A DNA stretch of 52,149 bases, the filler included, from Dimargaris cristalligena (taxonomy: Eukaryota), in assembly GCA_003614675.1 (NCBI GenBank). It is 3 parts of 3 records of this genome, joined end to end, with 100 filler letters (N's around TTAATTAATTAA, not from the genome) between each part and the next. Parts side by side here need not be neighbours in the genome. Positions count along the whole stretch, not along the records: positions 1 to 17,352 come from ML002808.1; 2 more parts are not named here. One strand, 5' to 3'. The translations under genes and the position numbers were made by a program. Positions 1-52,149 of the stretch are shown one piece after another (positions within the stretch are counted from its first letter, which is position 1; every line of letters starts with the position of its first letter). The notes under the pieces were generated by a model. It saw only the letters and a list, made by a program, of their open reading frames with translations. It did not search any database and had not been told where the DNA came from.

Positions 1-299
1 TTTTTCTGCCTTGGTGGTGACCTTGTCCTGTGGCCCCCCTCCTTACTGACAAAAACAACAACCCCTGTCCAGCTAAGTGGGTTGGTTGTCATAAGGGCCT
101 GGTTTCTTTCCAGGGTCTGTTCTTTATTCTACCTCCTGTCCTTTCCCTCTATATCTGTAGCTTTTGAGGGTTTTTGACCAAATTATCCATTATTATGTTC
201 CCTATGGATGGCAAATTATGACTAAAAGGTTGCCTACCTTAGGTTCACTTTAAATAAAACTTAATTTCACCTAAGCTAAACTCCCTATTCCATCAGAAT

Positions 300-1010
300 T
301 TTTGTAAAATAAATAATCAGTAGCTATTTATTACATTATGGACCTCACTGTTTAGCCAATTATCTGGGTTTTAAATAATGTATTCTACTTTTGAAAGCTA
401 AAGGATAATAACATCACTTAAATAAGCTTTAATCAAACTTCTTAGTTTTTGAACTCCTTTAAAGGAATATAATCTCTTACTTAGATAAATAGCTTATATT
501 TTAGTCCATTATTTATAATTAAATCTGGAATACGACTTTGTGTGATAAACCCATTCCTGGTTCCATCACTAAACAAATGAGATCTACATATGGGTAGAAC
601 AATCAGTCCAGCTATATTAGGTTTTAAAAGATAGCTACTTGGAAACATATACTGGATATATATTTTTAGCTAATAATATTTGTGTCATCTAACATTTATT
701 TTGTAAAATAGGCCTGTTGAACCTCTCCCATCTTAATAATAACTGTTTGTAACACTGGCACTCCTTAGTGATGTAGTTTAGTATTTTGTCATTATTGTAT
801 TTCTATAAATCACAATAAGATTAGTTACAACATACATTTACCTTTAGGGACTGCAGTCCAAAAAAAGGCATCCATCATTTTTCATTAACCCATATTATGA
901 GCTCTATTGGCTTGCCTCAGCTAGGCCTGTATGTTAGACCAAATAGGCAATATTTTCTGGAATAGTGTACCTTAAAACAATCAACAGTCAATTTACTATT
1001 TAATCAATGC
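300..1010 (-). mobile_element. Highly degraded Ty3/Gypsy-type integrase relic
   Basis: Minus-strand remnants in integrase order: YGLM (894-883), LIVIYRNTIM (819-790; cf. ILVVVDRxTKM), IPDLIINNG (531-505; cf. P..IISDNG), KTQIIG*TVR (372-343; cf. HPQTxGQTER). Many stops, AT-rich, only one CpG found in 1-1030. Boundaries approximate. Confidence 0.6.
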
Positions 1011-1510
1011 CATATTTTTTGGTGTCTTTTATGGCCGGCGCATTTGCAGTGGGGGGTTTTTTTTTTTCAATTTATACCTCGGGTACCAGCCATCACTTAT
1101 GACATACCTAAAAGAAACCAACCCTTATATTTTATTTTTAATGCCACCAGGAATTATATACTTAAAAAAATACATTGTTATCCAGTACCTATGGGCTTTC
1201 AAAGCTAGATCTGGACCTGCCAGTTTCTACAGTTATTGTTTTTATCATAGAAATATTAATGCTTTGGGATTAACCAAACTGAAAAAAAAGGGCCGGGTAT
1301 AGATTCACTTTAATGAACCATCGATAATCAAATAAGTATTTGATGGGATACACTTGTAATAGATTGAAAAACGTATCAGTTGTTTGCAGAATATTTATAA
1401 TCTAACTGGAAATAAAATCGGAATACATTGAATACAGCCATACGATATGAGTAGATGGTCAGAAATACTAAATGAGAAGCGTGTGAATTGAATTGGTATT
1501 TCTAGGAAAT

Positions 1511-2443
1511 TTAACTAAAGAAGGAAAAGCGTCTCGAACGCTTTTTTGTTTGGATATTACTGTAGCCAGTACTCCTAGAAGGCTGCATGGGTACGCTTTC
1601 CATGCTGGGATGAATATGTTTGCCCAAGGGATTAACAATTATCTTCCCACGGTGGAGACCGTCATTCATCCGGGCATTGTGCTGGGCCTGCTGCATAGTG
1701 TTTGCGCCCATGTTGGTTTGAATTCCGTTAGCCTGCTGCACAGCGTTCGCGCCAATGTTGGATTGAATGCCGTTGGTCTGCTGAATAGTATTTGCGCTCA
1801 TGTTGGTTTGAATGCCGTTGGCCTGATGGGGAATCGCGCCTAAGGGGTTAGTGGTCGCCTGCCCTGGGCGGAGGCCATAATTCATCTGGGCCATGTAGTT
1901 GGCCTGCTGCATAGCGCTTGGGATCATATGGGGTGGTACAGCATTGCCCTGAAAATAGTACGGGGCTTGTTGCTGAGTGATACCGCCTCCCATGTTAGGT
2001 AAACCGCCATTCATTAACTGAGCCTGTTGGCCTGGGTGGATATTCCATCCTCCGGCATTAAACATCCTAGCATACTGGGCCTGCGGATCGTTCCACCCAC
2101 TTGCATAAGGCATTCCCGCGTTGAATTGCTGGTTGGGATAGCTTAACCTGGGGTTATACTGTTGTTGGGATAACCCGTTGTTGTATCCGGGGTGGCCTGG
2201 ATTGGTATAGTACCCTTGCTGATACGGTGTCCTATAGTATTCCTGTGGACGGCGGTGTCTATTTGCCAAGTGTTGAAATACGTGTTCAACAACCCCGGGG
2301 TCATTGGGATTGAACATGCGTCGGACCAGAGTGGGGACATGGGAATCCTCGGAAGCGGTGGTGGTCGGTTGGTCGGCGTGGGCGACTACCCCGAAGGCGG
2401 CCACGGTCAGCACAACCATTTTGTGAAGCGAGAAAGTTGGCAT
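1511..2443 (-). CDS. Secreted Q/N/G/Y-rich low-complexity protein, 310 aa
   Basis: ATG ORF with signal-peptide-like N-terminus (MPTFSLHKMVVLTVAAFGVVAHA), LVRR dibasic site, three 15-aa repeats, upstream TATAAAA. Confidence 0.8.
   Translation of the reverse strand: MPTFSLHKMVVLTVAAFGVVAHADQPTTTASEDSHVPTLVRRMFNPNDPGVVEHVFQHLANRHRRPQEYYRTPYQQGYYTNPGHPGYNNGLSQQQYNPRLSYPNQQFNAGMPYASGWNDPQAQYARMFNAGGWNIHPGQQAQLMNGGLPNMGGGITQQQAPYYFQGNAVPPHMIPSAMQQANYMAQMNYGLRPGQATTNPLGAIPHQANGIQTNMSANTIQQTNGIQSNIGANAVQQANGIQTNMGANTMQQAQHNARMNDGLHRGKIIVNPLGKHIHPSMESVPMQPSRSTGYSNIQTKKRSRRFSFFS
1689..1823 (-). repeat. Three 45-bp tandem coding repeats
   Basis: Encode QANGIQTNMSANTIQ / QTNGIQSNIGANAVQ / QANGIQTNMGANTMQ. 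Confidence 0.9.
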
Positions 2444-2592
2444 TGCAGTATCAACGTAACGGCGGTCAGTGTAGCTGAATGGGATGGTGAGCGGACCAGT
2501 GAAAAATGGGTAGGTGAAACGAAAGGTCTAAAAACGATGAGGCTAAAATAGCGGACTAGTGATCAGCTTTTAGGTGGGTGGGGGTATTTCCT

Positions 2593-2599
2593 TTTTATA
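2593..2599 (-). promoter_or_regulatory. TATA box candidate (TATAAAA) for the 1511-2443 gene
   Basis: TATAAAA on the minus strand about 150 bp upstream of the ATG. Confidence 0.5.
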
Positions 2600-5500
2600 T
2601 ACAAAAAGGTAGGGCAGACTTAAGATTGGGCACTCGTTATTCATCAACCGACTTTTTTTCATACGCTATTGACTTACGTCTCTGCCGAGTATCCCAGTGA
2701 TGGCTACATTGATTTGACCCTGTATCACCGCCAGATGTGGAAAATATCCACAATCCGTTCACGTACGTTTCCCCTCTTTGAGCGAACCGACGCGGCCCTG
2801 TACAACCTGGGATGGAAGCGGGAGTGGAGTCCCTCGATAGGCTATATTGAAAAGCCCTAGGTAGAAAGCGTCACTTCCCTAATCGATCGTCGATAACGGT
2901 AAGGGCAAATGCATTTAATGCCTTGGAAATACACGGTTTCTAGCGGTTCAATCGGATGGTCGGTCCCTGCATTTACTATGGTAAAATTTGTGGAGAAATC
3001 GAAAATTATAGGGTTGCCTATTTTTTTCTAAAAAACTTAAATGGAGAGAATCAGAAATCTTGTCGATGAATAAATATCACCTTTCATTAAAATGTATTCC
3101 GGGCAAAGTAGTTAAATATTTTGGCAGTTACAAGGCTGAGTGGCTTTCCGCCTTGTAAAAGCGAAAACAATACAGAACATGCACTAGAGCTTTGAATGTA
3201 GTCACTGGTTTAAACTGTGCCATGGTTGGGGAGTAACAATAGCGGCGAGCATATGTTACACCCTCTAACCCTCTGCTACAGGCCTATTAATAGGGGGCCT
3301 TGCACTACAGAACACTGTATAGACTTTAAAATCACCATGGTCAATCACACTTACCCTCCTTTACCACCCCTTCGTCCCATCGGAAGCGGAATTATATTTG
3401 GGTGGTTCCATTCATGTCCCTTCTGCCATTAATGCTGAGCTGTAGCACGACAAACCTTGCCTGGTTCGTTCGCCCACTAGGTCTACAGAGTAGTCGGCCG
3501 GTCCTTGTCATACAGTAGGGCAATGTATACTATTGAACCGAAAACTGGGGCGCATTACACTTGTCAAACAACGGCTGTCCATATTCTACAGGCGCTGAAA
3601 GATGCCTCCATCGTTCCCTTTACATGGACCCTTCCCCCCTAAAACTCGGTCCACACTAAGATGGGTATTTCCTTTGGGGTCCAGAGTGAGATATTCCCCC
3701 ATTGTCCTACACTAATCCGGTTGGGTGGAGGTTATCATGGCATGGTAAACGACTGGAACGTAGGGCCTCACCGAGCCTTGGAGTATTTAGGGGTGGTTTT
3801 AGCGAGCCGCCGATATACCTGCACATGATGAAGGACCAAGTTTTCAAGTAGAAGGCGGGACTACCAAATTAACTATTTCCTGGTTAAGATATCAAGAGTT
3901 ACGTATTCCGCAAGAGGGCTTTTTTCCTACCTGAGCGACTACAAGAATGCTGGTACTATATAGTACCACCAGGCTGTGGTGGCAAGGGTGATACCGAGCC
4001 CTTACTACTCACTAATGAAGAGCCACCACTACCAACGGACACAGTAGGTAGTTGTTTCCCTCCGAACATCCCTCCCCTTAGTGAAAAAAAAAAAGAAAAC
4101 AAACATTGAACTATTGAGAGGGGATTTAAGCCCATTTTTAATATTATTCCATTAGTAACTTTTGGCTCTTAGTGTTTCGCTGTTGTGGTTTTCATGATCA
4201 TTTTCGCATCTCCCGGTACCTGGCCTTCCTGACCTTCCTCCCAAACCGACAGAAGGTACCCGGGTGATGGAATGCCCGGGTATAGGAAAACGCCCCATGC
4301 CGTTGTCCCCTTGACTTTTAACCATCTCAAAAATTATAACATAGGTATTGGGACATTCTGTGTATCAGATGGTCATGAAGCCAAACCCAATGGGAATCAT
4401 GGAATAGGTCCATTCTCGAAATCTAGGCCTGTATCTTGTCTGGGTAAAGATAGTCATATATAGTGAATTGTATTGCCACACTAGATAGTCGCGGAAGACA
4501 TTCTTACGGATCCTGCCAAACCATGCGTAGCTTTTTGAATACGGAGAAGCAAATCAGTCTGTAGATAAGAAATACCCCCGTGGATCATTTTCATACATAC
4601 CTAGCTGATGGAATTGAAAGTAGACAGGGTGGTGGAAGCGGTGGGGCAATTCGATAATGATCATCGGCAAAACCTTCCTCTTATACTATGTGCTGGGGAG
4701 GCTGATCCATTAGTTCTATTCTCACTAGCCAGGCCCCCCAAGAAAGAACGAGGAAATGCTGGCTTACATAAGTGCACATTGGGCTATATATCTGTTTAAA
4801 GAGTATACTAGTAAGGGTATAACAGCGATTCGATAAAATAGATAGTATGAAGCGGCTTATACTTTCCCGTGGTTATAATGGACAGAAATAGGGGGGGGGG
4901 CTTAAATCAAAATAGGGCTACTTATGCCCAAGAGTTCACTATACTTGGGCCATTGGGGGTATCGTTATTGAACTCCAAATGAAAGACATGTCGAAGGGGC
5001 GGCGCGATAGGCAACTGCCGAATACTATACTAGTACATTATCCGACACCTTTATGGTCACAGCCAAGTAGTAGAGACACAATTTCCCCGGTGGACGATAG
5101 ACACCCGTGATTGCCGAGAAGATCAACGAAGCCACCACTGTGGGAATAGTTAAATCAGCCACGGAATATATCATCACCGAAATAAAAGGGAAAATGGGGC
5201 CCAGTTCGAGAACCCAATTAGTTCGTGATCGGCAATAGTTCACTGCTCTACTTCGGGTTCAGAGGTGAGTGAGCCCACTGTTATTCCGCACTGTCTACTC
5301 TGTAAGAGTCCCTTTCATCATAAGTGAACCTTTAAGAGGAATACACGCGGTAGATCCCAGCGCTACTGCCGAGCGTTCACGGGCCAAATAAGGGAATGAA
5401 GCAAGAGGGCAACTGTGGGGAGCTGCAAATAAAGGATAATGTGGCCTTCTGGGGACGATTCCCGTCTACCTACTCCATCATTTTACATGGCCCATACACG

Positions 5501-5738
5501 GAGGTCCCTGCAGACGCATCGCTTTAAAACTGGCCATCTTGCTCACCATTGCGCTCCTCTAGTCCGCTCCGCTCCCTCTTCTTCGTATTCCCCAACATTT
5601 ACAGCTTTTATAGGCGAAGCCCCCGCTACCCTCGCGTATCCCCTGTGGGTAGTTATCATATTTCCATCTACCCTTTCCCCAACTCACTGACCTAGTTCTT
5701 TAATATCACTTAATCTATTGCATCCACGGTTTAAAAAC

Positions 5739-6899
5739 ATGAATTATTATGCACTTTATGTCGCGAACTATACCCTGGCCTCTCTATCGGTACTTTGCAG
5801 TCTAATATCCATTGCCATTATACTTTGGGTATGGTACAAAAAACCCTCCACCAAGGAGTCGCCCTCCTTTTCCTTGGCCATTTGGATTAGTTTCACCGAT
5901 ATTCCCTTACGCATTGTTGACTATTTAACCAACCCCCTCACCTTTGGGCGCGATTTCCCCAACTCGCCCGTTTACGCTCGGTTTCTGTGGTGGCTCAATA
6001 TGTTCAGCATCATGTGGTTTGTTTACTTGAATGTCATGATTGCACTGGACCTCCAGCTCGTTATTTTCCACCGACTACCGCGCCAGGCCCGTATCCGTCG
6101 AATGTACCCTTACATGGCCACTGGTGTAGCGTTCTTCTTCAGTTTCTGGTACCTTATTTTACCCGATGTGCGATTCCTCGCCGATGGTTCCGTAACGACG
6201 TCCGTTCCCCAGTCGCTGGCGGTCTATTTTTCCATGTACTGGCTGACGGCTTGGTTATTAGTGGCCATCCTTTATGTGACGACGGTGGTGGTGGCCATTT
6301 TTATCACCCTGTACCGTTCCCAGGCCCGCTTAAAGGAATTCGCTCTGATCAATGCCTCGCGCTCGCGCAGCCGCAACCTCATCAACAACGCCCGCCTCAT
6401 CGTGGCCTACCCCGTCATTATGTTCTTCCTGTTCGTACCCTATTCGTCAATCAACTTAGTGAACCTCGTGCGGTCGAATGTCCCTCGTACTCTCATGGAT
6501 ATGTGTCTCATTACGTTTTCCCTCCAGGGCATCCTGAACTTCGTCACGCTCTTGTTCCACCCCGTCATGCTGGCGGCTTACAAGGAAAACCTTTTTAACT
6601 TGCCGGCCTTTTTGCGCCCGATTCCGGTTGAGCGCAAACGACGCGGTAAGGGGAAACCCACTGCCTTTTCGGGGCTACCCACATTGGGCGCCTTGCCAAC
6701 ATCGAAAAAGGCGAAGGTCACTCACCTCCACTCTCTTGACATGGGGCCCGGGGTGACTGGCCATTTTAATGTGGTGATGGAGTCGAGCCAAATGAGTGTA
6801 ACCGAATGTGATACCGATTCAATGAATTCCTACTTTGGTACTCCCCCAGCGCAGCATAGCGATTCAGACAGCTTCCATGAAGAGACAACTTACCTTTAG
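5739..6899 (+). CDS. 7TM GPCR-like protein (cAMP-receptor-like/Git3-like)
   Basis: About seven hydrophobic segments, SPSFSLAIWIS after TM1, RLIVAYP before TM6, LQGILNFVTLLFHP in TM7, polar C-tail. First ATG at 5739. Confidence 0.75.
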   Translation: MNYYALYVANYTLASLSVLCSLISIAIILWVWYKKPSTKESPSFSLAIWISFTDIPLRIVDYLTNPLTFGRDFPNSPVYARFLWWLNMFSIMWFVYLNVMIALDLQLVIFHRLPRQARIRRMYPYMATGVAFFFSFWYLILPDVRFLADGSVTTSVPQSLAVYFSMYWLTAWLLVAILYVTTVVVAIFITLYRSQARLKEFALINASRSRSRNLINNARLIVAYPVIMFFLFVPYSSINLVNLVRSNVPRTLMDMCLITFSLQGILNFVTLLFHPVMLAAYKENLFNLPAFLRPIPVERKRRGKGKPTAFSGLPTLGALPTSKKAKVTHLHSLDMGPGVTGHFNVVMESSQMSVTECDTDSMNSYFGTPPAQHSDSDSFHEETTYL

Positions 6900-7302
6900 T
6901 CTCGATCATTCAATCATCCCACCACTCAACCGTGCATTTAGCATTTTCCTTCAGACCTTTAATACCCATATCCATATTCTGCATACAATTGTACAGCCAA
7001 ATAAAAATACCTTTGGACTTTCGTTTAGAAGCCTCGATCATAATCTATGTTTTCGGAAGATGGAACGCAGCTTATTTAATATATTACGTAATGGGATCGT
7101 TGTAAAAAATAATTACCACAGAAAACGGAAGCAGATATAGCCTTATATTGGCTGATGCATTTCATTTTATTGGACCATGATGGTTGCCAATAGTTAAAAT
7201 AAATAATTTCCCAAATCAGGAAACAGGTAGTGCCAGGTAAGTGTGCGCGTATAATACAAGTCAAACTATAGTGCAGTTAGCAATATAGATATTAAAGAGG
7301 AA

Positions 7303-10300
7303 TTAGAAGTCCCAGGCATCCACATCAACCGCATAATCTTGGTCGGTAAAGCCGTAGGCTCGAACGTTAATCAACGGCCGTTGGCCAGGGGAAATAACGG
7401 TGGGTATAGTTGGTTTAGTTTCCGGCAAGTGGGTGCTGCTGTTATTCAGTGGTGCGTCCAGGTATAATGTGCTAGTAGATAGAGGCATGGTTGGTGGGTG
7501 GGTAAAGGACCGGGGGAGATGGGCCGAATCCTCCGTTTTTAGTGGTGTCGGTCCCAGGGGGCTATTGCGCTCATTCTGGTTGAATTCTAAAACCAACTGC
7601 TCATGGATTGTCCTTGGTGAGGGCTCACATTTAATGTCCACTGAAGGGATATGTGTTTCTGTCGCAGGGGCTGCCTGGAGACGATGGCAAACTCGCAAAG
7701 GTTCGGGACTTGAGGGACCTAGTCGAGCTGGAGAAGTCGGAACGGGTGACTCGAGTGCCTCATTCAGGGAACTACAGGACACCGGCATTCCTTTCAAAGA
7801 AAATCCCGGGGAGCCAGTCGCTGACTGCCAGTGTAGTAGGACAGAATGGCCATAAAAGAGGATATTAATTTGTGATTAGTGGTGAATGTTGCAGCTGTCA
7901 AGGCGTTAAGAGCTATAGTCACCCATTAGGCGAGCAACATGATAAATAAAGAAATGTACCGGCAAGTTGTTCTTGAGCATCGGTAATTTGGCTGTGTCTT
8001 ACTAACCTGGTTTGAACCCGCTAGGTCGGGGTTGGATAGGAGACTATGGCAGTTCGCCTTGTTGGCTTGGAGGTTCTGGAGCATCGCTAAACTCACTGAT
8101 ACGACCTGCACTTGGGACTGGGATACCCACGTATCGGTCGATGAAGTGGGCGAGGAGGACAAGGGGGTCTCAGGAGTAGCCAGTTGGTACGACTGATCTT
8201 CGATCCCAAATGTTGGATCTGCTCCGCTCTGGGTCCCCACGCCATGATCGCTTAAGCCACCCCCCCGATTATCATCATAATCATCATCATCATCGTCACC
8301 AAGCCCCCGCAAGCTCCGGTCCTTGGCCAGCTTTTCTACAAGCAGACGATAGGTGGGGTCCGATTCGGTCAAAGGAGAAAAGAGACTCGGCGATCCGGCG
8401 TACTCGGCATCTAAGGGGTCCTCAGTTGACGAGTCCGACTCTGATTGATCTACCATATGTGACGGAGATGATAAGGCAAACTCCCAGGGGGTTTTTCCGT
8501 CGGGGCGTATCCGGGTACCCCTTTGCGGGGTATTAGGTAGAGACCGGGGGGGTGAGGCATTGAGCGGCCGGAAATCAAGTGCGACGGGAGTGGCCGGAGG
8601 TAATGACAACGCCCGTGGCCGCAATGGCTGGCTGGATGTTGGCTGGTTATGCGAAAGCGATTGAGGGGCGTTTTTGGGTTTATGAAAAATTTCACGTACA
8701 AAATCGGGGTTGAGGGAGGAGTATGGGTAGCCCCATGCACTATCTTGGCTATTAGGCTCCGTATGACTGGCCATTATTTGGACAGTGATGTGTCGAATAA
8801 AAGGGGGTGGCTCGTCGGCAATCGCTGGGCCAACGTCTTCCGTCAGGCTAGAAATTGGTGGTCGGTGAAACATAAAAATGGCACCAGTGTATGTAAAATA
8901 GTAGTGTAAATATAAAACCCGAGCAATGGTGGCAGTGTAGGTTGGCCGGGTTGTTACAGTCAGGGTAAAATATATAATACACTTGGCCGTGCTTAGGCAC
9001 CACCATAGAGATAATTCGGCTGTAGGCCACACAATTTGACTACCCTTTCCAAAAAAAACGCACGCTAAGTGAATATGCCATATCTTTTGAACCGTAATAG
9101 GGCCGGGACTTACCTGGTCGAGTATTGGGTTGTGTAGGTAGGAAGCGGCGAAAGCTGACTAATATTAGGGAATATGGAATGTTCGGTACTTAACAGGCGG
9201 TCCATAGTCAAGGGAGGTGACCCGCCCAGTCTAGTTTTTCGCTGGCCGCAAGGTACCTGTTCCAAGTCCGATAAAACTGCACTGTCCATAAAGAGGCGCG
9301 ATTCACTGGGAAAGGGGGTTTCAGAGGGCTCTTCCCTTCGGGGGATTGATCTGGTGCCGCTTGGCCAAAGGGACGAGTTAGTCCTCCCAATCTCTGATAA
9401 TTGATGTACGTAGAAATCGGGTAGAGTGTTAAAAAACTGCTGCATTTCATACCAGGCAGCGCCGGTCTTATCTTGGTCTATTTTTCTAGAGCGTGTGGAC
9501 GGGCTCTTGGGCATTGGCGTTCTATTAGGTAACGGAGCACTCGCGGGAAAAGGTTGTGTCACTGACCACTGAGGCTACAATGCACCCACAATCGGATAGA
9601 CAATAAACCGGATTTGTATCAGTGTTAGTTCAAGTAGGGCGATGGATCAGCCTTTGCCAGACATTTACCCAAAATCAAATCTATGGGCTGTGCTATGTTA
9701 AATAAACCGCATTTATACAGGCATATTAAGGGTTTATCTTACCTCCTGAAACAAGTTTTCCGATGAACTGCCTTTTGCCGGCTGAGAGACGGATTGGGAG
9801 AGTTGTTGGTCAAGCTGTGTATAATAGTCTATGTCTAGCGCGCCTGAGCCCTCCTCCCAGCCTAGCAGTTACACCAATATGAAAGCCGGGTCAGTGTTAA
9901 ATAACAGTAAATCATTTAAACGAGCTCATAAAAGAGCGATCAAGTATGTGTAGCCGCAAAAGCTGAGTTGTGACATATTGTATTACAATAATTAAGATGT
10001 AGTGATGTGTGTTTACCTGGAATTGTATTTAATATGATCTCTGCTTCGTCAGGGATTGCGCATTCGTTGAGTCGGGGAGATCCGAGAGGGGACTAATCAA
10101 TATTTTTTTACCGATTATAAGCAATAGCATATAACGTAGTTTAGTAGGTTTAGAGCCACCAGGGCTTTACCGGCACAAAGGTCATGGAAAAAATGACATG
10201 AATTTCGCCCTATCAATACAATACTAAGTCAAAGTAAGCCAACAAATCCACAACATCAACTTCGACTTACATCTTGTGACATAGAAAGGTCTTTGGAGAT

Positions 10301-11326
10301 GGCTATTCGTGGCGGTACAGCGTGGGGCTGGGGTGAGTCCAAATTGGTCCGTGAATCACCATTTACCTAAATACACAAATTGGTGAGGAACAAGTCATTC
10401 GGAGATCGAGAATAATGGTGATCGTGTATACATCAGATTGAGTACACAGTAGTCGGTTGGTTAATTTCAGGGGCCAGGTCAGGTCATTCTTGTAATTGAT
10501 AGGACCCACTTATCTAGCAGGATACCAGTGGCTGAAAGCGGGTACGTAATAGCATTAAAACATATCTCAATTGGCCCAGTTAGAACTTACCCAGTGTTGG
10601 GTCAAAGGTACGCTGCGAGCGGTCAGATAATTCCAATCATTGGACTCTTGGTCGAAATTCTCCAGGGCCTCTGGGAGAGAGGGTAGGGGGGAAAACAAGT
10701 AGATTTACGATGTGGTATTAGTTAATTAATTCAAGTAAAATAAGGGGCTATTATTATTCGTAAACTCTTAGACTGGCCAAGGCGATTATGAACGAATTTG
10801 GAAAATACGAGGTTGGAAGAGTGTATATATAGAATTTTACTAGAATCTCACCTGTGATACGGCTATCGGTCTCATTAGGCTGAAGGGTAGCGCTAAGTTG
10901 TTTTACCAGCAGCGCGATGGACTGGTCTTCATTAAACAAGGACGGGTTACCGATAGTAATGCAGTCATCTGACCCCATATAATCGAATTGCGTAATTGAT
11001 AAATAACAATACGTGGGTTGTCCCGAGCGCGGGCGGTAGGCAAGCATGGTGTAGGCACGAAGGTTGATAAGTGCCCCTGAAATGGAAGTTAGGGACGCCT
11101 GTTGGCGCTCAAAGGCCTCCGTACAGGCCAGAGAAAAGACGGCTGGAATCCAGTGCTGGGTGTCCGATACCTGGACCGTAATGTCCACGTCGATCTGCGA
11201 GGCCGTTCGGTGGCTCAGGAAGGTTATCAGTTGAACGCGGCGACTTTTAGTTGAAGGAACGCCCAACTGAATGTCCTCTTGGAGGAAATCCCGGCGTAGC
11301 CAGGGTCGCAGAAGGCGCGGAAACAT
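7303..11326 (-). CDS. TPP1/Est3/Tpz1-like shelterin subunit, 8 exons, ~889 aa
   Basis: Exons 11326-10852, 10670-10591, 10366-10271, 10092-10017, 9861-9743, 9574-9114, 8847-8007, 7824-7303; all GT-AG, phases consistent, 2670 nt total. N-terminal LLRPWLRRDFL...VQL...VQVSDTQHWIPAVFS...GALINL...YLSITQFDYMG resembles the TPP1/Est3 OB fold. Confidence 0.75.
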
Positions 11327-13347
11327 GTCGGCGGGGTCTACTTCAAGGGTCAAAATAAATAGGGGAATCGTAGAGGGCGAGTCCCGGGAAGCCGTATTAT
11401 CGGGAATGCCGCAGCTGTGGAAAACATTCGCCGGGGTAACCAGGGGGGGGTTGAATTCGGAATGAGCTACGGAGACGGGGAAGAGAGAAAAGGCTAGGTC
11501 AAAGGGCCACATGGGTGACCAACTTAGTTTTTGACATGAGGTCCATCCGACAGCGTAGCGGAGTGCAACTTTATGGGAAATCTCGAAAATGGTTTTTGAG
11601 TGGGCCATTTCCAAGGCGTAAGCCTAACAGGGTGGAGTGTGAATTGTGGGCCAATCCGGTACAAGCCGGAGTATTAGACCAGGTTTACATGATTGGCGCT
11701 GCATGAAGCCATGGGTTAGATTGTAGAGTATAATTGCTGGTATAGTTTTTGGTAAGTCGGCCTTTAAAGGGTTACAAGGGCTGAATTCGAGGGCACTGTT
11801 GTCAATTGCTGGTATTAAACGTGGGTATAACCCCACGATAATAAATATTATCGAATTGTTCCGAAAACCCGGCGAAAATGGCAATGCCGTGCTTAATAGT
11901 CGAAGGGATTGAGGTCGCCCCATTTTTGGATTCTAGGTACTAGCATTGCCTACGTTCATCAATAGGGCGCGGCAATTCAATCACCAAAAGAATTACCTCC
12001 CTTCGACCATTCCCGCCTCCCTATTCACATCCTCGATACTTTTTATTTGCTATCATGTCTTGATATGCTATATATAGTACTTCTACTAGTAGCGTTTTCC
12101 AGTATATTATTGTTGATTTCATGTTTTTACCCTTAACCTGCCTGGCTAAATGGGCCGAACCCACCCCTATAATTACCCAGCGGTAAATCAGTAAAATCAA
12201 TACCCCTTTTACAAGTTGAATTTTCCCTATACTTGAGACCTGACATTATAATAGACCCGTCGGGATATATTTTCAATAAAATATACTCAAACCAAATCAA
12301 CTTAACCATTGGCGGTAAATGATTTGCATCGCCAATAATTAACCATGCCTCATACGTACATAGCCTGTGGGGCTGTGGGGGCTCGGGAGGGACAAGGGCA
12401 CGGAGGACAGAAGGTTTTCCTGCCACCAGGGGTATTGGGTTATAAGATTTAGACAATAGATATATTCGGAAGACACTAAAACACTAGTAAAGCTCGAAAA
12501 ACATTGATATTCGGATAGAATTTCGATGATTCTAACGACTCTGATCACTCTGGAAAGTCAGCTGAAACTCTGGGAAATACTCTGAAAATACTAGAAAGGA
12601 TACTCGAAGCAGGAACTCGTTTTCCTGGAGACACTCATATAAATTTGGTCTGATTTATTAATGGGTTGGGAATGCTGGCGCTATTTATACAACGCCAGCG
12701 AGTTTAGAGCAAATAGCGAATTAGAGCAAATTAGCAATGGAGACCAGGTGTTGGATATGGCAGATTCGATGACGAATTACCGCAGTGCTAAGACTAATTA
12801 AACGGACGGAACCATCGGGGTTCTAACGTCAATTTGGAAGACGAATAGCCGGGACAGACCAGTAGTGACTAGGGCAGACCCATGTCTAATCCAGTTAGAC
12901 ATGCACGCTGCAAACCGTGACTGAGTTTCCAAGTAAAAATTGAAGTCAAGATGGTAAATACATTTCAATGTCATGTCGGAATCTGCCACATATGTCGAGG
13001 GAAAACATAAAATATATTGTGTGAACAAATACAAGTAGTACTTAAACATCATAGGTTTTGTTAGGTAATGGTTTCTACTATCGTTTAAAATGTTTACCCA
13101 AGCTATTGGAGCCGATCTTGAATTTATAAATTACTATAAATCGGGCATTACCGCCACTACCCCCAATCCAAATATGAATGCTAAATTTATTGGTGAACCC
13201 AGAGTTTTTAGAGTCACAGACTCGAAAACATAATTAAAATGTTAACTAAAAATCATACGACCTCCCAAAAAGGTCAAGACTGGCAGACTATGGTGTAAGG
13301 ACTTTCATATATGTGGAAGCATAGGAGTTTGTTCAACCGAGAAAATT

Positions 13348-14256
13348 TTAGTAGTGGTTGTAGTTACTGCTACTACCGCCATTGCCACCGTTGCCACCAT
13401 TCCCGCCGCTGCCACCGGATCCACTACCGTAGCTATTTCCACCGTCACCACCATTACCCCCGTTACCAGCATTTCCGCCGTAGTTGCCTGATCCGGCGTT
13501 GCCGCCATCCCCACCGTTACCGCCATTACCACCGGATCCACTACCGTAACTGTTTCCACCATTGCCGCCGTCGCCGCCATTCCCAGCGCTTCCGCCGGAG
13601 CTGTACGAGTTACCACGACCGAAGCTGTAGTTGGAATTATCGCGATTGCGATAACGACCATTGTTGTTGAATCCGGAGTAGCGGTAGTCGTCGAAATCGA
13701 CGTAAGGAGTGCGACGGCTTACACTCCCACCGTCGCCGCCGTTGCCACCATTGCCCGCGTCACCTCCACCAAAACTATCACCCCCGTTGCCGCCATTACC
13801 ACCATTACCGGCGCTACCACCCTGCCAGTTCATGAGATTTTCGTAACCGTATCCACGGCCGGGGCGGTAATGATCATCGTCGTAGTTAGTGCTCCAGGGG
13901 CGGCTGTTTTGGTATCCGCGGTTGGATTGGTAGCGATAGTCGTCAAAGTCGACGTAGGGACTACGGCTACTGACACTACCACCATCGCCACCGTTACCGC
14001 CATTTCCTCCATCACCTCCCGATCCGCGGCCATTGCTATCACCGCCATCCCCACCGTTGCCACCATTGCCTCCGTTACCGCCACTTCCACTGGGCAGGCG
14101 GTTGGAGTTGGATCCGTGGTTGTGGTGTTGATTGCCTTGGCGGTGATACTGCTCGGAAACGAAGCGAGGGGTTAGTTCGGGCGTTGCGGCAGCCTGGGTT
14201 TGGGTAGTAGCCAGGATGGTGGCGAGAAGAGCGACGATTCCAACGGTGACCTTCAT
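13348..14256 (-). CDS. Secreted glycine-rich GGX-repeat modular protein, 302 aa
   Basis: Signal peptide MKVTVGIVALLATILATTQTQA; three GG(N/D) repeat blocks; duplicated SVS(S/R)R(S/T)PYVDFDDYRY motif; TA run at 14583-14592 upstream. Confidence 0.85.
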   Translation of the reverse strand: MKVTVGIVALLATILATTQTQAAATPELTPRFVSEQYHRQGNQHHNHGSNSNRLPSGSGGNGGNGGNGGDGGDSNGRGSGGDGGNGGNGGDGGSVSSRSPYVDFDDYRYQSNRGYQNSRPWSTNYDDDHYRPGRGYGYENLMNWQGGSAGNGGNGGNGGDSFGGGDAGNGGNGGDGGSVSRRTPYVDFDDYRYSGFNNNGRYRNRDNSNYSFGRGNSYSSGGSAGNGGDGGNGGNSYGSGSGGNGGNGGDGGNAGSGNYGGNAGNGGNGGDGGNSYGSGSGGSGGNGGNGGNGGSSSNYNHY

Positions 14257-16182
14257 GTTGACAAGTTGATATTGGGATACGGGCGCGATTGATAAAGCGG
14301 AAGAGAAAGGGGAAAAAGTTGAGTGGTATATAGTAGAAGATCAAGCGAAGCGTGGATATAAAATTACTAATATTGTTCGGGGACCGTCAAGGACCTTGTA
14401 AAGCGTAAACTCGGGGGAGTGAGTTAAACTGATGGAATGGAGCTAACGTAGCAATTTTCTCAGAAAAATGCTTAGAGTGAAGTGGGAGAAAGAGAGAGAG
14501 AGAGGGGGGGATGAGAGAGATCATACAAAGATTGCGTGTTGAACAAGTGGTTTACTTTTCAAAAGGACGTTGGTGGGCCAAGTATATATATAGCAAACCT
14601 GGGTTGTAATGACGATACCATGACCAATTAACCTTCTATCGTTATGAAGTAGGCAATCCAATATAGAGAGGCCCAGATCTAAGACCCCACCACATAAAGA
14701 AGCAGCTTTGCAAAAATATTCAACTCCGCCACATTTACTGAGCCCATAGCCCATCAAAAACCGCCGGATTCGACGCTGCGATGCACAAGTTACTTCTGGG
14801 TCTCTCCACTCGGAACGCTAAACAGTTACATTCAGTTGTATGTAAGCCTTTATCCATTTTCGTCAATAATAATAGTAAAAAACTCGATAATCTAAAGAAT
14901 TAGGCACGTACGGGAGTGATTGACTATCACTAGTTAATGCATCCAGCTGCCGATGCCAAGCGGGAGTTGCCCACCGAGAGTGTACCTGAGCTATTTTACA
15001 ATGTATGAGCGGGTTTGCGGAAACTTTTGACCTGCCCTTTATTATTATCGTACTGCTCAAGCATTTCAGCTGCAGCAAAGTGCAAGCCAGGTTTCCGATT
15101 ACCCTGGTTGGTTGTATAGTCGGCCGCCTTCTAGGTAAATAACCTATACTAAGTGTGAGAAGGCCAGTTCCGCATATTCGGTACAGTCCAACTTACAGAT
15201 CAACTGTGACAACCAGATCCACCACCACCAAAATACTACTAAACGGAAATATTCATGCATACGTTGCTCGGGATCCAACTGAAGCCGTTAACAGTCTAGA
15301 GTGGACCAGTCTCTGTGTCTGTCACTAGGATATTTTGAACGAAGTGGAAAAGGTTAGATTTGAAACTACTTATTAAAGAAACGGGGAGGAACAGGGGGGG
15401 TGGTGGAACTTGAAAATCCCTATAACATTGCAACGCCGGATTTGGACTAGCCAGTCCCGCTGTAATAAACCCAAGTGTATCACACAGATTATATATTTTT
15501 AAAGTAGGTTTATATACTCAGTACGCCTTTGGAATTTGGAAGACAAATACAGATAGGTGCTCAATTTATGACCGCAAGAAAACCCCTGTACCGTTAATAA
15601 TTGGGTCATCAATCAACGAAGCCCAGGTGATGGCAACATCTTTCTATCCCATCACCTCCTTTCGTGGTCAGGGGTGTAGTCGGGAGTAGGAGTATTGCCT
15701 TCCAAACCCATGCCCATTTTGGTAAAAACAACGGCAGTCGGATTATTTTTGCTTCCACGTCCGTTTCAAAATAGTAAGAAACTGGGATTCAGATGGGTTC
15801 ATCAAGTCGTATACGGCGGATTATTATTTACCTTCACGTAACAAGAACTGTGTGGGCCTTAGATATACCCGGTATGTTCTCCCAGCCAAACCATGTCCAG
15901 CAAATCCAAATACCAATAGACGAGGCTATGGATTGGGGGATGTATAACTAACAACCGGGGTTCATACACCATTCCACCTGACTAAAAATCCTGATGCTCG
16001 CCAAAATGTCCAAACGAGGCATAGCTACTATAACCTACACTATTAAGACCCGGTGGTTGCTATTTTTAGAGACCGTCGGATAAATCTAATATTAACCAAT
16101 ACAAACGAGAGTTTATTGTTACAATACAGATCTAAACACATTAAAGAAAAATAAAAAAACAGCGGTGATTTCGGCCAGTTAG

Positions 16183-17136
16183 TTAACTGGAAGCACCAAG
16201 TGCTTCATTGGTTAACACAGGTTTGGGAGCATGCATCAGTAGCCACCGCTTGGCCGACACCAGATCAGACCCAGCCGAAATGACCGCTTTGGCGAGCCAC
16301 TCGATGGGATACCCAGTCAGCGATTGGTCAGAAGAGCGAGGCTGGACTTCAGCCGCAAGCGCATTTACCAGGAGAACCTGTCTGGTCGTAGTCTCGTCCA
16401 CACACAGTTGCAGAGGGCCGTCCCGAGCGCATAAGGACTGCTTTCCTCCTTCCCCTGGTCGGTTCCGAGCGGGGGCCAGGGCAGGCCCTCCTCTGTGGAG
16501 CAATTGGACCACCTGTTCCACATTGGGTCGGATTCGAACTGCCGCCGTAGTGGGGTCCATGGGGCCGGAGTTAGTGCCCGTAGCACACATTGGATTTTGG
16601 CACCAGCTGTTGCCGCAGCCATGGGTAAGTTGGCGATGGAGCGCCTCCGCCACCCGCTGGATCAGTTTACGGTGATCGGGGTCGTGGGCGGACGACCAAA
16701 AGGGGCCGAAGCATAGTGCACACAAATCGAGGAGATTGGCACTGGCACCCAGGGCCCGGGGCCGCAGGCAGTTGGGATTGGCGCAGAGCTGGAGTGGCAG
16801 AGGTTGGTTCTGGCGCTGAATATGGTGCCACCGCATGTGGGTGGCCACTTCCTTAAGCTTGACATTTTTCTGGCACTGGGTACACGGGATGGTGCGATTG
16901 CCACAGTAGGACTCGTGCTCATGGAGGCCACTTAGTTTATCGCGCAAGTCTTCGGATGGGGGGCCCTGAGGGGTAAGCGTGTGGCAATAGCGACAGATAA
17001 TCATGCGGAGGGGGCACACCGTACATCTGTGATGGGCCAGTTCCGGGATGGATGTTCCTTCGTAGCCACAGGGACAGGTCTGAAGTTCATGATGGAAAAA
17101 TAGATGCTTGGCTCTCTGAAACGGCGTATCGCCGGA
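16183..17136 (-). CDS. 3' exon of a multi-zinc-finger protein with AZUL (UBE3A N-terminal-type) Zn domain; fungal UFD1-like family; 5' incomplete
   Basis: CRYCH...HESYCGNRTIPCTQC...H, CANPNC, LCALCFGP, QLTHGCGNSWCQNPMC. Frame stays open up to 17136, preceded by an acceptor TAG (17139-17137) and a TACTAAC branch point (17188-17182). The upstream part runs toward the contig end. Confidence 0.7.
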   Translation of the reverse strand, partial: SGDTPFQRAKHLFFHHELQTCPCGYEGTSIPELAHHRCTVCPLRMIICRYCHTLTPQGPPSEDLRDKLSGLHEHESYCGNRTIPCTQCQKNVKLKEVATHMRWHHIQRQNQPLPLQLCANPNCLRPRALGASANLLDLCALCFGPFWSSAHDPDHRKLIQRVAEALHRQLTHGCGNSWCQNPMCATGTNSGPMDPTTAAVRIRPNVEQVVQLLHRGGPALAPARNRPGEGGKQSLCARDGPLQLCVDETTTRQVLLVNALAAEVQPRSSDQSLTGYPIEWLAKAVISAGSDLVSAKRWLLMHAPKPVLTNEALGASS

Positions 17137-17352
17137 CTAGGTATGGACAATTAATGATGGTTTGGCATGACGTAATAATAAGTTAGTATACATGGGTTGG
17201 TTAGATGACGATAGGTACCCGAACATGAATACAGACGGGGGAATGCCTCCAGCAAACCGGTGGTGAGCTTGTGTGAGTACGCAATCAAGACAATATGGGA
17301 GAAGTTCATCCAAGCTGTATAACGAAAAATCCATTAGATTCGGCCAATATTA

Positions 17353-17452
17353 NNNNNNNNNNNNNNNNNNNNNNNNNNNNNNNNNNNNNNNNNNNNTTAA
17401 TTAATTAANNNNNNNNNNNNNNNNNNNNNNNNNNNNNNNNNNNNNNNNNNNN
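17353..17452. other. Artificial contig-joining spacer
   Basis: 44 N + TTAATTAATTAA (stops in all six frames) + 44 N = 100 bp. Confidence 0.95.
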
Positions 17453-18853
17453 TATATTTCGTTTATCACTTTCTGTTTTCATCCATCTCTTTATATATCA
17501 TTAGTGCAGCGTATTTACCTTTTATCTGAAGTATACAATAGCAGAACCAGCGTAGATAGAATCATCTATTATATTTACTGCCCAATATTTTCGGGGTATA
17601 AATACCCCTTCAAATCGCAACCTGAATAAAACATCTTCATTTTGGACTCTTTTCCTTGGTATAGAATTGTATCGGCTTATAGCCTGCAGTTCTTTGACTA
17701 TTTCAGATTATTGATTATTATTAACTAGTGTTTAGGCAATTTTCGCTATTTCTATAGCCGTCGGGACTTATTATTATTCCGCTTTATTAAGTTTTTCCCA
17801 TCGCTGCACAACAGGCCACAACTGAAAATGGTTCGTAAAAAATAATTGTCATTGACAAAAAGTCACGTGATTTAATGAAACAGAATTCGGTATTAAATTT
17901 AGATGTTGCCGCTATGCTCTTTATCTTCCCCCAGTGAACCTTTTTAGCGATACCCGAAGACTATGGTTGAGTTTTGGACTTTTAACCAACGAGACACTTA
18001 ATATATGGCGGAGATTCAAGACGACCGCTCAATGTATAGTACACTTGGTTAGATAGGGTTCGCTGGTTGAAACCATTTCGTTAATTTCAATGCTTACTAA
18101 CTCGGCTATCGCACCATTTGCTTCGCGTATTTTAATTACCGTTACTCTATTGATTTGGCTGCAATTCAGACAGTAGGACCGGTGTGCTGATAAAATGGCA
18201 TTCCTCCAGCTATACAGTGCTAATTCATACATGCCAGATTTACTTTAATCAACAAATATTGCCGCACATTACTTTGCAACGAAAATATAAGAGGAGGCAA
18301 TAAAGATAATATCAAAAACATATACGGGAAGGCGAATGTAGAGGATGGAAGGACAACGTGGGACACCCATAAATTAATTATAACGGATAACTTATCATTA
18401 AAAATAAAATGGTAATCGTAGGGCCTTGCAAATACGAATAACTCTCGGAAGTGACAATGTCCAAGAGGCAAAGGCAAATAATAATGCACCAAAAAAAGGG
18501 GGGGAAGGGATAATTATATCCATAGTGGGAATTACGGGCGAGACTGGGACACTGATGCTAGCTAATAATAACGTATGCCATGAAATAATAAAACAGAGGT
18601 CAATAAAGGATGAGTGGGCCGAAAGAATAGAGCGATGGATTTGTGGATATATAAAAAGAAAGAAAAGGGCGTTGGGCAAAGAGAATAAATACCATTAAGG
18701 CCTAAACAACATTTAACTAATTATTATACCGGACAGACTACAGTATTCAATATTGAAAACCTCCTTCAAAGCATAAATACTCTTCAAATGTGAAAACAGC
18801 TGTTGTACCGAAAAGTAATGCGAATGGGACTGCTATTATATATAGTGAGGATA

Positions 18854-21800
18854 TTAGGATTCCAAATCCACCGGGTCCTCCTGCAGTAGTTTAACCTTAA
18901 GTTCTTCACCGGAGATATCCTCCAGTAGGGCCCCGGCCCAGATATTCGAAGTATGCGCCGCCGATCCCATCAGATGTTGCCAGCTTGACGAGCGTTTCCG
19001 GTGGGTCCGCCGCGGGAATGAATTATGGGATTCGCCGCTTGATGGCCCAAATGATTCACCCGACGTGGCCGTTGAAGCACTCTTGGGGTTATGCATGGTG
19101 GCTGACTCTGGTTGGAAACCCTGGGTCGGTGTGGGTGTAGTGTCATTCGAGTCAGGTTTGGTCCCGGAAATGTTTAAATGCCGTGACAGGAAGTTCAATG
19201 GGTTGTTCAAGGGGGAGGTGACTGAGGTGGCAGCGGAGCCCCAGCCCGAACTGGTTTTCGGACCACGGTTGAAGGGGACGGGGTTGGAAAGACTACGCTG
19301 CACCCGATTGATCATCGATGCCACGGTTGGCTCATTAGTAGACTGGAGAGATTCGGCATCATTATCATCGTCATGGGCTTCCAGTGATGCATGGTAGTCG
19401 GTTCTGGACTGCGTGCCCGATGCGGAAGACTTATCCGAACCCCCCGACCGAGACTCCAAAGACGAGGGCGAGTTCTTAGCATCCTCGCTCGCAACCACAC
19501 TGCCCGGTGATTCGGTGGCAGATGCTGATTCAGATGATAAGGTGCCAGTGGTTAGGTACTCGTCGCTGATATCTGATAAATCACTCTCATCTTCAGAGCC
19601 CGATTGTAACCCGGGCGAGGCAATCAATGCACTCATGACCTCTTTGGATTTCTTAAGCACACGGCCCTCTTCTTCGCGAATGGCACGATTTTGCTGCTCA
19701 AAGCGAGGGCTATTCAGTGGGACTCCTCCCCCAACCGCTTCCGGTTTCTGCTGCTGTGAATGATTAACTGTCAAAGTGGGTGACATAATAGCGTGGAACT
19801 GCAGTACCTTGGAGGATCCTAGACCGGTACCCTTATTATCGTGGGACAGTACAACGGGACTGACCCGAATTTCACCCGCCGTGTGATCCATACCACCGAT
19901 GTGTTCTTCGGAGGTGGCCATATAGCCGTCCGCAGTCGCATCAGCTGTGGGCAGCAAGGAGTGTGGAGAGTTCGAGGACTCGGCAAAGGATGAGGCCAAG
20001 AGATCTTTAAGGTCAACGGTATGGACCGCCACTTCACTTTCGTCGCTTTCCGTCGATAGCTGGGTGCCAGTCGATTCAGTAGACGACGATGACATCCCAG
20101 ACAGGGTACGGTGTGGTGGGGTAGGCGGAATGGACATCAGCTCCTCGGTGGAGCTCAGAGTATCCGCGCTAGCCATCGCACCATTCGAAGGAGTGGGGTT
20201 CTGATCGTCATTGACGGGCAAAGTCTCCTCTGGCAATTTGGAATCAACGGACAAAGCGGCCATTTCCTGATTGGGCATTTCGGGTGGGGTAAGGGCCCGC
20301 AGCTCGGGCGAGGTGTGCTCAGAGGCAGTCATGGATGATGGTAATGTCGCAGGTGTCGGGGTCGGTGTGTCGTTAGGACTGGCTTGGCGTTGCTGTTGTT
20401 GTCCCGTCGAGGAACGGGTACGCGAGAGTGCAGACCCAGATGCCGCGCTTGACGATACCGATGGGGCCGAACGCGCTGATGAGGATGAAGCTTGGGGCGA
20501 TATAGGTTTTGCAGGCCGCTCCACCTGCTGGCGTTCCATATTTTGCACACACACACTCAAAATATCCTGGGACAGTTTAGACATGATGCCGTTGTTGGGT
20601 GCAATCGTAACCTCGAGGCACACAAGGCTCTGGTTCATTTTAACCGATGCGGCCAACGCCATCACCCCGGCCAAGTCGATTCCGGGATTATGGGACAAAT
20701 TGAGGTGGGCGAGGTGACGGATCTCAAACAGAAGCTCAGCGATGACAATGGCGCCTTCATCCATAAGTCCCGTTTCTTCCACGAAAAGTGCCCGCAGGTC
20801 ATGGTTGACGGTAAGCGAGCGGGCCAGGGCCTTGATACCTTTCAGTTGCGGACCGCAGATGGGATTGTGGCTGAGATCTAGCGAACGCAGGCCTTGATTA
20901 TATGACAGATAGGGGGTAAAGCCGGCCAGAATTAAGGGGTCGAGTTTGTTATTGCGTAGGGCTAGGGACTCCAGGGTGTTGGGGTGGAATTGGAGCAAGC
21001 GGCCGATTTCGCAAACCCCGGCTTTGAGCTCATTGTCACTAAGATCGAGGCTAATTAAACTGGTGGACGGGAGTTGGGGACCATTCATCATGGAATTGGC
21101 GGACCCCGGCGGGGATCCAAAGTAGTCGGTTTGGCCGGAAGGGGAAGGGAGGGGCATTCCCCCGACCATATTAGCCGTAGAGTACTGGGGCTGGAGTGGG
21201 GTGAACAGGTGTGGTGGAGTGGAGTGTGCCGGTCCTGATTTGTTACCATTGATACTGGAGCCGCTGCCGGTTCCACTCCCCGATCCCCGCTGGGTGCCGT
21301 TGGACGTGTAATCGTAGGACTGGGCAATATCGTTGGGACTATCCAACACGGACGCCGAGCTGCGTTTTTCGGTGCGCTGCCGGGAGAGTGCGCCAATAAA
21401 TGGCCGGGGCTGAAGTAAGGGCGCGGCCCAGGTGGTGACCGAAAATGCCGGGATGCGGTTCAGGCGTAGGGACAGATGTCGGACTTGCGAAAAATGGATA
21501 GCTAAGGCCAGCTGTTCTAAGTGGGCGGGTTTCAGCCCACAATTGTCCAACCGAAGGATTAGTAGGGAACAATGACGTAAGAATTGGGGCGGCGGGGGGG
21601 CGCCACCGGGATGGTCAGAAGGCCCAGGACAGGATGGGAAAGATTCAGTGGAAGACGAGACAGCAGAGCCACCGGACTGCATTGGAAGGGGGCCTTTCCA
21701 CACGCGGGGCACCAGAACCGAGCACAAGTAGCGCACCATCTTCTTATCCATCGCGATTCCGGACAGATTTAGCGATTTAAGCCGTTTGGATTCCTTAATG

Positions 21801-23608
21801 TAAGTGGCCAAGTAACCCATACCCTCGGCCTTAATCCGCTTATTACGGGCCAGGCTCAGATGTTCGAGTTGATCGGCGTAAATCAGACTGTGCATAAGAA
21901 TACGGAGACTTGAATCGTCCAGGGCGCAATTGTCCAATTCGAGGCGCCGAAGACCGAAACTGAGGTCCAACATTTCGGCAATGGGTGTTATGGACTGTCG
22001 GGTTAGAATTTCGCCGGTGAGGCTCAGTGAGCTGAGGGACTGTCCCCGGGAGATACGATTTAGCAGAATGGTTTCAATGCGCTGTAGGGGGAGCTCATAG
22101 AGGGCCAAACAGCTGCGGCGGTAAGCGTCCAAAACGAGCTCCAGTGGGTAGATGGTGGGCGGGTGGGTTTGCCAAGCCCCAGACATGGACAGTTTGCTTC
22201 GGCGAGACCGCGCTCGTTTTGGCTTGGCAGTTGATCGGCCTTCAGGGAGAGTAATTTAAAGTGCCAATGTAATGAGTGAAAACATCCAATAGGCAATATG
22301 ATATAACAGGTTAGTATTAGACATTAGCGTTGCCAAGACGATTTCTACAATAAGGAGCCGTGTAACGGCCACCTCTAACTATGGTATAAATCAAGCGACT
22401 ATACTGGTACATACGGGGAAATGGACGGGTAATATATAAAAATGTGGTTGATCATTCATTTGCATTTCTTAGCACTTACCATGGACGGATACATCGGCCA
22501 TTGCATCAGGTTGCGGATTAGAACTGCAACGCGGGGGTAATGGTGGCAAAGGCTTATTCGCAGCGGCGATGTCACTGTCTAGCTCCCCGGTTGGTTTCGA
22601 AGAGCTATTCAGTTCAGAGAGGGGGCTGACGTGGACCGCTGGCGATGCCTTATCGGAAGCCTGGGCGGAATTGGTTGATTCGATTGAATTACCATCTTCA
22701 TTCTCCGAGTCGGATAAGATTCGGTCATCGATGCCGTATTCAGTAATAATGGTAGGCAACGAAAAACGGACCCGCCGAATGGTGATGGGATTCATGGTGG
22801 TTTGGGGGTCCAGAAGATCCAGCTTGCGCAAGGCATCGGCCGACGGGGACGAAAGGGGAGGGGTGGCCAATAGGGATGTCCGCGAGAGGTTGAGGGACAG
22901 GCGTCCGGGCAGAGTAGGGGATGGAGCCGGGACTTGGAGAGCAGGTATCTGATTCGGGGCCATCATCATCAGCATTGGGTCCGGAGGCAGCGGGCCGTCT
23001 GTAGATCGGTTGGGTACCGGTGTCCGCCCATTCAAGGCTGAGGTCAGTCGATGAATACCACCGCCCCCGCTAGGCGTGGGGGTTGGCTGTAGTGAATAGC
23101 GTTTATGGGAGGCACTGGAGGTAGATGATGTCTGGGAAGGTACGTTCAGGTGGTGGGACGAATGGGAGGGAGTGGTCTTGGCATGGTTCAATGAATGGTG
23201 GCTGAGGTGGGGATGGTGCTGCCCACTAGCGTGGCTGCCACTGGCACTCTTTAACAATGACGACACGTTGGCCAGGGGTGACCGTTTAAAGCCCAGCTTG
23301 GCAAAAGCCCCTCGAGGGGACGGCGGGGAAACGGGGGTAGGGTTGCCCAGGGAGGGGGTAGCATACTGTTGCTGGGGGTTACCGTGCTGGGCCAGAGTGG
23401 AGCCCAGAATGTCGTTCCATTCGGGCTGGTCCGGGGACTGGGATGAGGTTGAAGGGCCGTGGGAAGCGGGCCCGGCCGAATGGTGGCTGCTGTTGCCGAG
23501 GGGGAGGATTTTAGTTTGGAGGCGTTTCCAAACGGACGGCGAAGTTTGTAGGGTAGGGGCCTTAAGAATGCCCCTCGAGGGCTGATGGGGTTGGTGCGAT
23601 TGAGACAT
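18854..23608 (-). CDS. RNI-like LRR protein with RVxF PP1-docking motif (Mhp1/PPP1R37-like), 2 exons, ~1504 aa
   Basis: Exon 1 23608-22480 (donor GTAAGT), exon 2 22239-18854 (AAG acceptor), in frame. RGILK and RRVRFS motifs; repeated LxxLxLxxNxI LRRs (LEHLSLARNKRI, LISLDLSDNEL, LRSLDLSHNPI); long S/P-rich tails. Confidence 0.75.
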
Positions 23609-25554
23609 GGACGGCACTCGCCAACGGAAAGTGGCTAAAGCGGGGGACCACTTGGCGGGGACTGGGAGAAGAAAAAGTGGATACACAGGTATGTGTATAT
23701 ATGCGTGGGTTCAGCAAAAGCAGGGTAAGTGGAGGAGCCAATGTAGGAGGAGAGCCCCGAACGACAGGGAATGGCAGGCGGAGGGTCTTTTAAAAAAAAT
23801 TAAGGAAGGAATCAATCTCAGGTAGAGTTTGGAAAGGGGAAGAAGGTGCACATGACTAAGCCTGACAACGTGGAATAACGTAGCCAAGGACGAAGCCAAC
23901 TGGAGCAGAAGGGCCTGGAAAATGTTCGGACACTAATAAAAAGAGACACGTAACCTACTTGTGACACCCGAGGGGAAATGTACGAGGGCCGTGCCCAAGG
24001 TTGGCCAAAGCCGAGCGCCACAGACAAAAGAGGGGTGACGACGAAGAGGGGCGGGTGTGGCCGAGAAAACGAGGCTAGGCGGGCAAAGGTTCGTCAATAT
24101 CAAATGCGAATGGCCATAGGTTTATATAAGGAATTAAGAAGATAGGTTTAAAAACGCCAAGGAAAGAAGGAAAGAGTATGGAAAGTGGGATGGGTTCAGA
24201 AGGGCGCCAATATCAAGATGAGTATAGCATACAGAGGAAAAAACGGAATGTGGGTGGGTGTATGCTAGGGTAAGGTCTCAGCCCAATAATAGTAGCTGTT
24301 TGTCCCGAGGCCTTTTCTTCTCCTTCCTACTATTATGCACTTAGTAAATAGTATGCGCGAATAATGAATGGCAGCGGAAAGGCGCGCTACTACTATAAGA
24401 GCGAAGTGGATCCTTCTGGCCAAGCCGTTTTTTGCCAAAGCCCTTTTATACACACACACAACATAGATGGTCGGCTTAATAGGAGGATTTTTCATTACGC
24501 CGTGTTTATTTTATTTATTTGACAGTGGTGGCGGGAATCTGGCTCACATCTAATATATACAATCGAGCTTCAGTCGCTTTCCATCGGAAATATAAATAGG
24601 TTGCTGGTACATACATCTAACCCCTTATGGTGCACAGGCTGCATATGACGGTTGACTATGAGTGAGGTAATTGTGCCATTTTCAAGTACGCTCTAGTAAA
24701 CAAGGGTTGCTAGCGGGACAGGCGAGGGAAAATCGGACCAGTAGGCGCCCCTTTCTTTGGCCTCCGGATCGGCAGTATGTCTACGACGACAAAAACCACA
24801 ACAACCATACAGGATCCTTTAGCGTTACTCGAATATATCGAGGTAATTCCTCCATTGAAAGAGTGGCGGCGGTCTCTGCAAGGCCACCCACCCACTCACT
24901 ATTAGCCAAGCTCGAAACGCACCAGCTGATGTCCAGACCGGGCGTCTGTTAGGACAGGCGGTGGAATATGGTATTGTATATCTAATATGGCTCCTTTTTG
25001 GCATGCGGAGTAGTAAAGGTCAGCAGCAGCCATCCTGACTAACCGTACGACTTCGCCCCTCCGAAACGCCTAATGGATTTTGGGTGGAAGAGGGGGAGGA
25101 GTATATTCAATAGGGCCGACTGAATGGACTAATTAAAGAATACAATCCCATCTCCCAAAGTACAGATTAGTATGGGAAATAAATCCTACTGGGAAGGTCC
25201 TCTCTCCCAGTGTGAAATATTGTCAGTTAAGCAATCGTCCCTCCCCTCTTCATTCCCACTTGACCCTTTCGATATGGGAGTAATTCAACAAGGCTGTATA
25301 ACAAAAAATCCATTTGATAAGGCAAATACTACTGGTTGAAAATAAACATACCACCGATTTCCCCATACGCATAACAGTTAAAACCCTATACAACCGAGCT
25401 GAACTTCACCCATATCTATTATATTCCACTTTTCTATTATATGTATTATTCCCCACAAGACAAGATACCCCCATATTGCCCAAGCCATTTCCAACCCCCT
25501 TTCCCTTTAGTAGCCGCTTCTTGATTCCATTGTTTCAACCTCAACCAGCCCATC

Positions 25555-25983
25555 ATGGCCACTCCCACAACCCCTCTACGCCCTCGTGCCCCGAGTCCGC
25601 TGTTACCCCCGACTACCCCCGTTCCCGCCGTTAAATTTGCCAATTTGCCCTCTGCCGGCACCGTGCCCCCTAAACGTTTTGCCGCGAGTGCTCACCACCC
25701 GCCGGTCATCTCCACCGCGTTGGTGGCCGGCCCCGAGCAGCGGTTATACGCCCTGGGGGCCGTCGGCCTGGTCCAAGCCTATAAGCTATGCGTGGCCTTC
25801 AGCGAATTCCTTTCATTGGGAACCTCCCATTTCCGACCCCTTTTCTACCTCTGGGTCTTTACTGACCTGGCCCTGATTGCCACCGTATGGCGCTTGCGCA
25901 TCCCCTGGCTCCAATTTCCGGACCACTGGTACTTAGCTTTGGCAGGCGTTCTAGTGTACCTAGACGCCCGGTGGTTCCTTTAA
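25555..25983 (+). pseudogene. POM152: POM152-like nucleoporin, N-terminal fragment only (142 aa)
   Basis: PPVIS...PEQRLYALGAVGLVQAYKL...LWVFTD...RLRIPWLQF resembles the Pom152 membrane-proximal region. Stops at 25983, and no luminal Ig-repeat exons are visible before SEN34. Confidence 0.6.
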
Positions 25984-26139
25984 ATCGTCCACTACCTTCT
26001 CAATAAGGCCAGCGTGGTGTATTGCAATATAGTCCCAATGCTGCTATATTTTAACCAACCCGACTCGCCTTTTGAATGGGCTAATTTCATGGTTGAAGTA
26101 CCACCACCACCACCTTAGAATAGGAGGAGTGTCGCTTTT

Positions 26140-28950
26140 TTGTTAATATTTGAATAACTTGACCCCTTTAATATATGCACATATTACGTATACGGCCTTA
26201 TTACATGGTTGTAATTGTATAGATATATGCCCTAGCAATTTGTTACAACCACTCAGAAGTTCCTTGCTATGCTTGTAAAAATCATTCAAAATTATATCCA
26301 GACCAAGTCTTGCATAGGGTGTGGGGCTATATTTCGGTAATCCATCGGATTGGATGCACATTACTTATACATTAATAAACTACCACGGCTTCCATCCATT
26401 GCCAGATATAGATCAGTAGTAATTTAGGATATTTGTTTGCCTTTTTTATTTTTCAAGTTTTAGGTCGATACTCAATAAATAGACATGTTTCTTAATAGTT
26501 AAGTGGGACAGGCGGTATAGGTTTCTTTCAAGGACTGGTTTGATACACGGGATATTCACAGTTACCAGGTCCTATTATATCAAAACCAATCAAAATATTT
26601 GCCTACCAAAAATGCCACACTGACCAGTATATGTCATTAAATCTGGTGTTTTTGATGTAAGTATAGCCATTTCAGCCAAAATTTTAAGGAATTTCCTTTG
26701 CAATAGACAAATGCATTCTTCCACTACCACCAAGAGTATCCATATCGCCCCAGAGGCATTGTCATACATAAAAAAATCTAACCCAATTGCCTTATCATTG
26801 CTCATTATCCTATGCTCAGTCTGAAACATCTATATGTCCATTTATTTATCAATAATCCATCAAACAAAACGGCTAATGTAAATAGGAGGTATTCTCACAT
26901 CGAAAACAATTATATATGCAATTTTATTATATAAAGACATATTTAATATTTACATTTAACCTGCTCACTGGAAGGCACCACCTTGTTTTGGTTCAATTGG
27001 TGGCCGGTGCTATTGGTCTACCCCCATCCGCAGTACCACAGAAGGCGAACTGTACACTATTGTGTAGGTGACCATGTTGGAAGAAAATGCCCCAAAAGCA
27101 ACCATTGGATGGGGGGAAGAGATAATGGGGAGGAATACAAGGGAAAGAGTGGGTGAGAAAGTGGTGAGGGATGGTTTTGGTGTTGTAATATCTGAATGGT
27201 TAACCATATTTGTTGGTTTTTTGAACAGGGCTTCAGTACATTATTTATACAGAACTTAACCAATGGTATTATTAAGCAAGTGCTGGATAGGGCGACACTA
27301 CTACTCCCATCGAAGTAAACTACAGTTCTAGTTCTATTACATTAATTTTTTGGGGAAACAATGACTTAATTGTTAATGGATATTAGGAATGGGACCAGGA
27401 GCCATGGTCATAGTCATTCCCATGCATTCCATTTGTTGGCAATTCAGATTATGACATGGAAGTCATCAATAAGCCATTTGGTATTCAAACTGGACACTGG
27501 GGTATACTTAGGTACAATGTATCGAAACTATAGCCTAATCCCCTACTTATGGCACCCAATCCCAAGACTTGGCCATAGTCAAGGGTTCTTGGCAGGAAGT
27601 ATTTTTAATAGAAAACTTGCTATTTATGGTGACTATACAGAAAAGTGCCCAACAATGCTAGGTCTATTTTTACACAGAAAATAATCAGCTTGCTGAAGAA
27701 CACTAGACCCTGAGGTGGAACCCACTGCATAGCACATTTGGGGAGGTGGTTCCCTGTTAGTCATCACAATGTACTACCTATGGATCCAGTATTGACATGG
27801 CCACACCCCTAATGGGGATGGTGAAGCCTTCTGACCTTCAGTGATGGATTATAGCTGTAGATGGTTTGGGAACTGCTGATAATCACCTCAGTGTAATTGT
27901 AGCAGACTATGCAAATTAAGTTAGTATTCATTTATTTTAGGATTTTGGCCCCTGTAGTAGTTGGGGTAGGGTTTTGGTAAGATGGAATGGTGTATGGCCC
28001 AGTGACTGTATCCCACTTTCATAAATCAGATTATAGGTGTCACCTAGGTTAACCACTCTTAGTCCATCAAGAGTCCTGAGGATAGGCTTCTAATGGTAGG
28101 TGGGGCTTAGACTCAGCCAAGTGGGCTACTAGCATCAGGTATAGGGCACCATACTAACCAATAAAGGCTTAGGCAATCAGTTATGCAAGGAATATGCAGC
28201 AGGCACACTTACTGGTCAGTATAAGGGGGTGAGCATATATAGAGTTTATTGAGGTAAACAGGGGGATAAGAATAAGCTAAGGAATCTAACTGGTCTCAGT
28301 GGGGGCCAGTTATATATATAAGGGGGATTACTCCAGAGGGAGGTCCCTAAAGGAAGATACTACTAAGACTACTGATGGGATAAATGGCTAACTGGTCAGG
28401 TGCAAGGATATGGAAGACTCTACTGGGAACTGGAAGAGTTATTAGATTGGCCCAGGAGTGATTACTGGGAACCCCAGAGTCTGGAAAGGGAATGATTATA
28501 TCATATAGGATGCTCCCATAGTACTGGGGTGACTAGGGGAAGGTTAATATGGTGCTATAAGGCCTAATAAGGTTAGTTGATTATTATGTCTGGATTAAGC
28601 TGGATTAGAAGGGCTGACAATAGGCTAGTATCCTGGATTAGGATTTGCACTATATTATAGCTGTCTTCTTCCTTCATAACAGTGCTATCACTACTGGGTT
28701 ATAGTTATAGTTTGGTGGCCATCTTTAATTGTACAAAATTATTAACCCCTTGCTGTACCACTGATTCTCCAACTTTTTGGGCTTTAGGATGCTTGTGAGT
28801 ATGCTGTTTAAGTGGCAGTTGGACATTTATGAAATTATAAGGTCGGTTTACAAGAAAACAATCTCACAATGTAATTGGGATTAAAGCTAGTATGGAACAA
28901 TTGTGCCTAAATTCCTGGATGACTCTTTTATAGCTGGGAAGAATACATGT
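26140..28950 (-). mobile_element. Degraded, internally deleted Ty3/Gypsy LTR-retrotransposon relic (PR-RT-INT order)
   Basis: Minus strand: GHVNTGS (~27802-27782; decayed protease DTGS), IVPK...KWLIDDF...GPIPNIH*QL (~27520-27365; start of RT), IGLDF...WILLVVVE (~26790-26720) and HP/QSDGL (~26357-26338; integrase). Near absence of CpG. Boundaries approximate; LTRs not identified. Confidence 0.6.
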
Positions 28951-29149
28951 CCCATCAATCAGCTTTTTCGTTACACAGCCAGATGGCTCCTTTCCCAAAT
29001 ACACGCAGGAAAGCCAATGGGTGTGATGGTTGATTTTTTTGGGAATTAAGGCCCGACTTATTCCGCGGGCCTGGTATGTTAGGACCAGGCCGAGCTATTT
29101 CCATTTATACGCCCATTTATGTTTATTAAATATATTTTCTTCCATCTCC

Positions 29150-30124
29150 ATGGCTGAACTTGACGACTACATCGCCTCTCCCCCGACCGTAGCGACGAAA
29201 TGCGACATTGTGCATTGCGGCCAGGTGGGCCTCGTATGGAATGAGAAAGGTACTTTACCAGACTTGCCGGACCAGTTTACCCGCTTTTCATTAGGGCCGG
29301 CCGCATTGGCCGGGCTGGAATCACCGCATTTCTAATCCAGGCCCTCAACTCACATCATTCCCCCCTCCTTGCCCTCATTCCTTTCATTTTCTAGATGTCG
29401 AAACCCTCAAAACGAAATACCGCATGGTTGGGAGCCATATAAGCAACGTTACTGAACAGGCCATGTCCAATAATGGCTGTTCTCTCCCCTGGATTCTGAG
29501 TGCCGAGGAAGTAACCCTTTTACTTCAGATAGGTAAAATCCCCAATATATGCTGGTTCTTTATAATATGCAGCGTTCCCGAAGAGTTACGCACCCGGTCT
29601 TTAATAGTCGGTAATGGGCCACTCAATTTCCATCCTGATTTCTACTCTTGTCGAGATACGCCCCTTCTAAATCAGCAGGTCCCCAATGCACCTGATGCTC
29701 GTGGTTCTTCAAATTATTTACTGTTCACTATTCAATAGATGCCATCCAGCTAGTATCGGGATTCGAGGAGGAGGACGCCTTGATTGAAGGGGATTCCGAA
29801 GATTTCAGTTGGAATTACCCCACAACACCCCTCGAAACTATGCGTTTCCGACTGTTCGAAGACCTCTGGAGGCGGGGCTATTATCTTACCCCTGGCATTA
29901 AATTCGGGGGCGAGTTTCTGGTCTACTTAGGGGATCCGCAAACTCACCATTCGCGTTTCATCACCACCTTGCTAGAGTCGGCCGAGCAAACCATCAACCC
30001 GGTTCAACTAGTGGCCCTTAGCCGTCTGGGAACAGGGGTCACCAAATCCCGCTTACTAAGTGTTTATTCAAGTTTGACCCAGAGCTTTGAGTATATCACT
30101 GTGAATTGGTCCTCGCTCAGTTAA
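29150..30124 (+). CDS. SEN34: tRNA-splicing endonuclease catalytic subunit Sen34, 3 exons
   Basis: Exons 29150-29249, 29395-29532, 29739-30124 in frame; DV..LK.KYRMVG, LPWILSAEEVTLL, DLWRRGYYLTPGIKFGGEFLVYLGDPQTHHS, SRLGTGVTK (Tyr/His/Lys triad positions present). Confidence 0.9.
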
Positions 30125-30199
30125 TCACCATTATGCAAGAAGAAGAAAAAATATATATGGAACTGGGAGGAAGAAATCCTCCCCTGTCTTTATGTACCA

Positions 30200-30955
30200 T
30201 TAAACCCGTGCTTCTGACCATTGTTTTTCGAAATCCCGACGGATATCCAGGGCAGTCTGGTACAGCGAGAGGTCAAGGCCATCGGCACAACGAGCAATCC
30301 GGGCCCGTACGATAGGAGTGCACTTCTGACTCGATTGGCGGAGCATATCGGGCAGGTTCGACTTATCCTGAATCGCCGTAGGCAACGAAATCACCAGTGA
30401 AATGTAATTAAAGATTGGCATGAGTTATCGTGGATAATTTTACCCAAGTCCAATTAGGTTGGCTAATTTTATTTTAGTGGGTGGCGGTGGACTTAATAAG
30501 GACAGTATTGCCCCAAATCTTGTAGTGATAGGTTTAATCCCCTCACAGTGAAAACTACTCACCTCGAGTTCTTCGACATCGCCAATGAGCATCAGTGTGG
30601 AACCTAAATGGTAACCGAAGTTGCCCAACAGCTTGGTATCAATAATCAGCCGACTGACTTGTTCAACTACTGCAATATCGTGGGTCATATCGTAATGATT
30701 TAGCCTGTAAAACAGTGATGGATCGAGTAATCTGATAATCAGTTAGCCTTCTTTACAAGTCGCCAGCTCTATTACATCACTCTAATATCATTTGATCAGA
30801 GTGCGCTTATCTGAACATATCTACCAGTCTTTATTGTACGGAATACTGTTTTATATAGCTTACAGGCCCACTACTCGAATCGTCTTGCCGACCCATTGGG
30901 AAGGATTCTGAGCCACCTCGCTGATGAGCGCGATTTCGCCGTGGGTTAATGACAT
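30200..30955 (-). CDS. TEN1: CST complex subunit Ten1 (OB fold), 3 exons, ~133 aa
   Basis: Exons 30955-30864, 30704-30563, 30367-30200; GKTIRVVGLLNHYDM...LIIDTKLL...GSTLMLIGDVE...IVRARIARCADGLDLSLYQTALDIRR parallels animal/plant TEN1. Confidence 0.8.
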
Positions 30956-31957
30956 GAATAGACAGTTGAGTGAAAAGAAATGGGCGAGAGTATAACTAGC
31001 TGGCGCTTGGAAGGCTTTATGGATAAATATAAAAAGAGACTGGCTAGGAAATGGATCTATTCGGAGATGAGCCCAAGGCAAAAGTTCAATGTGCTATGCA
31101 TACAGGCACTGGTTTTTATGGCGCCTAAGCAAATCTGACTCTGCTTTTACAGTTGGACAGTGCGCGTTTCTCTGATTCCATGAATGAGCGACACCGCCCT
31201 TCAGGTATTGTAAACAAAGACCAGCTGAGTTATAGCGTCCCGGTTTAACACTCTTGTTTTTGATACATTTAACTCATTCTTTGAGCAGACTCATACGGTC
31301 CCTCTTCCGCGCAGCTTGTCTATTTCTAACTTCTTCTTTTATAAGGGAATTGTCCACCCTGTTCATTTACCAACCGATGCATTTTCTATATAAGCCGGTT
31401 TGCCAGGGGTCACAAAGTGTCCAGCCCTGATGCCGTGAACACAACTCCCCTTCCCCTGGGTGGCCTTCATACACTGCTAGGTTGGTTTCAGGAACTGTCA
31501 AATCCCACCCAGGGCAGGTTAGCGTGCGTTGGTTTCAAAAGTGACTAGCTTTTGTCGTATAAACGGAGCGTCTATGCCCGTTTGAGCCCCGACGGAGAGT
31601 ACCGGTTTCAACCTAGCCCGAATGGATTCCCCATCACCCATTTCAGTTGCTTTGCCCATTTCCCTAAACTATCGGTCGTTAATTGTACATATTATTACAC
31701 AGTGCAATTGCCGGACAGCCATGGCTCGTCTTCAAATTTGATTCCCTTTCTTGCATTCGCTCTACACAACTGGCATAGACCGTGTCCCTCCCTCGACCAC
31801 AAGGTTTATCAACACCACTCACCCTGCATGTCGTATTATTTCCTGTCAACTCATCGGCCTTGGTTTCCCCACTCCCTCCTAACCCCGGCCTCACCAACCT
31901 TGCGGGTATTGCCCATTTAAATTACCATATTCCGGTTTCGCCGAAAGCCCCGTGCCA

Positions 31958-33730
31958 ATGGGGGCCATACGCGGTGTATTAGTCGGTTCCTCACTCAGCC
32001 ACGGCCAATTAAGAGCCACCTATTACGTCGGATTAATCGTTTCGTGTATTTCGGTCGCAGGAAGTCTACTCATTATTTGTATTTATTTATTGGGTCGCTG
32101 GGTCTCCCCGCACTCCGTCCAGCGCACTACCCTCCATTTACTGGTGATTAAAAGTGCGGCCGACGCCCTCACCAGTACCCTGTTAATTGTCAATTATCAC
32201 GTGGAGAGTGACGTTGGTTGCAGCGTTTCGTTCACCTTTCTGGTCTGGTTCTTACTCTTCTCCGTCGCTTTACAGACCGTCATTGGTCTGAATGTGTTCT
32301 TTGTGTTCGTTATGCGCAAGACGTTCTCCCGGCGGGTAGGCCAGCTCACCGTCATTGGCCTATTCCTGTTCACTTTGATCATCAGTATTATACCCCTAGC
32401 CGCGCATCGCTACGGCTTGAATGAGTACTACAACTTCTGCTCCTTCGTCCCATCATTTTCGGACGGGTTTTTGCCTTGGGCCTGGGTCGGCTACATTGGT
32501 TGGGCCATTTTAGCCTGGATCATTCTCATCGTTTGCGAAGCCGCCGTAATTTACAAACTAGTCCAAAGTCGCTGGGCCGTGCGCCATAACATCAAAGTCA
32601 GCGAAACCATGAACGATTTACCGGGCGTATCGCATTACAATATGGCCCAGCAACGTCATACGGCCCGCATCATCCGCCACTCCATTATCCGTATTCTCCT
32701 CTACTGCCTGGTCCCTATGCTCACCACCCTTTGCCCCGTTTGGAATTTCTTGGTCGCCTATTATGTCCACCCGCATTCCTTCGCCCTCGTCATGCTACTT
32801 TCACTACTTACTCCCCTCCAGGGGGTCTTGAACGCCGCTATTTTTATTACTGAACCCGCTGTAACGTCGGTCATGCGGGCTACCCGCCATCGACTGATCA
32901 GTCGATGCTTACTGAGTCAAGGCGAGCGGGCGGGTGGGCTCGAGGATCGACTGGGACTCGACGGAACCACCGCTACGAATACGACCACGGGCTCGGTGCC
33001 CAACGATCGAGTTCCATATGACCACCGCCGGGCGGCGGCCCACGCTAATAAGCACCTACTATCCAATTGGTGGTGGCGGGCGTGGTACCGCTTCTGCCTC
33101 ACCCTGCTGTGCTACCACCCCGCTAGCCGAGGCCGGTATCCCCCCTATCCCGGTAGTAATTACACCCGCAGCACCTACCGGAGTGGTCCTATATCGATGG
33201 ATCAGGTATCCTTTATATCGGAAGGGGGAACTAGTCGATCACTCACGGTACCCACTACCCATGCCGATCACACTGATGGCAGGGCCACGGTCGTGTTTGC
33301 CACGCCTTCTCACCCACGTTCCGTTACTAATGGTAATGTCGCTGCCTCCTCGTCCTCCCACCAGCGTGGACCCCGGCCCCATCGTGCCAACCTCATTGAC
33401 CGGGCCCTATTCTACCAACAGCACCACCTTCGTTCCAGTACTTACTTAAGTCCGCCACCGAGTCTACAGAGCCGCCCCTCGGTGACCCAATATATCGCAC
33501 GTCACCACAATCACGCTCGGCAAATCTCGGATATTTCGGTTCGGACCTTCCGACCTAGCATCTTTCCGGAAGAGGGTACTTTTAATTGGGAAAATGAACA
33601 GGCCTGGCCAACTGCTGATGAATTTCGTCGGACTTCGACGCACTCCCTACACCGATCAGCTAGTGATCCGGCTCACTCACGCAATGCTTCGGTGCTTTCG
33701 GTGTATTTACGCAATCTGGAAACTATGTAA
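31958..33730 (+). CDS. 7TM GPCR-like protein (cAMP-receptor-like) with long S/H/R-rich C-tail
   Basis: Seven hydrophobic segments, GC at the TM3 start and C in ECL2 (YNFCSF), RILLYCLVP, LQGVLNAAIFITEP. Start is uncertain. Confidence 0.8.
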   Translation: MGAIRGVLVGSSLSHGQLRATYYVGLIVSCISVAGSLLIICIYLLGRWVSPHSVQRTTLHLLVIKSAADALTSTLLIVNYHVESDVGCSVSFTFLVWFLLFSVALQTVIGLNVFFVFVMRKTFSRRVGQLTVIGLFLFTLIISIIPLAAHRYGLNEYYNFCSFVPSFSDGFLPWAWVGYIGWAILAWIILIVCEAAVIYKLVQSRWAVRHNIKVSETMNDLPGVSHYNMAQQRHTARIIRHSIIRILLYCLVPMLTTLCPVWNFLVAYYVHPHSFALVMLLSLLTPLQGVLNAAIFITEPAVTSVMRATRHRLISRCLLSQGERAGGLEDRLGLDGTTATNTTTGSVPNDRVPYDHRRAAAHANKHLLSNWWWRAWYRFCLTLLCYHPASRGRYPPYPGSNYTRSTYRSGPISMDQVSFISEGGTSRSLTVPTTHADHTDGRATVVFATPSHPRSVTNGNVAASSSSHQRGPRPHRANLIDRALFYQQHHLRSSTYLSPPPSLQSRPSVTQYIARHHNHARQISDISVRTFRPSIFPEEGTFNWENEQAWPTADEFRRTSTHSLHRSASDPAHSRNASVLSVYLRNLETM

Positions 33731-34488
33731 TATTGGTTAACAGTTGGGTGAGGGGGGGGGGGCTCTTGGAGTGGCGGCCCGAATAAGATTTCTGTGCCGT
33801 TGTTGTTTTACTGGTTAATGACAACATCATAATATGAACCTTTTGGTATATCCTGGCATTCTTTTGTACAATACCTTTGCGCCTTTGGATACCATTTCTC
33901 TATACAACATTAATTTAACTGTAAATAAACCGGATATTATTTTTCTCTAACAAACACCCGCGTAGATTGAAGTTCCAATTTCTTTGCAAATCACGTTATT
34001 ATGTACACGCCTGTGTTGTATGTTCTTCCGTCAGACTAGTAGTGAAAAAACAAGTTCTGATGAGAGAGCCTTAGCGACAATTGACCAGTCAACTGGCAGA
34101 GAAATGGACGTACTTCCAATATTCACAAATGGTTTAGCAAGGGGATTAATTAGCATTTATTTATAAGAAATGCAAGTATAAAAAACGACAACAAAATAAC
34201 AGTCGGTTAAACAAATCTAGGCCAACGAGCAGGGAATTTTCCGAAATGACAATTTTATAAGTATATAAATAATCATAAAATCGGATAGGTGAGAGTCTAT
34301 GGGGACCGATGGGGGGATCAACCGAAAATAAGGCAGGTGGTGTACAAACGCAGGGGCGGAGCAGAGGAAAGGTGGTGGTAGGATGGGGTAGGATTAGGTT
34401 GGGTGGGGAGCGGGTGCAGAAGGAGGGGGGAGGATTAGGACGGGAAGTAGCGTATTAGTACGGGTGGTTTTTATTTTTTATTTTATTT

Positions 34489-34792
34489 TTAATCCTCCGG
34501 GTGACTTTCATTCGAAGGCGAGTTGAGGTGACGATTCGCCGGCGTGCGCAGGTAAACGTCCAACCGTAGCAGGTACTCCGAGGCCCCACATGCCACCAGA
34601 CCCGTACGCAGATTATTAATGAGTTTCGCGTCGGGAGGGCAGCGTTCGCGGGGCATCGTTTCAGTCAATACTTGCCAGGCCAAATCCGGCTGGTCCTTGG
34701 CGCAATAGTATTCAATCAACGACGTGAAATTATTCGTATTGAATACGCTGTGCTGCGCCGCCAGAAACGTTAGGACTTGTTCGAGGCTAGGA
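34489..34792 (-). CDS. C-terminal fragment of a pentatricopeptide-repeat protein (5' truncated at contig end)
   Basis: NTNNFTSLIEYYCAKDQPDLAWQVLTETMPRERCPPD fits the PPR consensus. Confidence 0.7.
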
Positions 34793-34892
34793 NNNNNNNN
34801 NNNNNNNNNNNNNNNNNNNNNNNNNNNNNNNNNNNNTTAATTAATTAANNNNNNNNNNNNNNNNNNNNNNNNNNNNNNNNNNNNNNNNNNNN
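34793..34892. other. Artificial contig-joining spacer
   Basis: 44 N + TTAATTAATTAA + 44 N. Confidence 0.95.
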
Positions 34893-35955
34893 CAGGTCCG
34901 ATCCACCCGAACGACGGGGGAGAACGGCTCCATTGGCGACAAACGCAATCAGATCATGCTGGGGTAGCAGGTTCCGCAGGTATTCCTGGTCGTCGATACT
35001 GTCGACGAAGGACTTGATGTGTTTGGCATCGAAACTAGCGTGGAACAGGGCGGTGTTCACAATGCGGGGTAGATTCTCGGTTAGGAGTGATTTGGCCTGG
35101 TGCCCTTGGATCCGGCGCCCTTTACCTGGCAGGGAAATCGTCAGTCGAAACTGGATAACGCCCTCCCGCATTCGAACCGCCGAGCGTTCCAAAACTTGCT
35201 GGCCCCCGGCATCGACATCAAACTCACCCCCAACCACTGTATTATGCCAGCCACCCCGGCCCCCGGATTTAGACGAGGCGGAGGGGCCGCTGACCTTCTG
35301 AGTTTTGGTGGCGCGATAGGCGGCGCGGGCCATGTAGTCACAGAGGGCTGTTTGTCGAATTGGGGTAGAATACAGCTCTGGTGGGAAGCCGTGGGCGGCC
35401 GGTTCGACGAGTATCCGGAAGCGAGATGCCGTGGCGAAAGGGTCGGCCTGGATATGGTCAATCAGGAGTGTGAACTTGGGAGCGTTAAACCTAGTGGGAA
35501 GGTCTTTATAGCAGGGGTAAGGCTTGCCGTCCATAGAAACTAGTCGTGTAGCCAGGGTGTTAAAGGGTACCCCTTCAGTCGAGTGGGGATTTGGCTGACT
35601 GGTATCTAGATATCAGGGGGTAAGAAGTTGATACATTATAGTGATTTTGGTATTCATTTGTTTTTGGCAATTAAGAATAAAGGCGCATTAGGTATGTAAT
35701 CGTAAACGAGGCTAGTGGTATCGGTATATTGTATGCTGCATCGAGAAGCCCAAGACGCATGGCCTGTAGACAAGTAGCCTATAAAAATCAAAAGAACTAT
35801 AATAATGATTGGTGGTTAAGATCACGTGGTTTTATGGATTTACACTGTTGCTGGGAGCCATGGTCGCTGGAGCCCGAATGGGACTGCGTTTTCTTGATAA
35901 ACCGCTTCCACGGTTGACCCTGATAGTTGGAATTCTGGCTATAGGGTCGCTTCAT
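34893..35955 (-). CDS. COG3044/MRB1590-like ABC-class ATPase, N-terminal part (3' truncated at contig end)
   Basis: DGKPYPCYKDL...LLIDHIQADPFA...GGQQVLERS...ISLPGKGRRIQG...DDQEYLR...LIAFVANGAVLPRRSG. Probable exon 1 35955-35844 and exon 2 from 35605, joined in frame by a GT-AG intron. Confidence 0.8.
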
Positions 35956-36158
35956 AGGGTGTAAATAGAGGAGGCTCAATGGCTATATATTGAAAGGAAT
36001 GTGAATGACGTGAAGTGAGAAGGAAGGTTATGGAAAGTGGTCAAACGTACCAGCTAGTGGCAATATTTTTGACCCAGCACCCCAAATATTATGTGACTTT
36101 GGCCAGTAGAGGGTGAGCCAGCAAGAGGGTTGTTCTCAAATAAAACCACGTGATCTTA
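35817..36158. repeat. Perfect 19-bp inverted repeat containing CACGTG
   Basis: TAAGATCACGTGGTTTTAT (35817-35835) and ATAAAACCACGTGATCTTA (36140-36158). Confidence 0.85.
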
Positions 36159-37280
36159 CCGAAATATTTCAGGTGGGAAGGAGGTTCAACTGGGCTGTTT
36201 TGCGAATAATTCGCTGGATACCAAAACTGCTGGTTAAAATTGAGTCTTCCATCTGGTTGTTACCCATATATAATGTAAACAGATATGGGAGAATTTTGGG
36301 TCCAGCCATACAACAACTTCAAAATCAAATTTGTCACTGGTGGCCCCTCTTCAACCCCCCTCCCCATACTTGACTGGTATATCAGTATTGGGCCTATGCG
36401 GGGTTTACACTAGCCAAAATGACCTCAAAGTTATGCTTTCCCAGCAGGACCAGAGCGAAGGTCCAATTCGCAGGTCAAAGAGAGCGGGGGAGGGGGGGGG
36501 ATATACATGTACACGTGCAAGGGTCTCGGCGCGGTTCCCGTTGGCCTCCTATACTATTCGGGGCCTCTACAGCATCCTCCTAGACATTTAGATTATTCTG
36601 AACAGTACAGGAGAATGGACTCTCCAAGCCATACCCTGTCTTAATAAAATAGCCACAAAGAGGGTATATTATTACTTCTGGTATATTGCTTACCTCCTTC
36701 CTTCTTCTTATCATTTTTTGGCTATATCTCTTCCGCTATAACTCATCCTCGTCGATAGTGCCTGGACCAGTTCACAGTATCTGAGTTCAGGGGCTCTGGG
36801 ACTCTGCCCGAAAATCCCATGATTTTATTAATAGCCCTTCGAGTAATTGTTAAAGGATTACCCTTTGTACAGCCCAGTAAGCCTCAAAAGTTGGGCTCAG
36901 CTTACCAAGAATCTGGCCGACAAGAAGGTAGGCTATCACGCCCCCCGACCGTGACTTGGGTATCCGGGACTACAATCGCCCAATCTATTTAGTGGTTTGC
37001 CCCCTCAGCCTAATACAGTCTGTGAAAGAGCAGAGGGAAGGAAGGCATGCTGCCGGGGAATGCCACATGGGCGGAATCCTTAACCCAACCTTACTCATAA
37101 AAAGATATAAAAGGGCTGTCTCCTGGAACTTATCAAATATTATCAACAACATCCACTACCTTATGATATCGCCACTACACCTCTCTTTTCTTCTATAGAC
37201 CCCCTTTCCTTCCGCCCACACCATTCGATTTTTCAGTCGAATTTGTTCTTCTCCCCTCCCTTCCTTTAATCACTCGCGCT

Positions 37281-37559
37281 TTGCAGTTCTCCACCCTAAG
37301 CCAATTCATCCTAATCGTTGGAGTTTGGTGCGCTGCTGTGAACGCCCGCCCGATTCCAAGTGGTCAGTATAACTCAGCTCTCGCCCTACCCACCTCTCAC
37401 CAGATGATCCGGCGGGGTGTGAGTTCCACTGTATATTTGGCCCGTCGGTCCCCTAACCATGATGGAGGCGAAGAAAAGTAGCCTGAGGAAGATAACGAAG
37501 GCGACGACGAAGAGGAGGGCGAGGAAGGAGATAATGAAGAGGGCGAGGACAAGAAATAA
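37281..37559 (+). pseudogene. Small secreted protein gene with TTG start and internal TAG
   Basis: (M)QFSTLSQFILIVGVWCAAVNARP signal peptide, IRR/ARR sites, acidic tail continuing in frame past TAG 37479-37481 to TAA 37557-37559; TATAAAA at 37106-37112. Confidence 0.6.
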
Positions 37560-39129
37560 AATTCCCGCTCCGAAAATTTGACGAGTTCGTAAACCAAGAG
37601 TACCAACAGCGACGAAATGAGTGTTATTTCGATGTGGTACGTGACTCGTTTTAAACCCCCACGAATCCGGGATAGATTAGCAACTGCCGTGTTTTTCCGA
37701 TGCTCTATTTTTCTAAATATGGCTAGTTAATGGTGTGGTGGTTTAGATCGCTCATCTTAATCTACTCGTGTATGAGTTTAAACGGCGCTATTATATTTGT
37801 ATTCTTTATTAAAACCAGACATTGGATATTCGGCGACTTCTGTAGTCGGTCCTAGTCCCAGGGGCTTTTTATTTTCTATATTTCTGTCTTTCATGATGTT
37901 TTGGTCTTTCACCCTTTAAAATAAATATCTGGTTATATTTAACAAATTTACGGCATAGCGCTATACGGACTATCGGCTGGTTCGTGCAATGGCAAAATGT
38001 GTTGTTTGTTATTTTAGCTGTACCATTTTGCCAGCCTTACTAACCGAGAAAACTGTAGGTAATATAGAAATGCCACGCTTTTCTATACATAAAGGCGGTA
38101 GTAAAGTCAAACACTGATACTGAATGAAAACCATAAATACTTCATTAAACCATACGAATGAAACGTATTGAATAGCCAATTGCAAAAGAGACGAGGCATC
38201 CATTATTCAAAGTGTGGTCTGACGAGGTTCAACATAACTGATTAAGACTCCGAGAGAAATATATAAAAAAAACCTGTAATCGGCTTTAAATGTACAGACC
38301 CAACTTAACGGGCTGACCAATACTCAGAAAAACTGAACTTACCGCATCTTAATATTTATACCCGACATGTTGACCAATGTCCGGCCAAGGTCTTTCTAGC
38401 TGGACGTATGCTTTCATGGAACCTCTCTACTATATATATAGCAAGTCCAATACCATTTTTATAAACTTTGCTATATGTCCCTTCTTCTATTCACCAATTT
38501 TCAACCCCAAATAAAACTGACAGCCACTAAAACTATGTGCCAGGAATAGATAGATTATCATGGTACTGGAAGGTACCATTACAGGACTACCGCATTAGTT
38601 TAGATATTTGAAGATGCCAGAATTACTCAATTAGTGCAGTTGGCCTCAAAGGATGGAGAGTGGTCATTTAAAGGCATATGCTATTGAGTAGAAAATGGTG
38701 TAAATATAAATAGGCTAAGTGCTGTTTTTAACACATAGCACTGGGGTGCCTATTTTCCCTGCATAGCAGTTGATTTTCAATTGAGCTATAGTAAACTATA
38801 CTCCAGTGGGAGAATTTTCGGCCCCACGACATACTAAGGTATTATTATTTCCCAGCGTAATGATCACACCCACGATATGCAGAATATCCAGCACTTTGGG
38901 TGGCTTCACTTTGTGTAAGTAGAGAGGCCTTCTTGAATCACAGGTCCAATGCCCACTTCAGGAATAGACGTATACACTTACAAACCCAATGTTCGGTTGA
39001 ACGTAGTCAAACTTATCGCATTTCTGTTATTGGCATTGTGTTTCTATTCAATCACGTTCTCTGCTTCGATTGCTTAATTTCAAACCGATCCACTGCTACG
39101 CTTTTGATCGTCTCGAATCCTACCCAGTC

Positions 39130-41418
39130 ATGTGGATCCCGCTAGTATCTTCCACCACTGGCCGACCAGCAGCCACCCGGGCCCTGGTCCGCCCCCTTCT
39201 CCGCTGCCAGCCCAGTGGGCGTCCGTCGACTGCCACCACCCCTCTGATCCGCATGAGTTCCTGGGATCGACCCGCCCAGGGCAACGACGATGCTACTGCT
39301 TCCCCGGTCCGCTTCACCGCTACGAGAACCGGTCCCGGATCGGTCCGCAATTGGGATGCACCGACCAAATCCACCGCTCGCTATGAGAATATCCCCCAAG
39401 TCCTTGATAAGATGCGCGCGGCCCTGAATAACCGCAACATTCCCGTGGCCGTCGGTTGTTACGGTACGATTAAAGGGGCTAACCTGCCCGGTGCCGTCCT
39501 CACGTCGCTGGACTACCGGATGCTGGCCAGTACTTTGGTGGACCAGTCGGGGGGACTGCCGGGTTACCTGACCCCGGATAAAACGGTGGGGACCCGTAGT
39601 CAAGGTATGCGGCGCAGTCAGCTCGATACGCGCTACCTGCATCGCCTTCAGATCGTGCTGGAGGATTGGTTGGTCGATATCAAGGCTAGCGGCTCGGCCC
39701 TCACGGTCGGTGTCTCGGATTTGACTTACATTGTGTACGCCGCTTCCGGAATCGGGGCCACCAATGTCGCGATTGACGCCCTGCTCCATATGCAACACAG
39801 CCATCTGCCCCCCCGCCCTCAGGTCGTTAATGCAGTAGTTCGTGGTTTAGTGGACAATAATGCCCCACGTCGCCTGAGTCATTTTTGGAAGGTCGTCATT
39901 AACCATAAACTTGAAATCACCGCGGATACCATCCGGCTGTCCCTCTCTATGCTCTCCCGCCAGCCCGACAGTCCAATCACCCGCAGTACGTTGGAGCAGA
40001 TTTTAACCCGAGCGCACCCATTGCCCACTTCGCAGCTGCCCTTTGTGCTGACCATTTACTCGCGGGCCCACAACGAGGTGAAAGTCAATGAAATCTACCA
40101 ACGTATCATGGACTCGACGGACATGAAGAAAGTGGACATGTATGCCTACATTGCGACTACGCTTGCCGCTATGGGTAATAGGGTCGAGGAAGTCCACCGC
40201 CTTTACGAGAGCCACCTACAGACCAAACCCCTCACCTCGAAGGACTTTGTCATGTACGCCAAAGCGGCCCGCTATTTGAAGGACCCGGAATTCCTGGACC
40301 GCCTACTCGCCGGAGCCTGTGAGTTGACCCCCCAACTCAGCGGTGAAACGGCCCTGGCCTTTAGTTTCTCCTATTGGTACGCCAAGCAACCCGCCAAGTC
40401 CAAGGAAATCCTGGTGGAATACTTAAACCAAGCGACCGAGTTCGACAATGTTAAAATGCACTCGGTCTACTCGGTGGCCAAATTTCTTCAGGACCCCGCC
40501 CTGGCCCTGGAGGCGTTTGAGTTATTTAAATCACGGGGCCTCGTTACCCACCCCGAGCCGCTCGTCCCGCTCGTGGCCCATTTGGTTGAACAGTCGGAAG
40601 TTAAGTCGGCCAAGTACGTGGTGGATGAAATCGAGCGCCTGCACATACCCCACCACATCCGGCTGGATACGGAAATTGCCGGCTACCATGTTTTGGCCGA
40701 AGACCCCATCCAAGCCCGCCTTTTGCAGTCGCGGTACGCCAATTACAATGCCTCCCATCGCGGGCGGTTCATCACCAGTGTGGCGTACCAACTTGCTCGG
40801 ACAGACCAGCTCGATCAATGCCTGGAATGGATTCGCCAACTCGCCCAACTCGGCCAAACCCCGTCCCTCAACTTATGCAACCTGATCCTTAACAAACTGC
40901 TCGAAGTCAACCAGGTGGGCAAGGCCTGGGCCCTATTTGAGCAGATGTATAGTTCGCGGGATGTCCCAGGGCCTCCATTGGTGTCCATGGTCCTGCGCGC
41001 CTGTACCCGGACCGGCAGCGAACTGGCCCTGCGCCTGATGTTGGAATGGATCGATAAGCAAGACGATCGGATCCGGAATCCCGGCTTACTCTGCCAGCTG
41101 GCCGTCGGTTTTGCGATTTTGAACCAGCCCACCGTGGTGCAGCAGATTTTGACCACGCCATTGAACGGACGACCTTTTGTCCCGCGGCCCCGCTGGGTGC
41201 AGTACATTGCCTTTCACAAGGATCGCTGGAGTCCCGAACAGCGCGCTAGTCTGGAGGCCCATTGGAAGTCCCTGAATAGTCCCGAAATTAGCCAAGCGTG
41301 GGAGACCCCCGTGGATCCCGTCACCAAGTCCCAGGGCGCCGGAGAAGAAGAAGGAAGTGAGGAACATATGGATGTGTTAAATAGAAACAAACAGACGCAG
41401 ATTCCCTCTAGTTTCTAG
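39130..41418 (+). CDS. Probable mitochondrial PPR-like helical-repeat protein
   Basis: Arg/Ser/Thr-rich, acid-free N-terminus; degenerate PPR motifs (PRPQVVNAVVRGL, PSLNLCNLILNKLLEVNQVGKAWALFEQM). First ATG at 39130. Confidence 0.7.
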   Translation: MWIPLVSSTTGRPAATRALVRPLLRCQPSGRPSTATTPLIRMSSWDRPAQGNDDATASPVRFTATRTGPGSVRNWDAPTKSTARYENIPQVLDKMRAALNNRNIPVAVGCYGTIKGANLPGAVLTSLDYRMLASTLVDQSGGLPGYLTPDKTVGTRSQGMRRSQLDTRYLHRLQIVLEDWLVDIKASGSALTVGVSDLTYIVYAASGIGATNVAIDALLHMQHSHLPPRPQVVNAVVRGLVDNNAPRRLSHFWKVVINHKLEITADTIRLSLSMLSRQPDSPITRSTLEQILTRAHPLPTSQLPFVLTIYSRAHNEVKVNEIYQRIMDSTDMKKVDMYAYIATTLAAMGNRVEEVHRLYESHLQTKPLTSKDFVMYAKAARYLKDPEFLDRLLAGACELTPQLSGETALAFSFSYWYAKQPAKSKEILVEYLNQATEFDNVKMHSVYSVAKFLQDPALALEAFELFKSRGLVTHPEPLVPLVAHLVEQSEVKSAKYVVDEIERLHIPHHIRLDTEIAGYHVLAEDPIQARLLQSRYANYNASHRGRFITSVAYQLARTDQLDQCLEWIRQLAQLGQTPSLNLCNLILNKLLEVNQVGKAWALFEQMYSSRDVPGPPLVSMVLRACTRTGSELALRLMLEWIDKQDDRIRNPGLLCQLAVGFAILNQPTVVQQILTTPLNGRPFVPRPRWVQYIAFHKDRWSPEQRASLEAHWKSLNSPEISQAWETPVDPVTKSQGAGEEEGSEEHMDVLNRNKQTQIPSSF

Positions 41419-43115
41419 GGAGGTTCCCTTACGGTGCGATACGCTTGGGCATGCTGCCCTAAAAATTCGATAGAGAACCGATTGGGTGTCCCCCATTAGG
41501 TGTGGTACTTCTCCCCCCCCTCCCCTCCCCTCCCCCCGGCTGTTTGCATTTTTACCATAATTAACAATGAATGTTGACCAAATTGATTTATTCTTTTATT
41601 TTTGAACGATTTCTAACGTTAGAGGTGGTCCTTGGCCCCAAACTGGCAATTGAATTTTCTATTTAATATAGTAGGCCCAGGTCGTTGATAATGTACTAAC
41701 TTGAGCATATTTACGATGAACTGCTAGAGCGCATACCAAAACCGGCAGATTACAGAGCATGGCACTTTTCCAGTACTGTCCTGCCAAACTAAAGCAGCAT
41801 GAGAGGCAGATGGTCCATGTAGAAAATAGGTCAGGGGAGGGGCCCTCAAGCCCCTGGATTATACGGTCAGCCGGAGGCCCTGCATAGTGTACCATGGCCA
41901 TTTTATCCGAATGCGAAGGAATAAAGGAGCGAGCGCTAAAGCCATGCAACAATTGAAGCTCCGACCAGAGAAGAGGGGGGCGGGCGGGCACTAGGCGGTT
42001 CTACATGAGGGATTCCCATTGGGCCCTTGCTAGTCACTATTCAGTCAGTACCCATGGTATGGTAAACGCTTATTCAGTTCATCACTTTCGATCCGACCCA
42101 TGGGTAAGGAGTGAGTCCATGAGGTCATACATTAATGGACTGAATCAGGAAAGGCCCAGGTACACATGTTGACATGGAGGGTTTTAGTCCCTGATTACGA
42201 ACAGTCATTGCGAAATTGAATGAATATAACATCCTTGAGCTCAGGTTTGGAATGACAACCCGCGGCTGATCTCGATTCAGTTAATTGTAGCTGGCCTGTA
42301 TTATTGGAATGAAAGCAAACCACCCCGAACATAGTAGCGTATGGTAGTAGTCCAGGGATCCAGGTACTGAACAGCAACCTAATCTCCTTGGTGATTGGTA
42401 ATAAGAACGCGCACCTTACCCTCCCCCTAGGTAAGAGAGTGGGCACTGGTGAGTAATGGGCAATTATCGTGGTAATCGGAGATTGAAATTCAGATAAAGG
42501 GTTAGCCTTATATAGACTGGACATGCCTCCAATCGTGCAGCACCTTGCCGGATATACCCAATATATTAGGCCCAACCCCCATTCCCTGCCCACGCCTGCT
42601 TCCCAGGCGGATTATCTATTTATACATCACCCACCACCCCCTCCTAGTTCCCCTTGTATTCCCTGTCTGTCCCTGTTACCTATTCAACGTCATATAGCAA
42701 ACACATCATTGCGTTTTGGGGTTGCACTTTATTTTAACTATAGCCATTTTGATACGTTTATTGTCCAGTAGTAATACACTATCCTACTTTGACCTCAAAA
42801 CCAACTTCCTCAATCGAATATATATATATATATTAGTTTCATTACACAAACGCTCGCACGTAGATTCCTATTTTATTGCAGACACTTGACTCCCCTGACT
42901 TTAATTATTCCCAATATTTCTTAATCTGCGGGTCACATGAAATCTCCGTTGTGCATTTCTCAATCCATTCCAAATTACTCTAATATACATTCATATTTTT
43001 TTGGAGAATTTCCGTACCCCTAGCTGTCGTCGGAGCTGGTATCAATTGTGTTGGATATTAAATTCTAGCACTTCCTACTACTACCCTCCCCCCTTCAGCA
43101 GTCCAGTTTAACAAA

Positions 43116-44942
43116 ATGCGGCCTTCTAATCGAGTTCATTTTGACCATTTCGCGGATATCCCTGATCCGGATATATTGCATTGTAGCCGGCCCCCGGTTC
43201 CCCAATCCCCCGCTCCCGTCTTTTTCAACCGTGACCACCGTCACTCTATATACCTACACCAAGACTTTTACCCCATGGACGATGCGGCTCTCTCCGCATC
43301 CAAGGCATTGGCTAATGGCTGGACGACTGTGGCGGACCCTTCGAAAGAGAACGTCCCCAATCCCGCTACTACCCCCGCCCATACTCCCCCTACCTATGCT
43401 GTCACTAATATGATTAATACCACCGCCCCCGTGTCGCTAACCCGCATGGTTCCGATTCTGGTGGGCGTGGCGTTGGCCATGTTTCTTTCGTTTCTCGACA
43501 CCACCATTGTCGCCACCGCTTTACCGCGCATCGGCCACGACCTCCATGCGTTTACCCAAATTGGTTGGGTGGCCACGTCCTATCTCCTCACCACCACGGT
43601 CCTCCAACCCCTTTTCGGTCGGTTCGCCGATATTTTCGGACGCAAACCGGTGATTCTCTTCTGCCTCTCGGTGTTTCTAGCAGGCTGTGCGCTGTGTGGC
43701 ACGGCCCCTAATATGGCCCTCCTCATTGTGTTCCGCGGGCTCACGGGCGTAGGGGCGGCCGGGTTAATGACCTTGTCCGTCGTTATTGTGTCCGATATCG
43801 TACCCCTCAGCCAGCGGGCCCTGTTTCTGAGCGGTCAGGGCGTGATTTTTGCCTTTGCGAGTGTGTTGGGTCCCATGTTAGGCGGTTTGTTTACGGACAA
43901 ACTGTCGTGGCGGTGGGTGTTCTTCATCAACTTGCCCATCGGTGGTTTGGCGATGCTTACCCTGGTCCTGTTTCTGCATATACCCCGACCGACCGGCAAG
44001 TTCTGGGCCCAGATCCGGCGTTTGGACGGCTGGGGTATTCTGACCATGATGGCGGCCACGTGTACGTTGCTCCTGGCTGTCTCGTGGGGTGGTAATGAAT
44101 ACCCCTGGTCCCACCCTTTGGTAATTGGCCTGTTCATTGCCGGACTAGTCGGCACCGTTCTCTTCGTCGTGGTCGAAATCTACGTCGCCACCGAACCCCT
44201 AATTCCCATGCGACTCTTCACCAACCGCAACGTAGCGCTGACCATGATCGGCATCACTTTTCTGGGCATGGTAGTGCTCGGTCACCTTATTTACATGCCC
44301 ATTTATTTTACCGTGGTGCGCGGAAATACGGCCACAGTGGCTGGGTTAAAATTACTGCCCCTAATGCTGGGCCTCGTCACTTCGTCGCTACTCAGTGGTG
44401 TCTACATCAACAAAACGGGCCGCTACATTCCACTGATTTGGCTTGGGGGCGTTATTGCAACGGTGGGTATGGGGGTGACTACCCTTCTTACCCGGCACTC
44501 GACCCTGGGCCATGAAATCGGCTGCTTACTAGTAGTCGGACTGGGAACGGGACTGTGTCTCCAACCTTCGCTCCTGGTGGCCCAATCGGCAGCCAGCGAT
44601 GACGACGTGGCCATTGTGACGGCGTGTTGGGGATTCTTCCAAAACATCGGATCCACCATTGGTTTGGCTATCATGGGCTCAGTGCTCAACAACTGCCAGG
44701 ACAGCGAATTGGCACATCTGGCCCATAAATATAATGTGACGCTACCGTCGGACCCTAGTACCATTGATTTTCACCAAATGCCCCCCGGGTTCTACCATGA
44801 TTACCAGGACGCCTACGCGCAGGGACTCCGAATGGTGTTTATCGTTGCTATTCCCCTCATGGGCCTGTCATTATTGAGCGCCGTCTTCCTTAAACACATC
44901 CCTCTTCGAACGTCAACCGGGGGCGCAAATGTTGTACTGTAA
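43116..44942 (+). CDS. MFS drug:H+ antiporter, DHA2 (14-TMS) family
   Basis: FLSFLDTTIVATALPRI, WVATSYLL, GRFADIFGRK (motif A), FRGLTGVG, GPMLGG, WRWVFFINLPIG. The true start may be ATG 43275. Confidence 0.95.
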   Translation: MRPSNRVHFDHFADIPDPDILHCSRPPVPQSPAPVFFNRDHRHSIYLHQDFYPMDDAALSASKALANGWTTVADPSKENVPNPATTPAHTPPTYAVTNMINTTAPVSLTRMVPILVGVALAMFLSFLDTTIVATALPRIGHDLHAFTQIGWVATSYLLTTTVLQPLFGRFADIFGRKPVILFCLSVFLAGCALCGTAPNMALLIVFRGLTGVGAAGLMTLSVVIVSDIVPLSQRALFLSGQGVIFAFASVLGPMLGGLFTDKLSWRWVFFINLPIGGLAMLTLVLFLHIPRPTGKFWAQIRRLDGWGILTMMAATCTLLLAVSWGGNEYPWSHPLVIGLFIAGLVGTVLFVVVEIYVATEPLIPMRLFTNRNVALTMIGITFLGMVVLGHLIYMPIYFTVVRGNTATVAGLKLLPLMLGLVTSSLLSGVYINKTGRYIPLIWLGGVIATVGMGVTTLLTRHSTLGHEIGCLLVVGLGTGLCLQPSLLVAQSAASDDDVAIVTACWGFFQNIGSTIGLAIMGSVLNNCQDSELAHLAHKYNVTLPSDPSTIDFHQMPPGFYHDYQDAYAQGLRMVFIVAIPLMGLSLLSAVFLKHIPLRTSTGGANVVL

Positions 44943-45590
44943 ATAGATTTTTCATACTCCTTGTACTCACTCACTCATACTCTATTTTTTTGTTGATGTA
45001 TAAAATCCTAATGCCCATCCGTATGGACCACTCTAATCATATTCATATATTCATATTAAAGACTTTTCTCGAGCTTTTGGCGCATCTAGTGGGGTGTCTC
45101 AATCAGGTGTTGCCAATGGCAATTATGGATGGATAGTCGTATCCGTATATATTTGAAGAGAGGTCTATAGTATAGTCTTTAGGTATAATAACTGTGCAAA
45201 CACGCCCGAGCTCCCAATGGCCAAAGTATCATCTAATGAGATGTGTTTTACACAATAACCAGTGCTGAGGGTGGGTGGGTGGGTTTCAGGAGGGAGAGGA
45301 GCCCTAATAATTCCCAAGCAGTTTCACCCAGGGTGGCTGCTGCTCATTCAATTGTCTCATTACCTAGCCTCTTCAAACACGAATCGTCAACCTGTTATGT
45401 GAATGCGTCCAGTAGCCACGTTCATTTCCTGCTTATTCTTTTCCTCGAACTAGAAATACGTTCTGCCCATTACCGTACCGCGAATCCAGTGAACCCGGAC
45501 GACACAATTCAAATTTAGGTCGCCATTCCACCCCGTTAGACGTCGATCGGTACACCCAAGCTTACCTCCCCCCTCCAAGTTCGTGTTAAC

Positions 45591-46116
45591 ATGACCAAAA
45601 TCCAGGACGACATTGGCCGGCAGGTTCCTGCTCTGATGCCCTACGGCGAATGCCAGAGAGAGTCCCGTAAGGTGGGACTGATCGCCGGAGTCACCGGCTC
45701 CTTCTTAGCCTATTATTTCGGCCAGCGGTTCCTTCGCCTATCCCCCAATGCGGCTTTGCTGAGTGGCGGCGGTAAGTTTGTATTATGTTAGGATGTATTT
45801 TAGGGGCAGCTTCGAAACCAGGCCGCCTAATGGCCATTAATGGTAACGATCCACATAGTGGTGGGTAAGTAACCTGCCCCCATTTTTTATTCATATCCGC
45901 GGGCATGTATTGCTATCTACGCGAAACTCAAATCCCCGGGCCACTATAATTTATTTTATGTATATACGCAAACAAACTACAGTCAGCGGCGTCCTCGTGG
46001 GGTACATGTTCTCCAAGCAAATTATGAAGGACTGCCTCACCCGTAATAATCTCGTACAGGGCAGTGAAGAACATTCTTCCACCGACAAGACCGACCCCCC
46101 AGCGAAGACATTCTAA
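45591..46116 (+). CDS. TMEM141-like two-TM protein, 2 exons, 104 aa
   Basis: Exons 45591-45771 and 45983-46116 (GTAAGT...CAG) in frame; DD.....P.L..Y.ECQ.....G, TM1, TM2, Y........C pattern as in TMEM141. Confidence 0.65.
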
Positions 46117-46417
46117 TCACCCCGGGACAGCCTATAACCAACCCGGCTGTCAAGCTACATAGTAGGGGTTGCTACAACCCAAAAACACCAAGGCTCTTAT
46201 TTGTCGAGGGTCTAACCGTAATATACGATTCTTAATAAACCTAAAGTATGCACTGCGCAAAGTTGGCCCTTGGATGGGCAGGTATCAATAGATATGTTGA
46301 GAGATGTAAGGGTGCTTTTTTTAATTTGTGATATTGGTGCAATATTATAAGACATGGTACACAAAGACACTGCCGACCAGACCAAGAGTGGGGAGGGGAA
46401 GTGTGGAAGGCAGGGCT

Positions 46418-46948
46418 TTAGAATAACTTAAACCAGCGCTGGAAGAAGTTGCGGGGTTTAGGAGGATTGATAGCGGCGGCATCCAGGCGCTGAATGATCT
46501 CGGAGTAAATAGTGGGCTGGGACTTGGGTTTGAGCAGGTTATCGGATAGGGGGAATTTCGTTTGGTAGGAGTTTTCCAGTAGCAGCTCGAAAGCACGGAT
46601 ATCGGACTCTAATTGCTCCAGCGTCAGCGAATCGAACGTCTTGGTCGTTGAATTAGCTACACCGGCCGGTTTAAGAGTGGCGGTAGTAGTGGTGGCGGTG
46701 TTGACCTTTGTTGGGATTTTGGCAGAGGAGGAAGTGGTGGTGGTGGTGGCTGCTGAGGGCGTAGCAGGGACTTCGGTTTGGAGTAGAGGACCCAATTCCG
46801 ATTCAACGCGGTGCTTTAGGGCGGTATGGAAATCTTGGTCAGCCCGAATGGGATCCTTAGGCCAGCGGGCAGAGACGGCCAGCAATTGGTTGTACAGCCG
46901 CTGGATCTCGGGGCGGGGTAATTTGGAGACGAGAACAGAGGCCGGCAT
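46418..46948 (-). CDS. CBP6: Complex III assembly factor Cbp6/UQCC2-like
   Basis: LY..LL....RWPKDPIR..DF, AFELLLENSYQTKFPLSDNLLKPKSQPTIY, with a Thr/Ser-rich insertion. Confidence 0.8.
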   Translation of the reverse strand: MPASVLVSKLPRPEIQRLYNQLLAVSARWPKDPIRADQDFHTALKHRVESELGPLLQTEVPATPSAATTTTTSSSAKIPTKVNTATTTTATLKPAGVANSTTKTFDSLTLEQLESDIRAFELLLENSYQTKFPLSDNLLKPKSQPTIYSEIIQRLDAAAINPPKPRNFFQRWFKLF

Positions 46949-47252
46949 GGTAAAAAGTGGATAAATAGACGGAGTAGGTTAAAATAAGTATTAAATGAAG
47001 GGTATTCCGTGAAAGTAATTTGGTCAAGGGACGACGCCTGCTTTGTTTAGGACTGGGGCTATAGCAGTTACAAGGTGTATGCAGCTCCCCGTTCGTTGGG
47101 TTGAGAAGCTTGCGCTAATCGCCAGCTGGACATATAAAAAATGCATAATAACATGGCGGAGCCGTTTTGTAGGGGGTTTTAGCTATTGGCTAGGATTAGG
47201 ATGGTCGTTAGATTTCGCAGTCGATTAAGTTTCCTTTAGGAGCGCTAAGTGG

Positions 47253-47260
47253 TCACGTGA
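47253..47260. promoter_or_regulatory. GTCACGTG (Cbf1/bHLH E-box) in the divergent CBP6/SUI3 intergenic region
   Basis: Motif match only. Confidence 0.3.
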
Positions 47261-47799
47261 GGAGAACAGGTGAGGTCAACTACAAATTGTAGCCAGAACC
47301 ACATTGCCCTATAAAACAACTCGCGGTTTGGCTAGGATTCATAGTCTTCGTCATATGTGGGGGGGGGGGGCTCGTCCAAATGCCTCGACTTAAATGCTAG
47401 GAAGGGATGGGGAAATATCAGTGCTAGAATATTCAATTCAATAGGGAGAGGGGACAATGCCTTCTGCCTGGAGCCGGCTGGTTTGGTCAGCCGCCACCAG
47501 ACAGGGCCAATTAAGCTGGATTACACCACACACTCAACCCGCCCTATACAGCAGGCTATTGACTCACAGTTAGGCCAAGGTCCTTTTCTCACTGATCCTC
47601 ACTACCTCTTTATTCTGCAATCATCTGGGTCTCTCCAACGGGGTTTTTCATTTTTCCTACTTCACCCTCCCTTTATTGTCCATCTTTCTTAATCACTCGC
47701 GTTACCCAAGGTTGGCCATATTGCCCTTGCACACACCTTTTGATTCCCCGACCACAATATATCTCCCCCTCCTCCTTGTTTAATAGCATCTACTTCACC

Positions 47800-48834
47800 A
47801 TGGCTGATGCCACCGATCTCGCCCAAAAGCTCGAAAACACACATCTCGAGGAGACCCTGGAAGAACCCACCGAGGCCCTCTTCGACCTGAGCATGAAGAA
47901 AAAGAAGAAGAAGAAGAAGGTCGACCTGGAGGACCTCGAGGAAGCCGACACCGCCCCCAGCTCGGCCGCCGCCACTTCCGAAGCCGGTGACGCTGAGGCC
48001 CCAGCCGAGGCCGAGGATTCGTCCGCCCTGTTTGCCGATCTGAAAAAGAAGAAGAAGAAGAAGGCCAAGGCCCTCGAGGAAGACGCCGATGCTGCCACCG
48101 GTGGTGATGAGGCCGCTGCTTCCGCCGAGGTCGCTGACCAGGCCGATGCCCTGGATTTCTCTGACCTGAAGAAGAAGAAGAAGAAGAACGCCCGGAAGGT
48201 CGACTTCGCCGCCTTCGAGGCCGAGCTTAAGGAAGGGGGTGCCGACCAGGAGCGGGATCCCTTCGCCGAAGGAAGCGGTGATGAAGGTGCCGACGGGGCC
48301 GGGGATAGCGGAACGGGCAGCGGCAGTGGCGGCGACCCCTGGTTGAACAGCAACCGGGACTACACCTACCCCGAACTGCTGGGCCGGTTTTTCAAGATTC
48401 TGCGCCAGAACAACCCCGAACTGGCCGGCGAAAAGAAACGGTACACCATTGCCCCGCCCCAGGTGGCCCGTGAAGGTAACAAGAAGACCATTTTCGCCAA
48501 CGTGTCCGATATTGCCAAGCGTATGCACCGTCAGCCCGATCACGTTATCCAGTTCCTGTTCGCCGAATTGGGTACTAGCGGTTCCGTCGACGGTAGCCAA
48601 CGGCTGGTGATCAAGGGTCGCTTCTCCCAGAAACAGATTGAAAACGTGCTGCGGCGGTACATTGTGGAGTATGTCACTTGTAAGACGTGCAAGTCGCCTG
48701 ATACCATCTTGACCAAGGATAACCGGCTGTTCTTCCTGCAGTGCGAATGGTGCGGCTCTACTCGGTCCGTGTCCGCTATTAAGACCGGTTTCCAGGCCCA
48801 GACTACCCGACGAGCCGCCATGAAGACCGCTTAG
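47800..48834 (+). CDS. SUI3: Translation initiation factor eIF2 beta
   Basis: Three poly-lysine K-boxes, [24 protein letters not shown]2-C2 zinc finger CKTC...CEWC; ATG in CACCATGG context. Confidence 0.98.
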
Positions 48835-49825
48835 AAAAGACATGCTCCATCCATCTACTCTCTCTATATCTATCTTCTTGGAGAGGGGGAATCCCTCGTC
48901 GGCTATACTTCGTGCGATATTTTTACGTTGATGCGTGTTTCCTACATTGATATCTGAGATATCGGTATTGTATGTCGTCGAAGGAAGCATGGCGTTTGGA
49001 AAGGGGGGATGCATTAGGCCAGTATGAGTATATCCTACTGACATGCGTACCTCCCTCTAATTCATCGTTTTCCTAACTGTTGTTTCATCATTATTGTCGT
49101 TGCTCCTTTTTCTCCATTTTCGTCTTTTAAAACTTGTAATACGCGCTGTGGATTACTAAAACTCGTTTATTTCATAATGTGGTGCGTACTGCTGATGTAT
49201 TTACTACACGGGTCAGCCAACCTGTTAGTGCGACTATACTCGGCGGTAGTTGAGAATGTTGTGGGCATTGTTGTTGCAGACATTTGATTATTATATATCT
49301 TCCAAGAATGCTAGTTACTTTTGGTTGCAGCAGTAGGGTGGGTGGTACATGACCGACTCGTGTTTCGTCTAATAATGCAGGTTTTATACACGCTCATCCA
49401 GTTGACCGAGAGTGATTAAGTGATGCTAAAAGGCCGATGGCCAGGATCATTTATATCGGCTATGTGTATGCTACCAGAGGTTAGCTTTCCACAGAGGAAC
49501 CTACCCCGCTTCTTCTGTAAGCGAAAGGGGGATGTATCCTCCAGAAAACCTTACAAATACTAAGTGGACGGGATCCTCCAAGTCCGTGGTATTCCTAACA
49601 GTTCACTATATGAGCAAACTCACCGGCCTTGCATCCAGCAAAACATTCCATTTTCCATTTCCAGGGTTTTGCATTTATATTTTACTACTCCGGTATTTCC
49701 CTGAGGCCCCATTCCAATTTTTTATTTATTAATATATACTTTATAGTGCCTTTCCAATAATCCGAAATCCCGAACTTCAGGCTCAGTCTGGGAAAGCCTT
49801 CGCCACCACTGCATTTCTTTTTACC

Positions 49826-51385
49826 ATGGCGACCGCCACTTCGTTCAAGGCCAGCATTTATGCCTACCTGGACTCGCTACCCACCCAAACGTTCCAGCGC
49901 CTCTTCTCGAATCCCGCCACTTGTCTGGTCATTCTCCGCCTCCTTTCCACCCTCTCCAAACAAATTATCATGGCCCTTTTGTATGTGGACCATTCCGTCC
50001 CCACCACCGACATTGACCAATGGTTCCGCCGGGAATACGCTTCGGTGGCCCGGGCTAGTCTACAGGAACTCATGAAACTTCACATTCTGACCGAAGAAGC
50101 GGTGTCGACATCGGCATCGTCGACTTCCCAACAGCGCCTCTTGGTCATGAACTCGGTCTTTCGGGAACAGCTTCGTAATGCCCTGACGGGCGGTGGGCAA
50201 CACCAGAGTTTCGGTGTACCTTGTTTATCCCGCGACAAGCACCAGGTAGACGTGGCGTTCTTGGACCGGTATGCGACGGACAAGTGGGAATCGATCCTAC
50301 ATTTTCTGGTGGGTACGAGTGCCACCGATATGCCCGGACCGGGGGTATTGGGTCTGTTGCAGCAGTCCGGTCTGATGCAACAGCAGTCGGCGACCGGCGG
50401 TGGGGGCGAACCGGGTAAACTGACTATTACCAACAACGGGTTCCAATTCCTGCTCCAGGACGTGAGTACCCAGGTGTGGATGTTTCTCCTCCAGTACCTC
50501 GATTTGGCCGAAAAACTGCAGATGGATTTGGTTGAGGTGCTCCATTTCTTGTTCCAGCTCGGGAGTCTCGAATTGGGCGCGGATTATTCAACGGACTCAC
50601 TAACGCCCACCCAGTTACAGATGCTGGAGGATCTGCGGGATTACGGTATTGTGTACCAGCGCAAGAAGCGGTCGCGGCGGTTTTATCCCACCCGACTAGC
50701 GACGACTTTGACCACCGGACTGCATAATATTACCCCTTCGTTCGGCCAGGCGGGGGCGGCCGGAGGCGGGGGCGAAGGTGCGGGAGGAAGCAGTGGCGCC
50801 TTGACCACTACCGCCGCCACGACCACGGCCGGCGGGGTCGGAGATACGTCCTCCGTATTAGCCTCCCAGGATGTGGGGTTCATCGTCCTTGAAACCAATT
50901 ATCGCCTCTACGCCTACACCGACTCCCCTCTCCAAATTGCGATCCTCAACCTCTTCGTCTCACTCAAATCCCGGTTCGCCAATATGGTGGTGGGGGTCAT
51001 TACGCGGGATAGCATGCGGAGCGCCCTCGCACACGGTATTACAGCCGACCAAATTATCGTGTACCTCACCACCCACGCCCACGTCCACATGCGTGACCGC
51101 AATCCCGTCCTCCCCATTACCGTGACCGACCAGCTGCGGTTATGGGAAATGGAAAAAAACCGCATCCGGCCCCAGAACGGCTATTTGTACAACAAATTCA
51201 CCCGGCCTAGCGATTACGCCGTCGTGTGTAAATACGCCCGCGAATTGGGGGTCGTGGAGTGGTATAGTGATAAAAGTTATAGTTTTGTGGTCACGCCGGA
51301 GGGCCATCAGACCGTCAAGGCGTTTCTGACGCGTCGGTTACAACGGCAGTCTAGTGATGTTCAGCAGCCCTCCCACCCGGCCTGA
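49826..51385 (+). CDS. TFB2: TFIIH core subunit Tfb2/p52
   Basis: WESILHFLVG, ITNNGFQFLL, RFYPTRLA, GFIVLETNYRLYAYTDSPLQIAIL, GITADQII, VTDQLRLWEMEKNR. Confidence 0.98.
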   Translation: MATATSFKASIYAYLDSLPTQTFQRLFSNPATCLVILRLLSTLSKQIIMALLYVDHSVPTTDIDQWFRREYASVARASLQELMKLHILTEEAVSTSASSTSQQRLLVMNSVFREQLRNALTGGGQHQSFGVPCLSRDKHQVDVAFLDRYATDKWESILHFLVGTSATDMPGPGVLGLLQQSGLMQQQSATGGGGEPGKLTITNNGFQFLLQDVSTQVWMFLLQYLDLAEKLQMDLVEVLHFLFQLGSLELGADYSTDSLTPTQLQMLEDLRDYGIVYQRKKRSRRFYPTRLATTLTTGLHNITPSFGQAGAAGGGGEGAGGSSGALTTTAATTTAGGVGDTSSVLASQDVGFIVLETNYRLYAYTDSPLQIAILNLFVSLKSRFANMVVGVITRDSMRSALAHGITADQIIVYLTTHAHVHMRDRNPVLPITVTDQLRLWEMEKNRIRPQNGYLYNKFTRPSDYAVVCKYARELGVVEWYSDKSYSFVVTPEGHQTVKAFLTRRLQRQSSDVQQPSHPA

Positions 51386-51485
51386 GCGGATCGAGGCGTG
51401 GCGTATAGTCCCTGGTGAGACGGAATACGAATAAGATGCTAAATCTGGATCATTCACAACTTTGATTAAACAAAAATCATCACCA

Positions 51486-51524
51486 ACTTAATAAAATGGC
51501 TACTTAATAAAATGGATACTTAAT
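51486..51524 (+). repeat. 16-bp tandem repeat (about 2.4 copies) containing AATAAA in the TFB2 3' region
   Basis: ACTTAATAAAATGGCT ACTTAATAAAATGGAT ACTTAAT. Confidence 0.8.
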
Positions 51525-51656
51525 TTAACAATGGCTCATTTATTAGCGATTGCTGTGATGCACTTTGTAAACCCAATTTGTTTTTAGTATGGCCATTCTA
51601 ATTTTATTTCGTGGAAGGGATGTATGATACAATAGGGTGAGGTTGAGCAGCGATAA

Positions 51657-52149
51657 TTAGCGTCGACGGATTGGCGATGGACTGTAACTACCCTGTAATT
51701 TTCGGTCCACTGAGCCAAATATCGAGTNNNNNNNNNNNNNNNNNNNNNNNNNNNNNNNNNNNNNNNNNNNNNNNNNNNNNNNGATTGGACTGTTAGTAAT
51801 GCTGCTGCCGCTTGTTTGTTGGAATAGGCGGAAGGCGGCCGGGGACAGTGCCCGTTGTCGGGTGATGCTATTGGGAAAGGAGTGGGATTGGCCAGGACGG
51901 ATGGAGGTTGTAAACAATACGGGTGAGTGTTAAGAGCTTCGAGCCGTTTGGTATTGGGTATTTGTTTAAGATATATAATCTAACATCGTTATAAGTATTT
52001 ACTCTACAATTACCAAATGGCATATCTATATAGATATGTTGGTAAAATGGGTGACTTACCGGTCAAGTGAGGAGGGCGTCCCCGGCCCAGGTGAATTGTT
52101 GATCCGGCTGCGGGGCTTCGGTTCCGACTCTTTGGCTCGTTTTGATTGG
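51657..52149 (-). CDS. 3' end of an unidentified S/P/R-rich gene (partial, one intron, spans N gap)
   Basis: Donor GTAAGT at 52059, acceptor TAG near 51869-51871, last exon reads ITRQRALSPAAF...SYSPSPIRRR*. Confidence 0.5.
51728..51782. other. Assembly gap (55 N)
   Basis: Run of N without the stop-codon linker. Confidence 0.95.

Follow-up and report, generated by a model that had tools for sequence, protein, structure and literature searches.

The window, a stretch of 52,149 nucleotides (filler included) from Dimargaris cristalligena, carries on its minus strand a locus that is very probably the single TPP1/Tpz1 orthologue of this Dimargaritales fungus (Zoopagomycota), built on the usual three-part plan. 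The locus is a real eight-exon gene, and a chain of 889 aa is our best model of the protein, given the splicing predicted from the DNA. A TPP1 is expected in an early-branching fungal lineage and this one has already been labelled automatically; the gene itself is no surprise, and the value of the analysis is modest and practical. The improved exon model restores motifs that are excised from the public models, and the C-terminal tail offers a handle on what connects the two halves of shelterin, single-strand and double-strand, where fungi lack a recognisable TIN2 or Poz1.

Exon structure and public gene models

The eight exons of the model, together with two further segments used by the public models, are the following:

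11326-10852, minus strand: exon 1 (aa 1-159), holding the start ATG and the complete OB fold of TPP1/Est3 type (about aa 1-145)
10670-10591, minus strand: exon 2 (aa 159-185), linker; GT-AG, coding score +0.113 bits/nt, junctions identical in both public models
10366-10271, minus strand: exon 3 (aa 186-217), linker; GT-AG, in both public models, coding score near zero
10092-10017, minus strand: exon 4 (aa 218-243), core of the putative Pot1-interacting motif
9861-9743, minus strand: exon 5 (aa 243-282), end of the motif (W244) and the helix after it
9574-9114, minus strand: exon 6 (aa 283-436), open frame, GC 0.51; its 5' 318 nt are intron in both public models
8847-8007, minus strand: exon 7 (aa 436-716), open frame, GC 0.55-0.56, Ser/Pro-rich acidic disordered linker
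7824-7303, minus strand: exon 8 (aa 717-889 and stop), in the 812-aa public model and missing from the 639-aa one
11327-11608, minus strand: upstream in-frame stretch, the N-terminal extension of the public models, from an ATG at 11608
10209-10171, minus strand: in-frame mini-exon of 39 nt used by the public models, weakly coding (+0.8 bits)

Joined, the exons give 2670 nt that encode 889 aa followed by TAA with no internal stop, and all seven introns (155-266 nt) are GT-AG, in agreement with the initial annotation, which had proposed eight exons spliced in frame. Exons 1, 6, 7 and 8 lie inside ORFs of at least 150 aa, and exons 2 to 5 (76-119 nt) fall outside every ORF of at least 60 aa in the ORF scan, in line with the remark that they were absent from the ORF track. 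By a simple consensus score five of the seven donors outrank every other GT within 60 nt and two are tied, and no acceptor has another AG in the preceding 60 nt. Splice sites chosen in this way, with no heed to frame, therefore yield a stop-free chain, for which the naive chance is (1/3)^7, about 5e-4 with donor ties ignored. Reading the upstream frame through each intron meets one to six stops, and GC is 0.35-0.42 in introns versus 0.49-0.55 in exons. The codon-phase model scores all seven introns as negative and six of the eight exons as positive; exons 4 and 5 are slightly negative, yet they are the best conserved after exon 1. A CTRAY branch-point-like sequence occurs in only four of the seven introns.

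Public models of the same gene, of 639 and 812 aa, already exist, one of them labelled 'Shelterin complex subunit TPP1/Est3 domain-containing protein', so the gene cannot be called hidden, as it had been. They appear, however, to be spliced wrongly, and the evidence favours the 889-aa model over both of them at three places, namely the start codon, the 5' part of exon 6, and exon 8. We consider it unlikely that the mRNA of this gene, with the same role, lies nearer to the public models or is alternatively spliced, so that the protein is not 889 aa. The choices at issue are the upstream ATG, the 13-aa mini-exon and the shorter exons 6 and 7, and on these both public models agree. Both the upstream stretch (+6.6 bits in the codon-phase model) and the mini-exon are open and weakly coding, whereas all three other Dimargaritales species begin at the position of the 889-aa model's ATG; the upstream stretch, missing from homologues and modelled at pLDDT 22-36 without secondary structure, is probably 5' untranslated. 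Intron 3 of the 889-aa model has a weak polypyrimidine tract (5/15) and no CTRAY, and the middle of exon 7, where the public models remove about 250 nt as an extra intron, has a coding score of +8.2 bits and found no homology support in the conservation scan against the homologues. Nevertheless, the sequence dropped from exons 6 and 7 is stop-free with exon-like GC (0.51 and 0.56, against 0.35-0.42 in introns), the dropped part of exon 6 contains blocks conserved in Tieghemiomyces, and the tail encoded by exon 8 is kept at the exact C-terminus in both complete Dimargaritales relatives.

A search gave ten hits, of which P0003 (a bacterial Calx-beta protein) and P0008 (an insect repeat protein) were dropped as repeat artefacts. 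The relatives include Dispira simplex (P0002, P0012; 730 aa), Tieghemiomyces parasiticus (P0005; 615 aa), Dimargaris xerosporica (P0004; 451 aa, partial), Pneumocystis species (333-379 aa) and Cadophora gregata (P0009; 1591 aa); all share the OB fold and most the Pot1-interacting motif, with linkers that vary in length and are not alignable. A profile search of proteins of 52-1278 aa returned 13, namely the gene's own public model and Pneumocystis-type proteins, while proteins of 1279-3650 aa and the metagenome scans yielded no relative. As a lead only, P0011 aa 95-370 scores 0.89-0.90 in the ESM Atlas with a mostly-Zoopagomycota cluster and two PF10341 clusters. Conservation was scanned in 144 windows of the protein against seven homologues with 1000 shuffles; 16 windows were flagged, and those at aa 545, 620, 650, 720 and 785 were set aside as single, out-of-order or low-complexity matches.

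The OB fold and the putative Pot1-interacting motif

The TPP1/Tpz1/Est3-like N-terminal OB fold that had been proposed is upheld by Pfam, PDB profile and fold searches alike. Exon 1 matches Pfam PF10341 (TPP1) with an E-value of 1.4e-7 and 31.9 bits, above the cut-off of 26.5, and this is the only match to that family in the whole genome. PF10341 is also the best family in all eight fungal-type relatives scanned, four above and four below the cut-off. A profile of seven relatives matched nine PDB sequences, eight of them named TPP1/ACD or Est3; single-sequence PDB searches gave no match with exon 1, none with the Cadophora protein, and with the 812-aa model one low-complexity match and no telomere protein. 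For the 812-aa public model, AlphaFold2 is confident in no part but the OB fold, and a Foldseek search with the OB model (pLDDT 67) places human TPP1 OB folds at ranks 1-6 (TM 0.55-0.63), RPA70N at rank 7 (E 1.1e-4) and Est3 at ranks 8 and 10.

The OB fold is thus held in common with human TPP1/ACD (PDB 2i46, 5i2x, 5i2y; PF10341) and with budding-yeast Est3 (PDB 2m9v, 9swn, 6q44), whose S-D...F-S-x-x-C...F-E...T-S block aligns. S81 here matches Est3 S113, a reported RPA2 contact (bioRxiv 10.64898/2026.04.26.720725), and Est3 E114 corresponds to I82. In the profile alignments the known telomerase-contact residues are mostly not retained. The loop aligned with the human TEL-patch loop preserves a single acidic residue, E73. 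TEL-patch residues that contact TERT are reportedly unconserved even across vertebrates (PMC8653790).

Downstream of the OB fold, the best-conserved block is a candidate Pot1-binding motif in exons 4 and 5, followed by a short helix:

9857..10071, minus strand: putative Pot1-interacting motif, aa 225-244, spanning intron 4, with a profile match to PDB 7cui chain B
9791..9829, minus strand: helix after the motif, aa 254-266, predicted by AlphaFold2 at low confidence

We regard aa 225-244 as the likely counterpart of the Tpz1 Pot1-interacting motif, in line with the initial suggestion for exons 4 and 5; the profile match to the crystallised S. pombe Tpz1 motif (PDB 7cui chain B) is modest (E 0.012), and seven of the eleven rows of the profile are Pneumocystis-type. 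As in Tpz1 (PMC9333443), an N-terminal OB fold is followed by an E-C-x-I-P...L motif some 200-240 residues from the start, in which E227, C228, I230 and P231 equal Tpz1 E197, C198, I200 and P201. Three of the four essential Tpz1 motif residues are identical (the C198, I200 and P201 equivalents). The fourth, L193, which is essential in two-hybrid tests (PMC9333443), is replaced by P223, and Q204 by A234; the motif here, unlike that of Tpz1, then runs into G-W and a further helix. It accounts for 7 of the 16 flagged windows (Dimargaris, Dispira, Pneumocystis) and outscores 997-1000 of 1000 shuffles in four of seven homologues, while in Tieghemiomyces it is degenerate (684/1000 shuffles equally good). 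AlphaFold2 places two short helices on the motif in the 812-aa model. The helix at aa 254-266, significant in one of seven homologues (Dispira, 0/1000 shuffles), possibly extends the Pot1 contact.

Pot1 OB3 and TERT are both encoded in the same genome. The last exon of Pot1 has PDB 7cui chain A as its best match (E 1.7e-4), and its OB3 of about 190 aa is plain, like that of the Pot1 partner of Tpz1, leaving no room for the HJRL insert of the human system. TERT carries TEN, RNA-binding and RT domains.

Two other readings of the protein were weighed against a TPP1/Tpz1 orthologue. The OB fold could be an RPA70N-like docking domain of a non-telomeric adaptor, the TPP1 label being a coincidence at fold level; from rank 7 onwards the fold search lists many RPA70N entries, and identity to human TPP1 is 16-19%, but the sequence profiles match TPP1, Est3 and the Tpz1 motif without picking up any RPA70 chain, and two separate regions, correctly ordered and spaced, indicate one family, which makes this reading highly improbable. 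It is also improbable, if less so, that the protein functions like Est3, as an OB-fold subunit of telomerase with a long tail that has ceased to bind Pot1 and a motif that is a decaying remnant. The loss of the L193 and Q204 equivalents, the degenerate motif in Tieghemiomyces and the automatic name 'Telomere replication protein EST3' on one relative would fit such a role, whereas the standing of the motif as the best-conserved block outside the OB fold across Dimargaris, Dispira and Pneumocystis, its retained C, I and P residues and the intact Pot1 OB3 in the genome argue against it. Est3 itself is OB-only (PDB chains of 170-181 aa), while this protein has about 730 more residues and the candidate Pot1-binding motif; a donor site closes exon 1, and exons 4, 5, 6 and 8 contain conserved motifs, so that the description of the protein as full-length stands.

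Linker, C-terminal tail and proposed role

Animal TPP1s comprise an OB fold, a POT1-binding region, a long disordered linker and a conserved C-terminal motif (PMC8653790), and the same plan is seen here, with a linker that is Ser/Pro-rich as in human TPP1/ACD. Two features lie beyond the helix described above:

9407..9454, minus strand: motif B, aa 323-338, significant in one of seven homologues (0/1000 shuffles)
7306..7344, minus strand: C-terminal tail, aa 877-889, consensus D-[YFV]-[AS]-V-D-[VF]-x-x-W-[DE]-[FC]-COOH

The linker is disordered and 633 aa long (Ser 12.7%, Pro 10.7%), and pLDDT is below 50 for 656 of the 812 residues of the public model in AlphaFold2. All the extra length is linker, with no second folded domain seen. 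The protein had been described as unusually long, which does not hold among relatives of 615, 730 and 1591 aa, and the linker falls within the 50-700 aa of animal TPP1 linkers (PMC8653790), although it is much longer than that of Tpz1. Within exon 6, the blocks at aa 323-338 and aa 380-394 match Tieghemiomyces P0005 in order. Motif B looks like the latter half of the Pot1-interacting motif; a similar stretch in Dispira P0002 was reached by BLAST alignment and is not significant alone, and a supposed match of motif B to a block of the Cadophora protein did not hold up (901/1000 shuffles equally good).

Of the 13 tail residues, 7 are the same at the end of Dispira P0002 and 6 at the end of Tieghemiomyces P0005, each compared over its final 13 residues (0/1000 shuffles in both cases). 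It was not found in the Pneumocystis models, and Cadophora P0009 shows a weak end-anchored likeness, with a loosely similar W-x-aromatic terminus; since the profile search of proteins of 52-1278 aa gave only the gene's own public model and Pneumocystis-type proteins, sampling is poor for how far the tail extends beyond Dimargaritales. The tail sits where the TIN2/Poz1-binding helices lie in known TPP1s. It is a 13-residue acidic-aromatic segment, not the helical TIN2-binding motif of human TPP1, and not a long amphipathic helix in the AlphaFold2 prediction of the 812-aa model. A PDB search with the last 41 residues gave two weak unrelated matches and no telomere protein. Invertebrate TPP1s mostly have no recognisable C-terminal motif (PMC8653790). 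Compared with Tpz1, no Ccq1- or Poz1-binding helix is recognisable, and a pattern search of the protein found neither a TRFH-binding F/Y/H-x-L-x-P nor an SWSSS-like motif.

Taken as a TPP1/Tpz1 orthologue, the protein would dock through its OB fold on the telomerase reverse transcriptase and recruit or activate telomerase, a function assigned to the observed fold from human TPP1, Tpz1 and Est3. The motif at aa 225-244 would occupy the groove of Pot1's third OB fold and so attach the protein to the single-stranded overhang of the telomere, as its homology and the presence of the partner domain suggest. The linker, of about 630 aa, ends in the conserved tail, whose most likely partner, judged from its position only, would be the next shelterin subunit towards the double-stranded side or a telomerase regulator. 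The earlier view of a shelterin bridge protein therefore finds sequence support on the Pot1 side; for the double-strand side, PDB and genome Pfam searches found no TIN2/Poz1-type helical motif or partner, and Pfam TRF, TINF2_N, Myb_Rap1 and Stn1 had no match in the genome, a search that would miss intron-split or divergent genes.

We tentatively suggest, while regarding it as rather doubtful, that the tail of Dimargaritales TPP1 is a distinct binding motif which takes the place of the helical TIN2/Poz1-binding one and connects the Pot1-TPP1 module with a bridge yet to be described. If true, shelterin would have a third wiring scheme, and the 13-residue tail could serve as bait for the partner. 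In the literature searched, which lies mostly outside subscription journals, no publication dealing with Zoopagomycota TPP1 or with this tail was found. Candidate bridges include a divergent TIN2/Poz1-like protein, an RPA/Est1-type telomerase regulator, or the Rap1-C-terminal-domain protein present in the genome, whose Rap1-like domain scores at most 0.80 in the ESM Atlas (a lead only). As a W-x-aromatic terminus, the tail motif is possibly common to the long TPP1s of filamentous ascomycetes.

Exon structure and public models of the gene

As a whole, the proposal in the initial annotation of a TPP1/Est3/Tpz1-like shelterin gene was a good one: the locus at 7303-11326 on the minus strand is a real gene, and a further member of a known family that is already labelled as such in databases. 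Four longer ORFs lie in the interval, interspersed with four short exons that are missing from every ORF list; all eight had been proposed to splice into one frame:

11326-10852, 10670-10591, 10366-10271, 10092-10017, 9861-9743, 9574-9114, 8847-8007, 7824-7303, minus strand, exons 1 to 8 of the joined frame

This structure was borne out, since the joined exons give 889 codons plus a stop with no internal stop and all seven introns (155-266 nt) are bounded by GT-AG. Each intron closes the upstream frame with stops, and the introns are AT-richer than the exons (GC 0.35-0.42 vs 0.49-0.55). Measured against a simple consensus, five donors outscore every other nearby candidate and two are tied, while no acceptor has another AG in the preceding 60 nt. 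Trained with 7566 codons taken from the genome's other ORFs, a phase-dependent coding model scored all seven introns negative and six of the eight exons positive, with exons 4 and 5 slightly negative. Splice and coding signals, together with homology, thus point to a predicted protein of 889 residues.

The suggestion that the gene is hidden did not hold, because the protein collection contains two models of it source-named Dimargaris cristalligena, P0001 (639 aa) and P0011 (812 aa); UniRef labels the former 'Shelterin complex subunit TPP1/Est3 domain-containing protein'. Introns 1, 2, 4 and 6 (four of seven) are exactly common to all three models, and intron 7 is also found in P0011. Both public models start 94 codons upstream of the ATG of the 889-residue model, carry an extra 13-residue mini-exon inside intron 3, and leave out 318 nt at the 5' end of exon 6 and roughly 250 nt in mid-exon 7; exon 8 is also absent from P0001. 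The proteins of Dispira simplex, Tieghemiomyces parasiticus and Dimargaris xerosporica share the start ATG of the 889-residue model, two blocks within the omitted stretch of exon 6 have matches in the same order in Tieghemiomyces, and both complete relatives (Dispira and Tieghemiomyces) end in 13 residues that match the final 13 of exon 8; the relatives therefore favour the splicing of the initial annotation. The upstream extension and the mini-exon are open frames, weakly coding-like under the coding model, and possibly belong to the protein. What speaks for the mid-exon 7 segment is its composition.

OB fold at the N terminus and candidate Pot1-binding motif

The predicted N-terminal TPP1 OB fold was confirmed with Pfam TPP1 (PF10341), for which exon 1 scored 31.9 bits against a cut-off of 26.5 and is the sole match in the genome. 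Among 1.84 billion cluster representatives, the search found ten matches: two repeat artefacts, which were discarded, one model of the gene itself, and seven others. PF10341 was the best family for all eight sequences (the seven relatives and P0011), and above cut-off for four. The seven-sequence profile matched nine PDB sequences (E 0.002-0.023), eight of them named TPP1/ACD or Est3; the ninth, 8soj_B, labelled STN1, aligned over the positions also matched by the 8sok TPP1 chain and is presumably a fusion construct. Single-sequence PDB searches found no telomere protein. With an AlphaFold2 model of the OB fold (pLDDT 67), the top six places of the fold search went to human TPP1 OB, the seventh to RPA70N, and the eighth and tenth to Est3. 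Telomerase-contact residues are mostly changed in the profile alignments; according to bioRxiv 10.64898/2026.04.26.720725, such contacts have been rewired between yeasts and human, and S81 of this protein lines up with budding-yeast Est3 S113, a predicted RPA2 contact in the same source.

Apart from the OB fold, the best-conserved block is aa 225-244 (exons 4-5), which had been put forward as a candidate Pot1-binding motif. When the best ungapped match in each relative was compared with 1000 shuffles, it outscored every shuffle for Dispira and D. xerosporica as well as for one Pneumocystis, and 997/1000 for another; it was non-significant in Cadophora gregata (75/1000 shuffles as good), an insertion-bearing Pneumocystis model (148/1000) and Tieghemiomyces (684/1000), where the aligned motif is degenerate. 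An 11-sequence profile (seven of Pneumocystis type) gave four PDB matches, namely Est3 twice, one low-complexity sequence, and the Tpz1 peptide of 7cui, the last exactly over this block (E 0.012). E197, C198, I200 and P201 of S. pombe Tpz1 are kept as E227, C228, I230 and P231, whereas P223 replaces L193 and A234 replaces Q204. According to PMC9333443, changing Tpz1 L193, C198, I200 or P201 to arginine abolishes Pot1 binding, and E197 forms a salt bridge. On sequence grounds, aa 225-244 would be expected to bind Pot1. Motif B (aa 323-338), another short block, reached significance in only one of seven relatives.

The linker, the C-terminal tail and a proposed mechanism

The description of the protein as unusually long did not hold: it is at the long end of the range and no outlier, as the fungal relatives found span 333 to 1591 aa, and its Ser- and Pro-rich linker, 633 aa from motif end to tail, falls within the 50 to 700 aa given for the Ser/Pro-rich, disordered linkers of animal TPP1 (PMC8653790). 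The extra length contributes no domain. AlphaFold2 on P0011 was confident only for the OB fold, with short helices at the motif, two isolated linker helices, and pLDDT <50 for 656 of 812 residues. The linker contains 16 S/T-Q and 26 S/T-P sites. The TPP1-family protein of Cadophora (P0009/P0013, 1591 aa) is almost twice as long and, by eye, seems to have a second ordered region near aa 1165-1290, where DUF7041 matches weakly (E 0.068); it gave no PDB match.

The 13-residue acidic-aromatic tail is identical at 7/13 positions to Dispira and 6/13 to Tieghemiomyces (the D. xerosporica sequence is partial), and the 400-600 residues before it are unalignable among these proteins. It is absent from the Pneumocystis models, and a PDB search gave it no match among telomere proteins; the Cadophora C-terminus has a loosely similar W-x-aromatic end, a post hoc likeness that one of 475 internal 15-mers equalled in score. 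Human TPP1 has a helical TIN2-binding motif at its C-terminus (PMC8653790), where Tpz1 bears Ccq1- and Poz1-binding motifs (PMC9333443); the tail here is in the same place, but short. This conserved tail is the one lead that merits pursuit.

Most likely, the OB fold would engage TERT, the aa 225-244 motif would hold Pot1 OB3, the linker would supply reach and regulatory sites (S/T-Q, S/T-P), and the tail would bind the next partner. The OB fold, the homology of the motif, the disorder of the linker and the existence of Pot1 and TERT in the genome are shown, and each binding step is inferred. No study addressing TPP1 in Zoopagomycota was among the papers listed in literature searches; figures and supplements could contain alignments of fungal TPP1. 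PMC13234504 counts Tpp1 among the standard shelterin subunits of basidiomycetes, and the accessible parts of PMC10499019, PMC7952879, PMC12449055, PMC11670948 and PMC8305976 do not cover this protein; PMC10246852 was consulted as well.

Telomere genes elsewhere in the genome and the gene neighbourhood

Pot1 and TERT are both present on other contigs of this genome, along with a Rap1-like ORF:

L003:1417-3827 (contig C454), plus strand, Pot1 gene, OB1 in one exon, the end of OB2 and the whole of OB3 in the last exon
L005:2186-6172 (contig C696), minus strand, TERT, with its TEN, RNA-binding and RT domains in a single open frame of 1328 codons
L006:166-2094 (contig C139), plus strand, 643-aa ORF, sub-threshold match to a Rap1 C-terminal domain (E 0.0075)

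The last Pot1 exon encodes a complete zinc-motif OB3 that has two CxxC pairs and lacks an insert of HJRL size, which is convenient for structure work, and its best PDB match is 7cui chain A (E 1.7e-4), the same entry as the Tpz1 peptide. Three OB folds are described for Zoopagomycota Pot1 in PMC9119445. TERT lies in one open frame, with long low-complexity inserts, whereas TPP1 and Pot1 of the same genome have several introns. Pfam searches of the genome for TIN2, TRFH, Rap1-Myb and Stn1 gave no match, as weak negatives; the 643-aa ORF, without a BRCT or Myb match, is possibly a reduced Rap1.

Because the window joins several contigs (N runs at 17353-17452, 34793-34892 and 51728-51782), the neighbourhood of the TPP1 gene is limited to 1-17352:

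5691-6899, plus strand, convergent intronless multi-pass membrane protein, by eye resembling a fungal G-protein-coupled receptor, no Pfam match
13348-14340, minus strand, Gly/Asn-rich protein, probably secreted, carrying GGNGG-type repeats and a Tyr/Asp-rich block in two copies, without a Pfam match
16183-17136, minus strand, ORF encoding a TRAFD1/XAF1 zinc finger and an AZUL domain

Near the start of another contig, C2089 (L008:51-512), irregular telomere-like repeats run for about 460 nt and comprise, on the G-rich strand, 50 units: 17 TTAGAGGG, 9 TTAGTTAGGG, 8 TTAGGG, 5 TTAGTGAGGG and 11 other variants. If this array, known from one short and possibly chimeric or foreign contig, is the telomere of the organism, that telomere would be heterogeneous and not plain TTAGGG. 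No fungal telomere study with the 8-mer was among the matches listed in the literature search. Three other short telomere-like matches lie in non-array DNA, one of them just upstream of an apparent gene.
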